A stretch of DNA of 42,337 nucleotides from a virus (Duplodnaviria > Caudoviricetes), in the IMG/VR virus record IMGVR_UViG_3300042868_002047, positions 1-42,337 of that record; one strand, 5' to 3'. The notes under the pieces are model-generated. The model was not told the DNA's origin. It saw only the letters and a program-made list of their open reading frames with translations, and did no database searches. This document shows, piece after piece, positions 1 through 42,337 of the stretch (position 1 is the first letter of the stretch; each line of letters opens with the position of its first letter). A program made the translations under genes and the position numbers.

Positions 1-927
1 CCTTACGATAACCCCAATCACCACCTGCCCGCCTATGGCCGGGACAGCACTAGCACAACCACCCGTATCTTGCGGGCAGGCGCACACTACCAGAGCATCT
101 TGTCTGGTTGGCGCTTGGTACATAGTGCGCAACAACGGGGAGTAGCTGAGCAGATCGTTAAGAAGATCGCTAAGTACACCCGGGATGGGCAGAACGATAT
201 AGCCCTACAGCAGTTTGGCATTAGCCCTGAGCTACAGGCTGCGTTGCGTAAAGACTTGGATGCTGTAACGGGCTGGGACGGGGCTAAGGAAACTGGCTTC
301 GATGTGACGAAGATCACAGACCCTGACATACGTGAGCAGGTGATCCAAGCTGTACACCGAGGCACCCTCCAGATTATCCAAGGCACCTTCATCGGTGAGC
401 GCGGTAAGTGGGTGCATGATGGCTGGATGCGTGCGCTGGCACAGTTCCGTACCTTCCCTATCACTTCGATGGAGAAGCAGTGGGGCCGTCAGCGCAATAG
501 CCGTGGAGTGGCTTCGGCACTGGGTATGATTATGGGAAGTATGTCGCTAGCGACACCCATCTACATGGCCCGTACTTACGCTAACTCTATAGGCCGCGAG
601 GACCAAGAGGAGTACCTAGAGAAGAACTTGCAGCCGATCAATATTGCCAGGGCCACTATGAACTATGTGGCTATGAGCGGTATGGCTGGTGACTTCGTGG
701 GCTTTACCACAAGCCTGTTACCTGATGACTGGGGTGTATCCCCCGTGCAAGGCCGCAACGGGCAATCTGCTGACTTTGTCGGTAGCTACATCCTGCCAGC
801 ATCGAGCTTGGTAGACGATGGTTACAAGCTGTTGCAGAACCTTGATGACCCAGCAGCATGGACTAAAGTTGCCCCGTTCGGGCGACTACCGTGGCTGCTC
901 CCGGCTATGAACGCCACCAAGGATTAG
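1..927 (+). CDS. C-terminal part of large internal virion (ejection) protein, T7 gp16-like; 5'-partial
   Basis: Frame is open from base 1 (PYDNPNHH...) through ORF 70..927; lies just before the tail fibre; contains QFRTFPITSMEKQW, a pattern I recognise from phiKMV-like gp16 C-termini; continues the gene cut at the window end. Confidence 0.85.
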   Translation, partial: PYDNPNHHLPAYGRDSTSTTTRILRAGAHYQSILSGWRLVHSAQQRGVAEQIVKKIAKYTRDGQNDIALQQFGISPELQAALRKDLDAVTGWDGAKETGFDVTKITDPDIREQVIQAVHRGTLQIIQGTFIGERGKWVHDGWMRALAQFRTFPITSMEKQWGRQRNSRGVASALGMIMGSMSLATPIYMARTYANSIGREDQEEYLEKNLQPINIARATMNYVAMSGMAGDFVGFTTSLLPDDWGVSPVQGRNGQSADFVGSYILPASSLVDDGYKLLQNLDDPAAWTKVAPFGRLPWLLPAMNATKD

Positions 928-937
928 GCTTAAACCC

Positions 938-955
938 CTGAGCCTATACTATCGC
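938..955 (+). promoter_or_regulatory. putative phage RNAP promoter (CTGAGCCTATACTATCGC)
   Basis: 16/18 identical to the motif at 28296; intergenic, upstream of the tail fibre gene. Confidence 0.7.
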
Positions 956-995
956 CCCGCCTAACCAGCGGGGCTCCCTATTTAAGGAGGCCCCC

Positions 996-1796
996 GTGCC
1001 TACACCTACCGAACAACTTTTATCACGTACTTCGTATGCGGGTGACGGGGTCACTACTGCTTGGAACTTTACGTTTGCAAGCGGCTACATTGACCAAGAG
1101 CATGTTAAGGCTTACGTCACCGATAGCGAAGGGCTCCGCACTGACCTAGTGCTCACCCCCGCCGACTTCATTGGCGAGTTCCAGTTGCGGGTAATCCCTG
1201 CTGTGGCCGTCAGTGACGTGTTGACTATCTACCGGGACACCCCGAAGGATGCACCCCTTGTTGACTTCCAAGATGGTAGCAACATCACAGAGGCTGCTCT
1301 CGACACCCTAGCCCGACAGGCCGTATTTGTAGCGGCTGAGGTTAGCGACGAGCTTGGCCTAGTCGTAGGACCTGCCTTACAGGAAACTGCCCAGCAGGTT
1401 GCCGATAACGCTGCGGCTGCTGCGGCTAGTGCTGCGGCTAGCGCTGCTAGTGCTGTAACTGCCGAAGGCGCTGCTACCGCTGCGGCTGCTGCGGCTGCTG
1501 CCGGTGTGCTCCCTGCGGTACTTGCTGCCATCAACCCGTTAGTGGTTGCTGCCGATGCTAGCGCAGATGCTGCCGCTGCTAGTGCCGTCACTGCCCAAAG
1601 CTACATAGCCCCGGCACAGAATGCTGCGACGGCGGCTGAAGCTAGTGCCTCAGATGCGGAGGATGCTGCGGCTATTGCCCAGTCCATTGCAGGCTCACTA
1701 GGCGGGAGCTTCGGCTTTACCAACACCGCCTACGATTTCGGCTTTGTCACAGACACTGCTACCTACCTTGACTTAGATTGTGGAGCTTTACCATGA
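996..1796 (+). CDS. tail fibre adaptor (T7 gp17 N-terminal anchor domain plus Ala-rich stalk)
   Basis: RBS AAGGAGG; N-terminus YAGDG...IYRDTPKDAPLVDFQDGS...LDTLARQAVFVAAE typical of the T7 tail-fibre anchor; Ala-rich repeats; short C-terminal YDFGFV..DLDCGAL peptide. Confidence 0.9.
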   Translation: MPTPTEQLLSRTSYAGDGVTTAWNFTFASGYIDQEHVKAYVTDSEGLRTDLVLTPADFIGEFQLRVIPAVAVSDVLTIYRDTPKDAPLVDFQDGSNITEAALDTLARQAVFVAAEVSDELGLVVGPALQETAQQVADNAAAAAASAAASAASAVTAEGAATAAAAAAAAGVLPAVLAAINPLVVAADASADAAAASAVTAQSYIAPAQNAATAAEASASDAEDAAAIAQSIAGSLGGSFGFTNTAYDFGFVTDTATYLDLDCGALP

Positions 1797-2644
1797 CAAC
1801 TGAATTACGCCTACGCCGAGGCACTACGGCCCAGACCAACGTCTTTACTGGCGCTGAGGGTGAGATTACCATCAACACTACGACCAAGGGTATCCACGTC
1901 CATGACGGCGTTACCCCGGGCGGTACGCCCATTTCTGGCGCTGCTGGTCTTGCGGCCCACTTGGCCGATCTGGCTAATCCCCATGCTGTAACTAAGGCAC
2001 AGGTCGGGCTGAGTAACGTGGATAATGTGTCATCTGCCGCACTCTACAACCGTGCTAACCATACAGGCACACAGCTAGTAGCTACTATCAGCGACTTCGC
2101 CACAGGCGTGCTGAATACTGTACTGACTGGCCTGAGCCTTGCCACAAGCACAGCGGTCACGGCTGCTGACACGCTGTTGGTGGCCATCGGTAAGCTACAA
2201 GCACAAATCACCCTGCGTGCCCTGCTGACTTCTAACACCTTCAGCGGTAACCAGACGCTGTCAGGTAACAAGCTGATCGAGGCTAACCTTGAGAAGGTTA
2301 CTGAGGTGGCTGCTGCCCCGACAATCTCTGCCGGTGTACTCAACCTCGATTTGGCTAATGGCCTATCTAAGGTAGCTCTAAATGCTGCCATCACGTCGAT
2401 TACTGTTACTAATAACGTAGCCTCTACGACTAAGGTACAGGCGCACACAGTTGAGTTTACGGCTGACGGTACTGCCCGCGCTATCACATGGCCTGCTGGT
2501 AACGGTACGTCTACGCTGCTGTTTAAGTGGCCCGGTGGTACAGCCCCTACTATGACTAGCGCTAACGGTAAGCGCGATGTGTTCCTATTTAAGAGCGTTG
2601 ATACGTTCCTGTGGGATGCGTTTATTGTCGGGCAGAATCTGTAA
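1793..2644 (+). CDS. secondary tail fibre with Mtd-like N-terminal domain
   Basis: ATGA overlap with the upstream stop; LRLRRGTTAQ..FTGAEGEITI....IHVHDGVTPGG resembles the major tropism determinant N-domain; NPHAVTKAQVGLSNVDN fibre repeat. Confidence 0.85.
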   Translation: MTTELRLRRGTTAQTNVFTGAEGEITINTTTKGIHVHDGVTPGGTPISGAAGLAAHLADLANPHAVTKAQVGLSNVDNVSSAALYNRANHTGTQLVATISDFATGVLNTVLTGLSLATSTAVTAADTLLVAIGKLQAQITLRALLTSNTFSGNQTLSGNKLIEANLEKVTEVAAAPTISAGVLNLDLANGLSKVALNAAITSITVTNNVASTTKVQAHTVEFTADGTARAITWPAGNGTSTLLFKWPGGTAPTMTSANGKRDVFLFKSVDTFLWDAFIVGQNL

Positions 2645-3207
2645 TGCGGTTCGCTAAGTCGGCCGTTGCCAAGGCAATCGGGTCTATAACTTATGCCACA
2701 TGGAATCCGTCTGACAAGGCTATCGGTGTTACTCTATCGGTAGCTAACCATACAGCATACTCTGCCGCTGTTAACGACCCAGTGCGGGCTACTGTAGGTA
2801 AGTCTATAGGGTCCGGGAAGTACGTGTGGGAAATCCGTAACGGTAATGTGACGGGTATCATGAACTCCGCCCCATCTATGGTAACTGGTAATTGGCCCGG
2901 CGGTGATCTTAATAGCTGGGGCTACCATCGTTCCGGGGCGGTGTACCGCAATGGTAGTATTCTATTCGGTGGACCTGCCTTCATAGCCACTGATGTTATA
3001 ACTGTACTATTTGATGCAGGGGCGGGTACTCTAACTTGGTGGCTTAATGGTACACCCATCGGCTACACTGTTACAGGCATCACCGGTGGGCCATATTACC
3101 CTTGTAGTTCTATGTATGATGGTGGTGGCTACGGCTACTCTACCATTAACGCTGGGGATAGTGCTTGGGCCTACACCCCAACTGCTGGTTTTGTCGGTCT
3201 CTCTTAA
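2644..3207 (+). CDS. SPRY/ConA-like beta-sandwich protein, probable receptor-binding tip
   Basis: TAATG coupling at 2642-2646; TWNPSDK..VTLS, VRATVGKS.GKYVWEI, DVI.V.FD..AGTL.W..NG pattern of SPRY/B30.2 domains. Confidence 0.7.
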   Translation: MRFAKSAVAKAIGSITYATWNPSDKAIGVTLSVANHTAYSAAVNDPVRATVGKSIGSGKYVWEIRNGNVTGIMNSAPSMVTGNWPGGDLNSWGYHRSGAVYRNGSILFGGPAFIATDVITVLFDAGAGTLTWWLNGTPIGYTVTGITGGPYYPCSSMYDGGGYGYSTINAGDSAWAYTPTAGFVGLS

Positions 3208-3216
3208 TAGGTAACC

Positions 3217-4062
3217 ATGAAAATACTTTGTTCTATGCTGATAACATTCTTCTTATGCGGTTGTGGGGGCGGCGGGCCGGGAGGGGAGCCTCCAGTCCCC
3301 CGCTTAAAGACCGCCTTTATTAACCCATCCGATGCGATCATCCCTGCGGGGGATAGTTATGACTATCGCATTGCCGTAGTAGAGGACGCTAACCCCATCA
3401 CCTCTGCGGCCTATCAGGCTACTCAGTCAGGCGAGCTTATCGCTTGGCCGGGGCGTACCCGGGAAGTCGGCTTCGGCGGCTTCAGTGCCTTCCTTGACGA
3501 AGTCGTAAAGTACCCTGCGTTTAAGTACGTGTACTTGTACGACGAGCTTGGGCTGGGGCATGGCCGACCTGTTGACGAGTTGCACCTAGAGGACCAGACC
3601 GCTGTGCTGGCTGCTAGCGTGCAGGTGCGTGAGCGCGGTCTTAAGTCTATGGTGATCTACTTTCCTAATGCTGTGCTTAACCCTGCGTTTACGCTAGGCG
3701 TGGCTAACGGGATTGACATTATCGGGCTTGACATTTACCCGAACATTATGCCGACATTCAGCGTACCTAACCTGTACCCGGGCAACCCTTACAAGAACTA
3801 CTTGGCAGCTATGGTAACTAAGCTGCGCGGTATGGGCTTTACTGGTGAAATCTGGTACGTGTACCAAGCCTTCGACATCGTTGGCAATGACCCCGTGTGG
3901 TTCACTGCCGAGCTTGTAAAGCAGAGGGCCGCGATAGACGATGCGCTCGATCTTGGTATTACAGGTATAGTGCCGTTTGGGATGTACCTAGGTGCCGGTG
4001 AATTGGAGCGTGAGCCTAACTTGATCCCGCTTGAAGACACACAGCCTCTGGTGATCCCGTGA
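3217..4062 (+). CDS. predicted lipoprotein with glycoside-hydrolase-like domain
   Basis: Signal MKILCSMLITFFLCG-C followed by GGGG linker; VYLYDE and IDIIGLDIYP motifs reminiscent of TIM-barrel glycosidases. Confidence 0.55.
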   Translation: MKILCSMLITFFLCGCGGGGPGGEPPVPRLKTAFINPSDAIIPAGDSYDYRIAVVEDANPITSAAYQATQSGELIAWPGRTREVGFGGFSAFLDEVVKYPAFKYVYLYDELGLGHGRPVDELHLEDQTAVLAASVQVRERGLKSMVIYFPNAVLNPAFTLGVANGIDIIGLDIYPNIMPTFSVPNLYPGNPYKNYLAAMVTKLRGMGFTGEIWYVYQAFDIVGNDPVWFTAELVKQRAAIDDALDLGITGIVPFGMYLGAGELEREPNLIPLEDTQPLVIP

Positions 4063-4358
4063 TCCCCAAGCGCCTGAGGATTAACGGGCGCGTATTTAAG
4101 ATCACCCTACTCCCTGCTGACTCTGACGCCCTTGGGCTGATGCACGGGGACGCGGGGGAGATTCAGATTAAGCCCTGTGACGACATGTTCGTTACTAAAG
4201 ACACTGTCCTCCATGAGGCCATGCACGCCGTAAGGTATATGCAGGGCCGGGAGGATGGCGGTGAGGTCGAGGAGGACTATGTCCGTAGCCTAGCTACTGG
4301 CATCCTCGGCATTCTCCGCGATAACCCAACCTTTGCCAAATGGCTGATTGCTAAATGA
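4059..4358 (+). CDS. small HExxH zincin-like protein
   Basis: TVLHEAMHA followed by EEDYV; GTGA overlap with the upstream gene. Confidence 0.65.
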   Translation: MIPKRLRINGRVFKITLLPADSDALGLMHGDAGEIQIKPCDDMFVTKDTVLHEAMHAVRYMQGREDGGEVEEDYVRSLATGILGILRDNPTFAKWLIAK

Positions 4359-4359
4359 T

Positions 4360-4566
4360 ATGACTATAGACCACGACTTCATCGTTGAGGCAACCCGCGC
4401 TGCACCCACGGTGACAGTCGGTGGCCTAACTATCGTAGGCATCCCCCTCCCCGAGGTGGTACTGCTCGTCACTTTGGTGTACACCGTTGCCCAACTCTAC
4501 TTCCTGCTAAGGGATAAGTGGTACTTGCCACGGAAGATTAAGAAGGATAAACATGGCCGCGACTGA
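4360..4566 (+). CDS. holin (T7 gp17.5-like)
   Basis: 68 aa, hydrophobic segment VVLLVTLVYTVAQLYFLL, basic C-tail, immediately before terS; start uncertain (4348 or 4360). Confidence 0.75.
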   Translation: MTIDHDFIVEATRAAPTVTVGGLTIVGIPLPEVVLLVTLVYTVAQLYFLLRDKWYLPRKIKKDKHGRD

Positions 4567-4873
4567 TAACGCCCTACAAGAGCTTCATGCTCAGATTGCC
4601 CGTAGCCTCACTGAGGCCGTCAAGCCTATTGACGTTGTAGACGAGGAGACTGGTACTGTAAAGACACTACCCCCTAGTGCTGCGCACTTGGCTGCGGCTA
4701 TCACCTTCCTCAAGAACAACAACATCACTGCCAGCCCTACTAGCAACAAGGCCCTGTCGGACTTGTCTGATGCGCTGGCTGCTCGCCGCAAGAAAAAGAT
4801 TGCCCCTGCCGCCTTGCAAGAGGCTGAGGAGCAGTTAGCCTTTAACCTTGGCCTACAGGCGGGCGTGCAATGA
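4553..4873 (+). CDS. terS: terminase small subunit
   Basis: L.ELH...AAAITFLKNNNITA pattern of T7 gp18-like proteins; directly upstream of terL. Confidence 0.85.
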   Translation: MAATDNALQELHAQIARSLTEAVKPIDVVDEETGTVKTLPPSAAHLAAAITFLKNNNITASPTSNKALSDLSDALAARRKKKIAPAALQEAEEQLAFNLGLQAGVQ

Positions 4874-6657
4874 AGGCATGGGAAGGCGTCGAGCAGGCTG
4901 AGGTTAGATGGGACCAGCTTGCCCTAGTGCAGGCGCACTACAGCGAGTTCGTCCCCTTCCTTGAGGACGTGATGCTAGAGCTTGGCTTTAGCACCTCAGA
5001 GATTCAGAGGGACATCGCTGGATACATAGCCTACGGCCCGGCCAGCATCATGGTACAGGCGCAGCGTTCGCAGGCTAAGACCACGATTGCTGCGGCCTAT
5101 GCCGTATGGTTCCTGATCCACGACCCTACCGGACGTGTGCTAATCATTTCGGCGGGTGGTACTCAGGCTGAGGAAATCTCTACCCTGATCGTCCGTATCG
5201 TCATGAACATGGACGTGCTAGAGTGCATGCGCCCTGATAAGATGGCCGGTGACCGCACATCCGTGCTGGGCTTCGACTTGCACCACTCCCTCAAGGGCAT
5301 GGACAAGTCCCCTAGCGTGGCGTGTGTGGGCATTGACTCTAACTTGCAGGGTAAGCGGGCCGACTTGCTGATCCCCGATGATATTGAGTCCTCCAAGAAC
5401 TCGGCTACCGCTACCCAGCGGGCTAAGCTGTTGCACTTGACTAAGGACTTTACCTCCATCGTGGTGGATAAGAACGGTAACCCGGGCCGCATTGTGTGGC
5501 TGGGCACTCCGCAGACGATGGACTCTATCTACAACTCCCTTCCGGGGCGTGGTGTAGCTGTTCGTATCTGGCCGGGGCGTTACCCTACGCCCGAGCAGGT
5601 CAAGCACTACGGTAATAACCTGGCCCCTTACATCACCTCTCGGCTAGCACGCAACCCGTCGCTGGCTCAGGGCGGTGGCATGCTCGGGGATCAGGGCTTG
5701 CCGGTGGATGCCGTGATGCTGGGTGAGGAGACTCTCCAGAAGAAGGAGCGGGACCAAGGTACTGCGTACTTCCAGCTACAACACATGCTGAATACGACCC
5801 TCATGGACGCCATGCGGAACCCGTTGAAGCTAACTGCGCTGACGCTGATTAACCCGGCAGGGGATCGCTTCCCGCTGACGGTTATCCGTGGGATGCTTAG
5901 CTCCCATGTGCGTGACTTTGCTGTGCATGACTTCGGCTTTAAGCTGACAGAGGCCAGTGACGTTAGCCATGAGGTGTCTAAGCTGCAATCCCGTGTGGCT
6001 TACATCGACCCGGCTGGCGGAGGCGCTAACGGGGACGAGACTGCGTGGGCTATTGGGGGATTCCTCAATGGCAATGTGCACTTGATTAGCGTTGGGGGTA
6101 TGCCCGGCGGCTATGAAGAATCTAAGCTGGAAGAACTGGCGAAGATCATCGCGGCACATAAGCCCGACATAGTGAAGATCGAGAAGAACATGGGGCATGG
6201 TGCTTTCCGCGCCGTCTTTGCACCTATATTACGCAAGCATCTGCAATGCGGCCTAGAGGACGACCTTGTCCACGGGCAGAAAGAGGCACGTATCATCGCC
6301 ACTCTGGAGCCTGTCATGGGCCGTGGGGCGCTGGTGGTGTCCGAGGCTGTGGTACGGGAAGACGCTATGCGCTGCGCGAATTACGCACCGGCCTTGCGCC
6401 TAACCTACAGCTTCTTCTACCAGATGGCTAAGCTGTCCGCTGTACGGGATAGCCTCGTACACGATGACCGCGTTGACGCAGTGGAAGGGCTAGTCCGTCA
6501 CTTCCAAGAAGCACTGGCCCTCGATCAAAAGAAGGCTGTTGCAAGTATGGCTGCTAAGGCTCACGCCGAAGCAATCAAAGACCCTATGGGTTATCTCCGC
6601 TACTCGACTCCCACATCCGGTGGGAACAGTATGCTCAAACACCGTCGTAGACGGTAA
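4870..6657 (+). CDS. terL: terminase large subunit
   Basis: QAQRSQAKTT Walker A variant, QGKRADLLIPDD Walker B, YIDPAGGG and HDDRVDA nuclease motifs. Confidence 0.97.
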   Translation: MKAWEGVEQAEVRWDQLALVQAHYSEFVPFLEDVMLELGFSTSEIQRDIAGYIAYGPASIMVQAQRSQAKTTIAAAYAVWFLIHDPTGRVLIISAGGTQAEEISTLIVRIVMNMDVLECMRPDKMAGDRTSVLGFDLHHSLKGMDKSPSVACVGIDSNLQGKRADLLIPDDIESSKNSATATQRAKLLHLTKDFTSIVVDKNGNPGRIVWLGTPQTMDSIYNSLPGRGVAVRIWPGRYPTPEQVKHYGNNLAPYITSRLARNPSLAQGGGMLGDQGLPVDAVMLGEETLQKKERDQGTAYFQLQHMLNTTLMDAMRNPLKLTALTLINPAGDRFPLTVIRGMLSSHVRDFAVHDFGFKLTEASDVSHEVSKLQSRVAYIDPAGGGANGDETAWAIGGFLNGNVHLISVGGMPGGYEESKLEELAKIIAAHKPDIVKIEKNMGHGAFRAVFAPILRKHLQCGLEDDLVHGQKEARIIATLEPVMGRGALVVSEAVVREDAMRCANYAPALRLTYSFFYQMAKLSAVRDSLVHDDRVDAVEGLVRHFQEALALDQKKAVASMAAKAHAEAIKDPMGYLRYSTPTSGGNSMLKHRRRR

Positions 6658-6695
6658 CAGGTGCCGCTTAACCGCCGCCTAACTAAGGAATCACC

Positions 6696-7199
6696 ATGCG
6701 TGTATCTACTCTCCCCTCTCCCGGCCTGTTGTCTATGGGCATCAAGCTGCGCAATGAGGCCGCTAAGGCTATCTCTGCTGTCGAAATCTCTGCTGGCCGC
6801 GGTCACGCAGGTGCTGCCAAGTCCCCGCATGCCTTCCAGCTTAGCGCCTTCTTCACGGCTTGCGCTGCTGCTCTCTCGGCCTTCGTTGAGACTACTGTGC
6901 CCGTGATCGCTTCCCGTAGCATTGGTGCTGCGAACAAGAAGCGTATCGTGCTGGCTTACGGCGAGGGCTTGGACCCTACCTCTGTGCCTGCTGTTGGCGA
7001 CTTCGCTATCACCACACAGGCCAAGGCCGTGACCAAGGTGACTATCGATGGCCCCTTCGTCTACCTGGACGTGGCTACGGACTTCGTGGCAGGTGCCGTT
7101 AACGTGGCCTACACTGGCGGTACTAACAAGCTGAAAGACGTATCGGGTAACCTCGCTGCCGACTTCACTGCTACTGCCGTCACCAACGGTATCGTCTAA
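6696..7199 (+). CDS. probable virion protein with C-terminal SwmB/Ig-like beta domain
   Basis: RBS TAAGGA; C-terminal YGEGLDPTSVP..DFAI...V.VAYT...LKDVSGNLAADFT resembles SwmB-type repeats. Confidence 0.55.
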   Translation: MRVSTLPSPGLLSMGIKLRNEAAKAISAVEISAGRGHAGAAKSPHAFQLSAFFTACAAALSAFVETTVPVIASRSIGAANKKRIVLAYGEGLDPTSVPAVGDFAITTQAKAVTKVTIDGPFVYLDVATDFVAGAVNVAYTGGTNKLKDVSGNLAADFTATAVTNGIV

Positions 7200-7693
7200 T
7201 GACGTTCCCCGACTGGATCAAAGGTCGGGTGGCTGTAGCCCTGCTCTCGCTGTCTATCGGCGGGGCGGGTGCTATAGTGGCCCATGAGGGTATGCGTCCC
7301 GTAGCGTACAAAGACCCTGTCGGCATTGTCACTATCTGTGCTGGTCATACAAAGACCGCTAAGATGGGGCAGGTGCTGAGTGCTGAGCAATGCGCTAAGC
7401 TACTGCAACAGGATGTCCGTGATGCCGAGGCTGCTATTAAACGCCTAACCACAACCAAGCTGACGCAGCGGCAGTATGATGCGCTTGTGTCTTTCGTATT
7501 CAACGTAGGTGAGTCTGCTTATGCTAAGAGCACTATGCTTCGTCATATTAACTCAGGTCGCTGCCATGCTGCGGCTGACGAGTTCAAGCGCTGGAACATG
7601 GCAAGCGGTAGAGTACTCCCCGGCCTGACTAAGCGGCGCGAGGCTGAGGCTATCGAGTTCCGGTCCGGTTGCGCACCTAGGGCTAACGTATGA
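7199..7693 (+). CDS. SAR endolysin (GH24 lysozyme)
   Basis: N-terminal weakly hydrophobic Gly/Ala-rich segment; catalytic E-x8-D-x5-T (HEGMRPVAYKDPVGIVT); YDALVSFVFNVG; GLTKRREAE. Confidence 0.95.
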   Translation: MTFPDWIKGRVAVALLSLSIGGAGAIVAHEGMRPVAYKDPVGIVTICAGHTKTAKMGQVLSAEQCAKLLQQDVRDAEAAIKRLTTTKLTQRQYDALVSFVFNVGESAYAKSTMLRHINSGRCHAAADEFKRWNMASGRVLPGLTKRREAEAIEFRSGCAPRANV

Positions 7694-8010
7694 AGTACCT
7701 AATCCTTGCCCTGTTCGTGGCCCTTGGGGCCTGCGGCTGGGGACTGTGGGCGCAAATCCACACAAATGCCGAGCTATCGGCCAAACTGGAGGGCACCGAG
7801 GAGGCCCTTTCCCGGCTCTCAGAGCAGCGCGAACAGGACCGGAAGGTGCTGGTAGCCCGGGCACAGAAAATCGCCTCAAAACAGCGGGAATTGACGCAGG
7901 CTCAGGAAGCCCTCGCAAAGGCCCTACAAGCGAATAATGACTGGAGCAATACCAATGTGCCAACTGATGTTCAAAAGGCGCTCACAGGCCGTTCTGATGG
8001 CTCTGAGTAG
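7690..8010 (+). CDS. Rz: i-spanin
   Basis: N-terminal TM helix, coiled coil, W...VP..V C-terminus; follows the endolysin. Confidence 0.85.
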   Translation: MKYLILALFVALGACGWGLWAQIHTNAELSAKLEGTEEALSRLSEQREQDRKVLVARAQKIASKQRELTQAQEALAKALQANNDWSNTNVPTDVQKALTGRSDGSE

Positions 8011-8293
8011 CTTCGCCACCGCTACGCGGGACGGTCTGCGAGGTGTGAAATACACCTTCTGGCTGATGCTGGTGGGGCTCGGGCTGGTGGCGGGTAGCCT
8101 AAGTGGCTGCAAGGCCACCCTGCCCCATAAGGTTCTGCCTCCCGTAGAGCTAATACAGGACTGCCCCGAGAGTGCTATCGACGTGACTACGAATGGGGGC
8201 TTAGCTAAAGCTGTTCCTATACTTAGAAGCGACCTAGCTAAATGTAACATAGATAAGGCTGCGCTTAGGGCGTGGGCCGGAGAAGGAAAATAA
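7937..8293 (+). CDS. Rz1: o-spanin lipoprotein (true start possibly GTG at 8045)
   Basis: Lipobox LSG-C, PPVELIQDCP and L.KCN.DKAALRAW; adjacent to or overlapping Rz. Confidence 0.8.
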   Translation: MTGAIPMCQLMFKRRSQAVLMALSSFATATRDGLRGVKYTFWLMLVGLGLVAGSLSGCKATLPHKVLPPVELIQDCPESAIDVTTNGGLAKAVPILRSDLAKCNIDKAALRAWAGEGK

Positions 8294-9174
8294 TGAGTAC
8301 CCCTATTAACAACCGGGCTTTGCCCTTTAAGTACACCGTAGCTGGTGTTATCCCTATCAACACTATTCTGTTGGACTGGGATACACGAGAAGACCCGGCC
8401 ACTGCCCTAAGCCTGCACGTCACGTCGCTAGGTACAACCGGTGTCATTACGCCGGAGTTTAGTTCTGACGATGTGAACTACGTGAGCGGATGGGTAGAGC
8501 CTGCTACTATTAACAGTGCCACACAAGCTACTATTACAGCAGCCGGGCTATACATTGTACCAAAGCTGGCACGTTTTATTCGCTTTCGTATGTCTACAGC
8601 GACAACGGCGGGTACAACCACCTTCGCCGTTGTGCCTTGCTTTACTGATCTGCGCTCTAGCTCTGTAGGTAGCGCCCTAACATCCACAGTTAATGGGCCG
8701 GCGGCCCACGACGCTGCGGTAAGCGGTAACCCTGTGCGTTTAGCGGGCCGGGCCGTAACAGCTAACTATACAGGTGTTGCAACGGGCGATACGGCAGACC
8801 TTATCACTACAGTAGTAGGCGCGGCCATCAATAAGCCTTACTCTATCCCTGAGGCTGACTGGCAGTATGCTGCTGCGGCAGCGGGTATCGTTAATACTAC
8901 CGACGTTGTTGCTAAGGCGGCAGCGGCTGCGGGTATCCGTAACTACGTGACGGCTATTCAGCTACGCAATACCAATGCCGTAGCTACCGAGTTTGTTATT
9001 AAGGACGGTGCTACCGTGATCTGGCGCACGCAGTTACCAGCAAGCATGACGGGCAGCATGGAGGCTACTTTCCCTACACCCCTTAAGGGTACAGCGGCGG
9101 CAGCTATTAACATTGCCTGTATCACTACCGGGGCAGCAGTGTATGCTAATCTGCAAGGTTACGCAGCGCCTTAA
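8293..9174 (+). CDS. Ala/Thr/Gly-rich beta protein, probable virion accessory; last late gene
   Basis: RBS AAGGA, TAATG coupling; 293 aa with composition typical of fibre/decoration proteins. Confidence 0.55.
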   Translation: MSTPINNRALPFKYTVAGVIPINTILLDWDTREDPATALSLHVTSLGTTGVITPEFSSDDVNYVSGWVEPATINSATQATITAAGLYIVPKLARFIRFRMSTATTAGTTTFAVVPCFTDLRSSSVGSALTSTVNGPAAHDAAVSGNPVRLAGRAVTANYTGVATGDTADLITTVVGAAINKPYSIPEADWQYAAAAAGIVNTTDVVAKAAAAAGIRNYVTAIQLRNTNAVATEFVIKDGATVIWRTQLPASMTGSMEATFPTPLKGTAAAAINIACITTGAAVYANLQGYAAP

Positions 9175-9990
9175 GCACTAGGCTAGGTTAGGGCTACGGC
9201 CTAGCTTACTCAGAGCCCGGGCCTAAAACGATTCGGAATTGTGAGGGGGCACCTCCAATAGACGCAGGCGCGTACTCCCCCATGGGCCTGTGCCTACACG
9301 CACGCGGGCGCTAACACACGCGCGACTAAAGGGCTATGTGCGCATACGCGTAGCCCACAGTTAGCCCTATCCTTAGCTTGATGCTTAGCCTCTACGGGCT
9401 ATGCTGATAGCTGGATATGGGCGATTATTCGGGCGCTATGCGGCACTGATATGGCCGGGGCATTTGAAGCGCTCCACGGGGCTATAAAGGGCCTTCCCGG
9501 GGCATTGTGAGCGGGCTCGGACATAGCTCACGGCACGGACTACGGCCAGAGCCTGTTAATAAAGCGTTAATTAATTAATCGTTCATTAATCTGAGCACGG
9601 GAGGGCGGCATCTGTATCATGTTGCACATTGATACTGCCTAGCTGCCTCATTGCTTCGCTAGCTACTGCTGAGCTACAGACATAGCTATTGCTTAAGCTC
9701 TACGCCAAGACTACAGACATAGCCTAATGCCTATGCACCTATACTACATCTCACAATCCGAATCTATAAGGCTAAGCTCTACCGATAATCCCTCGCATCT
9801 ATTGCAGTCATGGAATGACAGGCCACCAATTAGCATTGGAGCTACAGACTACGTCTTAACATCGAATAGACAGACATCCCTATGACTGAGAGCTATAGAC
9901 TACAGACAATAGCTATAGACATAGACGAATAGACATAGCTACGACAATAGAGCTACAGACAAGACATAGCACTATGGCTATAGGACTAGA
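9175..9990. other. non-coding genome end / terminal repeat region
   Basis: No ORF of 60 aa or more; lies between the last late gene and the host promoters, where T7-like genomes have their direct terminal repeat; exact ends cannot be determined from this window. Confidence 0.7.
9733..9750 (+). promoter_or_regulatory. putative phage RNAP promoter near the left end (ATGCACCTATACTACATC)
   Basis: Shares TGCACCTATACTA with the 28296 copy. Confidence 0.55.
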
Positions 9991-9994
9991 CCTA

Positions 9995-10025
9995 TTGACA
10001 AGAGGCTATAGAACTGTGATAGAAT
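9995..10025 (+). promoter_or_regulatory. sigma70 early promoter P1
   Basis: TTGACA-19 nt-TAGAAT with extended -10 TGTGn. Confidence 0.7.
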
Positions 10026-10127
10026 ACAGACATGCTAGAAACTACCTAGAAGCCACGGTCTACGACCTAAGGCTAATAGGAGCTACTAGATAGCTAGGCG
10101 AAGCCTCTGGGCCACCCTAGTGACCTA

Positions 10128-10158
10128 TTGACAGACACGGGATAAACTGTGCTACAAT
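10128..10158 (+). promoter_or_regulatory. sigma70 early promoter P2
   Basis: TTGACA-19 nt-TACAAT with extended -10 TGTGn. Confidence 0.75.
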
Positions 10159-10255
10159 AGCGCCAGATAATTAATTGCTTGAGTTAGCATCAATCGATAC
10201 TTGATGCCTGAGGGTCTGAAGATGAAGGACTACAGCTAAGCGAATAGATTGATTA

Positions 10256-10284
10256 TCGACAATGGGCTGATAGTGTGTTACACT
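10256..10284 (+). promoter_or_regulatory. sigma70 early promoter P3
   Basis: TCGACA-17 nt-TACACT with extended -10 TGTGn. Confidence 0.7.
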
Positions 10285-10332
10285 ATAGGCCAGATACGAA
10301 AGTATCAAGGTTGATAGGTGCTTAGGCATCTG

Positions 10333-10361
10333 TTGACAGTAGCTGCGAATTGTGATACAAT
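10333..10361 (+). promoter_or_regulatory. sigma70 early promoter P4
   Basis: TTGACA-17 nt-TACAAT with extended -10 TGTGn. Confidence 0.9.
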
Positions 10362-10367
10362 AGCGGC

Positions 10368-10830
10368 AAGACGGTTAGCTTAGGCTAGATCGGTGATAGT
10401 GGTCTGATTGCAGACTATGGACTTTATAGCGCCCTTTGGCTTTAGTGCCTTCGGTATGATTTCAAGCTATACGGTCAGACGGCAACGATATATCGTGCGA
10501 AGTGGGAAGCCATGCCCCGAGCGATATTAGCCCGAGTGGGAACCTTGATGTCAAGTACTTAGAGTAGCTTACACCTCAGGGACGGTCGAACTAGATTACG
10601 GTCTACGCTTTGATTAGTCTTGGGAGTTGCGCCCTGTATGTTTGGGTAAGCGGATTACATAGTGCGACGCGGCATCAAGCCTAGGTTCTAATGTGCTTAC
10701 ATTAGCGGCTTAAGTCCTAGTAATAGGTAAGTGGCCGGGATAGGTGCGTCTAATAGCGTGCGTATCTGTTGTAAGTAAAGTTAGAGCTTAGGGATTAGGG
10801 TTATGCTATAGCCTTATTCCCTACGCTCTG
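10368..10830 (+). ncRNA. candidate large structured leader RNA
   Basis: ORF-free region downstream of P1-P4 filled with nested stems, many G-U pairs on the + strand, UUCG and GNRA loops. Confidence 0.55.
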
Positions 10831-10883
10831 TAGGTTAGAGCGCTGTGCGAAGCATGGTGCGATTTATTACTTTGGAGTATCGA

Positions 10884-11402
10884 ATGAACCTGAAAGACAT
10901 TGAAGCTAACATCGTGAAGATTGCCAAGACTGGTGCCGCATTGGATGCATTGATCCAAGCGACTGGGGTAGGTGTACTTGTACACTTCGCTGAGCATCAC
11001 GATGCTGCTATCGTTAACCGTCTGTATCTGGCCCTGCCTGCTGGTAGTCGTAAGACTGCGTTTGCAAGCTGGTTACTGGCTTACGGTGCCGTTATGGTGA
11101 ATAACGGTGAGAACAAGAAGGAGCGCCCATTCTTGTGGGACAAGGAGAAGGAGACTAAGCCTGAGGCCGCTGCTGAGGATATGTGGTACAACCATAAGCC
11201 CGAGAAGCCCTTGGACGAGGTGTTTGATTTGCAGAAGGCTGTGCGCAGCTTGCTGGCTAAGGCCGGTAAGGCGGGTAAGTTGGAGCATGGTGACGGTGAT
11301 ACGCTCAAGGCTTTGGCTAAGTGCGTCGGTATCGCTGAGTCTGATGTGCCCACACGTCCGACTAAGGTTAATCTGGGCAATGTTCCAGCGGCTACGTTTT
11401 AA
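10884..11402 (+). CDS. first early protein, function unknown
   Basis: RBS GGAG before ATG 10884; 172 aa with strong codon bias. Confidence 0.85.
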   Translation: MNLKDIEANIVKIAKTGAALDALIQATGVGVLVHFAEHHDAAIVNRLYLALPAGSRKTAFASWLLAYGAVMVNNGENKKERPFLWDKEKETKPEAAAEDMWYNHKPEKPLDEVFDLQKAVRSLLAKAGKAGKLEHGDGDTLKALAKCVGIAESDVPTRPTKVNLGNVPAATF

Positions 11403-11410
11403 GGCTTAGC

Positions 11411-11438
11411 AGGTTGGGCTCGTAATTGAGCCCTTCCT
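11411..11438 (+). promoter_or_regulatory. UU/UU-UAAY hairpin copy A (RNase III-like site)
   Basis: AGG-TT-GGGCTC-GTAATT-GAGCCC-TT-CCT directly after a stop codon. Confidence 0.6.
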
Positions 11439-11639
11439 AGTACGTCTTAGGTTGACGATGAACGAGACCCGCTTAGCGGGTGCCTCTGACGTACTGAAAG
11501 CGCTATGCGGTAGTATAGTAAGCATCCGGGTTAGTCCAGCAGACTCTGTGGCCCGTTACCAATAATGAGAGTGTGTTAGCAGGTCACTGCCTGTAGGCTA
11601 TTCCGTAGCCTATGGAGAGTGTCTTAACAAGGAGATAGT

Positions 11640-11759
11640 ATGGTATCTGTTGTAATGGAATGGTCTAAGGCTGCTTTAATGGTGGCCTTAGCCGCATGGG
11701 TCTGGGCCTATGTGCTTGTATGCTGCATTGAATGGGTGCGTGAGCTTAACGATTACTGA
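11640..11759 (+). CDS. 39-aa single-pass membrane protein (not in ORF track)
   Basis: RBS AAGGAG; MVSVVMEWSKAALMVALAAWVWAYVLVCCIEWVRELNDY. Confidence 0.65.
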   Translation: MVSVVMEWSKAALMVALAAWVWAYVLVCCIEWVRELNDY

Positions 11760-11874
11760 CCGCTGGTGGCCCGCCGCTGGGCGCATTCGGCATAACCCTA
11801 ACTGGCAGGAGATTAAATATGACTTGGCGAAGTACGGTGGCAGGCTAGCCCTGCGCCTTACAGGGGATAGCTGA
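11740..11874 (+). CDS. possible 44-aa hypothetical protein
   Basis: GTG start overlapping the previous gene: MSLTITDRWWPAAGRIRHNPNWQEIKYDLAKYGGRLALRLTGDS; weak RBS. Confidence 0.35.
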   Translation: MSLTITDRWWPAAGRIRHNPNWQEIKYDLAKYGGRLALRLTGDS

Positions 11875-12020
11875 CGACGGGTGTCAGCCTCTGGGCTATC
11901 TATCAAAGACCTTGTCACGGTGTAAACTGACCGCCCGCCGAAGCGAACGTAGCCGACTGCCCTAGCGTCTGTTGATGACTAGGGCTTTCGAGTGCGCTTT
12001 GCACTTTCTAAGGAGATTGT

Positions 12021-12221
12021 ATGAAGAAGACATTTCAGGCCGCCGACCTCGGCCATGCTCAGGCAGATGCCGTCAATTCGGCTAAGGCTTACAAGGCCGC
12101 ACAGACTGCTGCCTTTAAGGCCCTTGAGGCTCTCAAAAAGGCTGAGGCTGCGCACATCGCCGCACAGAAGACTCTGGCCGCTGCTGTGGAATCCGTGATG
12201 CAAGCTACCAAGGTGCTGTGA
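12021..12221 (+). CDS. Ala/Lys-rich helical early protein
   Basis: RBS TAAGGAG; 66 aa. Confidence 0.8.
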   Translation: MKKTFQAADLGHAQADAVNSAKAYKAAQTAAFKALEALKKAEAAHIAAQKTLAAAVESVMQATKVL

Positions 12222-12577
12222 TGGCTAAGGCAACGCTTATTAGTAAGGCTACCCCGCCTACCGCAGGTACGCCAGAGTATAAGGTTGAGGGTAAGCCTTA
12301 CCGTGCTGCTAAGGCAGGGATGCCGTCTAATCCGGGGAAGGTGTCTATAGAAATGACTGTAGAGGATGCTCAAGCCCTCTACGTCATCCTAGGGCACGGT
12401 GTATGTACCGCAGGGAACACTTCTAAGAGCGGTGCCGAGGTATACTCAGCCTTACTAGAGGTCGGTATGGGTAGGGGTAACCCGTTTGTATGGAACATTG
12501 GGGACCCTGCTGTAGGGCATGGGCGTCACGGTCACGGCTATTTAACAGATACCCGCCTACCGCCAAGGTCCAAATAG
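12218..12577 (+). CDS. hypothetical early protein (paralog 1, KVEGKPY motif)
   Basis: Coupled to the upstream stop; shares a motif with 12701..13003. Confidence 0.75.
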   Translation: MMAKATLISKATPPTAGTPEYKVEGKPYRAAKAGMPSNPGKVSIEMTVEDAQALYVILGHGVCTAGNTSKSGAEVYSALLEVGMGRGNPFVWNIGDPAVGHGRHGHGYLTDTRLPPRSK

Positions 12578-12700
12578 CCCTCTATGGGCGACTGTGCTGG
12601 CAGTGAATCCAGACCATTGGGCATGACGCTGTAACTCCCTGTAAGGGCGTGCGGTGCTCTCTGGTCTGCACTTACGCAGATTATCAACTTAGGGGTAATC

Positions 12701-13003
12701 ATGGCATCTATTGTCAAATCGTTTAATGGTAGCCCTGCTGTACCGGCGGTGGCTGAGGTCAAGGTCGAGGGTAAGCCTTATGTGGCCGCTAAGGACGCTA
12801 AGCCTGCTGTAGAAGCTGGCTATACCGTTTGCCTATCGCAGACTGAGTTGGACTGGGTCGTTACTGCCCTTGGTATGAACAACTCATCCCGAGAAGGTTC
12901 TGCCTTTACCTTCCACTTGTTTGATAAGCTGGAGGGTTACTCTAGCGAAGACCGTCGATTGGGTTATGTGAATGGTCCTAACAGCATCTGCATCCCGGGC
13001 TAA
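12701..13003 (+). CDS. hypothetical early protein (paralog 2, KVEGKPY motif)
   Basis: RBS AGGGG; shares a motif with 12218..12577. Confidence 0.75.
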   Translation: MASIVKSFNGSPAVPAVAEVKVEGKPYVAAKDAKPAVEAGYTVCLSQTELDWVVTALGMNNSSREGSAFTFHLFDKLEGYSSEDRRLGYVNGPNSICIPG

Positions 13004-13005
13004 TC

Positions 13006-13194
13006 ATGAACTACGAGGACACACTCATAGCCATGCTAGCGCCTCAGGAGATTATCGACTGCGCTAAGCGGCTCGATGCCAACCAGTACCGTGGAATGCT
13101 AGACTGCCCGGCCAGCACCTTCCGCAAGCTGGACGAGGATGCCTTGACCAAGTGGTACAACCAAGCTGTAGGGCAGAACCGTTATGGACAATAA
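13006..13194 (+). CDS. hypothetical protein
   Basis: Tightly packed 62-aa ORF within the early operon. Confidence 0.65.
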   Translation: MNYEDTLIAMLAPQEIIDCAKRLDANQYRGMLDCPASTFRKLDEDALTKWYNQAVGQNRYGQ

Positions 13195-13558
13195 TGCCGT
13201 ACCTATCTGCCCGGTTATCCTTAACGTGGGACTGTGCTCGTCAATTGACGATGCTACTAGCGCTGTACATGCTGAAAGCCTGCGACTGGCTTTCTGGTAC
13301 AAACTTGCTAAAGAGCGAGGAGGTCAAGTCTACCTCCAGCACAGCAACACGGAACCCACGTTAGTCATCTACTTGGAGAAGCCCCCGGCTTGTCTCCAAC
13401 TCGCCATAGAGCGTACACAGCAAGGCGCTATTGCTGCTTACTACCCGAGCCTACGTCAAGGGTGCCTGATAGGCCCTAAGGCTAAGGAATACGGGCCTTT
13501 CTTGCGTGAGTTCTTTGTGCTGGCTGATGGTCAGCGTTTGTGTGAGGTGTCCTTATGA
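13184..13558 (+). CDS. possible SAM lyase-like (T3 0.3-type) protein
   Basis: ILNVGL ... SNTEPTLVI ... QQGAIAAY ... GCLIGP pattern recalls T3 SAMase TEEKTVRV ... EQDCVLVY spacing. Confidence 0.45.
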   Translation: MDNNAVPICPVILNVGLCSSIDDATSAVHAESLRLAFWYKLAKERGGQVYLQHSNTEPTLVIYLEKPPACLQLAIERTQQGAIAAYYPSLRQGCLIGPKAKEYGPFLREFFVLADGQRLCEVSL

Positions 13559-13755
13559 TTACCTATTACCTAGCCTTTGTGCTGCTGCTTCAACCTGACT
13601 TCCCTCCAGAGATTCTGGAAGGGTATCAAGGTAAGGAGGCATGCTCAGTAGAGGCCGACAAGCAGAACCGTAACAGTCCTATTGTCCGGGACAAGACTGT
13701 GCGTGAGTTGGGCGGCGAGTTCGTGTGCCTCAGGGTGGAGCGCTTGTATGTATAA
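13555..13755 (+). CDS. hypothetical protein with hydrophobic N-terminus and two Cys
   Basis: RBS GAGGT; ATGA overlap. Confidence 0.7.
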   Translation: MITYYLAFVLLLQPDFPPEILEGYQGKEACSVEADKQNRNSPIVRDKTVRELGGEFVCLRVERLYV

Positions 13756-13957
13756 CTTGGAAAGCCCCGGCCCTAACGAGGGGCGTATGCCCGGTGCCGG
13801 TAGCGCCCAACCTACCTTCAAGGTCCTAAACGTACCGACCGCTCTGTGCACAGGTTGCGTCAACGATAACCCTATACGACCCTTTGAGCTTAACGGCCCT
13901 GCCGGACACTGTGGTGCAGTGTGTCCCGGCCATAAGAAAATCCTTGTCAGGGCCTAG
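13748..13957 (+). CDS. small Cys-rich hypothetical protein
   Basis: RBS GGAG before ATG 13748; CxxC ... CxxxC. Confidence 0.6.
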   Translation: MYNLESPGPNEGRMPGAGSAQPTFKVLNVPTALCTGCVNDNPIRPFELNGPAGHCGAVCPGHKKILVRA

Positions 13958-13987
13958 CCCTTTGCCCTCGTAATTGAGGGCTTAGGG
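13958..13987 (+). promoter_or_regulatory. UU/UU-UAAY hairpin copy B
   Basis: CCCT-TT-GCCCTC-GTAATT-GAGGGC-TT-AGGG. Confidence 0.6.
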
Positions 13988-14046
13988 GTACATCCTGTAC
14001 CGGCCTAGTCTAACGGCTAGGTCAATCTCTTTAATCTAGGAATCAT

Positions 14047-14430
14047 ATGACCGACAAGAAAGTTTTGACCAAAGAAGAACGTATCGCCTCCCTGGAAGCT
14101 CAGATCGCCAAGCTGACCCAGCGCTTGGATGATGTTCGCAATGACCGAGTTGTCGCCAAGGCCAAGAAGGTCGTGGCTCTGCCTGAGATTGGTGACGTTG
14201 TGGCCTTCACCTATGGACGCACCACACCGACAAGCACGGCCCGTGAGTTGGTTGGTACTGTCATCGGCGTTAAGGCCAAGGTTGAGCCGGGCGAAGACGG
14301 CAAGGGTGGTACACCTGCTCTGGTCCGTGTGACCGTAGGCTCTGGCTTCGACATCGAAGTGCTGACGATCTACCCTGCGCAGATCAAGCCTGAGACTGAG
14401 GCCCCTGCCTTGGACGATGCTGCTGAGTAA
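14047..14430 (+). CDS. conserved-type early protein (coiled coil plus SH3-like barrel)
   Basis: RBS AGGA; strong codon bias; IGDVVAFTYGR...GTVIGVK. Confidence 0.8.
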   Translation: MTDKKVLTKEERIASLEAQIAKLTQRLDDVRNDRVVAKAKKVVALPEIGDVVAFTYGRTTPTSTARELVGTVIGVKAKVEPGEDGKGGTPALVRVTVGSGFDIEVLTIYPAQIKPETEAPALDDAAE

Positions 14431-14441
14431 TAGCGGCTAGA

Positions 14442-14471
14442 CCCTTGGCCCTGCTAACGCGGGGCCTTGGG
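14442..14471 (+). promoter_or_regulatory. UU/UU-UAAY hairpin copy C
   Basis: CCC-TT-GGCCCTGC-TAAC-GCGGGGCC-TT-GGG. Confidence 0.6.
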
Positions 14472-14504
14472 CCTACCTGTTGTAGGTTTACTATAGGAGT
14501 TACC

Positions 14505-14831
14505 ATGTTGACTAAAGAAGAAGCAGCACTACTGTACCGTAACGAGTGCGCCCTGATCCTTGAGGAGATATTGGCAGGCCGTGCGCCTCACTTGACCAAT
14601 GGCCTGTGCCGTCTTATTGCTAGTCGCACCGACTGGGCCGAGTGTGACTTCGGTTTTGATCGCTCAATAGGTTACGCCATTAGCCGTGAGGTTATGACAG
14701 GGCGGGAATATTGTGGCTACCTTGGGCAGCAGGGTGTATGGACACCTAAGCGCCTGGGCTTTGTGTGCGGTGTGGTTGCGATGACGGAGGCAGCTTGGGT
14801 AGCGCGTGTAAATGCGGGCACTCCGTCCTGA
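14505..14831 (+). CDS. hypothetical protein
   Basis: RBS AGGAG before ATG 14505. Confidence 0.7.
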   Translation: MLTKEEAALLYRNECALILEEILAGRAPHLTNGLCRLIASRTDWAECDFGFDRSIGYAISREVMTGREYCGYLGQQGVWTPKRLGFVCGVVAMTEAAWVARVNAGTPS

Positions 14832-15630
14832 GGAACTACGGGTAGCCAAGAACCTCAAGCCGGGACATAAGACCCGCGTTGACCATGACTGCGGGGGCGG
14901 TAAGACTGCACTCCTTAGCCACACAGGCAAGGGCTATAGTCTGCACTGCTTCCGTTGCGGTGAGCCGGGCTGGTCACCAGCCGAGCCGGAACCCTTAAGC
15001 GTAAGACTCGAAAGGCTGAGCAAAGCTCAAGCCATTGACAACGTGGTCTGCCAAGATGCCACGTTACCAGAGCCGCAGGTTCGTGCTTGGGGTGACTGGC
15101 CCGGCGAGGCCCGGCTGTGGTTCTTGAAAGCGGGCCTCTCCAGCCACGATGCGGGCCAACTGGGGGCCTACTATCACCCCGGCACCCAGCGCGTCGTGTT
15201 GCCCGTATACAGCCCCGCCAAACGCCTTTTGTACTGGCAGGCGAGGGCGCTGGACAAGCGCCTCCCAAAGTATCTCGGTTCACCAGTCGGGAAGCAAGGG
15301 TGTGTGCCTATGTGGGGTAAGGCTGATGCCGTCACCCTCACTGAGGATATACTTAGCGCCTACAAGGTGGGCACAGTAGCTGAGGGCTGGTGTCTGCTAG
15401 GTACTAGCATGACTAAGACGTGCCTCGGTAAGCTGCTAGAGCGTGGCGCACCTGTCAACGTATGGCTTGACCCTTACGGTATAGACAAGGCTGGCACGGT
15501 AGCAGCGAACAAGGTTAGTAAGCAACTCAAGGCTGTTGGCTTAGAGGTGCGCATCATCAAGTCCTTAACGGACCCTAAGTTAGTTCATCGTTCACAAATC
15601 AAGGAGTTGTTATGCAAGCAAGGTCACTAG
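14812..15630 (+). CDS. DNA primase
   Basis: Zn-binding HDC...CFRC; YWQAR..D...PKY; TOPRIM LTEDILSA and WLDP..D.AG. Confidence 0.92.
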   Translation: MRALRPEELRVAKNLKPGHKTRVDHDCGGGKTALLSHTGKGYSLHCFRCGEPGWSPAEPEPLSVRLERLSKAQAIDNVVCQDATLPEPQVRAWGDWPGEARLWFLKAGLSSHDAGQLGAYYHPGTQRVVLPVYSPAKRLLYWQARALDKRLPKYLGSPVGKQGCVPMWGKADAVTLTEDILSAYKVGTVAEGWCLLGTSMTKTCLGKLLERGAPVNVWLDPYGIDKAGTVAANKVSKQLKAVGLEVRIIKSLTDPKLVHRSQIKELLCKQGH

Positions 15631-15911
15631 ACCCAGTTACCAGCAAGGGTAAGCGCAAGGTCAACAAGTATGAGCAGGCTGTGCTTGAGCAGTTAGCAGT
15701 ACCTAGATACTCCGCAGCAGAACCTAATGGGGTTACGGGCCTGACAGGCAAGGAACTAGCCATTGTTTCAGGCCACCCCCTTAACTGCATCACTCCACGC
15801 TTCGCACCGCTGCGCCGTAAGGGTTTGATTAAGGCGGCTACTACGCTGAATATTATAGGCCCTCGCCAAGTCATCAAGCGCGACAAGCAGATCGTGTGGG
15901 TGCTGGCGTGA
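15612..15911 (+). CDS. winged-helix-like DNA-binding protein
   Basis: RBS AAGGAG; GLTGKELA......ITPRFAPLRRKGLI. Confidence 0.65.
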   Translation: MQARSLDPVTSKGKRKVNKYEQAVLEQLAVPRYSAAEPNGVTGLTGKELAIVSGHPLNCITPRFAPLRRKGLIKAATTLNIIGPRQVIKRDKQIVWVLA

Positions 15912-16030
15912 TGCAGCAGTTCGCCGTGTGGCACCGTCGCGGTGGGGAGCGTGATCTTATGGTTATGCATACTGACAGGTATGATTACCTGTATGGGTTC
16001 AATCGGTTTATCAAGACACTTAAGGACTAA
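15911..16030 (+). CDS. 39-aa hypothetical protein (not in ORF track)
   Basis: TGATG coupling; exactly fills the gap: MQQFAVWHRRGGERDLMVMHTDRYDYLYGFNRFIKTLKD. Confidence 0.5.
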   Translation: MQQFAVWHRRGGERDLMVMHTDRYDYLYGFNRFIKTLKD

Positions 16031-16031
16031 C

Positions 16032-16214
16032 ATGACAATCATTTCACAAGCTCGCTCATTCGCAGCCCTCATGGCTAAGGTCTTCCGCAGCAAGCCTGTC
16101 AAGAAGGCCAAGCGCTACCCCGTTATGATCTCGGCGCCTGCTGGTGAGATCGTCGCATGGAATCGTAAGGTAGCTGCCGGTAAGATCAGCCGCAAGGGGT
16201 ATCGGGTATCATGA
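16032..16214 (+). CDS. small basic hypothetical protein
   Basis: RBS TAAGGA before ATG 16032. Confidence 0.7.
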   Translation: MTIISQARSFAALMAKVFRSKPVKKAKRYPVMISAPAGEIVAWNRKVAAGKISRKGYRVS

Positions 16215-16894
16215 GCCCCGAACTCTACCGCACCGACTTCCCTATGCCGGATGACCGTAGCTTTAAGAACTACGGTAAACGCTGGACTGATGAAGAGAAG
16301 GACAAACTCGCGTGGTTGTTCTCTCGATTTAGCCTACCCGGCATCTGCCGTCAGCTTGAGCGCCCTAAGGCAGGCGTCTTAGCCAAGCTCTGCGAGGCTA
16401 ACCTGATTCACCATAGCTACCGTGATGGTAAGTATTACATGGGCGCTAAGCCTGAGCCCGTTGACGTGACATCCGCACGCCAAGCAGGTAAGTCTGCCTT
16501 CTTTGCTCACCTCTACGGCACTAGCGAAACCACAGCTAGCACGATACAGGGCAAGAGCTTTGATGCCTACATCATGGATGAGGTCTTTAAGCACCACAAC
16601 ATTCACGATAGCCTGCATGACGCCATGCGTCACGTCCCGCTGGGTCCCGACCTGCAACAACTTCTTAAGGAACCTACCATGAACACTGCACCCAACATTG
16701 AAACCAAGACCTTCATCAACGGTACTGACGCCAGCGCCATGACCGATGCACAAATCTTTAGCAAGATCGCTACGCTTGAGGCTGAACACAATCGCCTTGA
16801 TACCATCAAGGCCAAGCCTACCAAGCTGGTCAAGGTTATGGAGCAGATCACTGCCGACATCGCCGCGCTGGTGACCTATGTTGACGGTCGGTAA
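16211..16894 (+). CDS. mosaic protein: HTH/Myb-like N-domain, terminase/polymerase motif string, helical C-domain
   Basis: GKRWTDEEK...ICRQLERP...VLAKL; RQAGKSAFFAHLYG; IQGKSFDAYIMDE; IHDSLHDAMRH; internal RBS and ATG at 16679. Confidence 0.8.
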   Translation: MSPELYRTDFPMPDDRSFKNYGKRWTDEEKDKLAWLFSRFSLPGICRQLERPKAGVLAKLCEANLIHHSYRDGKYYMGAKPEPVDVTSARQAGKSAFFAHLYGTSETTASTIQGKSFDAYIMDEVFKHHNIHDSLHDAMRHVPLGPDLQQLLKEPTMNTAPNIETKTFINGTDASAMTDAQIFSKIATLEAEHNRLDTIKAKPTKLVKVMEQITADIAALVTYVDGR

Positions 16895-17030
16895 GCCCCT
16901 CATATGGCAGGGCTACAGCGGCTGGTGGTTATGTGCCTGTATCCCCCACAACGGTAACAAAACCACTGGATCAGGCAGCACCCCATTAGAAGCATACAAC
17001 AACTGGAAGGGGCAGCAACTTGTCACTTGA
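16878..17030 (+). CDS. 50-aa hypothetical protein (not in ORF track)
   Basis: MLTVGKPLIWQGYSGWWLCACIPHNGNKTTGSGSTPLEAYNNWKGQQLVT; fills the gap up to the helicase. Confidence 0.6.
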   Translation: MLTVGKPLIWQGYSGWWLCACIPHNGNKTTGSGSTPLEAYNNWKGQQLVT

Positions 17031-18336
17031 CATCACCGCGCTCCGGCTACTCAAGTACCGTGAGCGATACGAAAGGCTGGGCCGTAGCGTACCTAAGGCA
17101 GCGCTTGCCCCGCTTACTGCCACCTTGCTGGAGGACTTCGGCAAATTTTTCAAGGAGTTCCCTGATGCTAACCGCATTGAGCAAGGGCCATTCCTCATGT
17201 GGTTCAAGGGATTCCGTCACCCGAACCTACAAGAGGCTGAGCTTACCGTCTACTCTGCCATCATCGGCAAGTCTATGGAAGATGTCGATGCTAGCATTGA
17301 GTCTGGCCTTATGGCTAGGCTTGTTGCCGCTGACACAGCAGCTAAAGTTACCTCACTGCTTGAGCGATGGAACGCTGGCGACGAGGTTGACCTGTATGCT
17401 ACCCTCCGTGGGCACGTTGAGTCCTACGAACAACAGGTAGATCGCAAGGTCAACAACCCTCAGGTGCTTGATCCCATCGAGGACTTGCTCAAGGCTGAGG
17501 AGAATGACGTCGGCTTGCACTGGCCCCTGCCCTGCCTTAACCGGCACATCAAGCCGCTGCAATCTGGTGACTCTATTGTTGTGGCTATGCGCCCCGACGC
17601 GGGCAAGACTACCTTCTGTACCCAAGTGGTCACACACATGGCACCGCAGGTAGATCAACTGTTCCCTGGCGAGGAGCGCTCTATCCTATGGTTCAACAAC
17701 GAGGGACCGGGCCGCAAGATTGTGATGCGTGCATTCCAGTCTGCGCTTAACGCTACCGTTGAGGACTTGGTCAAGTGGAGCAACGAACCAGCCAGCGCAG
17801 CGGGTACCAAGTACAAGACGCTAGTGCGGGAGAAGTATGCCCAAGCCCTAGGCGGCAGGCCCGGCGTGCTCCGCATCTTCGACATCCATGGTATGTGGAA
17901 CCATGAGGTCGAGGACTTGATGCGTAAGTACAAGCCTGCTCTGGTGGTGTTCGACATGATCGACAACATCAAGTTCGGCGAGGCTATGAGTAACAACGGG
18001 TCACGCACTGATCAGATTCTTGAGGCCATGTACCAGTGGGCTCGGATGATGGGAGTCAAGCATGACTGTGCAACCATAGCCACCAGTCAGCTAAGTGCTG
18101 ACGCTGATGGCGTTAGCTTCCCTACCCTGCCTCAGCTTAAGGATAGCAAGACAGGTAAGCAGGGTGCGTGTGATGTTATCATCACTATCGGTAAACTCAA
18201 TGACCCAGTGCTAGAGAATAGCCGCTACATTGGCACGACCAAGAACAAGAAGGTTAAGACTGGTCAGAAGTCTAGCCCAATGCAGGAGGTGGTGTTTGAT
18301 GGGGCACGTGGTCGCTACGTGGAGATAACGCAATGA
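17020..18336 (+). CDS. DnaB-like (SF4) replicative helicase
   Basis: Walker A MRPDAGKTT, WFNNEG, VVFDMID, ATSQLS, SKTGKQG. Confidence 0.95.
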   Translation: MSLDITALRLLKYRERYERLGRSVPKAALAPLTATLLEDFGKFFKEFPDANRIEQGPFLMWFKGFRHPNLQEAELTVYSAIIGKSMEDVDASIESGLMARLVAADTAAKVTSLLERWNAGDEVDLYATLRGHVESYEQQVDRKVNNPQVLDPIEDLLKAEENDVGLHWPLPCLNRHIKPLQSGDSIVVAMRPDAGKTTFCTQVVTHMAPQVDQLFPGEERSILWFNNEGPGRKIVMRAFQSALNATVEDLVKWSNEPASAAGTKYKTLVREKYAQALGGRPGVLRIFDIHGMWNHEVEDLMRKYKPALVVFDMIDNIKFGEAMSNNGSRTDQILEAMYQWARMMGVKHDCATIATSQLSADADGVSFPTLPQLKDSKTGKQGACDVIITIGKLNDPVLENSRYIGTTKNKKVKTGQKSSPMQEVVFDGARGRYVEITQ

Positions 18337-20741
18337 CAGTCATGCGACCCTGGGACATAGAGACAACCACGACCACTAGCTTCAAGCGCAAGGCTAACCC
18401 CTTTGATGAGGCTAACTGGTGCGTGACGCACGGCTACCGTGATGTCAATGGTGCTATCGTAGAGCACCGCTTCGGCAGCAGCCGCCCGCCTAAGGGCTGG
18501 TTCTTGCAGGTGCTTGAGGGTACTAAGATGCTGGTCGGGTTCAACATTAAGTTCGACCTGTTGCATGCGTTGCAAGACCCCGACAACCTGGAAGGCTGGA
18601 TGCGGTATATCGCAGACGGTGGCCTAGTGTGGGACTGTCAGATCGCTGAGTACCTGCTCAATGGCATGGGCCAGAAGGATCAGATGCTTAGCCTCGACGA
18701 GGTAGCCCCGCGCTACGGCGGAGGCGTTAAGGTGGACGAGGTCAAGGCATTGTGGGCGGCAGGAGTACAGACTCAGGACATCGAGCCCGAGTTGCTTAGC
18801 CGTTACCTATGCGGCGGGCCTGACGAGAACGGTACGTTCCAGCCCGGTGACGTAGAGAACACCGAGAAGATTGCTATTGCACAGATAGCCCGTGCCCGTG
18901 CCTGCGGTCAACTCAACAGCATCCTACTCAACATGGGTGCACTTGTGTTTACCGTCGAGGCTGAGCGTAACGGTATGTTTGTTGACAAGCAGCAAGGCAT
19001 GGACCAAGCTAGGCTACTCGACATCGAAGTCGATAAGCTCACGGCACACCTTGCCACCTACCTACCCGCTGACCTGCCCTTTGACTTCAACTGGAACAGC
19101 ATCTACCACAAGTCGGCGCTGATCTTTGGAGGCACGGTTAACTATGACCGCAAGGAGTGGGACTTGTCCACTGGCGGTACTACGTGGGAGGAGCCTGATG
19201 GTAGCCCTATGTTTGTGTACGCTCAGAAGGAGGCGACGGCTTGGCTACTCGACAACGGTGGGCACACGTTCGTTGATCCGTTTGAGGAGTCGTCCAATGT
19301 ATACGCTACCTTCAAGGGCGGCAAGAATGCTGGCGAGTTCAAGACCAAGAAGGTTAAGGTCAATGACTACACCAAGCCTAAGGGCCGCATGGCTACAGCG
19401 CAGTTCAAGTTCGCCGGGTATACTACCCCCGAGCCTGAGTGGAAGGGCGCTATACCCGGGGTCTATAGCACATCGTCCGAAGTTATCGAGGAGCTAGGCA
19501 CAAGGGACATTGCGTTCCTTAAGGACTACGCTAGCCTGATGAAGCTGTCCAAAGACTTGGGCACGTACTACATCAAGAAGCACCCCGAGACTGGCGTAAC
19601 TACAGGCATGTTGACCTTGGTCGATGCACTAGGCATCATCCACCACAAGCTGAATATGTGCAGCACGGTGACGGCACGGCTTAGCAGCAGTGACCCTAAC
19701 TTGCAGAACATACCTAAGGGTAACAACTCCGACATCAAGTTGGTGTTCAAGTCCCGCTTTGGTAAGTGGATCACGGATGACTATGGTGACATGGTCTATG
19801 TGCCAGATGGTAAGATCATCCAGTCAGACTTCTCAAGTCTTGAGGTGTACGTTCAGGCTATCCTGACCAAGTGCCAGCAGCTTATTGCTGACCTGCGTGC
19901 CGGGCTCGACATGCACTGTGTTAAGTTAGCAGCTAAAGAGGGGATGTCGTATGACGATGTGTATGCTCTATGCAAGGGTGACAAGTATGATAAGGCATGG
20001 GATTACAAACGAACCAAGGCCAAGGAGTACAGCTTCCAGTCTGCCTTTGGTGCAGGGGATAAAGCTATTGCCAAGAAAACTGGCATGGCTATTGAAGACG
20101 TTGAGCGCCTGCGTGCAGCAGATGAAGCGCGATACCCTGAGATACCCCAGTACTATGCCGACATCACTGCGACCATCAAGGCAGGGCGTAAGGTCACCCG
20201 CACGATACCCCATCCAGAGTTCCCCGGAGTCATGTGCAACATCGGCACAAGCTACTTCCGTACCCCGGATGGTAAGCTCTATAGCTACATCGAGTCACCC
20301 GCCCCCGGCTACCTTGTCAAGCGAGGCACTACAGCTAGCTTCTCCCCTACGGAAATCCGTAACTATGTGGTCCAAGGAACAGGCGGTGAGTGGGCCAAAG
20401 CGGCAATGGCCCTTTCCGTCAGGGCCTTCTACGCTCGGCGTAACTTCGGAGGAAAAGGCTTACTTGTTAACCAAGTGCATGATGCCGTATACTCAGACGC
20501 CTGCAACTCAGTAGCCTTTGAGGCTGCGGCTTTGCTTCATGCCTGCATGGAAGGGGCTAGCGATTACATGGCGTTCATGTTTAAGTGGGACATCCCCTTG
20601 CCTGTGCCTAGCGACACTAGCTGGGGCTTGAGCATGATGGACGAGGACAAGATACCCGGCCTCAAGGAACGAGCAGCAGTGCTGCGAACAGAATTGCGTA
20701 AGCAATACATGGGTGGCTTCACCCCAATCTCTTATCAATAG
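18333..20741 (+). CDS. family A DNA polymerase with 3'-5' exonuclease
   Basis: WDIET and GFNIKFD exonuclease motifs; TARLSSSDPNLQNIP; motif A DFSSLE; motif B RTKAKEYSFQSAFG; motif C QVHDA. Confidence 0.97.
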   Translation: MTVMRPWDIETTTTTSFKRKANPFDEANWCVTHGYRDVNGAIVEHRFGSSRPPKGWFLQVLEGTKMLVGFNIKFDLLHALQDPDNLEGWMRYIADGGLVWDCQIAEYLLNGMGQKDQMLSLDEVAPRYGGGVKVDEVKALWAAGVQTQDIEPELLSRYLCGGPDENGTFQPGDVENTEKIAIAQIARARACGQLNSILLNMGALVFTVEAERNGMFVDKQQGMDQARLLDIEVDKLTAHLATYLPADLPFDFNWNSIYHKSALIFGGTVNYDRKEWDLSTGGTTWEEPDGSPMFVYAQKEATAWLLDNGGHTFVDPFEESSNVYATFKGGKNAGEFKTKKVKVNDYTKPKGRMATAQFKFAGYTTPEPEWKGAIPGVYSTSSEVIEELGTRDIAFLKDYASLMKLSKDLGTYYIKKHPETGVTTGMLTLVDALGIIHHKLNMCSTVTARLSSSDPNLQNIPKGNNSDIKLVFKSRFGKWITDDYGDMVYVPDGKIIQSDFSSLEVYVQAILTKCQQLIADLRAGLDMHCVKLAAKEGMSYDDVYALCKGDKYDKAWDYKRTKAKEYSFQSAFGAGDKAIAKKTGMAIEDVERLRAADEARYPEIPQYYADITATIKAGRKVTRTIPHPEFPGVMCNIGTSYFRTPDGKLYSYIESPAPGYLVKRGTTASFSPTEIRNYVVQGTGGEWAKAAMALSVRAFYARRNFGGKGLLVNQVHDAVYSDACNSVAFEAAALLHACMEGASDYMAFMFKWDIPLPVPSDTSWGLSMMDEDKIPGLKERAAVLRTELRKQYMGGFTPISYQ

Positions 20742-20749
20742 GAACTACA

Positions 20750-21633
20750 TGATCGACTTCAAAGCGTTAGGTGCCCGGGCTGCGGCTGAGGGCAAGGACA
20801 TGACACAGGCACAGGCTGGCGGCGGTGACTACACCCCACCACCCGAAGGTCCCTGCCGTGTTCGCTTCATTGGCTATATTGAACTGGGCAAGCAGAAGCA
20901 AAAGGTCAAGGGCATCGAGCAGATCAAGGACATGGTGCAGCTTGTGTTTGAAGTACATGGTAAGGCGTACCCTGTACACGTTGCCGATGACGGGACCAAG
21001 ACTCCGGTGCGTATCAGCATCGAGACTAACCTGAGTCTCAACGAGAAGGCACACTTCTACAAACTGTTCCAGCGTATGAACCACACGCAACAAGCCAAAC
21101 ACATGGCCGAGTTGCTGGGCAATGGCTACAAGGCGCAGATCGTACACGACAAGTGGACAGGGCAAGACGGTAAGGAGCGCATCACAGCTACGCTTAAGGC
21201 GGCTGACGGCTACACCATCCAGCCTGCACGGGTTGAGGATGACGAGGTCGAGGGCGGCTGGCGTGCGCTTGAGGTGCCTCCTGCTATCAGCAGCATCCGT
21301 TGCTTCTTGTGGGACTACGCCGACCTCGACCAGTGGGGTAGCCTGTTCATCGACGGCGAGTTCCCTGAGCGTAAGAACGACAAGGGTGAAGTGATCGCCA
21401 AGGCCAAGAGCAAGAACGTCTTTCAAGACCGCATCAAGCGGGCCGTTAACTTCAGCAGCTCTCCGATGTACGCCCTGCTCACAGCAGGTGGCGCTAAGCT
21501 GGACATCCCTGATGCGGAGGATGGCGAGGACGCACTGGGAAAGCCGGAGCAGTCAGCTTCGACGACATCCCCTTCTGAGCAGGTGGCTAAGCTGGCCGCA
21601 GGCGGGGCCGATGCACTGTCGGGTATCTGCTAA
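20750..21633 (+). CDS. replication-module protein, probable ssDNA-binding/annealing protein
   Basis: RBS AGGA before ATG 20750; position after pol as in phiKMV-like phages; RFIGYIELGKQ; acidic low-complexity C-tail. Confidence 0.6.
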
Positions 21634-22034
21634 TGGCTACCCTCGATGACGCTAAAGGCGTGGTCGAGGGCCTTACCTTCAACATCGAGAAGCACCGATT
21701 CATCGGGTCAGCCTTCATCAATGGCGAGGGTAAGGACGTAGACATCCTGATCCAGATAGGCGAGCATGCTGATCTGGATGATCGTGCTTACGATCTCAAG
21801 TACCGCGGCTGGACAATCAACGCGGCTAACGATGACTACCCCAGCGCTGCTGGTTGGTTCGCTGCGCGTAAGGGCTTGGTGAACCTGCTGGTTACAACAG
21901 ACCCCGAGTTCTATTGGGCTATGGGCAAGGCTGCTGATGTGTGCAAGAACTTGGTGGCTGTCGGTAGGCTACAGCCTGACGACAAGAGTGCCCGAGTGAT
22001 CATCCACCGCACCTTAACTGGAGAGGCCCTGTGA
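21633..22034 (+). CDS. minimal Pol-beta-superfamily nucleotidyltransferase-like protein
   Basis: FIGS......KDVDILI (GS + DxD); third acidic site appears as VNLLV. Confidence 0.7.
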   Translation: MATLDDAKGVVEGLTFNIEKHRFIGSAFINGEGKDVDILIQIGEHADLDDRAYDLKYRGWTINAANDDYPSAAGWFAARKGLVNLLVTTDPEFYWAMGKAADVCKNLVAVGRLQPDDKSARVIIHRTLTGEAL

Positions 22035-23023
22035 GCATAGCAGACGCAATCAGTAAGGCCGTCGCTACTGCCCCGCAGGGCATGGGCGATGCGCCTATAC
22101 TATCGAATCGAATCTTACGAGTAGACGGCGATGGCCTTGCGTACTACTGTGCAGGTAAGGATGGGTCTGACCCCGCCGATGCCAAGCGTGCAGTGCTGGA
22201 TAAAATCCGGTCAGCACGCCGAGCATGTGGCGCTGAGAAAGTCATTGTTCTTTTAACAGCAACAGGCAGCACCAAGGGTGGCCGGTACGCTGTGGCTACA
22301 GTCAAGCCCTACCAAGGGCAGCGCGTGTCAAGCCGACGCCCCGAGAACTGGCGCTTCCTGCGTGAGTTCCTTGAGGGCTACGACGGCACAGAGTTTGTAG
22401 TACAGACAAGCCTCGACCAAGAGGCCGATGACCTGTTCGCTCAGGCCAGTCATGCTGACCCGCTAGCCCATGAGAACTGTGTGATCTATACACAGGACAA
22501 GGACATGCGTATGATCCCCGGCATCCACCTTAACTGGGTGGATCACAGCATGGTGATTGTGCCGCATGGTACGTGGGCTATCGTGCATAACGACAAGGTC
22601 TATGGGCGCAAGTGGTTCTGGCTACAGATGCTACACGGTGACACAGCCGACAACATCCCGGGCCTGTTCCGCATGGTGGTCAAAGGCAAAGAGGTCAAGG
22701 TAGGCGAGGTAACTGCCAACAAGATTCTTGCTGTGGCTAAGGACGAGGATGATGCATGGTCACTTGTGCTTGAGGCATACGAGACATACTACGGCCCCGG
22801 CTTTGCTGAGGTGCACTTGGCCGAGCAGGCGCAGTTGCTATGGATGCAGCGTACCTCAGGTAACCTTGACGTGTTCGGCGAGGGTGCGCCTTTGTGCTGG
22901 GCCAGTGCTCAGACTATGGAAGTAATCAACGCACGCATTCAAGCTGCTAAGGAACTCAATGACCTTGCCAACCAGACTCAAGACAACGCAAGTATCAGCG
23001 GCGCGGGCGCAACTAGCGAGTAA
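22031..23023 (+). CDS. 5'-3' exonuclease (T7 gp6/FEN-like)
   Basis: VDGD, PYQGQR, EADD, DKDMRMIPG, GDTADNIPG. Confidence 0.93.
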   Translation: MSIADAISKAVATAPQGMGDAPILSNRILRVDGDGLAYYCAGKDGSDPADAKRAVLDKIRSARRACGAEKVIVLLTATGSTKGGRYAVATVKPYQGQRVSSRRPENWRFLREFLEGYDGTEFVVQTSLDQEADDLFAQASHADPLAHENCVIYTQDKDMRMIPGIHLNWVDHSMVIVPHGTWAIVHNDKVYGRKWFWLQMLHGDTADNIPGLFRMVVKGKEVKVGEVTANKILAVAKDEDDAWSLVLEAYETYYGPGFAEVHLAEQAQLLWMQRTSGNLDVFGEGAPLCWASAQTMEVINARIQAAKELNDLANQTQDNASISGAGATSE

Positions 23024-23345
23024 GCAGGGACAACGCTGCGCTGTGTGTAACACGGTGATGGCCCCTGGCACGGAAGTGCTGGACCATTGCCACAGTACCG
23101 GCGCGGTGCGTGCTACCCTGCATCGTGGATGCAATGCCCTACTCGGTAAGATCGAGAACAATCACAAGCGGTATGGTGTAACCAACTTGGCTGCGTTTAC
23201 TAATGGGGTCGCTGCATACTTGCAGTACCACATGACTAACCAGACAGGCTGGCTGCACCCTACTCATAAGTCGGAAGACGAGAAGCGTATCCGACGCAAC
23301 ACCCTTGCCCGTAAAGCGAGGGCTACAAAGAAAGCAACAGCATGA
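22959..23345 (+). CDS. endonuclease VII-like resolvase
   Basis: QGQRCAVC, LDHCHSTGAVRATLHRGCNALLG. Confidence 0.92.
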   Translation: MTLPTRLKTTQVSAARAQLASKQGQRCAVCNTVMAPGTEVLDHCHSTGAVRATLHRGCNALLGKIENNHKRYGVTNLAAFTNGVAAYLQYHMTNQTGWLHPTHKSEDEKRIRRNTLARKARATKKATA

Positions 23346-24127
23346 TTAAAGGCCCCAAAGTTGGCGTGTTAGATATTGAGACAGCGCCTATCATCGGCAA
23401 CGTATGGGGCCTGTACGATCAGAACGTAGGTATCAACCAGATCGAGAAAGAGTGGGCTATCCTTAGCTTCGCCTTCGTTGATCTGGATGGGCGTAAGCGT
23501 GACGTAGTCTACATGGACAATGCAGGCAATGACGACCCGCGTGATGACTTCGTACTGTGCTACGCGCTGTGGGAAATACTCAACGAGTACGACTTCATCA
23601 TCGCACAGAACGGTAAACGCTTTGACTTGAAGAAGATCAGGGCTAGGCTTATCGAGCTTGGCTTCCCGCCACACAGCCCGGTGCAGGTCATCGACACAAT
23701 GCTGATGGCACGGCAGGTAGCAGCCTTCACCAGCAACAAGCTGGAATGGTTGTCAGCCCACCTGACAGACATCCCCAAGAGTAAGCACAAGAAGTTCCCA
23801 GGCTTTGAGCTATGGGCCGAGTGCCTCAAGGGTAACCCTGCTGCGTGGAAAGAGATGCGCCGGTATAACATACCAGACATCCTAGCCTGCCGTGCGCTAT
23901 ACCTTAAGCTGCGCCCGTGGGTAACCGACCACCCTAACTTCAACGTGTACCATGATGAAACTGACCTTGCCTGCCCGCGTTGCTCTAGCAGCGATCTGCA
24001 TGAGCGGGGTTATAGTTACACTTCTGTCGGGAAGTATCGCCGCTATGTGTGTGGGTGTTGTGGCGGCTGGACTCGTAGCCGTTTCACATTGAACACCACA
24101 ACCAAGCGTAAGACGCTGTTGAAATGA
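23342..24127 (+). CDS. DnaQ/RNase H-like 3'-5' exonuclease with C-terminal Zn ribbon
   Basis: LDIET, AQNGKRFD, YNIPDI, CPRC...CGCCG. Confidence 0.88.
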   Translation: MIKGPKVGVLDIETAPIIGNVWGLYDQNVGINQIEKEWAILSFAFVDLDGRKRDVVYMDNAGNDDPRDDFVLCYALWEILNEYDFIIAQNGKRFDLKKIRARLIELGFPPHSPVQVIDTMLMARQVAAFTSNKLEWLSAHLTDIPKSKHKKFPGFELWAECLKGNPAAWKEMRRYNIPDILACRALYLKLRPWVTDHPNFNVYHDETDLACPRCSSSDLHERGYSYTSVGKYRRYVCGCCGGWTRSRFTLNTTTKRKTLLK

Positions 24128-24297
24128 TCCAAGTAGGCGACACCGTAAAACGTGTGGCCGCTACCTCCACCAGCCTGCTGCCTAAGGGCACGGTCGGGGA
24201 GGTGGCTGCGGTCACTACCCATAATCTTATCCTCGTAGCATACAGGTATCTGTTGTTACCGCTTGAGGATTTTGTCAAAGTTAACAAGGAGAACTGA
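24124..24297 (+). CDS. 57-aa SH3/KOW-like hypothetical protein (not in ORF track)
   Basis: ATGA and TGATG coupling on both sides; MIQVGDTVKRV...GTVGEV. Confidence 0.7.
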   Translation: MIQVGDTVKRVAATSTSLLPKGTVGEVAAVTTHNLILVAYRYLLLPLEDFVKVNKEN

Positions 24298-24695
24298 TGT
24301 CTACTAACTCTGATCGTAACCTACCGTTTAACCCCAACTGGGTGCCTAGTGGCGGCACCGTCAAGGAGACTGATCCACATGGCCGTTCCCTTAACGAGCC
24401 GGGGGCTAAGGCTGACGCCGGTAAGCTACGACCCACACTCGTACTCCGAGACATGGCTAACGCCATCCTCGCGGTCACAAAGATCGCGACTGATGGTGCT
24501 ATCAAGTACACACCCGGCGGCTGGATCGTCGTACCTGAGGCGCAGGAGCGTTATGAGGATGCGCACCTACGGCACATGCTCAAGCGCTTTGCCGGTGAGC
24601 AGGTGGACTCAGATAGCCATAGCCTTCACCTCGCTCATGAAGCGTGGAATGCGTTGGCTAAGTTAGAACTTCATATCAGGAACACCAAAGCATGA
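24297..24695 (+). CDS. dATP/dGTP diphosphohydrolase-like (DUF5664) protein
   Basis: GAKADAGK, GAIKY...W, RYEDAHLRH, DSDS.SLHLAH.AWN. Confidence 0.8.
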   Translation: MSTNSDRNLPFNPNWVPSGGTVKETDPHGRSLNEPGAKADAGKLRPTLVLRDMANAILAVTKIATDGAIKYTPGGWIVVPEAQERYEDAHLRHMLKRFAGEQVDSDSHSLHLAHEAWNALAKLELHIRNTKA

Positions 24696-24928
24696 GCGCA
24701 GCTACAGCACTTGTGATAGCTCTGGCTATCTACACCCCCGGCACAGTACGCTGTAGCCAAGAGCATGAGGACTTTGTGTATGAGGCAGTCGAGGCTACGG
24801 GCTTTGACGAGGGCCAGAAGGCTGAGCTTTACGCACGCATTGCCGAAGTGCTTACCCCGTCAACCCCACTGCGCGAGGCCGAGTACGCCATCGAGCAGGC
24901 TATCAATAAGGTACAGGACCGTGGCTGA
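24692..24928 (+). CDS. hypothetical protein
   Basis: ATGA coupling; 78 aa. Confidence 0.65.
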   Translation: MSAATALVIALAIYTPGTVRCSQEHEDFVYEAVEATGFDEGQKAELYARIAEVLTPSTPLREAEYAIEQAINKVQDRG

Positions 24929-25841
24929 TTACATCGTACACAAAGCTATTGAGCTAGACGCCCTAAGCAAGAAGCTACAGGCTGACATTGAGAACCATGA
25001 GTACATCCTGTCCCCTAAGTATGACGGGTGCCATGTGATCTTCTTGTTCGATAAGGGTAGGTTCGTCGCCGCCCGCAGCCGCACCGACGAGACTGTGCAT
25101 AGCATGGACCACATAGGCCGCAGCCTCCTAGACCACTACCCTGAATACCTCGCGTTCAGTAAGGTTGCCATCATGGGTGAGGCATGGATTCCCGGTGTGG
25201 AGTTCAGCGAGATTAGCGGAACCTTCCGACGCCATGCACCGCAGCCTCACCTAGGCTTCGTGCCCTTCGACACCGTGACGTGGCGCATGGACCAAGCCGA
25301 GGACGGGCGGCCTGTACTCGGTGAGTTCCATCACATTAAGGAAGGCCCCCTCAAGGATACCCGCACCTACTCCGAGCGCTTAGCTGCGCTCCGTAACCGG
25401 CACGACATGGTTAGTCTGGTGCATGCACCGGCGGCTTGGGGTATAAAGGGTAACGTGCTAGCCACAGCAACCTCCGAGGCAAAGCGCTACAAGGAGTTAG
25501 GCGGGTACGATGGCTGCATCCTGGCCCGTCGCGATGGGCGCTACCAAGTAGGCGCAGGTAAGGGTGGTGAGTTCATCAAGATCAAGCCGCTGATTAGCCA
25601 CACCGTTAAGGTGAACGCCCTGTTCCCTGACCGTGGTGAGAAGACTGGCAAGAACACACTGGCCCTAGGCTTCACCTTCAACGGCTTGGGGCAGAAGGTT
25701 AGCACAGGGCTGACGCAAGCCGAGATTGATGATCCTCACCGATTCCTTGGTAAGATGATTGAGGTCGAGGCTATGGGCCTCACAGTTAACGGGCTACTGC
25801 GAGAGCCGCGTTACAAGGGTATTAGAACAGACGTACTATAA
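24921..25841 (+). CDS. ATP-dependent DNA ligase
   Basis: GTG start after AGGA; SPKYDG adenylation motif, MGE, FVPFD, YDGCIL, IKIKP, LREPRY. Confidence 0.93.
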   Translation: MADYIVHKAIELDALSKKLQADIENHEYILSPKYDGCHVIFLFDKGRFVAARSRTDETVHSMDHIGRSLLDHYPEYLAFSKVAIMGEAWIPGVEFSEISGTFRRHAPQPHLGFVPFDTVTWRMDQAEDGRPVLGEFHHIKEGPLKDTRTYSERLAALRNRHDMVSLVHAPAAWGIKGNVLATATSEAKRYKELGGYDGCILARRDGRYQVGAGKGGEFIKIKPLISHTVKVNALFPDRGEKTGKNTLALGFTFNGLGQKVSTGLTQAEIDDPHRFLGKMIEVEAMGLTVNGLLREPRYKGIRTDVL

Positions 25842-25849
25842 GGAACAAG

Positions 25850-28291
25850 ATGCAAGAGTTGCTTTCGCAGGAACAGATTGAAGATCGCATGTACCTTGGC
25901 GGTATCGCTAGGGCAGAGGCGGGTATGGCTAACGCCGAGGCCCGTGGTGCAGCACATCAAAACCCATACGCTAAGGAGATTTTCCGTGACTACGTTATGC
26001 CTCTTGCTCAAGCCATCACAGCCGACTCAGTCTCAACCCAAGCCGGAGCACGGATGGCACATACCCGGCTTCTCCTTGGGTGCGACCCGGAGGCCGTTGC
26101 CCTTCTTGCTATACGGCATGCGCTTGGCATCCTACTCGGCCCAGCGCCCGAAGGACACCACACACTAGCCTACGGCATAGGCCGCACGATCAGCCGTGAG
26201 CTTGTGCTTAGCCAGTTTGAAATGCAGAACCCTGAGCTATACCATACGCTCAGCCGTGACTTCTCCCGCCGTATGTCTAAGGACGAGACGCACCGCATGA
26301 CTGTGTTCAAGATGCAGGCTGCACAGAACGGGATCAAGTTTACTGAGTGGCCTGTCGGTGCCTACAACCAAGTGGGCCTGTACCTGCTGGGGTTGATGGA
26401 GCAGGCAGGTCTGCTTGAGGTAGACAAGACCGAGATACGTGTGGGCTATAAGCGTAAGCAGCGTGCCGTAACTCTCAACCCTGACGTGCTGGAGCGGGTC
26501 GATCAGATCAAGGCTTACGTGTCCATTACCTCTCCGGTGTACGGGCCGTGCGTCGAGCCTCCAAAAGACTGGGGCTTTGGCATACGCGGCGGCTTCCATA
26601 CTCCCCGTATGAACATACGGAACGGTATGGTGCATGCCACTGCGGCTAGCCGTGACCTAGTGCGGGACACCGACATGCCTACTGTGTATGCTGCCATCAA
26701 CGGGCTACAGCGTACCGCATGGAAGATCAACACCAAGGTGCTTGACGCTATCTATGATGTCTCCCGTGCGTTCCACACTAAGGAGATTGTCAGCCTAGCC
26801 GATAGCCCTAAGCCACCAGTGCCCGAGTGGTTGACCAAGGGTAAGGATAAGTCTACGTTCACCGAGCAGCAGATGGCCGAGTTCCTTAACTGGAAACGTG
26901 CCGTTACTGACTGGCATACAGAGCGCAAGATCATAGGCTCCAAGTACGGTAGGTTCTACAGTGCTACCCGTAGTGCCGAGTTCTTCCGGCATTACCCTGC
27001 GATCTACTTCGTGTACTTTGCTGACAGCCGTGGCCGCTTGTATCCCATGACTACCGGCATTAGCCCGCAAGGTAGCGACCTAGGCAAGAGCCTGTTGCAC
27101 TTTGCCGAGGGCTACCCAGTGACCACCCCTGAGCAGGTGCTATGGTTCAAGGTACAGGGCGCTAACAAGTGGGGCTTTGATAAGGCTACCCTTGAGGACC
27201 GCGCCGCATGGGTAGACGAACGCAGCGACCTGATCCTCCAGTTTGCCGAAGACCCGGTCAACCACGTTGGCTGGACTGAGGCGGGTGACCCACTACAGTT
27301 CCTAGCATGGTGCTTTGAGTATCGTGACTGGTACTACGATGACGGTACGTTCAAGAGCCACCTGCCCATTAGCATGGACGGTAGCTGCAACGGGCTGCAA
27401 AACCTTAGCGCCATGTTCCGGGACAGTGTAGGCGGCAAGGCCACCAACCTGACCAACAACGCAGTGATGGAGGACATATACGCTAACGTAGCCAAGGCTG
27501 CTGAGAAGCGTCTGCGTGCTATGGTGTTCACCGAGGAACCGCAGCAGAAGGCTCAGGCTATGTGGCTAGCGCATGGCATCAACCGCAAGGCAGTCAAGCG
27601 GGCAGTGATGACCACACCCTACGGCGTTACCTTGCGTACCGCTACTGAGTACATCATTGATGACTACCTGCGGGAAGGGCTCGGACCTACGTTCGACAAG
27701 ACAGAGTACCGCGTAGCTGCCGCTGTGCTGATGAAGGCTGTATGGCCCGCCATTGGCGACGTTGTGGTTAAGGGCCGCGAGGCTATGGACTGGCTCAAGA
27801 AGTCTAGCCGGGTTATCGTCAAGGCCCTGCCCAAGAGTAAGGAGCCTGTCATAGCGTGGCGCACACCCTCAGGGTTCCCTGCTAGTCAGGCGTACTTTGA
27901 GCACAACGTCCACCAGATCAGTACCCACCTGCACGGACTGTCCCGCATCAAGGTGCTGAGCGAAACTGACAAGCCTGATGCTAACGCCCATGCCAGTGGC
28001 CTAGCCCCTAACTTCGTACACAGCATGGACGCGGCACACTTGCACCTTACTACCGCTGATGCTAGCCGGGCCGGTATCCCAGCCTTAGCTATGATCCACG
28101 ATGACTATGGTTGCCATGCGGCGTTCGCCCCACAGCTTTACGACATCATCCGTAAGCAGTTCGTGGCTATGTACCTAGGCTTCGATGCTATCGAGGCGCT
28201 GTGTGAGGACTATCCAGAGCTTAGCGCCCCGCCCAGCAAGGGTGATCTGGACATAATGGAAGTGTTGGAATCCCAGTACTTCTTCTCTTAA
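25850..28291 (+). CDS. single-subunit T7-like RNA polymerase
   Basis: DSRGRLY, PQG, DGSCNGLQ, RKAVKRAVMTTPYG, PNFVHSMDA, IHDDYG, C-terminal YFFS. Confidence 0.98.
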   Translation: MQELLSQEQIEDRMYLGGIARAEAGMANAEARGAAHQNPYAKEIFRDYVMPLAQAITADSVSTQAGARMAHTRLLLGCDPEAVALLAIRHALGILLGPAPEGHHTLAYGIGRTISRELVLSQFEMQNPELYHTLSRDFSRRMSKDETHRMTVFKMQAAQNGIKFTEWPVGAYNQVGLYLLGLMEQAGLLEVDKTEIRVGYKRKQRAVTLNPDVLERVDQIKAYVSITSPVYGPCVEPPKDWGFGIRGGFHTPRMNIRNGMVHATAASRDLVRDTDMPTVYAAINGLQRTAWKINTKVLDAIYDVSRAFHTKEIVSLADSPKPPVPEWLTKGKDKSTFTEQQMAEFLNWKRAVTDWHTERKIIGSKYGRFYSATRSAEFFRHYPAIYFVYFADSRGRLYPMTTGISPQGSDLGKSLLHFAEGYPVTTPEQVLWFKVQGANKWGFDKATLEDRAAWVDERSDLILQFAEDPVNHVGWTEAGDPLQFLAWCFEYRDWYYDDGTFKSHLPISMDGSCNGLQNLSAMFRDSVGGKATNLTNNAVMEDIYANVAKAAEKRLRAMVFTEEPQQKAQAMWLAHGINRKAVKRAVMTTPYGVTLRTATEYIIDDYLREGLGPTFDKTEYRVAAAVLMKAVWPAIGDVVVKGREAMDWLKKSSRVIVKALPKSKEPVIAWRTPSGFPASQAYFEHNVHQISTHLHGLSRIKVLSETDKPDANAHASGLAPNFVHSMDAAHLHLTTADASRAGIPALAMIHDDYGCHAAFAPQLYDIIRKQFVAMYLGFDAIEALCEDYPELSAPPSKGDLDIMEVLESQYFFS

Positions 28292-28295
28292 TCAA

Positions 28296-28313
28296 CTGCA
28301 CCTATACTATCGC
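28296..28313 (+). promoter_or_regulatory. putative phage RNAP late promoter (CTGCACCTATACTATCGC)
   Basis: Directly after the RNAP gene at the start of the structural module; repeated at 938, 9733 and 31505. Confidence 0.75.
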
Positions 28314-28508
28314 ATGAATAAAAATGATAGCGCCTTACCTCAGCGCGAGATAGTGCGGCTAACCGCCCCTGTCTACGCAGACCTTGAGAAGAAGTGCACC
28401 CCTCCACGGGTCACCGAAGCAACCACCGCGCACCATGCGGGGTACATGCTGGGAATCCAGTTTGTGCTTAAGCTACTGCGGGAGGGTTATGTCGTACAGG
28501 CTAGCTAG
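28314..28508 (+). CDS. small conserved-type late protein
   Basis: Y..LEK..PP.V......AGYMLGIQ.VL..LREG; first gene after RNAP as in phiKMV-like phages. Confidence 0.75.
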   Translation: MNKNDSALPQREIVRLTAPVYADLEKKCTPPRVTEATTAHHAGYMLGIQFVLKLLREGYVVQAS

Positions 28509-28935
28509 TCTACAAGACACGCAAGCCGTAGAGACTGCCTTCATTGCCCTAGAGCAAGCATCCCCTGCCTATGGCTATTCCCGAGCGCCTTCATGGCGTA
28601 AAGGTATGGCCCTATTCCAGCGGATGCTAGAGTCCCGTAACGCCTACATCCTAGACGAGCGCTACTTGCTGCTTGTGGCTGAGGGCGTTGCGTGGCATAG
28701 CTACGATACCTGCCTAGAAGAAGTGCTTGTCCTCAAGCTCAACGAGGGCCGGGGTATGCTACGAGTAGGCGCTGCTCTTGAGGCTATCGCCAGAGAGCGC
28801 GGTGTTAACTGCATACTGGCTAGCGATTCATCAATCAACTTCCGCATGGGGGCTGTCTATAAAAGGGCAGGCTTCAGGCCTATCACTATTACCTACTACA
28901 AGGAACTCTCATGGGACAATGGATCGCTAAGCTGA
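28489..28935 (+). CDS. GNAT-fold acetyltransferase-like protein
   Basis: RBS GGAGG before ATG 28489; YRLA...D, LEAIARERG, VYKRAGF. Confidence 0.7.
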   Translation: MSYRLASLQDTQAVETAFIALEQASPAYGYSRAPSWRKGMALFQRMLESRNAYILDERYLLLVAEGVAWHSYDTCLEEVLVLKLNEGRGMLRVGAALEAIARERGVNCILASDSSINFRMGAVYKRAGFRPITITYYKELSWDNGSLS

Positions 28936-29234
28936 CGGGGGACGACAAGACCCAAGACGCACAGAACCGCGCTGCTGAGAATCAGGCTATCGCCACCAAG
29001 GCCGCTGCTGAGAAAACAGCCAAGGCTACACAAGAAGCTGCGGCTCAGGCTACCCGTCAGATGGAGCTAGCCGCTACCCGCAACCGCGCCGAAATGGCTG
29101 CGGCTGAGCAGGCTAATAAGCCCGTCGAGAACGCTGACGTATTGCTCGATGCCCCTGCTGCTAATAGCGTTAGCACAGCCCGCAAGCGCAAGAGCCAGTT
29201 TGGTACAGGCTATAGCGCCGGGGTGAGTATCTAG
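28911..29234 (+). CDS. small virion protein before portal (T7 gp7.3-like position)
   Basis: RBS AAGGA; Ala/Gln-rich with basic C-terminus. Confidence 0.7.
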   Translation: MGQWIAKLTGDDKTQDAQNRAAENQAIATKAAAEKTAKATQEAAAQATRQMELAATRNRAEMAAAEQANKPVENADVLLDAPAANSVSTARKRKSQFGTGYSAGVSI

Positions 29235-29235
29235 C

Positions 29236-30756
29236 ATGGCCCGCTATGACACAGCGGCAGACTTCTGGACTAGGGCCGGGACTATTGCCGACAACATCAT
29301 AGACCGGGTTGAGCGCTACGCCGCCCTGACTATCCCTAAGGTGTGTCTGCCCGATGGGCTTGACGAGTCCACCGTAGACCAGTCGCACGACTACCAGAGT
29401 ATTGGCGCACAGGCTGTGAACCATGTGGTCAATAAGCTGATGCTGGCCCTGTTCGCACCAAGCCGCCCGTTCATTAAGTTGATGGCCGGTAAAGACACCA
29501 AGGCCGCAGCGGCTAAGGCTAACCTGACAGACGTGCAGCTTAACGAGGTACTCGCCAACGGTGAGCGCGAGGCGGTCAAGGAACTGGATGCTCGGGCACA
29601 GCGCCCCAAGCTGTACCAGATTCTGCGCCACCTAGTCGTTACAGGCAACGTCCTGTTGGTACTGGGTAAGAAGTCCATGCGTGTCATGGGCCTCAAGTAC
29701 TTCCGCGTTAAGCGTGACGTTGAGGGTGAGGTTATGACTATCTGCATCCGTGAGGATGTGGAGTTCTCCGAGCTTGACAAAGCTGTGCGTACCCTGCTTA
29801 GTAAGCAGTTTGTAGCGGAGACTGTAGTAGCGCATTACCGCTACATCACCCGTGACGAGCATGGCTACTACGTCATGCGGCAGTATATCAACAACACCCT
29901 GTTGCCTAAAGAGTTTAACGGCCGGTGGACGGCTGAGAAGCTACCATACCGTGTACTAACATGGGACTTAGCTGACGAGTCTGACTATGGGACTGGCCTA
30001 GTCGAGGAGTACATTGGCGACCTTGAGGCACTGAGCACCCTGTCAGAAGCCGTTGTCGATGGCTCTGTCTTGGCCTGCGAGGCTCGCACATTGGTTAACC
30101 CTACGGGGATGACTAGCGTAGAGGACATTAAGAACTCCGTGAATGGTGACGCCGTAGCCGGTACGCCTGCCGACATTGCCTCTGTGCAACTTGGCCGGGC
30201 CGACGGTGTACAGGTAGCACAAAGCGTAAGCTCTGACTACGAGAAGCGCGTAGCCCGTGGCTTCCTTATGGGCAGTGCCGTGATCCGCGATGCGGAACGT
30301 GTGACCCAAGAGGAAGTGCGCCTAACCGCTAACGAGCTTGAGACTGCGTATGGTGGTGTCTATAGCACCCTCGCCGCTAGCTTGCAGCTACCCGTTGCTG
30401 GCTGGTTGTTTGCGTCCATCGGTATGCCGCTGGCTAGCACAGACATCAAGATCACTATTGTCACAGGGCTCGACGCACTTAGCCGTAACGGCGACTTAGA
30501 GAACTTCCGGCTAGCGATGGCCGACCTTGCTACTATCAGCACCCTGCCAGAGACTTTACAGATCAGGCTTAAGATGGGTGACATCGCTACCTTTATCGGC
30601 CAAGGCCGTGGGGTAGACATGAGCAAGTTCCTCAAGAGCGAAGAAGAAGTACAGGCTATGCTACAGCAACAAGCACAACAACGTGCCGCAGAAGCTGCCG
30701 CCACACAAGCTGGCGTTACCGCCGCACAACCACAAGAAGGACCACCCGCACAATGA
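29236..30756 (+). CDS. portal (head-tail connector)
   Basis: YQSIGAQAVN.....L.LALF, LVVTGN, YGTGLVE, RDAERVTQEE. Confidence 0.96.
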   Translation: MARYDTAADFWTRAGTIADNIIDRVERYAALTIPKVCLPDGLDESTVDQSHDYQSIGAQAVNHVVNKLMLALFAPSRPFIKLMAGKDTKAAAAKANLTDVQLNEVLANGEREAVKELDARAQRPKLYQILRHLVVTGNVLLVLGKKSMRVMGLKYFRVKRDVEGEVMTICIREDVEFSELDKAVRTLLSKQFVAETVVAHYRYITRDEHGYYVMRQYINNTLLPKEFNGRWTAEKLPYRVLTWDLADESDYGTGLVEEYIGDLEALSTLSEAVVDGSVLACEARTLVNPTGMTSVEDIKNSVNGDAVAGTPADIASVQLGRADGVQVAQSVSSDYEKRVARGFLMGSAVIRDAERVTQEEVRLTANELETAYGGVYSTLAASLQLPVAGWLFASIGMPLASTDIKITIVTGLDALSRNGDLENFRLAMADLATISTLPETLQIRLKMGDIATFIGQGRGVDMSKFLKSEEEVQAMLQQQAQQRAAEAAATQAGVTAAQPQEGPPAQ

Positions 30757-31490
30757 CCGATCCCGTAGCTAACCAAGAGTCAAGCCCTACGCCAGCAGTG
30801 GTCCCTACCCCGCTGACCCTTGACGTTGCGCCAGTAGTTCCCGCTACCCCAGCAACACCAGACCCTGCCCCTAGTGAGCCTTCCGGTGAAGTAGTCTACG
30901 AGCCTACTGGTGATCGTGGACTGGATATGGCCCTTGCCTTTATCGGTAAGCAGGGCTTCCCCGGGGACCACCCGGCAGTACAGGCCGCAGCCGAGGGGGA
31001 CTTCTCCTTGCTGAAGGCCGAGCTTGCCGCTAAGGGCGTGCCCGGTTACGCCGAGTTCTTGGAACTGGGTGAGCAGGCATATGCCCGTACCCAAGAGAAG
31101 AACAAGGCTACGGCTGAGTCTGCCCGCAAGGCAGTGCATGATGTAGTTGGCGGTGAGGAAAGCTGGAAGGCTGTCCAAGCATGGGCCAGCGCTAATGCTA
31201 CTCCTGAGGAGAAGGCTGAGATTAACGCTCAGCTATCTAAGGGCGGTCTTGCTGCTAAGGCTGCCGCCACCTATCTCGCTAACGCTTACAGTAAGGCAAA
31301 CAACGTGACCCAAGAACCCAAAGACGTTACTAACGGTAGCGCCAAAGCTCCGGCATCTGACGGTAAGCTCTCCGCTGCGGAGTACGCTAAAGAGGTTAAC
31401 GCCTTGAACATCAAGCTGCGCGGTCGCCTTGACGGTAGCCCTGAGTATGCTGCTTTGCAGACCCGCCGCCTTGCGGCAATCCCTCGCTAA
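30753..31490 (+). CDS. scaffolding protein
   Basis: Between portal and capsid; Pro-rich N-terminus; VGGEESW..V.AWA. Confidence 0.88.
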   Translation: MTDPVANQESSPTPAVVPTPLTLDVAPVVPATPATPDPAPSEPSGEVVYEPTGDRGLDMALAFIGKQGFPGDHPAVQAAAEGDFSLLKAELAAKGVPGYAEFLELGEQAYARTQEKNKATAESARKAVHDVVGGEESWKAVQAWASANATPEEKAEINAQLSKGGLAAKAAATYLANAYSKANNVTQEPKDVTNGSAKAPASDGKLSAAEYAKEVNALNIKLRGRLDGSPEYAALQTRRLAAIPR

Positions 31491-31504
31491 GCCTGCTTAG
31501 TCCA

Positions 31505-31522
31505 CTGATCCTATAATACAAA
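31505..31522 (+). promoter_or_regulatory. putative phage RNAP promoter of the capsid gene (CTGATCCTATAATACAAA)
   Basis: Variant of the CTGnnCCTATAmTA motif in the intergenic gap before the capsid gene. Confidence 0.65.
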
Positions 31523-31571
31523 AGTACCCTCCTTGAGGGTTGAGTATTTTCACACCTTAAGGAGTAGGCAT

Positions 31572-32579
31572 ATGCCACTTGACGATAGCTATACCATTGT
31601 ACGCCCCGGCCAGAGTAACTCTGCTGGGGCAACCAACGCCCTCCACATTGAGGAGTACACCGGCGTTGTAGAAGCCACCATCGAACGCAAGTCGGTTATC
31701 AAACCGTTCGTGCCAGTGCGCCCTGTTAAGGGTACGTCGATGATCTCCAACTTTGCCGTTGGTGAGTCCAGCTTGCAGAAGGTCACCCCCGGTGGCCCAC
31801 CTCTGGACGGTACGCTCAACGACTTCGCCAAGCGCGTGCTGACCGTTGATACCCTGATCGCTGCCCGTAGCGCCTTCGCCTTGCTGGAAACATTCCAGAC
31901 CTCCTACGATGCCCGTAAGGAAGTCGGCATGGAGCACGGTAAGAAGATCGCTAAGTTCTTGGACCAAGCGTTCCTGATCCAAGCCATCAAGGCTGCTCAG
32001 TTCACTGAGTCTACCTACAAGGGCTCTGGCGCTTCTGGTAAGCCTGCTGGTCACTTCGGTGGTTCTCAGCAGACCTTGGCCTTGGCCGGCGATGCACTCG
32101 ATCCAGCTAAGCTGTACCAAGCCATCGCTGACCTGTTCGTCAAGATGGAGACTAAGGACGTTGATCCTCGCACCGATGACGTGATGATTGCTGTCAAGCC
32201 CGCTGAGTTCTATACTCTGTTGGCTAACGAGCAGTTGATCGACAGCACGTACATCACCTCCGAGGGCAACAGCGTTAAGGCGCACTTGCTCAAGGCTTAC
32301 GGTGTGCCTGTTATCAGCACCAACAACAGCCCTGCTGGCTCGGTTATCACCGGCCACTTGCTGTCCAACGCTGACAACAGCAACGCCTATGATGGCGACT
32401 TCTCCAAGGTTGTGGCCTGCGCCTTCTCGCCCCGTGCGCTGATGGCTGGTGAAACCATCCCCTTGCAGACTGACGTGTTCTACGACAAGCTGTACAAGCA
32501 GTGGTTCGTGGACGCCCACTTGGCCTTTGGTGTAACACCGAATCGCGCCGAGTACTCTGGCGTCATCCTGAAACCTTAA
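31572..32579 (+). CDS. major capsid protein
   Basis: RBS TAAGGAG; LHIEEYTGVVE, EHGKKIAKFLDQ; strongest codon bias; followed by a terminator. Confidence 0.96.
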   Translation: MPLDDSYTIVRPGQSNSAGATNALHIEEYTGVVEATIERKSVIKPFVPVRPVKGTSMISNFAVGESSLQKVTPGGPPLDGTLNDFAKRVLTVDTLIAARSAFALLETFQTSYDARKEVGMEHGKKIAKFLDQAFLIQAIKAAQFTESTYKGSGASGKPAGHFGGSQQTLALAGDALDPAKLYQAIADLFVKMETKDVDPRTDDVMIAVKPAEFYTLLANEQLIDSTYITSEGNSVKAHLLKAYGVPVISTNNSPAGSVITGHLLSNADNSNAYDGDFSKVVACAFSPRALMAGETIPLQTDVFYDKLYKQWFVDAHLAFGVTPNRAEYSGVILKP

Positions 32580-32590
32580 TAGGTTCCTAA

Positions 32591-32624
32591 GGCTTAGCCC
32601 TTCCTTAACTGGAGGGGCTTTGCC
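32591..32624 (+). promoter_or_regulatory. UU/UU-UAAY hairpin copy D
   Basis: GGC-TT-AGCCCTTCC-TTAACT-GGAGGGGCT-TT-GCC. Confidence 0.55.
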
Positions 32625-32642
32625 CTTAGCAACTTTTACCCT

Positions 32643-32676
32643 ACCCCAATCTCTTAACTGAGGTTGGGGTTTTTTT
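32643..32676 (+). terminator. intrinsic terminator after capsid gene (T-phi-like)
   Basis: ACCCCAATCTC-TTAACT-GAGGTTGGGGT followed by a T-tract. Confidence 0.9.
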
Positions 32677-32694
32677 CCATTTTTGGAGTACCTC

Positions 32695-33306
32695 ATGTAC
32701 ACTACACTGCAAGTCGTGAACGACTGCTTAGCCACTATGGGTGAGGCACCTCTCAACTCCCTTAGCGAATCCCACGGCTTCAAAGGTTCCGCACTCAGGT
32801 GCCTGCAACAGGTCGATAGACAAACGCAGTCGCGTGGGTGGTGGTACAACACTGAGGAAATGACGCTAACCCCTAGCCCTGATGACAAGTCCATCTACCT
32901 GCCCGGTGATGTGGCTCGGGTTAACTTCGGGTTCATTAGCGTTACTGGTCATAACTGCGGGCAGTGGCAAGGGCGCTATGTCCAACGTGGACGTAGGCTT
33001 TACGACGTGACCAAAGGCACCTACGAGATTGAGGAAACCCTCACCGCTCAACTGGTACGCCTTGTACCTTTCCCTGACCTGCCTCTCTGCGTTGCTGAGC
33101 TTGTTGCCGCTGAGACTGTGCTTAAGTTCCAGTCAGACTATGACGGCGATAACAACCGCAGGGCTGAGCTAGTGTCAGCCGTTAAGGATGCCCGCACATG
33201 GGCTAACTCAGAGGACATCCGGCAGCGTCGGGTTAACCTTTACAACATCAACACACGCCTACAGCGCATCAAGCGCGTAACCTCACGGGCGCGGTTCTCT
33301 TACTAA
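32695..33306 (+). CDS. tail tubular protein A (gp11-like)
   Basis: RBS GGAG; LQVVNDCLATMGEAP, QSRGWWYN, RGRRLYD. Confidence 0.93.
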   Translation: MYTTLQVVNDCLATMGEAPLNSLSESHGFKGSALRCLQQVDRQTQSRGWWYNTEEMTLTPSPDDKSIYLPGDVARVNFGFISVTGHNCGQWQGRYVQRGRRLYDVTKGTYEIEETLTAQLVRLVPFPDLPLCVAELVAAETVLKFQSDYDGDNNRRAELVSAVKDARTWANSEDIRQRRVNLYNINTRLQRIKRVTSRARFSY

Positions 33307-33314
33307 GGATTACT

Positions 33315-35840
33315 ATGAGAGCTTCTGGAAGTTATGAGAGCCTCATTCGTGGGGTGTCTCAACAAGTGCCCCATGACCGGGCCATCGGTCAGCACACTGC
33401 GCAAGTGAACATGCTGTCCGATCCGGTCAACGGCCTTACGCGCAGACACGGATCACAACTGGTAGCGGAGAAGAAGTTAACCTCCCTATCTGTTGCACAG
33501 TTTGCGGCGTATGCCCAAGACACTAACAGTTGGCGCACGCTGGAGGGTAGCTATAACCTTAATGACTACGTGGTGCTGTATCGCACCGCTGCACGTCCAG
33601 CCGGGGCCAGCCCCCTGCCTTTGATGATCGTCTACTGCAAAACGACAGAGACTTTCTTGACCCTGACACGCAATGCAGTTGACCCTTACCTCGACCAGCT
33701 TGAGGAGGGCGGTGTTAGCGCAGCATGTATCATAGGCCGTTATTTGTTCATGGCAGGTAACACTGTCATAACCCAAGGTAGTGACACGCCGAGGTGGAAC
33801 ACTCCCGATAACCTATCTAAGGCCGTGATCTGGATTAGGGGAGGTGCCTATGGACGCACCTTTACTGCCACGATCACGCAGACAGACGGGACTATTGTTA
33901 ACTACTCAGTAACGACCCCTGCTGCTACCTACCCCGGTACGTTGGACACGTCCGACATTCTGACCAGCGATCCAGACTACACCAAAAAAGTTAATGATCG
34001 TGTCAATGCCTACAACTCTGCCGTTAACGCTTGGATAGCATCAAGTACCTACGAGTCCCAGCCAGCTAACATGGCTAGCATAGGGGCCACTCAGCTTGCT
34101 GCGCTAGGTGTACCGGCTACGGCAGTAGGTAGCCACATCGTGTTCTCTGGTGTGCGTTCTATAAGCGTTAATGACGGCGGTGACGGTAGCCTTTTAAGAG
34201 GGGTGGCTGACGAGGTGGAGAGCGTAGAGAAACTTAGCCCGTTGCATTATGTAGGTAAGGTGGTTAAGATTAGGACGCGGCTCTCTGAGCAGGCGTTCTA
34301 CATGAAGGCTATCTCTAAAAGCCCGTCGATCACATCGGGTGTAACCGAGGTGACTTGGGTAGAGTGCGCTGGCCTAGAGTACTCAGTAGATCAAGCACTG
34401 TTCTTTGGAACGGTGGACAACGCTATTACCACAGTGTACTTGGCTAGCTCCCCTGCTTTGCTTAACACCCTGTTCCCCGGCGACCATCCCCAATATGCCA
34501 TAAGCGTAGCAGGGGATCAGGATAGCGCACCCATCCCGTATGTGGACAACCGCCTTATCACTTATCTAGGGTCATTCCAAGACCGGCTACTGATGGGTAG
34601 CGGTGGGGTTATCTTGTGCTCTAAGGTTGGGGATTACCTCAACTTCTTCCGCAGCACTGTGCTCAGTGTACCGGCAGATGACCCGTTTGAAATGAAGTCG
34701 CAAGGGCCTGATGATGACGTGCTGCGTCATAGTGTGCTGTATGACCAAAGCCTCGTAATCTTCGGAGACAAGCGGCAGTACGTCATTAGCGGTAAGGTGG
34801 CGCTAAGCCCGACCAATGCTAGCATGCCTGTCATGAGCGCCTATGCTGATGCAGCTATCTGCCCACCGCATGTGGCAGGTGGTCTAATCTTCTACGCTAA
34901 GAACGGGGAGCGCTTTGCTAGCGTCAACGAGATACAGCCGGGTCGCGGGTTACAGAATAGTCCTGAGTCGTTCCCAGCCAGTAGCCAGATTGATGACTAC
35001 ATGCTAGGTGCAGCCATCGAGCTTACCAGCAACGCTGAGCCTAGTACGTTGATAGTACGCACCACGGGCTCTCGTAACTCTGTGTACACGTTCTTCTACG
35101 TGGACCGCCCTGACGGGCGCAAGGTTGATGCGTGGAGTCGCTGGGACTTTGACCCGGCCCTCGGCCTAGTCATTGGCATGACGCCTACAGCCGAAGGAGT
35201 ACACCTGTACTACTTAAGGGAAGGGCACGATGGGGTGTACGTTGCGTGCGACCTTTGCCCTATGACGGTGGGCAAGTCTGACCGCCCTTACTTGGATAGT
35301 CAACGACCAGTCGCCGCGGTGATCGCAGGTACAGGCAGCGTACGAGGCACAACACCCGGGCCTTGGATGGCCGCGTATGACTACACCGCAGGTGAGTGCC
35401 AGTGGCTCGGTAGCACGTTAGCTGATGCAGGTGCGCTGGCTACAACCTACCCCGGAGTTACGGGCATGGTGATCGGTGCGCCGCAGATAGCTTACTTTGA
35501 GCCCACTAACCCCTACATGCGGGACGGCAACGGTAGTGCTATATTGTCGGGACGGTTAACCATCACCAGCATGCGTATTGCTACGGCTGACAGTGCAGGC
35601 TTTAAGGCAGTGGTCGATGTGGCAGGCACCCAGCAAACTATCTCCTTCACCGGCAGGGTAGTGGGCCAGCCCAACGCCATTGGCGTCGAGCACATAAGCA
35701 CTAACGAGCATACTGTTCCAATTGGGCGGGAGACTAGGGCGTACAGCCTGAGGCTATCCGCACGCTCATGGCTACCGTTTACGGTCACGGCTATCGAGTG
35801 GTCGGGTCAATACTTCAATCGCACACAGCGGTTTACTTAG
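33315..35840 (+). CDS. tail tubular protein B (gp12-like)
   Basis: LIRGVSQQ, NMLSDPVNGLTRRHG, FQDRL, AWSRW. Confidence 0.94.
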   Translation: MRASGSYESLIRGVSQQVPHDRAIGQHTAQVNMLSDPVNGLTRRHGSQLVAEKKLTSLSVAQFAAYAQDTNSWRTLEGSYNLNDYVVLYRTAARPAGASPLPLMIVYCKTTETFLTLTRNAVDPYLDQLEEGGVSAACIIGRYLFMAGNTVITQGSDTPRWNTPDNLSKAVIWIRGGAYGRTFTATITQTDGTIVNYSVTTPAATYPGTLDTSDILTSDPDYTKKVNDRVNAYNSAVNAWIASSTYESQPANMASIGATQLAALGVPATAVGSHIVFSGVRSISVNDGGDGSLLRGVADEVESVEKLSPLHYVGKVVKIRTRLSEQAFYMKAISKSPSITSGVTEVTWVECAGLEYSVDQALFFGTVDNAITTVYLASSPALLNTLFPGDHPQYAISVAGDQDSAPIPYVDNRLITYLGSFQDRLLMGSGGVILCSKVGDYLNFFRSTVLSVPADDPFEMKSQGPDDDVLRHSVLYDQSLVIFGDKRQYVISGKVALSPTNASMPVMSAYADAAICPPHVAGGLIFYAKNGERFASVNEIQPGRGLQNSPESFPASSQIDDYMLGAAIELTSNAEPSTLIVRTTGSRNSVYTFFYVDRPDGRKVDAWSRWDFDPALGLVIGMTPTAEGVHLYYLREGHDGVYVACDLCPMTVGKSDRPYLDSQRPVAAVIAGTGSVRGTTPGPWMAAYDYTAGECQWLGSTLADAGALATTYPGVTGMVIGAPQIAYFEPTNPYMRDGNGSAILSGRLTITSMRIATADSAGFKAVVDVAGTQQTISFTGRVVGQPNAIGVEHISTNEHTVPIGRETRAYSLRLSARSWLPFTVTAIEWSGQYFNRTQRFT

Positions 35841-35848
35841 GAGATAAC

Positions 35849-36547
35849 ATGGCAGCAATGCTAGCAATGATGGCCCTACAGGCCGTGTCGGGTCTATCGG
35901 CTGGCTACTCTGCATCGCAGGCTGCGGGTCGGCAGACCCTTATCAACAAGGCCAATGCCGATGCCGCTAACGTGGTACGGGGTGCGCGTAACGAACTCAC
36001 AGTAGTCAAGGGCCGTATGGCCCGCGCTAACCAAGCTGAGAACAATAGGCGCACACTGTACCAAGGCGGGCGGGCAGCTGAGGCTGCTGCAATCAACTAT
36101 CGCCGTATGCGTGACAGTGCCACTACTGAGGACTTTGAAGGCCAAATCAGAATGGCTGAGCAGGCCGGTGCCGCTATCGCCTCACAGGCTATGGCAGGTG
36201 TCGGCGGCTCTGTGGTGGATGTGGTTAACGGTACGACTGCCTTGCGCAATGCCCGCATACAGCAGGCACAGAAGCAGCGCATGAAAGCCGCTGACTACGA
36301 CGCAGGGCAGGCACAGTCTGACATTAAACGGGCGACTATCCAGAGCCTAGATGACAGTAGCATTGTCGATGACCTCGACTACAACGTAGACCTTGGCTTA
36401 GAAGTACATCGCTCAGGTAACCTATTTACCGACGTGATGGGTGGACAAGACCCTAAGAATATTGCCAACGTCTTGGGGAAGGTTAGTACCTTCTCCTTTG
36501 GTAAAGGCGACACCCCGCTCTCGCTGTATCCCGGCGCTGTGGGTTAA
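35849..36547 (+). CDS. internal virion protein (gp14-like)
   Basis: RBS AGGAG before ATG 35849; Ala/Gln-rich; AMAGVGGSVVD. Confidence 0.85.
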   Translation: MAAMLAMMALQAVSGLSAGYSASQAAGRQTLINKANADAANVVRGARNELTVVKGRMARANQAENNRRTLYQGGRAAEAAAINYRRMRDSATTEDFEGQIRMAEQAGAAIASQAMAGVGGSVVDVVNGTTALRNARIQQAQKQRMKAADYDAGQAQSDIKRATIQSLDDSSIVDDLDYNVDLGLEVHRSGNLFTDVMGGQDPKNIANVLGKVSTFSFGKGDTPLSLYPGAVG

Positions 36548-36561
36548 TTTAAGGAGCCGTA

Positions 36562-38937
36562 ATGGCAGTGCAAGAGAATACGTTAGGTGCCCCGACTGAG
36601 GGGCTGGGTCAGACCGTGACCTTCGCTGCCGGTAATCAGGGCGGTATGCCGCAGGCTAGCGCCGGGCGGCAGGTGCAGCAACGCACGGACATTCAAGGAG
36701 GCTTTGGCGGTAACGTCAACCGGGCCTTGCAGATTCCTGAGCGTGGGCCTGACCCTACCATGCAGGTACTGTTTAAGATGGGGGCTACCATCCTGGCCCC
36801 GGCCATCAAGGCTGAGCAGGAGGCTGGCTTTGTGCGGGGCATGCAGCGTGCTGCCTCCGGGCAAGCTGTTGCCGACATTGTCGAGGAGCAGCCTTGGTAC
36901 TCCAAAGCCTTTGGCACTACCGATGTGGTAGACGGTGCCCGGGCTTACACCGCCTTCTCCAAGGCCAGCGAGATTAGCACTAGCATCCAAGCTGCTATGC
37001 CTGAGTTGCGTAAGCTGTCAGGCTCTCAGTTTGCTGAGCATGTGCAGCGACAGATCGCAAGTACTAAGACGGGCGACGAGGCTACGGACACGATGGTGTT
37101 CCAGCAGGCCATGAAGCAGATGCCTGACCAGATGGCTCAGCAGACTAAGCATAACTATGTTTACAAGCAAGAGCGTATGGTAGATGCCCAGCGGCAAGCT
37201 ATGGGCGCGGCCCTCACCAACGTGGGCGTGGTGACTACTAAGTACCGCATGGCTGCACCCGGGGATGCTTTCCAGCCCGCCGTGCAGAACGAGATTACTG
37301 ATAGCATTGATGCTGACGGTGCCCGGGTAGGTGCAGTACAGGCGTTCATTCGCCCTGAGGGTATGGACCCTAAGGTACACAGCCGTAACGTCACACTGGC
37401 GTTAGCTGCTGCTGCCTCCGAGGGTAACCTTGCTGGCGTGTACGCTATGCAGGATGCAGGCATTGTCGATCAGCTGCAAGACGATGACAAGGTCCACGTG
37501 ACCCGTGCCCTAGATGCTGCTGAGCGTAAGGCTCGGCTACTGATCGACGCCCCGTTGGCTATCCAAGCCTCGCAGTGGCAGACGCTGGCTAACGATCCAA
37601 CTACTGCGCCCGAGGCCATCATATCAGGCGCTGCTGCACTGAATGAACAGTACTCCCGGTTAACGGGTAGCCGTGAGCCGTTGGTGCCGCAGGCTGCTAC
37701 TGTGCGTGAACTGGTACAGCTTGAGACTTCCCGCATCAACGAGAGGCACCGTGAGGCTGCTAGGCTGACGGCGGCTGCGGCCAAGGCAGGTACTGCTGAC
37801 GAGAAGCAAGAGCTACATAATCGCAAGATCGAGCTTGGCGCTGCTGCGTTTAGCACTGGTGCTGACTTTAGCTTCCTCAAGGAGTCTGAGGCTCAGGAAG
37901 CGTGGGCCTACAAACGTAGCGTTAGCACTGACGAGCAGTACTTCTCCGCTATGGCGGCTAGCGCTGAGCGCAGTGGCGGTGTGAACAAGGCGTTCAAGGA
38001 AACTCTACAGACCGAGATTAACCTAGCCGTTAGTCAGAGTAACCCGCAGACCTTGCACGATGTCTACACCAAACACTACCTCCCGTTACGCACAGCGGCT
38101 AAGGCCCAAGGCACTAAAGTGGCGGCTACTTACTCCGGCGAATACGCGGCTAAGATGGACGAGTACCATCGCTTCATACAGGCCACCGGCCAAGTCTCCG
38201 AAGGCGACAAGGTAGTAGGCTTGCTCAAGTTCTCCCAGCCCCGAGCTAAGGTGGATAACAGTAAGGACGCCGCAGAGTTCCAGAAGGTCGCTGCTCAGAA
38301 GGGTGTATGGCAGACGTTAGGTAACTTGTTCGATGACAAGCCCCCTCTTGATGCTGAGCTAGCGCCACAGTTTGTGTCGGAGCTTATGCCCTATATGGAC
38401 AACCTGCCATCTTCCTTGTCTACCAAGGACAAGCTGAAAGAGGCCGGTAAGATGGCAGGTATCGAGCAGTACGCCGGTACATACTGGAAGCGCGGCCTAG
38501 ATCAGGCCCCTATCGAGCAGGCGCTGGTTAAGCCTGAGCGCAACGGTAAGCCTAACCCTACTCAAATCCAAGTGACTGAGTTGGATGCGGCTGTCAAGCT
38601 AGGCTTCTCGCAGGCACTGACTAAGGCTGGGCTTGTTGACTCTGGCGTCAGCGCGTACCGCATGCCTGACGATAATGGCGAGGCTATGTTCTACGTGCTG
38701 AGTAGCACAGACAAGGGCGAGCCTAACGGTATCCTGATCCGTGGCTCAGAGATTGAGTCGGCTTGGTCTAACAAGAAGCAGGCAGATGTGCTAGAGGATA
38801 TTGCGTACATGGAGAACGCCCTCAAGGCTGGTAAGGGTAGCGGCTCAGGTAGCAAGTTTACCAAGGACGAGGTTAAGGATTATCAAGATCGCATTAACCG
38901 GAAACTCATTGAGATTGGGCAACCGCCTAAATACTAA
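36562..38937 (+). CDS. internal virion protein (gp15-like)
   Basis: RBS TAAGGAG; 791-aa helical protein in the ejectosome position. Confidence 0.82.
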   Translation: MAVQENTLGAPTEGLGQTVTFAAGNQGGMPQASAGRQVQQRTDIQGGFGGNVNRALQIPERGPDPTMQVLFKMGATILAPAIKAEQEAGFVRGMQRAASGQAVADIVEEQPWYSKAFGTTDVVDGARAYTAFSKASEISTSIQAAMPELRKLSGSQFAEHVQRQIASTKTGDEATDTMVFQQAMKQMPDQMAQQTKHNYVYKQERMVDAQRQAMGAALTNVGVVTTKYRMAAPGDAFQPAVQNEITDSIDADGARVGAVQAFIRPEGMDPKVHSRNVTLALAAAASEGNLAGVYAMQDAGIVDQLQDDDKVHVTRALDAAERKARLLIDAPLAIQASQWQTLANDPTTAPEAIISGAAALNEQYSRLTGSREPLVPQAATVRELVQLETSRINERHREAARLTAAAAKAGTADEKQELHNRKIELGAAAFSTGADFSFLKESEAQEAWAYKRSVSTDEQYFSAMAASAERSGGVNKAFKETLQTEINLAVSQSNPQTLHDVYTKHYLPLRTAAKAQGTKVAATYSGEYAAKMDEYHRFIQATGQVSEGDKVVGLLKFSQPRAKVDNSKDAAEFQKVAAQKGVWQTLGNLFDDKPPLDAELAPQFVSELMPYMDNLPSSLSTKDKLKEAGKMAGIEQYAGTYWKRGLDQAPIEQALVKPERNGKPNPTQIQVTELDAAVKLGFSQALTKAGLVDSGVSAYRMPDDNGEAMFYVLSSTDKGEPNGILIRGSEIESAWSNKKQADVLEDIAYMENALKAGKGSGSGSKFTKDEVKDYQDRINRKLIEIGQPPKY

Positions 38938-38946
38938 AGGACACAC

Positions 38947-41900
38947 ATGGCAGAAGATTATAGAGCAATGGCCGAAGCGGCTGCGAGGAAGCATGGGATT
39001 GACCCTATCCTCTTTGGCAAGGTAGTTGGCACAGAGAGCAACTATAATCCCAAGGCCGTGTCCCCTAAGGGGGCTGCCGGGCTGGGGCAACTGATGCCCG
39101 CAACGGCTAAGGAAATGGGGGTCATTGACATCCATGACCCGGTCCAGAATCTTGAGGGGTCGGCTAAGTACCTAGCTATCCAGCTTAAGGCACACAACGG
39201 TGATGTACCGCTGGCGCTGGCTAGCTACAACGCAGGCCCCGGGGCTGTGAAGAAGTACGGCGGGGTGCCGCCATTCAAGGAGACTCAGGACTACATCGCC
39301 AAGATCACAGGAGCGCCTGCCCCCAAAGGCACCGCCAAGGCCCCTGCTGGCCCCACAGTCAAGCCGATTGTGGATCAGTATGCAGTACGTAGGGCTGAGC
39401 AGGTTGCGCAGCCTGAGCGCGTGGATTACAGCGGGCTGGAGACTGAGCGCTGGAACCTTGAGATACTGAACGAGACACAGCCCAGCTTTCTAGCTATGGT
39501 CGGCGCTGGCGTGCGCGGGGCTACTACAGCCCGTATATACGACGGCCTTAAGAAGACGATGTTCTCTGAGGCTTACGAGCCTGAGGAGGGCTACGTGCCT
39601 AATACGGCTATGCCTCAGGCACAGGCCGACCCAGAGCTATTCAACAAGCTGCTTTCCACCCGGTCTACCCGCGAGGCTTCTGACATAGTCGCACGTTGGG
39701 AGGATGACCAAGTACGCTCTAAGGCGCTGCACTCTCAGGGAGGTGGAGTAGGGTTGGCTATCGGTCTAGGTGCTGAGGTGCTGGACTTCGCCAACATCCT
39801 GCCCGGTGTGGCAGTGCATAAGGTGATGGTAGCTAAGAACCTAGCGGCGACTGCCGCAGGGGTGGCTAATGCCAGCACCAAGGGCCAGATGATTGGACGT
39901 GAGATTGTAGGTAACCTGATGGCTGGTACTACTATCGAGGCTACGGCACAAGCGCTTAACCAAGAGTTCCGGCCAGTGGACCTGTTCCTATCAGCGGCTA
40001 TGGACATCGGCGTGGGCACCGTGCTGGGTAATGCTAGCGCTAACGTGATCCGTGATGCTACTATGAAACAGGCTGCGTTTAAGGCTGCGGTTGAGCAGGA
40101 GCTACGTCATACTGAAATGGCACAGGCTAAGCTGGGACCAGACGCCTCTATGGCGGAGTTAGCTGCTGAGGTGAAGCGCAGCATGACGGCTGAGGCCGCA
40201 GCACCCGTGATTGAAAACACTACCTCTGCTGTGTCAGCTAAGCGTAAGTTCTTTGAATCCCCTGACGATGTGGCTGCTAAGGCCGAGGCCCCTCAGGGCG
40301 ACATGGCTAAGGCCCCGGTAGAGATTGAGGCAGGCGCCGCTAGCTGGGGGCCGTTCATGAGTAAGACAGGTATGGCTGAGCGCCGCGCTTTGTTTGCCAA
40401 TAGCGACGGGGTTACCCTGCGCGACATGACGGGCGGCTCTATCAGCACAGTCGATCAGTTGGAGGCTATGCCGCCCGGTGTGAAGTTCACCGACCAAGTG
40501 CCTAAGGAGGCCCACAAGGCCATCAAGGCTGCGCAGTCTATAGCTGCACGTTTCTTGGGCGATGACTTCCGCATGGTGGTACACTCCAAGGACATGGGCG
40601 ACTCCCGGGCTGCGGTTATCCAAGTCTCCGACAAGGCGGCGCTGGTAGCACTCAACAAGAACCTGTCCGAGGTAGCTGCTATCCGTAGCGTGACCCACGA
40701 GATTGGGCACATGGTCATCAACAAGAATCTGGCTAAGCTGGATGACGCGATGCTGACCAAGCTAGATGCTAGCTACAAACGCTTGGTTAAGGAGCAGCTT
40801 AAGGGCGAGTTAGAAGGTTCTGCAACTCGCGGCCAGCGCTACAGTCTGCTTAATCCCGAGTTGATGCCTGCCCGTGAGTTCCCGCTGCCCCTGGGCCGGG
40901 ACAAGTACAGCATGAGCCGCGACGAGTTTGCTGCTGAGCAGTTCGTTAAGTACATGGAGGAGGACTGGGCTACGGTTAACAAGACCGCCATGCCTACTGA
41001 CGTTATCGCTGTGCTCAAGAATGCTATCAAGAAAGCGCTGGAGTTCCTGAGGCTGGCTAAGCGCGAGAACATAGGGGTAACTGACGAGTACCGCGAACTG
41101 TTTGACATGTTAACAGAAGGCCCCCTGCCTGATGCTACTGCCGTGCGTAAAGCCGGTGATGGGCCGACTGTACAGGCTGACGCTGTAAGCGACATCCTGA
41201 CAGACCCGTATGCTAAGAAGATCGGTGTAGACAATCTGCCACTAGGTACAGACTACGAGCGAGCCATCGCTAAGGAAACTATCGCCCTCCACAAGAAGGC
41301 TGACGAGTGGGCCTTAGCTAACCCCAAGGACGCTGCATGGGATGCGCGGGCACAGAACATTGCGGATAACAACATCTTCAATGTCGCCTCGACTGGGCTT
41401 ATCATGCTCAAGTCCGAGAGCAACCTGATGCGTATGCTGGCAAGCGAGTTGGTAGAGGACGCTAGCGGAGTGGCTGGTAAGAAGCAGGCGACTGCGGCTA
41501 TCAGCAAGTACCTGCATGAACGCCTGATTATGGGTAACGCCATCAACGACTTGACCGGGGCCTATGAGGGCTGGGCTAAGGCGACAGGCGTACCTGCACA
41601 CGACATGGTGTGGGGCGGCAAGGGCTACGACAAGTTCAACCGTGAGGTGTTCGCAGAGCGCGAGGCTCGGGCACAGGGCACAACCCGTACACAAGACGGC
41701 TACGTTAAGGCTGCGGCTGACTCACTGGATGCGGCTTACGAGCGCAGCGCGAAGGCCCAAAAGGCTAACAAGACGCTGGGCTGGGCATCGCTACCTGAGT
41801 CGAGCAAGGGCTACACCCCGCACCAAATGAGCGCTAAGGCTGTGCTGAGCTTGAACAACGAGCAACGCAGTATCCTGCAATCGGCGTTGACCGATCAGTA

Positions 41901-42337
41901 CGTTGAGCTATCTGGCTGGGACATCGGCTTTGCTGACCAACTGGCCGCTAAGGTAGTGCAGCGTATGCGTGACCGCGCCTCTGGTGGATTCGTTCACCAA
42001 GTAGGCGGTAGCGGGGGTGGTTCCGTGGAGATTGTCGAGGACGCCTTGCGCTCTATGGGCATGACAGCCCCCGAGGTGCGTGCTGCTATGGAGAAGTACA
42101 CCCGAGGTGCGGCTAAGCACACCAAGAAACGTATCGAGCTAGACCTGAACCGCGAGTACCCGACAGAGGCTGGACCCTTCAAGCTGCTGGATGTCTTTGA
42201 GACAGACCAAATCAGCTTGCTGCGTAACCAGACAGAGCGGGTATCCGGCGAGGTGGCACTGGCCCGGCACGGTATCTACGGTAAGCCACACCTTGAGACA
42301 ATGCGCAAGGCGTTGGCTATGGGCGAGGACGGTAAAG
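38947..42337 (+). CDS. large internal virion protein (gp16-like) with N-terminal lytic transglycosylase; 3'-partial (missing from ORF track)
   Basis: RBS AAGGA; MAEDYRAMAEAAARKHGIDP...TESNYNPKAVSPKGAAGLGQLMPATA...ALASYNAGPG (SLT motifs); in frame at every point checked up to the window end; HEIGH at 40696. Confidence 0.92.
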   Translation, partial: MAEDYRAMAEAAARKHGIDPILFGKVVGTESNYNPKAVSPKGAAGLGQLMPATAKEMGVIDIHDPVQNLEGSAKYLAIQLKAHNGDVPLALASYNAGPGAVKKYGGVPPFKETQDYIAKITGAPAPKGTAKAPAGPTVKPIVDQYAVRRAEQVAQPERVDYSGLETERWNLEILNETQPSFLAMVGAGVRGATTARIYDGLKKTMFSEAYEPEEGYVPNTAMPQAQADPELFNKLLSTRSTREASDIVARWEDDQVRSKALHSQGGGVGLAIGLGAEVLDFANILPGVAVHKVMVAKNLAATAAGVANASTKGQMIGREIVGNLMAGTTIEATAQALNQEFRPVDLFLSAAMDIGVGTVLGNASANVIRDATMKQAAFKAAVEQELRHTEMAQAKLGPDASMAELAAEVKRSMTAEAAAPVIENTTSAVSAKRKFFESPDDVAAKAEAPQGDMAKAPVEIEAGAASWGPFMSKTGMAERRALFANSDGVTLRDMTGGSISTVDQLEAMPPGVKFTDQVPKEAHKAIKAAQSIAARFLGDDFRMVVHSKDMGDSRAAVIQVSDKAALVALNKNLSEVAAIRSVTHEIGHMVINKNLAKLDDAMLTKLDASYKRLVKEQLKGELEGSATRGQRYSLLNPELMPAREFPLPLGRDKYSMSRDEFAAEQFVKYMEEDWATVNKTAMPTDVIAVLKNAIKKALEFLRLAKRENIGVTDEYRELFDMLTEGPLPDATAVRKAGDGPTVQADAVSDILTDPYAKKIGVDNLPLGTDYERAIAKETIALHKKADEWALANPKDAAWDARAQNIADNNIFNVASTGLIMLKSESNLMRMLASELVEDASGVAGKKQATAAISKYLHERLIMGNAINDLTGAYEGWAKATGVPAHDMVWGGKGYDKFNREVFAEREARAQGTTRTQDGYVKAAADSLDAAYERSAKAQKANKTLGWASLPESSKGYTPHQMSAKAVLSLNNEQRSILQSALTDQYVELSGWDIGFADQLAAKVVQRMRDRASGGFVHQVGGSGGGSVEIVEDALRSMGMTAPEVRAAMEKYTRGAAKHTKKRIELDLNREYPTEAGPFKLLDVFETDQISLLRNQTERVSGEVALARHGIYGKPHLETMRKALAMGEDGK

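Follow-up and report, generated by a model that had tools for sequence, protein, structure and literature searches.

Polymerase- and terminase-like motif snippets in the variable linker of a family of phage accessory proteins

The gene at 16211-16894 (+) of the window, i.e. of the whole 42,337-nucleotide stretch of viral DNA analysed here, encodes a protein (P0001) that is neither a terminase nor a polymerase, and which carries in a variable linker short strings resembling catalytic motifs of the large terminase (TerL) and of family A DNA polymerases (PolA). Related proteins contain such snippets in frame, often strung together and different from member to member. Judged by the sequence comparisons described below, this feature is real and non-random. 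The chances appear evenly balanced that the snippets are selected protein-level decoys for host factors which read polymerase or terminase motifs in unfolded or exposed form.

Genomic setting and protein architecture

The window is a whole phage record with a completeness estimate of 98%. Its genes include a T7-type RNA polymerase, which ends the replication module, a family A DNA polymerase (Pol) and a T7-type large terminase, a layout that we take to be phiKMV-like. Since its TerL has 69% identity to the TerL of Curvibacter phage P26059B and the region of the 16211-16894 gene is present in two lake metagenomes, the host is probably a freshwater betaproteobacterium. The sequence-only reading of this DNA had called the gene early; the ORF is located in the replication module between primase and helicase, away from the first early genes. 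A relative (L030/G014) whose Pol is 94% identical, and whose primase and helicase are 96-97% identical, lacks the gene at the syntenic site, and the gene can therefore be regarded as accessory or dispensable. A contig from the second lake study is without a single difference from the window over 16085-16960, and thus the ORF is not an assembly artefact. Sequence variants over the gene were absent from two runs, no RNA data sets were among the listed holders of the region, and Rfam searches of the window, L034 and L036 at the gathering threshold gave no match.

A small ORF lies upstream (window 16031-16214; L030:4352-4567). Only its last 15 residues are common to both close relatives and the remainder has been replaced, which argues for a recombination-prone site. 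Two sigma-70-like sites, one of them matching 11/12 positions, were also seen at 10256-10361 near the probable genome start; the total count of such sites in the window is not above that in shuffles.

The features of the gene and its product are as follows.

16211-16894 (+): accessory gene, 227 aa, with HTH domain, variable linker and helical hairpin (ORF; family profile search)
16211-16444 (+): homeodomain-like/GcrA-like HTH, residues 1-78, predicted to bind DNA (pLDDT 90-97)
16445-16678 (+): hypervariable linker, residues 79-156, predicted to be unfolded (pLDDT 44-65)
16460-16495 (+): TerL Walker A-like snippet, residues 84-95 (p 4e-5 versus shuffles, partly circular)
16478-16519 (+): family A polymerase motif B-like snippet, residues 90-103 (p 2e-5)
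16544-16582 (+): TerL Walker B-like snippet, residues 112-124 (p 1e-4; Pfam Terminase_6N E 0.0081)
16601-16633 (+): possible, weak TerL nuclease-motif look-alike, residues 131-141 (profile p 0.16)
16667-16681 (+): Shine-Dalgarno-like AAGGA with in-frame ATG at 16679, predicted second start, kept in the family
16679-16894 (+): conserved C-terminal helical hairpin domain, 71 aa (pLDDT 86-98)

AlphaFold2, run with an alignment of 136 rows, models two confident domains at residues 1-80, with a three-helix HTH core, and 161-227 (pLDDT 86-98). In the linker the pLDDT falls below 50 at residues 93-96 and 98-116 and no strands are modelled; low values are to be expected there because the alignment is thin over the insert. 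The proposal that the motif segment sits between an HTH-like and a helical domain and has no ATPase fold agrees with this model.

The N-terminal domain matched PDB 2LVS (E 1.3e-6) and the GcrA DNA-binding domain 5YIU (E 0.038) in a family profile search. Pfam GcrA (PF07750) was matched at E<=1 by 19 of 136 members (best 1.8e-5), P0001 not being one of them, and phmmer found no match for P0001 among PDB sequences. Like the GcrA-like and T5 D5-like HTH proteins (PF07750, phrog_323), to which matches are weak, the family has an N-terminal HTH with a W-T-x-x-E start; unlike them, its members score below the curated cut-offs and have a different C-terminal domain, and their DNA binding is predicted.

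The hairpin, which is the most conserved part of the family, belongs to no named family. By shape, uL29 is the best match (Z 8.1, rmsd 2.2, 59 aligned positions, query residues 168-227), with a score that is not unusual for helical hairpins. Ribosomal uL29 chains with Z 7-8 appear to make up many of the top shape matches of this domain (16679-16894). By sequence, uL29 was neither among the 25 Pfam families shown nor among 10 PDB profile hits, and a role of the hairpin as a uL29 mimic, resting on likeness of shape without sequence support, was not adopted. The ESM Atlas gave no match at 0.9 or above and no usable feature match for the hairpin.

Because of the conserved Shine-Dalgarno-like AAGGA and the in-frame ATG at the end of the linker, the hairpin is probably also made alone from this predicted internal start, which would yield a hairpin without snippets. 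Of the 19 distinct loci for which DNA is available, 17 have both site and start, one such pair being doubtful, with a position far upstream; E-x(1-3)-M closes the linker in 130/155 proteins versus a shuffle mean of 34.

Motif snippets in P0001 and across the family

The linker strings were scored with profiles built from real enzymes (59 PolAs, 64 TerLs and 63 TerLs of a second type) and compared with 50,000 shuffles of the linker and with 350 background ORFs. They lie where the sequence-only reading had placed them (residue 90 at nt 16478, residue 141 ending at nt 16633), and the strings of the window's own TerL, Pol and RNAP read as it had quoted them. The claimed polymerase motif B is well supported: P0001 matches R-x3-K-x3-F/Y-x3-YG with all five key residues in register, p is ~2e-5, and only 1/350 background ORFs scores as well. 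The stricter pattern R-x3-K-x3-F-x3-YG occurs in 39/59 real PolAs and in 0/350 background ORFs. The claimed string of terminase motifs held in part. Its Walker B-like piece has p ~1e-4, with none of the 350 background ORFs as good; neither Walker B nor motif B had played a part in collecting the respective enzyme sets. The p of 4e-5 for the Walker A-like piece is partly circular, since that TerL set was gathered with an ARQxGK pattern. The nuclease look-alike did not stand out by profile (p 0.16; 73/350 background ORFs as good) and reached p 0.001-0.007 with patterns written after the fact.

The Walker A and motif B snippets overlap and have a common Arg and Lys. Like the large terminase (PF03237), P0001 contains Walker A- and B-like strings in the right order; unlike it, P0001 is not an enzyme, lacks the fold, and separates the two strings by 35 residues as compared to 90-120 in 26 real TerLs. 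Pfam Terminase_6N (PF03237) is the top match on residues 99-133 (E 0.0081), covering 35 of 215 positions at 16.3 bits versus a cut-off of 22. Taken alone this match is not decisive, because unrelated families reach similar E-values in other members. The likeness to family A DNA polymerase (PF00476) consists of the five motif B residues; unlike the enzyme, P0001 has 14 residues only and no palm, matches PF00476 nowhere and shows no motif A or C in the 14-window scan described below.

The window's own TerL is without RQxGK. Thus, the Walker A snippet represents a foreign TerL type. Outside the linker, the genome contains no stretch of 12 nt or more that matches the linker DNA, which together with the missing RQxGK rules out a recent duplication from the phage's own Pol or TerL.

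For the family survey, a profile search at E<=1e-10 gave 1,122 cluster representatives; at E<=0.001 it gave 4,282, among which HTH-only proteins are probably included. The best 150 matches of this search and the earlier matches made up a sample of 158 proteins, of which 155 contain both domains and three were dropped. A second homologue search with a 22-row alignment found only 5 proteins, and scans of genome contigs for the family and for Pol gave no match. Across the 155 homologues the linker varies from 16 to 206 aa; short linkers rich in T, Q, P and E predominate, and enzyme motifs are often found in long ones.

Matches at p<=0.001 to 14 fixed motif windows, which had been picked after inspection of the linkers, were then counted. 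The linkers gave 21 in 2,170 tests, in 13 of the 155 proteins, versus 2.2 expected; owing to overlapping windows these represent about 17 separate places, and the match in P0108 looks like chance. In the flanking domains the same test gave 1/4,340 versus 4.3 expected, and in the N-terminal extensions of 11 members 0/154. The 350 background ORFs gave 11/4,900, three of them from a real split Pol exon and two from loci picked by the Walker A pattern. When whole profiles were scanned with no motif chosen, PolA reached p<=0.01 in 12/155 linkers versus 1.55 expected (7/155 with the pattern-selected columns masked), and TerL in 4/155 versus 1.55, a modest excess. PolA windows of at least 20 bits numbered seven in linkers (shuffle mean 0.02) and none in the flanks. 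Pfam DNA_pol_A matched P0103 and P0136 among 30 members (E 0.0014 and 0.0018), the same two were matched by NCBIfam polymerases among 16 members, and PHROGs searches of 23 members returned no terminase or polymerase family. PolA snippets are thus commoner and better supported across the family than TerL snippets.

These shuffle, flank and background controls make it very improbable that the motif likeness is a product of chance in low-complexity linkers. The motifs are short, the nuclease snippet has a profile p of 0.16, the Pfam scores are below threshold, and the insert found no tblastn match in 50,697 phage records, all of which would fit a chance origin.

PolA motif A snippets were found in P0006, P0018, P0021, P0058 and P0129, the TGR/PNLQ stretch in P0058, P0103 and P0136, and motif B snippets in P0001, P0007 and, more weakly, P0058. 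The motif B pattern with F, Y or L at its mid-position occurs in the linkers of the last three (shuffle mean 0.001). Walker B snippets are present in P0001, P0003 and P0007, RQxGK occurs in the P0058 linker as well, and the nuclease motif is clearer in P0059 and P0062 than in P0001. In P0136 four PolA motifs follow each other in their native order, two of which reach no better than p ~0.01. Of the 155 members, 142 lack any snippet at p<=0.001, the close homologue P0002 among them. Decoy display is therefore not the core job of the scaffold, whose own function, separate from the snippets, is probably DNA binding.

In a tree of the 155 rows, built from a less than careful search and with linker columns not removed by hand, 15 hand-picked snippet rows need 12 changes versus a shuffle mean of 14.5. 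This suggests a repeated origin of the snippets by scattered gains or losses, and only suggests it, because the starred branches force only 2 changes.

Several further observations were made during the survey. P0123, P0132, P0135, P0144, P0150 and P0152 form a well-supported subclade with an extra N-terminal domain of ~110 residues. The N-terminal extensions of P0041 and P0103 contain TerL- and PolA-like strings by eye, none at p<=0.001. The cultured Acidovorax phage ACP17 encodes a snippet-free family member (L002:1977-2492). A 192-aa ORF at L213:966-1544 (-), which does not look like a terminase, opens with a TerL Walker A-like string and is possibly another scaffold with an orphan snippet; this locus had been picked by the Walker A pattern.

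Selection or neutral capture

The snippets could also be unselected debris of polymerase and terminase genes that landed in a tolerant linker after being freed at recombination or homing-endonuclease hot spots at conserved motifs, and that is visible only because motifs are recognisable. We consider this origin unlikely. It would agree with the 142 snippet-free linkers, with the 16-206 residues that the linker tolerates, and with the clustering of homing endonuclease genes near terminase and polymerase genes described in excerpts of PMC10448857. It would also agree with an interruption of Pol in L034, L036 and L037 at residue 457/458, which falls within PNLQ, a motif copied in several linkers; however, the snippets of P0103, P0112 and P0136 run across this site and do not end there. 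The interruptions measure 630-730 bp in these three close relatives (L034:7359-7990, L036:3584-4313, L037:2773-3502) and are probably a mobile intron or similar insert; those of L034 and L036 have no Rfam match at the gathering threshold.

Since only motif pieces are recognisable, random capture could mimic an enrichment. A baseline for such capture was therefore taken from 202,055 coding residues of 12 phage contigs. Seven PolA windows were seen versus 1.0 expected if the linker residues beyond 25 represent random in-frame capture (P 1e-4), and versus 2.6 when every linker residue enters the count (P 0.018). TerL shows a smaller excess, with four windows seen versus 0.9-2.3 expected (P 0.013-0.19). 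PolA windows of such strength were absent from ORFs of less than 400 aa in the 12 contigs. Out of 67 linker and extension queries, one matched a protein of these contigs, namely Pol, and this scarcity of source matches, as well as the missing own-genome match, speaks against debris.

The reading frame points in the same direction. Among captures that keep the ORF open, only 37% would place the motif piece in its native frame, and several linkers carry two to four snippets in one frame. In P0001 the other five frames of the linker reach at best 15.0 bits versus 19.2 in frame; in members without DNA out-of-frame snippets would be invisible.

Furthermore, P0007 has the same motif B and Walker B insert as P0001. 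With the alignment register anchored on the motifs, the two proteins are identical at 8/10 strong-consensus columns versus 7/19 others (Fisher p 0.03), and identity follows the information content of the columns (rank correlation p 0.008). At the level of the family the data agree with the expectation that motif residues stay conserved while linkers vary or motifs are shuffled: different PolA and TerL snippets occupy the same linker, and P0007 keeps the motif positions. Enrichment and residue conservation together point to selection on the mimic residues. If the snippets are neutral after all, they still document a strongly biased capture of gene fragments in phages.

Immune sensors and the decoy reading

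Both enzymes copied here are sensed by bacterial immunity, and for this reason decoy display is taken as the best reading. According to excerpts of PMC13601566, Avs1-3 and Upx sense TerL, SeAvs3 reading active-site residues and ATP, and Avs19 senses family A polymerases according to parts of PMC13581612. Decoy snippets would be captured from the polymerase and terminase genes of other phages and subsequently trimmed, the protein would be expressed with the replication genes before TerL, and the snippets would bind a host factor without triggering it.

The sequence-only reading had named Avs1-3 as the receptors to be occupied. The family pattern supports the selected mimicry part of that proposal; these targets are not supported. 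PMC13581612 reports shape-based engagement of folded cores for at least 12 of 14 Avs families, and both papers describe Avs sensors that envelop the folded core of the target. Avs1-3 are therefore doubtful, as they grip folded domains. The small terminase-like proteins T4 vs.8, Ksap1 and Ksap2 moreover activate Avs2 rather than block it (excerpts of PMC13601566 and PMC11564622). The likeliest targets are instead binders of unfolded strands or short motifs, such as Upx-like sensors, defence proteases or modifying enzymes. Upx has been modelled to thread unfolded strands of the TerL ATPase, as described in excerpts of PMC13601566, and this would suit an unfolded linker. Its recognition has been described as sequence-independent and tolerant of mutations of the catalytic Asp, so that Upx would leave the kept catalytic residues unexplained. 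The best fit would be a hypothetical factor, for example a protease or modifying enzyme of a defence system, that reads catalytic residues as linear peptides.

Selection could also have favoured a role outside immunity, which we judge to be quite unlikely. The snippets might act as minimal nucleotide, metal or DNA binders beside the HTH, titrate a host chaperone or protease, or hinder replication or packaging of a co-infecting phage. All signs of selection fit such roles equally well, the PolA and TerL motifs that are copied bind nucleotides and metals, the enzyme types that the snippets resemble are foreign, and the scaffold is a predicted DNA-binding protein. However, the family-specific flanks of the PolA motifs and their native order in P0136 are more than ligand binding needs, and unfolded 10-20-mers would be unlikely to bind ATP or dNTP tightly. 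In addition, snippets of two unrelated enzymes are interchangeable, and what these enzymes have in common is their detection by defence systems.

The nearest precedent for decoys of this kind is found in the ankyrin-repeat ORFs of Bodo saltans virus, which according to excerpts of PMC5871332 contain catalytic-domain fragments and for which a decoy role has been proposed. As in the P0001 family, pieces of essential enzymes such as DNA polymerase are placed on an unrelated scaffold. In contrast, that system belongs to a eukaryotic giant virus, uses an ankyrin scaffold and carries pieces of the virus's own genes, whereas the phage family has an HTH-hairpin scaffold with concatenated or overlapped 10-20-residue snippets of two enzymes of foreign type. 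The other comparison is with T4 vs.8, Ksap1 and Ksap2, which, like P0001, are small accessory proteins of phages and resemble the terminase ATPase, with Walker A and B kept in vs.8 (excerpts of PMC13601566 and PMC11564622). They differ from P0001 in being folded ATPase-like domains that activate Avs2, whereas the P0001 linker, at 55 residues, is predicted to be unfolded; their central beta-sheet with flanking helices is absent from the linker model, which is of low confidence and rests on a thin alignment. Strings of enzyme-motif snippets in phages were not described in the literature searched, mostly non-subscription papers without supplements, and the available portions of an anti-defence resource (10.1101/2025.06.06.658234) and of a 2026 editorial (PMC13728456) do not mention snippet decoys.

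Overall, the present work adds a family-wide count with controls, members that naturally lack snippets and the predicted internal start. The pattern receptors of bacteria are aimed at features of enzymes that a phage is unable to change by mutation. The family offers natural controls, as some members have snippets and others do not, and the snippets can serve as pull-down baits. The decoy reading predicts host factors that read linear catalytic motifs, beyond the current structure-based models of Avs sensing. More tentatively, it is conceivable, if still doubtful, that phages generally follow a multi-epitope decoy strategy in which catalytic motifs are condensed into short unfolded strings on accessory scaffolds and saturate immune proteins reading polymerase and terminase motifs as linear peptides. 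If this were true, such strings would be ready-made baits for finding linear-motif sensors.
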